A DNA stretch of 64,000 nt from Eledone cirrhosa (lineage: Eukaryota), in contig OZ024762.1 of the NCBI GenBank assembly GCA_964016885.1, positions 12,276,001-12,340,000 on the forward strand. Direction: 5' to 3'. Under the pieces are notes generated by a model. It worked only from the letters and a program-made list of their open reading frames with translations. It was not told where the DNA came from and made no database searches. This document shows, piece after piece, positions 1 to 64,000 of this stretch (the first letter of the stretch is position 1; the number at the start of each line of letters is the position of its first letter). The position numbers and the translations under genes were made by a program.

Positions 1-50575: not shown

Positions 50576-51501
50576 CTTTTGTGGGCACGACAAGATGATT
50601 TTAATTGGTGGCACTCCTGCGACAATTTTCTTTATACATTAAAAGACATTGTACATGACAAAAGTACATTACTAGAAATCCAATATGTTATAAAATATAT
50701 AGGATGGGTTTGGAGGGTCTCAGTATGTTATAAAATATATAGGATGGGTTGCAGGGTCTCAATATGTAAACAATGACTAATCCTAATTTAAAAAAAAAAA
50801 TCAATGGAGACAACCAATTCTCCTCACCCACCCCTGCTTCTTCAAGCCCTTCCCTCATTATTTGGGATCCCCAAGAGTTCATAAACTTCACAGAAAGATG
50901 CAACATGAAGATGTAATACTATAGGCTGTCTGTAAAACTAAACTTTCCATTGTTGAATCTCTTAAGTATCATCTTTATCTGACATTCTTGTTTCTTGACA
51001 TAAAAGAGTTCTTTTTTTTCACTTCAGATAACTTCATCAATATTTACCATCTTTTAAAGACTCCAGGAAGAGATCATCATCACAATTTAACGTCTATTTT
51101 TCCATGCTTCAATGAGTTAGACGGGTCACCCATGTCATAAGACAAGTCTGGCCAGTTAGCCACGCTGTACCTTACTCAGATCGAACTGTACTTTGGCTGG
51201 GATTTTTACAGCAGGATGCTCTTCCTAACATCAACCTCATTTATAGTGTTTTATATTGAACAAATATAACAATATGGTGGAATTACTGTCAAATATTCTG
51301 AACTGGGGTTAATAACAACATATCACTTCTCGTTGTCTGGAATGTGTACAGGTGTGAAAATATCACTGATATCTGAGGGTACTATCGTCATGCTGGTGTG
51401 AAAATATCACTGTGATATCTGGGGTAAATATCGTCATACAGGTGTGAAATTACTACTGTGATATCTGAGGTAAAGTGTACTCTGGGAGTTGTGGTTTAAC
51501 T

Positions 51502-52566
51502 ATGGACAAACAGAGTCATACACAAGAGAGACCATATCAGTGTGATATCTGTAGTAAATCCTTTTCTGGAAGACAGGACTTAACTGTACACATACGCATT
51601 CATACAGAAGAGAAACCATATCAGTGTGATATCTGTGGTAAATCTTTCACTGCAAATAGTAAATTAACTAGACACAAACGAACCCATACAGGAGAAAAAC
51701 CATATCCCTGTGATATATGTGGTAAATTATTTGGGAGTAGTGACTTAACTACTCACAAACGTATTCATACAGGAGAGAAACCATTTCACTGTGATATCTG
51801 TGGTAAATCATTCTCTCATAGAAAAAGCTTAGTTGGACACACGCTCATTCATACAGGAGAGAAACCATATCAATGTGATGTCTGTGGTAAATCATTTTCT
51901 TGGAGTAGTGCCTTAACTGGACACATACGCATTCATACTGGAGAGAAGCCATACCGCTGTGATATCTGTGGTAAATCATTCTCTCAAAATGGTGACTTAA
52001 CTAAACACACACCCATTCATACAGGAGAGAAACCATTTCACTGTGGTGTCTGTGGTAAATCCTTTGCCTGGAGTAGTGCCTTAACTAAGCACAGACGTGT
52101 TCATACAGGAGAAAAACCATATCAATGTGATATCTGCAGTAAATCATTCTCTCAAAGTGGTGACTTAACAAAACACAAACGTGTTCATACAGGAGAGAAG
52201 CCATTTAAATGTGATGTCTGTGGTAAATCATTTTATGGTGGAAATGACTTAACTAAACACAAACATATTCATACAAAAGAGAAACCATTTCATTGTGATA
52301 TCTGTGGTAAATCTTTTTCCTGGAATTGTGACTTAAATACTCACAAACGCACTCATACAGGAGAGGAACCATTTCACTGTGATGTCTGTGGTAAATCTTT
52401 TTCTTGGAGTTGTGACTTAACTTCTCACAAACGTAGTCATACAGGGGAGAAGCCATTTCACTGTGAAGTCTGTGGTAAATCATTCTCTCACAGCGGTAGC
52501 TTAACTAGACACAAACATAGGAGCCATGGGCCTCCTGAAAAACGACCTGACCAAGATCCCGTGTAA
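51502..52566 (+). CDS. Tandem C2H2 zinc-finger protein (12 fingers, no KRAB/SCAN), single coding exon
   Basis: ORF with 12 C-x2-C-x12-H-x3-H units (finger 3 is x11, finger 12 ends H-x4-H) joined by TGEKP(Y/F) linkers. First ATG at 51502, stop TAA at 52566. Confidence 0.93.
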   Translation: MDKQSHTQERPYQCDICSKSFSGRQDLTVHIRIHTEEKPYQCDICGKSFTANSKLTRHKRTHTGEKPYPCDICGKLFGSSDLTTHKRIHTGEKPFHCDICGKSFSHRKSLVGHTLIHTGEKPYQCDVCGKSFSWSSALTGHIRIHTGEKPYRCDICGKSFSQNGDLTKHTPIHTGEKPFHCGVCGKSFAWSSALTKHRRVHTGEKPYQCDICSKSFSQSGDLTKHKRVHTGEKPFKCDVCGKSFYGGNDLTKHKHIHTKEKPFHCDICGKSFSWNCDLNTHKRTHTGEEPFHCDVCGKSFSWSCDLTSHKRSHTGEKPFHCEVCGKSFSHSGSLTRHKHRSHGPPEKRPDQDPV

Positions 52567-53941
52567 GCCTGTGAGATACAAACTGCAGCACTGAAGGGTA
52601 CAATGCAACCTCTAGTACTTTGCATAGTTTTACTGGTTGGATAACCCTCCTATTACCAACAACTTCGCAGTGTGGACTACATATATAACTTGCAACAGTT
52701 AAGGAAGAACACATTGTTCATATCGTTTTTGCATTTGAAAAGATGGGAATAACCCTGAAATATACTGGGTAAGAAAAACATTCCTTTGCTTTGTCATACT
52801 TTACCCTTTATATATTTCTACTGTACCAGCTTTCTGAAACTCATCAGTCATTTATAACTCATTTGACAAGAGGGTAATGGAACCATTACTTTGTTTTGTC
52901 ATCCTTTGCCCTTTATATATATTTCTATCACATTGTACCGGCTGTCTCACATACATCAGTCATTTATATATATATTTGTAAAACTAAACATTCTCAGATC
53001 TTTTATACCATCCCAAATACAGGAATAAGGGATGATTCCATATATTTTGCATGGACACATTGCAACTGCAGACACCTAATAAATGTCCTTAAACCCTTTA
53101 GTATTTACTATTATATTTTCACAGTAAAGGCTTTACCTCACATAATATTGAATCTACGAGATTTTGATATTAGTTATTTTAAGAACAATACTTTAACATA
53201 AGTATGAGCAGAAAGAGGCGAGAGAATCTGGTCGAATATGGCCAGTTTATTCCTTATAATTATTTCGATGGTAATCACAGCATCTTTCTTAATGTTGTTA
53301 TACTGAATCTCCATCGTAACTACACACTACGAATGTAAAGAGCTTTCTCCTGTTGTAAACCAAATCAACTTTTACTGAACACAATATATATAGAGATAGA
53401 TATTTATACAATATTTTGTAGACATTTTTTATATACACACAATATATATGTATACTTATTGGAGTTTGCTGTTGTTTCTTAGAAGAAATGAAAAAGCAAA
53501 AGTTCAGTTTATTTAATTTATTCTTTTATTTCACATTTTCGTCTGTAGATAAGACAGTTTATTTACATTCCTTCGAAGATAGCAGTAGTATTTTCCTGTG
53601 TAGAGAAGGTTTAGTTCTGGTAAAGAAGAAAATCAGAAGTATATATGTAAGAGGGCCGGCTGACCAAATGGAAAGAAACAATGCAGTTCCTCAATGACTA
53701 TATATCCTGTTATATATATACAAAATACTAGCAGTTCCTCAATGACTATATACCCTGTTATATATGTATAAAATACTAGCAGTTCCTCAATATCCTGTTA
53801 TATTTATATATATAGAAACGGAAAGAAAGCGAGATAACACTCGGAATATGTCGTGTTATCTCGCTTTCTTTCCGTTTCTTTTTTTTTTAAAAAGAAGGAA
53901 AATGTTTAGCTATAAGTATGCCTATTTGACTCTGTAGAATT

Positions 53942-54106
53942 GCGGCTTGTGCGTGGCGCTGCACGTAGCGTTTCTGGCTTCGCTGTCGTACTTCGGTATG
54001 GCATGACCACTCGATCGTGTCTGAAGTTCGAATCGTTGCGGGGTCGGCCGGGACCACAGCAGGCTGGCTTTATGCTGGCCTGCTCTCCCGCCTCGCATGA
54101 GTTTTT
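53942..54106 (+). ncRNA. Candidate structured Pol III small RNA, copy 1 (unassigned family)
   Basis: TATAAGTA at 53911. GC-rich island whose 5' GGCTTGTGCG pairs with 3' CGCATGAGTT. cUUCGg hairpin at 53984-54003, B-box-like GTTCGAATC at 54026-54034, 11-bp hairpin at 54058-54084, TTTTT at 54102-54106. Conserved in a second copy. Confidence 0.6.
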
Positions 54107-54164
54107 GCCAAACAATTTGACGAGAGTTATCTCCCCTTAATTTGAATTATTTGCCCTTTGTTTA

Positions 54165-54282
54165 CATTGAACTACTTCCGGTTTGTGGAACTCTTCTTCC
54201 TTTGTATTGAAGAAATAGCATCGTTTTATTTACTCTGGGACTATTAACGATATTGGTTTGGATTTTACATTCGTGTAAAGAG
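54165..54282 (+). promoter_or_regulatory. ETS-motif Pol II promoter and non-coding exon (copy 1)
   Basis: CTACTTCCGGTTT at 54172-54184, identical to 48666-48678. Donor AG|GTATGT at 54283. Confidence 0.5.
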
Positions 54283-57200
54283 GTATGTAAAGTTTTATTT
54301 GCCGTTTATATGTGAAAACATTGCTAAATATACACTCACAGATATTATTGACATACAAGAGTACGTTTTTCTCTTTTTGGAAACGTAAATACATTTGTAT
54401 AAACACTCTTCGTTATATATATATTCATCTATAGATGTAAATTCATTCTAACCATATTCCATATACCAGAATTTTAGGGACACACGAAGCTACATTTATA
54501 TATACGTTGTTATATCTTCTAAAGATCATAACCAAGCCCTCTCAACACCATATACATTTCTATAACCTTAATACTGGAAGAATAAAGATACCTTGCATTT
54601 ATATATAAATGCTCTCACTTAGAAACATACATAAAGTTCTTCCTTGTAAAGAATGCAATGTTTTGTTTGCCGTGTCCTCTTTCAGAATCCATAGACACAA
54701 GCTACATTTATTTACGTAAACTAAAGGTACATCTTTTAAGAATTGTAACTACAATTTCTCTGTTCACTTCTAAGAAACGAAAGTAAACCCTCTTTCTGAC
54801 ACAGAGCTACATTAATGAATACTTGTAAGAAACTAAACCATACATCTACATTTTATTATCTTTCACATCTAACAAAACACGGTAGCTTCTCTCCAACCTC
54901 CCTAGACTTCTTCATTAGGTCACTGAAGCTACCTCTTGTATTACTAATGTTATCAAGACTCCTTTTATTAGCCTCACATCTACTCCAATAAATACAAAAC
55001 TAAACCTTTATCACCCATTTTATAATCCTAACAACACTAGGCTTTGAAGAAGAAAGGTAAATAAAAGAATAAACCATACTTTTTCTTTGTTGCTTTATTA
55101 TCTCATTCATGTTTATATATATATATATACACACACACACCTATTCTAAGAAAGTAAACATACTTTTATATAGTCCTTCTCATACAGAAGAAGTCTTACT
55201 GTCTAGATAAATACTTCTTAATAGAAACAATTAAGCCATCTCTATATATATAAACCTTTATACAGGAAAATAAATCTCCTTTCATTGTTCTCAGAAGCAG
55301 TAAGAATTCCCTCCATTATATATATAATGTTGAGATACTATATATTATAGAATACACACGTGTAAGGAACTGTGGAATACATACACACATTAACCCCCCT
55401 AGATTCTGAGCCATCTCTATTCACTACATACCTTGTGTAACAAAGTACTGTTACCCCTGTAGCTGTGTATATACATACATTCGTATTTATAAATGTATCT
55501 CTCCCTATATATACTACATTGAAGAAAGATGCTTGCCTATACATAAACACTTATGTGTATATAAGAAGCCGTATTCTATAGAAAACCTGACCTCCAGACG
55601 TACCTGTAGCTCCGAGAAATTAGACAGTTCTTTCCCCATTACATACATCAATACCTTCCTATCTCTAGACGTGTATACTTACTACAATACTCTATTATAT
55701 AGGAGAATAAACAGTAAGAATTCCATCCGTTATATATATAATGTCGAGATACTGTATTTCTCTCTATATATACACACTTCATTGAAGAAAGATACTTCTC
55801 TAGACGTACTTGTTGTTCTGAGAAGTTAAACTACAGAGTATCTAGGATACTGTATATATATGCATAAATCTCTCTATATATACACACAATAATCTATACG
55901 TATATATCTAAAATTACTCTATATACACAATTTATTTTCTTTCATTTATTATTACTTCGCCATCTGCGATCACAACCCTTACTGTGAACCCCTGTCTAAC
56001 CAGAAAACCTCTATTTACTACACCCTCCATTCCATTCCATTACGTTGTTCCCTACTTTATATAGATTTATAAGAAACTAACCAACTGTATTTTTATAGAG
56101 TGCAGACACACTATTCTATTTATCTACTTACCTTTTCTGCTCATGATACATAAACACATACTTCTGTCTGCACACAATATTGATGTTAGAGCTGTGTTTT
56201 TATTAATATCTTCTTTGTTTCTTTCCAGATATGTTGAAGATCTCTGTCAGCTCACCACAGTGTATAATATATACACACACAGATTAAAGAAATAAAAACA
56301 AAATGTAGTGTTTATTGACTTATATTATATGTACTCCCCTAATAAATGTAATTACGATATACACAGCTAGTGGAAAGTCTAACTTCCTAGAGCTACATTT
56401 TATAATATGAATGTGTATATATAACACAGCAAGTTACTGTATATGATGTATGTAGAGGTTTGATTTCCTACGGTAATATAAAACTTAAACAACCATGTAT
56501 TCTATATAATACAGTTATCTCTGCCAAGATGAGGTGTTTAATTACAGCAAAGAATATAAATATCTCTTGCCCTATATACACAGAGTATGTGTATATGATA
56601 CTGGGTAGTGAAGAATGTTTAAGAGAACATTCAGTTTCTTAGAGCTACAAGTACAGTAAATGAAATACTTAGTGTATATATAATACAGTATTCTAGTGTA
56701 AAGGATTAATTTCTTACAGTAATATAACCTTATACAACTATGTATTCTATATAATACAGTAAGAGAAGGTATATAGCAGTTTAGTTACTTAGAGCTATGT
56801 TTATTGCCTTATATATACACATATTATGTGTTTAACAGAATATTCAGTTTCTTACTGCTACAAGTACAGTAAAGAAGATACTTACTGTATATATAATACA
56901 GTATTTTAGTAAATTTCTATATATATCTCATACTTAAGATATAAGAAGGTAATGTTTGTATTCTATTGAGTTCAGTCTCCTAATATATTAACTTCAATAG
57001 AAGTATGTAGCTCTCTCTAGTATCTAGAGAATGGTTTTATTATATACCTGTATGTAAAGGTTTGATTTCTTACAGTTATGTATTCTATATAATAATTATC
57101 TCAAAAGAGGGTATATAGCAGTTTAATTACTTAGAGCTACAAGTACAGTCAAGAAGATGTATTGTATATTAGTGTTTTGGTATCCTATAATGGTATATAC

Positions 57201-57354
57201 ACAACTTAGAGCTAAATTTATAATGTGAATATATATATATATGAGAGAAGATATTAATGTAACTACGTATGTAAAGGTTTAACTTCTTAGAGCTACATTT
57301 TTATAGAAGAATATATCTTCTTGTGGTAAGTATACATGTGTAGAGATAGAAAGA

Positions 57355-60300
57355 TATGTATGTATGTATACATACGTATGTATATATACATACATATGTA
57401 TATATAAACATACATATGTATGCATACATACGTATGTATGCATACATATGTATATATACATACATGCGTATGTATGAATACATACGTACGTATATATATA
57501 TATACATATGTATGTATGTATACATATGTATGTATGTATACATATGTATATATACATACGTATGTATGTATACATACATATGTATGTATGTATATATACA
57601 TACATACCTATGTATGCATACATACGTATGTATATATATATATACATATGTATATACATACATACGTATGTATATATATATATACATATGTATATATATA
57701 TACATACGTATGTATGCATACATACGTATGTATATATATATATACATATGTATATATATATACATACGTATGTATGTATACATACGCATGTATGTATATA
57801 TATACATACATACGTATGTATATACATACATACGTATGTATATATATACATACGTACGTATATATGCATACATACGTATGTATATATATACATATGTATG
57901 TATACATACATATGTATATATGCATACGTATGTATGCATATATACGTACGTATGTATATATGCATACGTATGTATATATATATATACATACATACGTATA
58001 TATATACATACGTATGTATATATACATACGTATGTATATATATACGTATGTATATATACATATATATGTATGTATATATACATACATATGTATGTATATA
58101 TACATACATATGTATGTATATATACATACGTATGTGTATATATACATGCGTATGTATGAATACATACGTACGTATATATATATACATACATACGTATGTA
58201 TGCATATATATGTATGTATATATACATACGTATGTATGTATACATACGCATGTATGTATACATACATACGTATGTATATATACATACGTATGTATGTATA
58301 TATACATACGTATGTATATATTCATACGTATGTATATATACATACGTATGTATATATATACGTATGTATATATACATATATATGTATGTATATATACATA
58401 CATATGTATGTATATATACATACATATGTATGTATATATACATGCGTATGTATGAATACATACGTACGTATATATATATACATACATACGTATGTATGCA
58501 TATATATGTATGTATATATACATACGTATGTATATATACATACGTATGTATATATACATACGTATGTATATATATATATATATATACATACGTATGTATA
58601 TACATACATACGTATGTATATATATACATACGTATGAATATATACATACATACCTATGTATGCATACATACGTATGTATGTATATACATACGTATGTATG
58701 TATATATATACATACATATGTATATATATACATACATATGTATGTATATATATACATACGTATGTATGTATATATACATACGTACATATACATACATACG
58801 TATGTATGTATATATACATACGTATGTATATATTCATACGTATGTATGTATATACATACGTATGTATGTATATACATACGTATGTATGTATATATATACA
58901 TACGTATGTATATATATACATACTTATGTATGTATATATACATACGTATGTATATATATACATACGTATGTATGTATATATACATACATACGTATGTATA
59001 TATACATACGTATGTATGTATACATACGCATGTATGTATACATACATGCGTATGTATACATACATACTTATGTATATATGCATATATACATACGTATGTA
59101 TGTATACATACGCATGTATGTATACATACGTATGTATATATACATACGTACGTATATATGCATACATACGTATGTATATATATATGCGTATGTATGTATA
59201 CATATGTATGTATACATACGTATGTATGCATACATAGGTATGTATGCATACATACCTATGTATGCATACATACGTATGTATATATTCATACGTATGTATA
59301 TATATACATACGTATGTATATATATACATACATATGTATGTATATATACATACATATGTATGTATATATACATACGTATGTGTATATATATATATACATA
59401 CGTATGTATATATACGTACGTATGTATATATACGTACGTATGTATATATACATACGTATGTATACATACATACGTATGTATATATATACATACGTATGTA
59501 TGTATATATACATACTTACGTATGTATATATATATACATACATATGTATATATATACATACGTATGTATGTATACATACGTATGTATATATACATACGTA
59601 CGTATATATACATACGTATGTATATATATATATACACATACGTATGTATTTATACATACATACGTATATATACATACGTATGTATGTATATATACATACG
59701 TATGTATGTATATATACATACGTACGTATGTATATATACATACATACATATGTATATATACATACGTATGTATGTATACATACGTATGTATGTATACATA
59801 CGCATGTATGTATGCATACATACTTATGTATATATGCATATATACGTACGTATGTATATATACATACGTATGTATGCATACATACGTATGTATATATATA
59901 CATACGTATGTATGTATACATACGTATGTATGTATATATACATACGTACGTATATATGCATACATACGTATGTATATATATATGCATACATATACATATG
60001 TATGTATACATACGTATGTATGCATACATACGTATGTATGCATATGTACGTATGTATACATACGTATGTATATATTCATACGTATGTATATATATACATA
60101 CGTATGTATATATATACATACATATGTATGTATATATACATACATATGTATGTATAAATACATACGTATGTGTATATATATATACATACGTATGTATATA
60201 TACGTACGTATGTATATATATACATATGTATATATACATACATACTTATATATGTATACATACGTATGTATATATACATACCCACGTATGTATTTATACA

Positions 60301-61078
60301 TACATATGTATATATACATACGTATGTATATATACATACGTATGTATATATATACATACGTATGTATACATACATATGTATGCATACGTATGTATATATA
60401 CGTACGTATGTATGTATATATACATACATACATATATATACGTATGTATGTATATGTATACATACGTATGTATATGTACATACATACTTATATATGTATA
60501 CATACGTATGTATATATATATACCTACGTATGTATACATACATACATATGTATGTATATACATACGTATGTATATATACATACGTATGTATATATACATA
60601 CGTATGTATGTATACATACATGCGTATGTATGTATACATAGGTATGCATATATATGTATGCATACATACGTATGTATATATACATACATACGTATGTATA
60701 TATATACATACATACGTATGTATATATATACATACATACATGTATGTATATACATACGTATGTATATATACATACGTATGTATATATACATACATACGTA
60801 TATATACATACGTACGTATATATATACATGCGTATGTATACATACATGCGTATGTATGCATACATACATGCGTATGTATATATATATATACATACCTACG
60901 TATGTATACATACATACGTATGTATGTATACACATACGTATGTATATATATACACATATGTATGTATATGTACATACATATGTATGTATATATACATGTG
61001 TATGTATATATACATATGTATGTATATATATATACATGTGTATGTATATATACATATGTATGTATATACATACATACA
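57355..61078. repeat. 3.7-kb self-complementary TA/CATA/TACG satellite
   Basis: Built from palindromic words (CATACGTATG, CATATG, TATATA, TGCA). Almost strictly alternating purine/pyrimidine. Confidence 0.97.
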
Positions 61079-62738
61079 TCTCTAATTCCTTAGCTATATT
61101 TATATAATACAGTAGTCTAGAGATATAAGGGTATTAATATGTATGTAGGTTGTCTTTATATCTGTGTAGTGTAACTTCTAAATCTACAATGAAGATATGC
61201 TTTATATACACAAAAGTGTTTATATGGTGAGTATGCCTGTCTAGAGAACAGGGTAACTGCGTACATATGGTTCTACATACTGTACTCTATTGAACACAAC
61301 TTCAATATATAATGGAGGTACTTCTTCCAATATAGAGAAGAAGGTATATTATTGACATGAAGTAAGCTTTGTGTGTCATATTGATTACAGTTTTTCTATA
61401 TATGTGTGTATGTAAAGAACACTAAATTTCTTTGTATTTATACAGTTAGCCCTCTTGCTTCTTAGGAAGCATGTACACGTTCTACTATGAGATGCTTATA
61501 CACAAGTAGATGAACAATAGTAGTAGTTTCCTAAGAGACGTATGTGTAGTATCTAGCGAGGATGTATTGATGTGTATGTACAGATCAAAACCTCTTATCT
61601 TATATATGTAGGATGTTCACTTCCAGGTTTCTACATACACGTGCATAATATAAAGAGACACACACAATGTGGGTTTAGATATATTCTATAGAATACAGTT
61701 TCTTATATACAGACATGTCTACATTGATGTTATTTACCTGTATATAGAGATGGCTTGTTTCTAATAGGTGTGTATCTAGGAAATAATTTATATAATATGA
61801 ATCTAGTATACAGTGACAGAAGGTTTTTGTCTTCCTACAGTGTAAGAGGTGTCTAGTGTGTGTATATATATACAGGGAGTAAATAATAAGGCAACAAAGG
61901 AAAATACTGGTTTATTCTTTTATTTCACAATTTATTTACCTTTCTTCTTGAGATAGGGTTGTAGTAGTCTCCAGGTCTGGTGCTGTTCTTTAGGAATATA
62001 AAATAGGTTAGTTGTGTATATATAAAGGTTTAGTTTTGTATCTAGTGAAGAACGTTTATATATGGATGATGTAGCTATCAAGCAGGTGAGGATGCTAGAA
62101 GTAGTAATAAGGAGTCTTACGGCAGAGTAATAGAGCTACCATGCTTCGTTAGATATAAAATATAACTGTATGGTTTAGCTTCTATATTCATATGTCTAGA
62201 GAAGGTTTAGTTTCATGTCTATTATTCCAGTATGAACAAGTTTGTATATTGCGCCTCATAAGTATCTGTTATGATAGAAGGGAGACCGTTTATATATGAA
62301 TATAGCTTCATGTGTACGTATGTCCCCAGGATTCTTCCTCTACATGGTTTAGAATAAATTTACGGCTAATACATAAATATGCCTGAAGTGTTTGTGTATT
62401 TACGTGAAAAAGTGTCTTCTTGTATATAGAATATCTGTGTGTGTATTCAGGTATATACAGAAGATAAAATGTGTATAGAGAGGAAGCTTGGTTATATTTC
62501 CTTACAAGTATGTATATAGTATCGAGAGACGATTTAGTTGTAACATGTTAGAAGAGGTGTGTATATATATACAGATCATGGTTAGTTTTGTTTCATAATA
62601 GAGGAGGGTAACATGTATGTTTAGTTAGAAGAGGTAGCTGCGTGTATATATTTAGTTTTGTTTCTTTAAAAGACATGGCAACTTACTTTTGTGTCTCAAC
62701 AATGTGTGTGTATATACGGCAAATAAAACTTTACATAC

Positions 62739-62850
62739 CTCTTTACACGAACGTAAAATCCAAGTAAATAGAATGTTACCACTTCAATACACTGAAAAGA
62801 AATGACAACAAAGTAAGAAGAGTTCCACAAACCGGAAGTAGTTCAATGTA
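62739..62850 (-). promoter_or_regulatory. ETS-motif Pol II promoter and non-coding exon (copy 2)
   Basis: Reverse-strand CTACTTCCGGTTT at 62829-62841. Donor AG|GTATGT at 62738. Confidence 0.5.
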
Positions 62851-62906
62851 AACAAAGGGCAAATAATTCAAATTAGGGGGAGATAACTCTCGTCAAATTG
62901 TTTGGC

Positions 62907-63060
62907 AAAAACTCATGCGAGGGGGAGAGCAGGCCAGCCTGCTGTGGTCCCGGCCGACTCCCGCAACGATTCGAACTTCAGACACGATCGAGTGGTCATG
63001 CCATACCGAAGTACGACAGCGAAGCCAGAAACGCTACGTGCAGCGCCACGCACAAGCCGC
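62907..63060 (-). ncRNA. Candidate structured Pol III small RNA, copy 2
   Basis: Reverse complement of copy 1, with TATA at 63084-63091 and T5 at 62907-62911. The main difference is an 11-nt deletion that shortens but keeps the AGCAGG/CCTGCT hairpin. Confidence 0.6.
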
Positions 63061-64000
63061 AATTCTACAGAGTCAAATAGTCATACTTATAGCTAAACAT
63101 TTTCCTTCTTTTTTAAAAAAGAAAAGAAACGGAAAGAAAGCAAGATAACACGACATATTCCGAGTGTTATCTCGTTTTCTTTCCGTTTCTCTTTCTATAT
63201 AAATATAACGGGATATATAGCCATTAAGGAACTGCTAGTGTTTTGTACATATATAACGGGATATACACGAATAGAAGCCAGGGAATATGTAGTAAGGGGT
63301 TGACTTATATAGGGAGTCAATAGTTTGACCATTTTCGCCAACTTCAAATTCTACATAAATAAGGTTCGCATTTTTGCCCACTTCTCAGACATAAGATAGG
63401 GAGGAGGGTCACCTTATATTCGAGTATTTTGTACATCTATTCTTGTTAGACTAGACCGGCATCATCATTGGTAGAGCACACCAGGTGCTACTGCGTTGAA
63501 CGAGACTAAGGCTGTGATGGTCCTCAGGGCACTGCTGTCAATTGTCTTTGTGAGAGGCCACGTTTCTGCTCCATAGAGGAGAAGACATGCATCTTTTCAG
63601 AACAATTAATATGTAGGTAACATAGCCTTAGAGAGATCTGTATTTGTAATAGTTAATATCGATTTGGGTAATCTTAAGACCATGATTCCAATCATCAATA
63701 TATGTATTGATTAAACCTAAATATAGTATATAAAGAAGTGGATTTTAAAATATGCAATGATAGTGTCGAGAGAAGGCTTAGTTAGTTACTTCTAACAATG
63801 TACCACTATGAATAAGACAGAAGGCGGTGTATGTAGATAGAATGTTTAGTTTTCCTGAGTATGAAGGGGTTTTAGTTATTATTCTTAGTAAAAAGATGGT
63901 TATATTATAAATATACGTCTCTAACATTCCTCCTGTATATGAAGGGTAGTGAAATATATTCTTGTGTCTCAGGAATAACTACGTGTTTATCGATGAATTT

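Follow-up and report, generated by a model that had tools for sequence, protein, structure and literature searches.

The window analyzed here, a 64,000-nt stretch of the Eledone cirrhosa genome (GCA_964016885.1 OZ024762.1:12276001-12340000), contains two arms that face each other about 9 kb apart in inverted orientation, as a sequence-only reading of this DNA had described (Table 1). An OXCT1 exon places the host among octopods. From its outer edge inward, each arm carries a 48-bp repeat, a hairpin, a candidate Pol III RNA gene, a 13-mer that we take to be an ETS-type motif, a putative exon 1 and the start of a putative intron. We refer to this arrangement as the cassette and to its two occurrences as copy 1 and copy 2. 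The 13-mer, which the earlier reading had placed about 65 nt downstream of the RNA and also at the putative promoter of a neighboring C2H2 zinc-finger (ZNF) gene, was found at these three sites and nowhere else, and conserved AG/GTATGT donors were found in both copies. Twice, in inverted orientation, what appears to be a Pol III-type structured RNA gene is followed directly by an ETS motif and a conserved donor.

Table 1. Features of the inverted pair and of related units, in window coordinates
Feature	Position	Strand	Remarks
Unit B, resembling exon 1 and intron start but decayed	45732-45872	+	Donor lost; upstream RNA gene absent
Unit A	46050-46480	-	Same donor and intron start (46310/46309); z 12.7
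13-mer at putative promoter of neighboring C2H2 gene	48666-48678	+	ORF 51502-52566
48-bp tandem repeat, outer homology edge, copy 1	53683-53813	+	
Inverted homology, copy 1/copy 2	53749-54310/63265-62711		87.8% identity over 575 columns
Perfect 27-bp hairpin, 12-nt loop, copy 1	53814-53879		-44.3 kcal/mol, z -11.8
TATA-like box	53911-53916	+	-31 from putative start G53942
Vault-like candidate Pol III RNA gene, copy 1	53942-54106	+	160 nt plus T5 from putative start
Box-A-like site	53975-53985	+	2 mismatches
TACTTCG	53989-53995	+	7/8 bases of vault-RNA motif placed after box A
Box B core GTTCGAATC	54026-54034	+	Exact
11-bp 3′ hairpin	54058-54084	+	Shortened in copy 2 by 11-nt indel
T5 candidate Pol III terminator	54102-54106	+	
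ETS-type 13-mer, copy 1	54172-54184	+	65 nt after T5 run
Putative non-coding exon 1, copy 1	54185-54282	+	Nominal start; ends AG/GTATGT (54282/54283)
Putative intron, copy 1	54283-56228	+	C-rich on +; strong acceptor at end
Putative terminal exon, copy 1	56229-56316		Opposed poly(A) signals (+56291-56296, -56316-56311)
Self-complementary purine/pyrimidine-alternating satellite	57354-61077		Inside putative intron of copy 2
Putative intron start, copy 2	61078-62738	-	Runs on through satellite to ~56320
Putative exon 1, copy 2	62739-62828	-	Donor 62739/62738
ETS-type 13-mer, copy 2	62829-62841	-	
Candidate RNA gene, copy 2	62907-63060	-	149 nt plus tail from putative start
Hairpin, copy 2	63125-63190		One mismatch and one G-U pair
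48-bp repeat, outer edge, copy 2	63193-63265	-	
Unit D, fifth intron start	63828-64000	-	Donor would fall beyond window

Uneven divergence of the inverted arms

The core of the arms is ~98% identical between the copies, and divergence rises in steps from ~2% in the core to 29% in exon 1 (21 substitutions in 72 aligned nt) and ~40% in the intron. The outer 48-bp repeat differs by 8 substitutions in 65 aligned nt. The RNA gene of copy 2 shows 3 indels but no substitutions over the 153 nt aligned with copy 1, compared to 6 substitutions in 222 flanking positions (p 0.085). Intron homology, proposed to extend for ~1.3 kb, is present and diverged but patchy, with blocks at 61-64% identity; it is firm to ~55250 (z 27) and weak to ~55580.

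Substitutions and indels separate the arms, and divergence reaches ~40% in their inner parts, so the pair does not represent an assembly fold-back. The simple inverted duplication first proposed does not account for a 98% identical core beside an intron of ~60% identity, a pattern that requires conversion or module replacement, and the arms have likely been kept near-identical through gene conversion. Identity that is highest in the outer parts, the convergent promoters and the sub-terminal tandem repeats would also suit a 9.5-kb DNA transposon whose terminal inverted repeats have promoters facing inward. We regard this as highly improbable, since none of four tested left ends is flush with a target-site duplication, identity drops again in the outermost 65 nt, no ORF of transposase length was found inside, and the exon and intron stubs are found again in units whose upstream DNA is different. 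The arms lack the combination of sharp ends and target-site duplication expected of such repeats, and we rejected this assignment.

The 27-bp hairpin reported for each copy is perfect in copy 1 but imperfect in copy 2. Perfect local hairpins are common in this DNA, with 9 having arms of at least 18 bp in the window. Rfam miRNA matches to the hairpin, which were the sole results of E-value scans of the cassette, fall far under the gathering threshold (best 31.6 compared to 83 bits), and it has no match in 24,410 characters of the PMC9699675 supplements (file 2 excluded), where miRNA sequences possibly lie outside the text.

A candidate Pol III RNA and its likeness to vault RNA

The candidate RNA gene combines a TATA-like box, an internal box B and a T5 run that exactly closes the terminal stem of the RNA. 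Copy 2 also has the box B core, at 62976; there are 20 occurrences of the B-box pattern across the window, and box A is represented inside the RNA by two-mismatch candidates only (53954, 53966 and 53975). Nowhere in the window is CpG denser than at the two RNA copies.

None of 300 shuffles folded as well as the copy 1 RNA (z -3.8), in which 14 of 63 predicted pairs are G-U, and its sense-antisense energy gap (-22.5 compared to -13.7 +/- 3.9) was reached by 4 of 300. For copy 2, 58 of 300 shuffles folded as well (z -0.86) and 70 of 300 matched the strand asymmetry. As the copy 2 fold is no better than shuffles, much of the copy 1 z-score comes from the one 11-bp hairpin. The 10-bp terminal stem has a pair probability of 0.96 in copy 1 and 0.95 in copy 2, although such a stem likewise arises in 38 and 47 of 300 shuffles. 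The center of the RNA is predicted to take either of two folds that differ little in energy: the vault-register fold reaches -75.0 compared to a minimum of -75.6 kcal/mol, with a pair probability of ~0.33 in copy 1, and its helices have a probability of 0.02-0.21 in copy 2. The two copies are not independent and so yield no covariation support.

One explanation dispenses with a separate RNA: the GC-rich 160 nt would belong to the Pol II promoter as its CpG island, with the B box being either a chance occurrence or a TFIIIC-only insulator site. We consider this unlikely. A CpG-rich island does lie just upstream of the ETS motif, the promoter of the related unit A also has a GC-rich island, the copy 2 fold is not significant and box A is weak; against this stand the TATA-like box at -31, the T5 run closing so probable a stem, the G-U-rich strand asymmetry of copy 1 and the vault motifs in their order.

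Vault RNAs are known to escape homology searches, and a motif and criteria for recognizing them in lophotrochozoans (Lottia, Helobdella and Fasciola) have been published (PMC8824774). The motif TTACTTCG, placed directly 3′ of box A, is represented in the octopus RNA by 7 of 8 bases (the first T is replaced by G), 3 nt after the weak candidate at 53975. The T run, expected at most 150 nt from the motif, begins 113 nt past the motif start, at 54102; the internal box B of vault RNA is present at 54026 in copy 1 as well as in copy 2; and the 5′ and 3′ ends are joined by the 10-bp stem as in the vault panhandle, a stem of this kind also arising in some shuffles.

The octopus and vault RNAs have in common the hybrid promoter of internal box B and upstream TATA-like element (PMC8362101), the panhandle, the T run, a pyrimidine motif ahead of the terminal stem and near-identical copies in a cluster; TACTTCG after a weak box-A-like site is a further possible likeness. 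TACTTCG, which stands in vault order, can pair with the B-box strand. Compared by eye, the Fasciola sequences (PMC8824774 Table S9) likewise show a hairpin in the stretch from box B to the 3′ pyrimidine motif. The octopus RNA differs in having ~25 extra nt in the 5′ arm, with TACTTCG at +48 instead of +20 as in Fasciola vtRNA1; in a copy 1 length that, measured from the putative start, exceeds the published 80-150 nt; in lying 65 nt ahead of a Pol II-type promoter motif; and in the absence of a match to the Rfam Vault model, either at gathering over the whole window or at E up to 10 in four scans.

In 50,000 shuffles with the B box and T run held fixed, TACTTCG arose upstream in 666, TCTCC near the end in 1710 and both together in 25. 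Taken in order, TACTTCG, B box, TCTCC and T run form a descriptor that matched 3 of the 50,000 and, within the window, only the two RNA loci; it is post hoc, having been written after inspection of the sequence, when about ten families had already been considered. Vault RNA is the closest likeness of the candidate, which may belong to that class. Our search of openly accessible papers found no description of a cephalopod vault RNA and no report of an octopus vault protein; Aplysia has four MVP genes.

The promoter, terminator and fold apply equally to a Pol III RNA unrelated to vault RNA, and no Rfam family fits. Such a lineage-specific RNA, spread via segmental duplication, might be snaR-like or a remote derivative of a tRNA, SINE or 7SL gene. 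snaR, a structured RNA moved into promoters by inverted segmental duplication, provides a precedent, and a layout of D, anticodon and variable arms, or a 5′ layout like SRP Alu, can be drawn. We consider this reading possible but rather unlikely, because the vault motifs co-occur beyond chance and the individual sources fit poorly. A cloverleaf folds at -8.5 compared to -28.1 kcal/mol, with T and acceptor stems broken; an Alu-like fold reaches -9.8 compared to -14.4 kcal/mol and lacks the UGU motif; and neither a SINE-type tail nor a third copy of the RNA was found within 64 kb.

Several families were rejected. The SRP/7SL Alu domain has a three-way junction and a UGU motif between helices 3 and 4, where the linker here reads CGUA, and no SRP family matched. 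Neither the cloverleaf nor tRNA models support a tRNA gene or tRNA-derived SINE head: ARAGORN finds one tRNA, at 42310, and none in the cassette, and the 3 tRNA-type Rfam matches at gathering in the whole window all lie outside the cassette. 7SK RNA has a type 3 external promoter (PMC8362101) in contrast to the internal B box seen here, and gave no Rfam match. No match to a 21-nt motif of the RNA turned up among bacterial and archaeal genomes, and blastn of the core against phages returned no match.

Putative orphan exons and the satellite

Of 7 acceptor candidates on the plus strand, the proposed CAG/56229 is the strongest, with pyrimidines at 13 of 14 positions, and AATAAA lies at 56291; between 54200 and 63300 this hexamer is frequent, occurring 10 times on the plus and 15 times on the minus strand. 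In agreement with the earlier description, the cassette contains no coding exon and no zinc-finger remnant. An 18-residue ORF in the putative terminal exon is unlike the N-termini of 5 named octopus ZNFs, the stub peptide scoring 13-18 with no resemblance. Whole-protein ZNF searches gave no octopus proteins and did not place the host; a search by region gave 5 named Octopus proteins among at least 120.

Related exon, donor and intron stubs number five within 19 kb. Unit B aligns with z 6.9 and 6.1 (0 of 200 shuffles), and its upstream DNA with z -0.1. Unit A lies behind a different GC-rich promoter and converges on unit B, both without a coding exon and without the RNA; unit D is identical to unit A at 118 of 181 positions. 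As in coleoid C2H2 expansions (PMC9068888), a single-exon-array C2H2 ORF lies close by, 1.2 kb from copy 1, but the stubs have no alignable counterpart, whether exon, intron, acceptor or N-terminal peptide, in the ZNF sequences compared. The ZNF promoter and the cassette have the 13-mer alone in common (30 of 200 and 22 of 200 shuffles score equally), and no alignment to the cassette was obtained for exon 1, intron 1 and the acceptor of this one ZNF gene (z -0.7 and 2.2 for the intron). The claim of a ZNF-type promoter module with its own Pol III gene is therefore not supported: the RNA is absent from units A and B and from the ZNF promoter, so it is not a standard part of such a module. The stubs are probably debris of gene birth and death beside the C2H2 gene.

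The satellite shows 98.6% purine-pyrimidine alternation, and 85-91% of bases are paired in all four 300-nt folds. The pair had been described as converging around it. Convergence stands, but the satellite is off-center: the G/C skew flips at ~56300, where the opposed AATAAA signals sit (+56291, -56316), which places the satellite within the putative intron of copy 2.

These signals also bear on the proposal that a ZNF-cluster promoter module with a Pol III gene drives convergent lncRNAs forming long, edited dsRNA. Putative donors, an acceptor and poly(A) signals are present, coleoid editing is ubiquitous and targets repeats, introns and UTRs (PMC9068888), and satellite RNA is predicted to fold strongly. 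However, the spliced products would be same-sense, as the first exons are, and the poly(A) signals, opposed and ~20 nt apart at the orientation flip, would limit transcript overlap. The predicted first-exon duplex is fragmented (-32.0 kcal/mol, compared to -62.3 for a read-through fold-back). Long dsRNA would need read-through or the satellite itself, whose RNA, being self-complementary, would give dsRNA alone. With the RNA missing from units A, B and the ZNF promoter, and the ZNF gene sharing the 13-mer only, we find this proposal very improbable.

A possible mechanism and its implications

Our preferred but tentative reading, which we place a little short of even, is that each arm holds a likely Pol III gene for a 150-165-nt panhandle RNA most like vault RNA, fronting a likely orphaned exon and kept by conversion. 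TFIIIC would bind the internal B box and weak A box, and the TATA-like box at -31 would position TFIIIB. Transcription would end at T5, 65 nt ahead of the ETS motif; the RNA ends would pair, and one of the two central folds would join TACTTCG to the B-box strand. The RNA may act in trans like vault RNAs, through TEP1/vault binding or protein riboregulation, and not by antisense pairing. At least five gene-start stubs, none with a coding exon, would make up a local family that includes the ETS site, exon, donor and intron start seen here; the RNA gene may have come to front one lineage of these stubs, as snaR-G did at primate CGB1/2.

In African great apes, snaR-G1 and -G2 are located in the CGB1 and CGB2 promoters (PMC3045588, PMC3337139). 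There, too, a structured Pol III RNA sits in a short duplicon at the proximal promoter of paralogs, twice, by inverted duplication. snaR is Alu-derived, ~117 nt long and ends in oligo-A/oligo-U, and the genes that host it remain coding, whereas the octopus pair has no Alu origin and no coding exon, and its arm divergence points to conversion. We hold it to be quite unlikely that these are new extended cephalopod vault RNA genes, with an extra 5′ hairpin and a two-state center, that were captured in the manner of snaR-G, that TFIIIC and Pol III open or insulate the ETS promoter, and that palindrome conversion preserves them.

Should the RNA not be transcribed, the locus amounts to common duplication debris next to a zinc-finger gene. 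If it is expressed, cephalopods would have their own form of a poorly understood RNA class, one that is hard to find by homology and has been reported in few lophotrochozoans. With a Pol III gene 65 nt ahead of a Pol II promoter motif, the locus would make a compact case for Pol III/Pol II coupling, and the candidate, for which coordinates, predicted ends and two natural variants are given here, could seed a mollusc-wide family model.

Two facing arms of uneven divergence

Self-comparison of the window gave a single strong inverted match, in which copy 1, the plus-strand arm (53749-54310), aligns with copy 2, the facing minus-strand arm (63265-62711), at 87.8% identity over 575 columns. The inverted pair of cassettes proposed from a sequence-only reading is thus borne out, and its hairpin, 13-mer, donors, acceptor, and AATAAA were all recovered where it had placed them. 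Proceeding inward along the arms, substitutions number 8/65 in the 48-bp repeat, 2/66 in the hairpin, 2/62 in the spacer between hairpin and candidate RNA gene, 0/153 (plus three indels) in the RNA itself, 2/94 in the following spacer and the 13-mer that we take to be an ETS site, 21/72 in exon 1, and 0/26 in the intron start. Conversion between the arms, or else a recent replacement of the upstream module, best accounts for this rise from ~2% to ~40% divergence. That the RNA has no substitutions (p 0.085 versus the flanks) is a hint of selection, not a demonstration. An assembly fold-back is unlikely because the arms differ from each other and so do their interiors.

The pair had also been credited with homologous but diverged introns. 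Past the aligned arms this homology proved patchy (61-64%), being strong over 54828-55248 (z 27) and weak from there on. The cassette's intron DNA contains degenerate internal repeats with a ~250-nt period (56340-57330 and 54650), and the donor region recurs in decayed form at 54650.

A candidate RNA with vault-like motifs

The candidate RNA of copy 1 would run from G53942 to a T5 at 54102-54106. A TATA-like box lies at −31 and the B-box core at +85; A-box candidates are limited to 2-mismatch sites, scored against Pol III box patterns that we assume to be the consensus. Its predicted fold of −75.6 kcal/mol (z −3.8) was reached by 0/300 shuffles, and that of the copy 2 RNA, −59.9 kcal/mol (z −0.86), by 58/300. 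Of the two alleles, copy 1 is thus predicted to fold better; copy 2 could be in decay or could represent the form preceding an 11-nt gain. Readings of the RNA as a tRNA or as SRP-Alu were rejected on energy and key motifs.

Vault RNAs, as PMC8824774 describes them, are 80-150-nt Pol III panhandles in which box A is followed by TTACTTCG, a poorly conserved box B, and a T-run; among the sequences of that paper, TTACTTCG is present in 4/5 and TCTCC lies close to the 3′ end in 3/5. The candidate RNA has TACTTCG (53989), box B, TCTCC (54084), and T5 in vault order. TACTTCG and TCTCC occurred together in 25/50000 shuffles that kept box B and T-run in place, and a vault descriptor matched the two RNA copies and nothing else in the window, although the true odds are weaker than these counts because the descriptor was post hoc. 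In an alternative fold, 0.6 kcal/mol less stable than the minimum, ACTTCGG is paired to the strand leading into box B, while the bases following box B take up the box-A-like strand; the probability of this vault-register fold is ~0.33 for copy 1 and 0.02-0.21 for copy 2.

Several features count against membership: the copy 1 candidate exceeds the 80-150-nt range, its motif lies at +48, box A is weak, and Rfam scans matched no family even at E 10. Vault RNAs are described as conserving little except their boxes, having hybrid promoters, and evading homology search (PMC7916137, PMC8362101, PMC7058938). We therefore refer to the RNA as vault-like and do not assign it as a vault RNA member. In the mechanism we propose, TFIIIC would occupy box B and the TATA-like box would position TFIIIB, giving a 150-165-nt Pol III product that would end 65 nt upstream of the ETS motif and would work in trans.

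Gene-start stubs and surrounding genes

The cassette had been viewed as a ZNF promoter module with a built-in Pol III gene, which the comparisons do not support. The 13-mer is all that it has in common with the neighboring C2H2 gene (the ZNF gene), a likeness equalled by 30/200 and 22/200 shuffles, and the upstream DNA, intron 1, and acceptor of that gene did not align to the cassette. The 18-residue ORF opening copy 1's last exon scored 13-18 against five named octopus ZNF N-termini. Three related gene-start stubs, units A, B, and D, are listed in the table. Units B and A (45732-46480) form a second convergent pair, separated by ~450 nt that contain no coding exon; the hairpin and RNA are absent from both (z −0.1 and 0.8), and word-6 blastn found no third copy in the window. 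With no RNA in units A and B and only the 13-mer in the ZNF gene, the sequence ties the RNA to just one lineage of stubs. The stubs make up a multi-copy gene-start family that is possibly ZNF-derived.

Unit A lies behind a GC-rich promoter of its own, in which GC-box (Sp1) and YY1-like motifs occur. The unit D donor would fall just outside the window.

Features of the window
Feature	Position	Strand	Remarks
OXCT1 gene (succinyl-CoA:3-ketoacid CoA transferase)	20526-38721	+	13 blocks matching O. vulgaris protein
Short ORF	26213-26644	+	similar to 3′ end of a LINE, presumably RTE-type
tRNA-Phe(GAA) gene	42310-42382	+	60.6 bits; downstream 85 nt without T-run
Long fold-back, near-perfect	44297-44650		98-bp perfect arm, 44354-44451 / 44511-44608
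Unit B	45732-45872	+	decayed exon-1 relative without donor; matched by 0/200 shuffles
Unit A	46310	−	donor and intron start again; z 12.7
C2H2 ORF	51502-52566
Unit D	63828-64000	−	fifth intron-start stub; 65% identical to unit A

One OXCT1 exon is 89% identical to the Octopus vulgaris protein, 86% to Argonauta, and 82% to a cuttlefish protein, which makes the host an octopod. Five named Octopus proteins align to the C2H2 ORF at 54-63%, and decayed zinc-finger-like repeats lie directly upstream of its first ATG (51320-51500); coleoid C2H2 expansions are described in PMC9068888. The tRNA-Phe gene is possibly inactive. tRNA-type heads carrying box A, box B, or both occur at 13339, 24368, 28105, 38915, and 43102-43138, most of them preceding a common downstream repeat, as a SINE family.

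Local fold-backs are frequent in window DNA. The long one may be MITE-like or a template-switch product, and other perfect inverted pairs of 18-43 bp lie at 18543-18687, 43086-43154, 42148-42221, 12899-12982, 9518-9572, and 22187-22262. In all, the window contains nine perfect inverted pairs of at least 18 bp, the cassette hairpin among them, so that an origin of this hairpin by local template switch is plausible.

Double-stranded RNA, the satellite, and the overall reading

Convergent lncRNAs forming long dsRNA, as had been suggested, find no support in the exons: both first exons have the same sense, and their predicted duplex is fragmented at −32.0 kcal/mol (a figure without a control) versus −62.3 kcal/mol for the read-through fold-back of the exons alone. 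Long dsRNA would require 9-kb read-through beyond several poly(A) signals, or the satellite (57354-61077) as its source. The satellite is 98.6% purine/pyrimidine-alternating, and its 300-nt folds were 85-91% paired in 4/4 tests, versus 49-66% for intron DNA. RNA editing is described as a general feature of repeats within coleoid introns and UTRs (PMC9068888), so it would not single out this locus. Nor is the pair arranged around the satellite, which is not central; instead, strand skew flips at ~56300, where AATAAA on the plus strand (56291) opposes AATAAA on the minus strand (56316).

Judged by listings and abstract openings, literature searches gave no paper on a cephalopod vault RNA or on the arrangement seen here. 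The closest known arrangement is snaR-G, in which a 0.7-kb duplicon is reported to have taken over the CGB proximal promoter before an inverted duplication (PMC3045588, PMC3337139). The earlier interpretation is supported in part, for an inverted pair of candidate Pol III genes, without the ZNF module or the dsRNA from convergent lncRNAs. The locus is plausibly a vault-like Pol III gene pair that lies within an inverted duplication and adjoins orphan gene starts.

Follow-up and report, generated by a model that had tools for sequence, protein, structure and literature searches.

What kind of RNA is encoded by the short, highly structured Pol III-type gene that an earlier note had recognised, with a vault-like RNA as one suggestion, in the 64,000-nucleotide stretch analysed here (the window, corresponding to G000:C23:12276001-12340000, in whose numbering the positions at this locus are given), and what carries it? 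Sequence comparison points to a real family, apparently not described before, whose structured Pol III-type genes reside in dispersed units with inverted arms and are distinct from vault RNA. The gene in the window is one member of this dispersed family of about 270 copies, about 212 of which form family F1, where the window gene falls into subfamily F1-I, and about 62 a second family, F2.

The window gene and its facing partner

The gene is predicted to fold into a terminal panhandle, a long left arm with a three-way junction, and a 3' hairpin domain (Table 1). Its parts are largely as the earlier note had described them: the TATA element TATAAGTA is read in the sequence at 53911 with G53942 lying 31 nt downstream, the TTTTT run and the B-box match are found at the positions listed in the table, the panhandle has its 10 bp together with the GGCG/CGCC extension, and the inner helices, namely the C-UUCG-G hairpin at 53984-54003, the GGCUUCG/UGAAGUU helix, and the 11-bp hairpin at 54058-54084, are all present. 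The island is indeed CpG-rich, with an observed/expected CpG ratio of 1.15 in the feature versus 0.52 window-wide, and the MFE of the predicted fold, -76.5 kcal/mol (z -4.09), was reached by 0 of 200 shuffles. Two further claims weakened on inspection. Scored against the A- and B-box consensus sequences, the proposed A box is poor, a match to the tRNA A-box consensus with at most one mismatch being present in 1 of 20 F1 rows and 0 of 13 F2 rows, and the extra-stable UUCG loop is not kept, being replaced by UUAU, UUAG, or UUAA in other copies. The U6 genes of this genome have an octamer upstream, whereas the TATA region of the window gene is without one. The upstream inverted repeat is found before most F1 copies and has a longer spacer in F2; the homology of the window copy to its relatives ends near -257.

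Table 1. Features at the locus, in window numbering
Feature	Position	Strand	Remark
48-bp tandem repeat, 2.3 copies	53683..53791		homology limit of this copy near -257
Left inverted module of ~560 bp	53749..54310	+	88% identity with 63265-62711
Perfect inverted repeat, 27-bp arms, 12-nt spacer	53814..53879		holds half-sites akin to the family motif
TATA box at -31	53911..53918	+	U6 genes of the genome at about -30
Predicted Pol III RNA gene, subfamily F1-I	53942..54106	+	panhandle, by folding; T5 end
A-box-like stretch	53954..53965	+	fails tRNA consensus at 1 mismatch
B-box match	54026..54034	+	19/20 F1 rows, only 3/13 F2 rows
Oligo-T, predicted Pol III terminator	54102..54106	+	sequence
Half-site of family motif, just 3' of gene	54124..54137	+	motif match
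Interior, AT-rich, without credible ORF	54311..62710		homologous, when reversed, to the interiors of other F1-I pairs
Central AT-rich satellite, periods 4/18/22	57354..61077		
Right inverted module	62711..63265	-	
Half-site of family motif, downstream of copy 2	62876..62889	-	
Second gene copy, facing the first	62907..63060	-	11-nt deletion and two 1-nt indels; weakened fold
TATA box of copy 2	63084..63091	-	
Upstream inverted repeat of copy 2	63126..63189		approximate limits, read from sequence

The second copy reported at 63060-62907 is real and has the described 11-nt deletion, accompanied by two 1-nt indels, but its fold does not stand out from shuffled sequences, 24 of 200 of which were as stable (z -1.18). 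The bodies of the two copies differ by 0 substitutions in 153 aligned bases and by 3 gaps, and the near flanks are almost as close, with 1 substitution in the 31-nt leader and 1 in the next 84 nt downstream. The statement that the body is far better conserved than the adjacent DNA therefore applies to the farther flanks (11/162 and 19/106 differ) and not to the leader and near downstream DNA. Both copies lie at the centre of one inverted module of 560 bp, 88% identical between its two occurrences, and the left module corresponds to the core common to all family copies. Of the palindromic family motif discussed below, the pair in the window carries half-sites only. Elsewhere in the window are a C2H2 zinc-finger exon (51469-52566, + strand; 365 aa stop to stop, with 12 double-finger stretches), which ends 1.4 kb before the first copy, a tRNA-Phe(GAA) gene (42310-42382, + strand), and two partial tRNA-like repeat heads (24368-24427 and 28105-28162, both + strand).

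Two related families and the constraint on promoter and fold

That the gene is present in two copies, as had been stated, holds for the window and not for the genome, in which an exact 20-mer has 73 matches (37 on the + and 36 on the - strand; 56 on C23, 11 on C25, and 6 divided among four further contigs) and the core motif has 212 (control 0), with the family as a whole dispersed over more than 15 contigs. A DNA search with the gene yielded 187 candidates, 40 of which were scored and were all 97-100% identical, and the TATA-leader motif had 214 matches (control 5); for both motifs the first 100 matches were listed. Family F2, discovered through a leader-anchored locus with a very different body (L078), is represented by 77 search candidates and by 62 motif matches (control 0), none on C1-C5. 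When neighbours within 15 kb are considered, the 73 exact young copies form 32 convergent pairs, 2 divergent pairs, and 0 tandem pairs, so that 64 of the 73 face a partner, at a spacing of 2.9-14.2 kb (median 6.9); the best-scoring U6, SRP, and vault matches, unlike these convergent pairs, are mostly arranged head to tail, each kind in an array at a single locus. Many young pairs have a copy of subfamily F1-II about 1.7 kb outside them, in one case just beyond the window end.

Sequence comparison indicates that F1 and F2 are homologous families. In global alignment with F2, the window copy is 57% identical and an old F1 copy 61%, and the local alignment of the two families stands above shuffles by z 8.9 for one locus (L109) and by 2.6-4.1 for the others. 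When 20 sources are searched with a covariance model of 13 F2 rows, full-length old F1 copies score 20-28.5 bits and F1-II barely matches, at 11.2, and among the same 20 sources neither the window copies nor vault, SRP, or U6 loci give a match. The two families have in common the upstream inverted repeat, the TATA box, the leader end, the T run, the downstream motif half-sites, and a GGGAC/GUCCC stem with a capped hairpin, and one locus (L269, G000:C14:39293150-39293850) is a natural chimera in which an F2 5' end is joined in register to an old-F1 body. More distant families may remain; an 11-mer in common with F2 was followed up through its 1477 matches and discarded, with 16 of 16 read belonging to unrelated repeats. 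In other organisms, one low-depth contig over the body was found in organism B (275 nt, 1 substitution, 3 gaps) and one in organism C (144 nt, 4 substitutions, 2 gaps), each of which may equally come from a relative, from diet, or from contamination, and in organism D the match was to a T/A run only.

Among contexts found by a 5' body motif, the TATA box stands at -31 in 47 of 48 from F1 and 28 of 29 from F2, that is, in 75 of 77, and in F2 the spacing of the TATA box stays fixed while the leaders differ by 17%. T-run ends are present in both families, and folding favours the + strand over the - strand by 11-26 kcal/mol. A panhandle of at least 6 bp occurs in 47/47 F1-I, 4/6 F1-II, and 26/27 F2 contexts, the F1-I and F2 contexts deriving mostly from body searches, which biases them toward intact copies; among old F1 contexts it is kept in only 13 of 32, a set that includes 4 mis-anchored contexts dropped from the divergence analysis. 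Covariation was assessed on structures from single rows by permuting 3' columns within each pair type. In F2 (13 of 22 distinct bodies, chosen to be non-redundant), both sides change in 5 of 44 pairs, the 5-6 double changes exceed the 1.4-2.8 expected (p 0.001-0.005) and extend to long-range pairs (columns 11/145, for example), and the variation in paired columns is half that in unpaired ones. In F1 (20 of 67 distinct bodies, chosen near full length) the double changes are not significant (p 0.07-0.14), and in both families G-U and A-C changes are near even (8:5, 8:5, and 7:5 in F2; 14:15, 22:16, and 20:18 in F1).

Divergence, measured over 150 random pairs (15 for F1-II), gives a mixed picture, in that the body diverges less than both flanks only in F1-I (3.1% versus 5.8/8.7%), about as much as the upstream DNA in F2 (13.0 versus 13.4%) and in old F1 (19.5 versus 18.0%), and more than both flanks in F1-II. 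We read these patterns as birth and death, with some lineages keeping promoter and fold and many copies decaying, and hairpin-templated repair could imitate part of the constraint signal. As to the designation of the locus as a Pol III-type structured RNA gene, it stands as a predicted architecture, made up of the TATA box at -31, T-run ends, a fold common to two families, and the lack of an Rfam match.

Relation to vault RNA and other known RNAs

At the gathering score, Rfam gives 3 tRNA-like matches over the whole window, none of them on the feature, and at E up to 10 it gives 24 sub-threshold matches over 53700-54400, mostly on the upstream hairpin and none notable on the body; in particular, neither RF00006 (vault RNA) nor RF00019 (Y RNA) matches the body at E up to 10, and 7 diverged loci have no RF00006 match at E up to 1. 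Vault-type traits are predicted, a panhandle joining the 5' and 3' ends and a U tail, which vault RNA combines, as here, with a TATA box and an internal box; the family RNA differs in matching no vault model, in having an extra 3' hairpin domain, and in the position of its B box, about 70 nt from the end. The vault-like label was abandoned because the genome holds a separate canonical vault RNA cluster (L207-L212, G000:C3:221183987-221251257) of at least 14 tandem genes of 87-93 nt, to which the similarity of the window RNA is not above chance: 14 of 17 vault matches are over the cut-off, all on C3 (best 43.3 bits versus 34 for RF00006), and the closest case, the window copy against an 87-nt vault gene, was equalled by 8 of 200 shuffles. 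The C3 vault genes have TATA-like upstream DNA and T-run ends, and MVP, which together with TEP1 represents the vault particle that vault RNA binds, is on C24. In the reviews consulted, vault RNAs are listed for deuterostomes and trypanosomes (the comparison literature includes PMC9179338), and canonical vault RNA genes in this genome are notable if the animal is a mollusc.

For Y RNA, 51 candidates from the whole genome were scored against RF00019, and none matched at E up to 10. A bulged C in the Ro-binding helix is a feature of Y RNAs, and the predicted terminal stem has no bulged C helix; two TROVE-domain loci (C4 and C10) exist despite the lack of an Rfam Y RNA match. An identity with 7SK, SRP RNA, or U6 was likewise rejected, the genome's own genes for these RNAs lying elsewhere (U6 genes on C19 and elsewhere, SRP genes mostly on C12) and showing no resemblance to the family beyond chance. 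Alignments of vault, SRP, U6, and 7SK genes with F1 and F2 reach shuffle level only, and by this comparison the canonical vault RNA, 7SK, SRP RNA, and U6 of the genome are unrelated to the RNA described here. The single 7SK match (L270, G000:C2:194684573-194684851; 45.1 bits versus 35) has GAUC motifs in its 5' stem, a TATA box, and a T-run end, and tandem arrays comprise about 30 U6 genes at G000:C19:31.78-31.84 Mb and about 21 SRP RNA genes at C12:42.10-42.13 Mb. Also discarded were homology to the tRNA-Phe gene and to a tRNA-like repeat head (by alignment against shuffles), a suspected resemblance between the 5' end and the Alu domain of SRP RNA, which 91 of 200 shuffles equalled, and a hammerhead core (no fit to the motif on reading the sequence).

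SINEs characteristically start at +1 without upstream DNA, have a tRNA, 7SL, or 5S head, and end in a tail and a target-site duplication. The family is not just a SINE, because its copies carry upstream DNA, with the TATA box in 75/77 contexts and the upstream hairpin common, and no tRNA or SRP similarity of the family was found.

Resemblances to other systems concern architecture or mode of spread. Adenoviral VA RNA is, like this RNA, about 160 nt long with terminal and long stems, a U end, and a box B (PMC7589676), and EBER genes have the mixed upstream and internal promoter predicted here (PMC7058938); both differ from the family, for which there are no viral genes in the units read, no sequence match, and a poor box A, so that architecture alone is alike, and it is by architecture alone that the family was compared with VA RNA, of which a conserved GGGU-ACCC is a feature. 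VA RNA is encoded by a virus genome and blocks dsRNA sensors or Dicer, and here no viral ORF and no viral-contig match were found. The primate snaR is likewise a lineage-restricted Pol III RNA amplified as a gene plus 0.5-kb core with variable flanks (PMC3045588), and spread of a core of gene and flanks by DNA duplication is found in the family too; snaR is, however, Alu-derived and proven to be expressed, whereas here there are about 270 copies, convergent pairs, palindromic sites, and no 7SL or tRNA ancestry. The Cassandra TRIM of plants is a non-autonomous element with a Pol III gene, including promoter and terminator, in both terminal repeats, the role of its RNA being unsettled (PMC7215508). 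As an LTR retroelement, Cassandra has direct repeats, and its RNA derives from 5S, in contrast to the inverted repeats, DNA copying, and RNA matching no known gene seen here. A search of the literature by title and abstract, with subscription journals, Repbase, and Dfam outside its scope, so that an unpublished repeat entry may exist, returned no description of the family or its motif.

The carrier units and their possible mode of spread

Inverted arms of 0.6-2.3 kb at 84-98% identity are present in 10/10 young pairs fetched, enclosing interiors that are AT-rich, satellite-bearing, and in some copies flipped relative to the flanks; recombination between copies is also seen. Some young pairs have in common blocks of 13-17 kb with breaks in (TA)n and with scraps that we take to be of LINE, SINE, and mariner elements, and across subfamilies only about 500 bp are in common, the homology fading gradually to limits that differ by subfamily. 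In the units examined, neither an element end nor a target-site duplication, an empty site, or a coding partner could be identified, and these absent ends and the gradual fading fit segmental duplication equally well. The units read contain no credible ORF, with only LINE, mariner, and Helitron scraps nearby, and an ORF on the reverse strand close to one F2 copy, which had the look of a nuclease motif, proved to be non-coding upstream DNA. F2 units have the inverted repeat, (TA)n, a 40-bp array, and a downstream palindrome, with subTIRs and ends undefined. One young unit on C25 is flanked on one side by an 812-aa reverse-transcriptase-like ORF (L051, 3163-5598, - strand), presumably Penelope-like and seen at that unit only, and on the other by a Helitron-like fragment (L052, 377-889, + strand).

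The family motif is a palindrome with 14-bp arms that has 28 exact genome matches (control 0), always with a spacer of 11 nt (8-14 allowed) of variable sequence, and that is located either between old copies that converge or downstream of F2 genes; at 4 of the six sites read a gene copy lies no more than 5 kb away, and at 2 (L238 and L242) there is none in that range. A tyrosine-recombinase site, as described in PMC3212892, consists of two inverted arms of 11-13 bp around a spacer of 6-8 bp. The 14-11-14 palindrome resembles such a site in its sequence layout and exceeds its dimensions unless the arms run 2 bp further in, some copies being 16-7-16. At one locus on C20 (L140/L141, G000:C20:24849600-24857200) the full unit is a 7.6-kb palindrome centred on a GC-rich branched hairpin; in the whole-unit palindromes at this locus and at L142-L144, the hairpin is bracketed by the family motif and resembles a fold-back junction.

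Candidates for a protein acting in trans were sought in the same genome. Six long uninterrupted DUF3504 (Crypton-type) ORFs of 404-617 aa stop to stop are present (L230, L232, L233, L234, L236, and L237), and 9 DUF3504 loci have neither the RNA gene nor a paired palindrome within 1.5 kb; a Crypton would be expected to have a recombinase ORF or ends in common with an autonomous element. Helitron Rep genes are abundant (3704 candidates, 150 scored), and near-identical Rep domains about 100-200 kb apart, mostly on one strand, occur at G000:C27:13.1-15.5 Mb, at C20:3.5-5.2 Mb, and on C19 and C16, a spacing that may reflect a recent burst or large duplications. No link of DUF3504 ORFs or Helitron Rep genes to the family was found. 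HINE (non-autonomous Helentron), foldback, and Crypton elements are, as here, non-coding, with inverted repeats, central arrays, palindromes, and no target-site duplication (PMC7492417 and PMC3212892), the HINE/Helentron layout comprising 11-12 bp subTIRs, a 5' inverted repeat, a microsatellite, a central tandem array, and a 3' palindrome (PMC7492417, in part); they differ in that no subTIR or defined ends are seen here and that the available passages do not describe a Pol III cargo for them. In viral contigs the three family motifs had 0 matches, and four metagenome matches were set aside as chance occurrences in GC-rich coding DNA.

The explanation that we favour, at not quite even chances, is that the family is the Pol III RNA cargo, the only conserved one, of a non-autonomous mobile DNA element without proteins of its own, and that the RNA is probably self-serving. 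Pol III would transcribe intact copies from the TATA box and B box and stop at the T run, giving a predicted panhandle RNA of 155-185 nt that would serve the persistence of the element itself. A protein supplied in trans, of recombinase or Rep type, would bind the palindromes and spread the units, with recombination between arms adding to the spread; together these would account for flipped interiors, mosaics, and ragged ends. Copies with intact promoter and fold would amplify and old ones decay. What the RNA would do is the part we hold most loosely: even if the rest is right, we think it rather doubtful that it is an abundant VA-RNA-like mimic of dsRNA tying up dsRNA-binding or small-RNA machinery, and Pol III/TFIIIC occupancy may instead merely keep the arms open.

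Among the rival explanations, the one we take most seriously, while judging it somewhat unlikely, is a snaR-like host family of Pol III RNA genes with a host role for the RNA, multiplied by passive segmental duplication on small chromosomes rich in repeats and zinc-finger genes and subject to birth and death. It would explain the core of about 500 bp with variable flanks, to which snaR duplicons, with their gene and core of about 0.5 kb, offer a counterpart (PMC3045588, in part), the common blocks of 15-17 kb with old LINE, SINE, and mariner scraps and breaks in (TA)n, the C2H2 gene 1.4 kb away, and the covariation in F2, whereas strict convergent pairing, central palindromes and satellites, and dispersal over more than 15 contigs are left unexplained by passive duplication, and the genome's other Pol III genes amplify mostly in tandem. 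We consider it improbable that the fold acts in single-stranded DNA, where a rolling-circle or foldback element would use it as its origin or hairpin, or that hairpin-templated repair gives rise to it, with any transcription incidental. Such an explanation would suit the abundance of Helitron Rep genes, the inverted repeats, central tandem arrays, palindromes, and missing target-site duplications of HINE elements (PMC7492417, in part), the weak G-U/A-C test, and the non-significant covariation in F1; it sits poorly with the fixed distance from TATA box to start and the T-run ends in F1 and F2, with the better folding of the + strand by 11-26 kcal/mol, with F2 covariation that spans long-range pairs such as columns 11/145, and with the failure to identify 11-12 bp subTIRs.

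The remaining two readings carry less weight. A viral origin, with the unit as the remnant or satellite of an integrated DNA virus bearing inverted terminal repeats and the RNA as a true VA-type viral gene, would agree with the length of about 160 nt, terminal stem, and U end of VA RNA (PMC7589676, in part) and with the 7.6-kb palindrome unit on C20, whose central GC-rich branched hairpin is flanked by the motif; no unit read contains a viral ORF, three motifs have 0 viral-contig matches, and the 4 metagenome matches are chance, which leaves this quite improbable. Slighter still is the prospect of orthology, after divergence, with vault RNA or Y RNA, for which the panhandle with its B box paired to the 5' side, the presence of MVP and of two TROVE loci in the genome, and a Y RNA slot left open because no Y RNA match exists elsewhere in the genome can be adduced, against the canonical vault cluster and the lack of similarity to it, the absence of an RF00006 or RF00019 match on the body at E up to 10, and a terminal stem without the bulged C helix of Y RNAs.

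Returning to the mobile-element cargo, its fullest form, in which protein-less animal mobile DNA would hold a VA-like Pol III RNA in both inverted arms, be moved by a trans recombinase at 14-11-14 palindromes, and use the RNA to blunt host dsRNA or small-RNA defences, strikes us as an unlikely proposal. If the family is expressed, its roughly 270 copies of an unannotated structured RNA would amount to a major small RNA of this lineage that has gone unseen. If it is a host family, it would form a parallel to snaR, and if it is the cargo of an element, it would be the counterpart in an animal DNA element of the Cassandra 5S gene and of viral VA RNAs, and the question of why selfish DNA keeps a Pol III gene would become testable.
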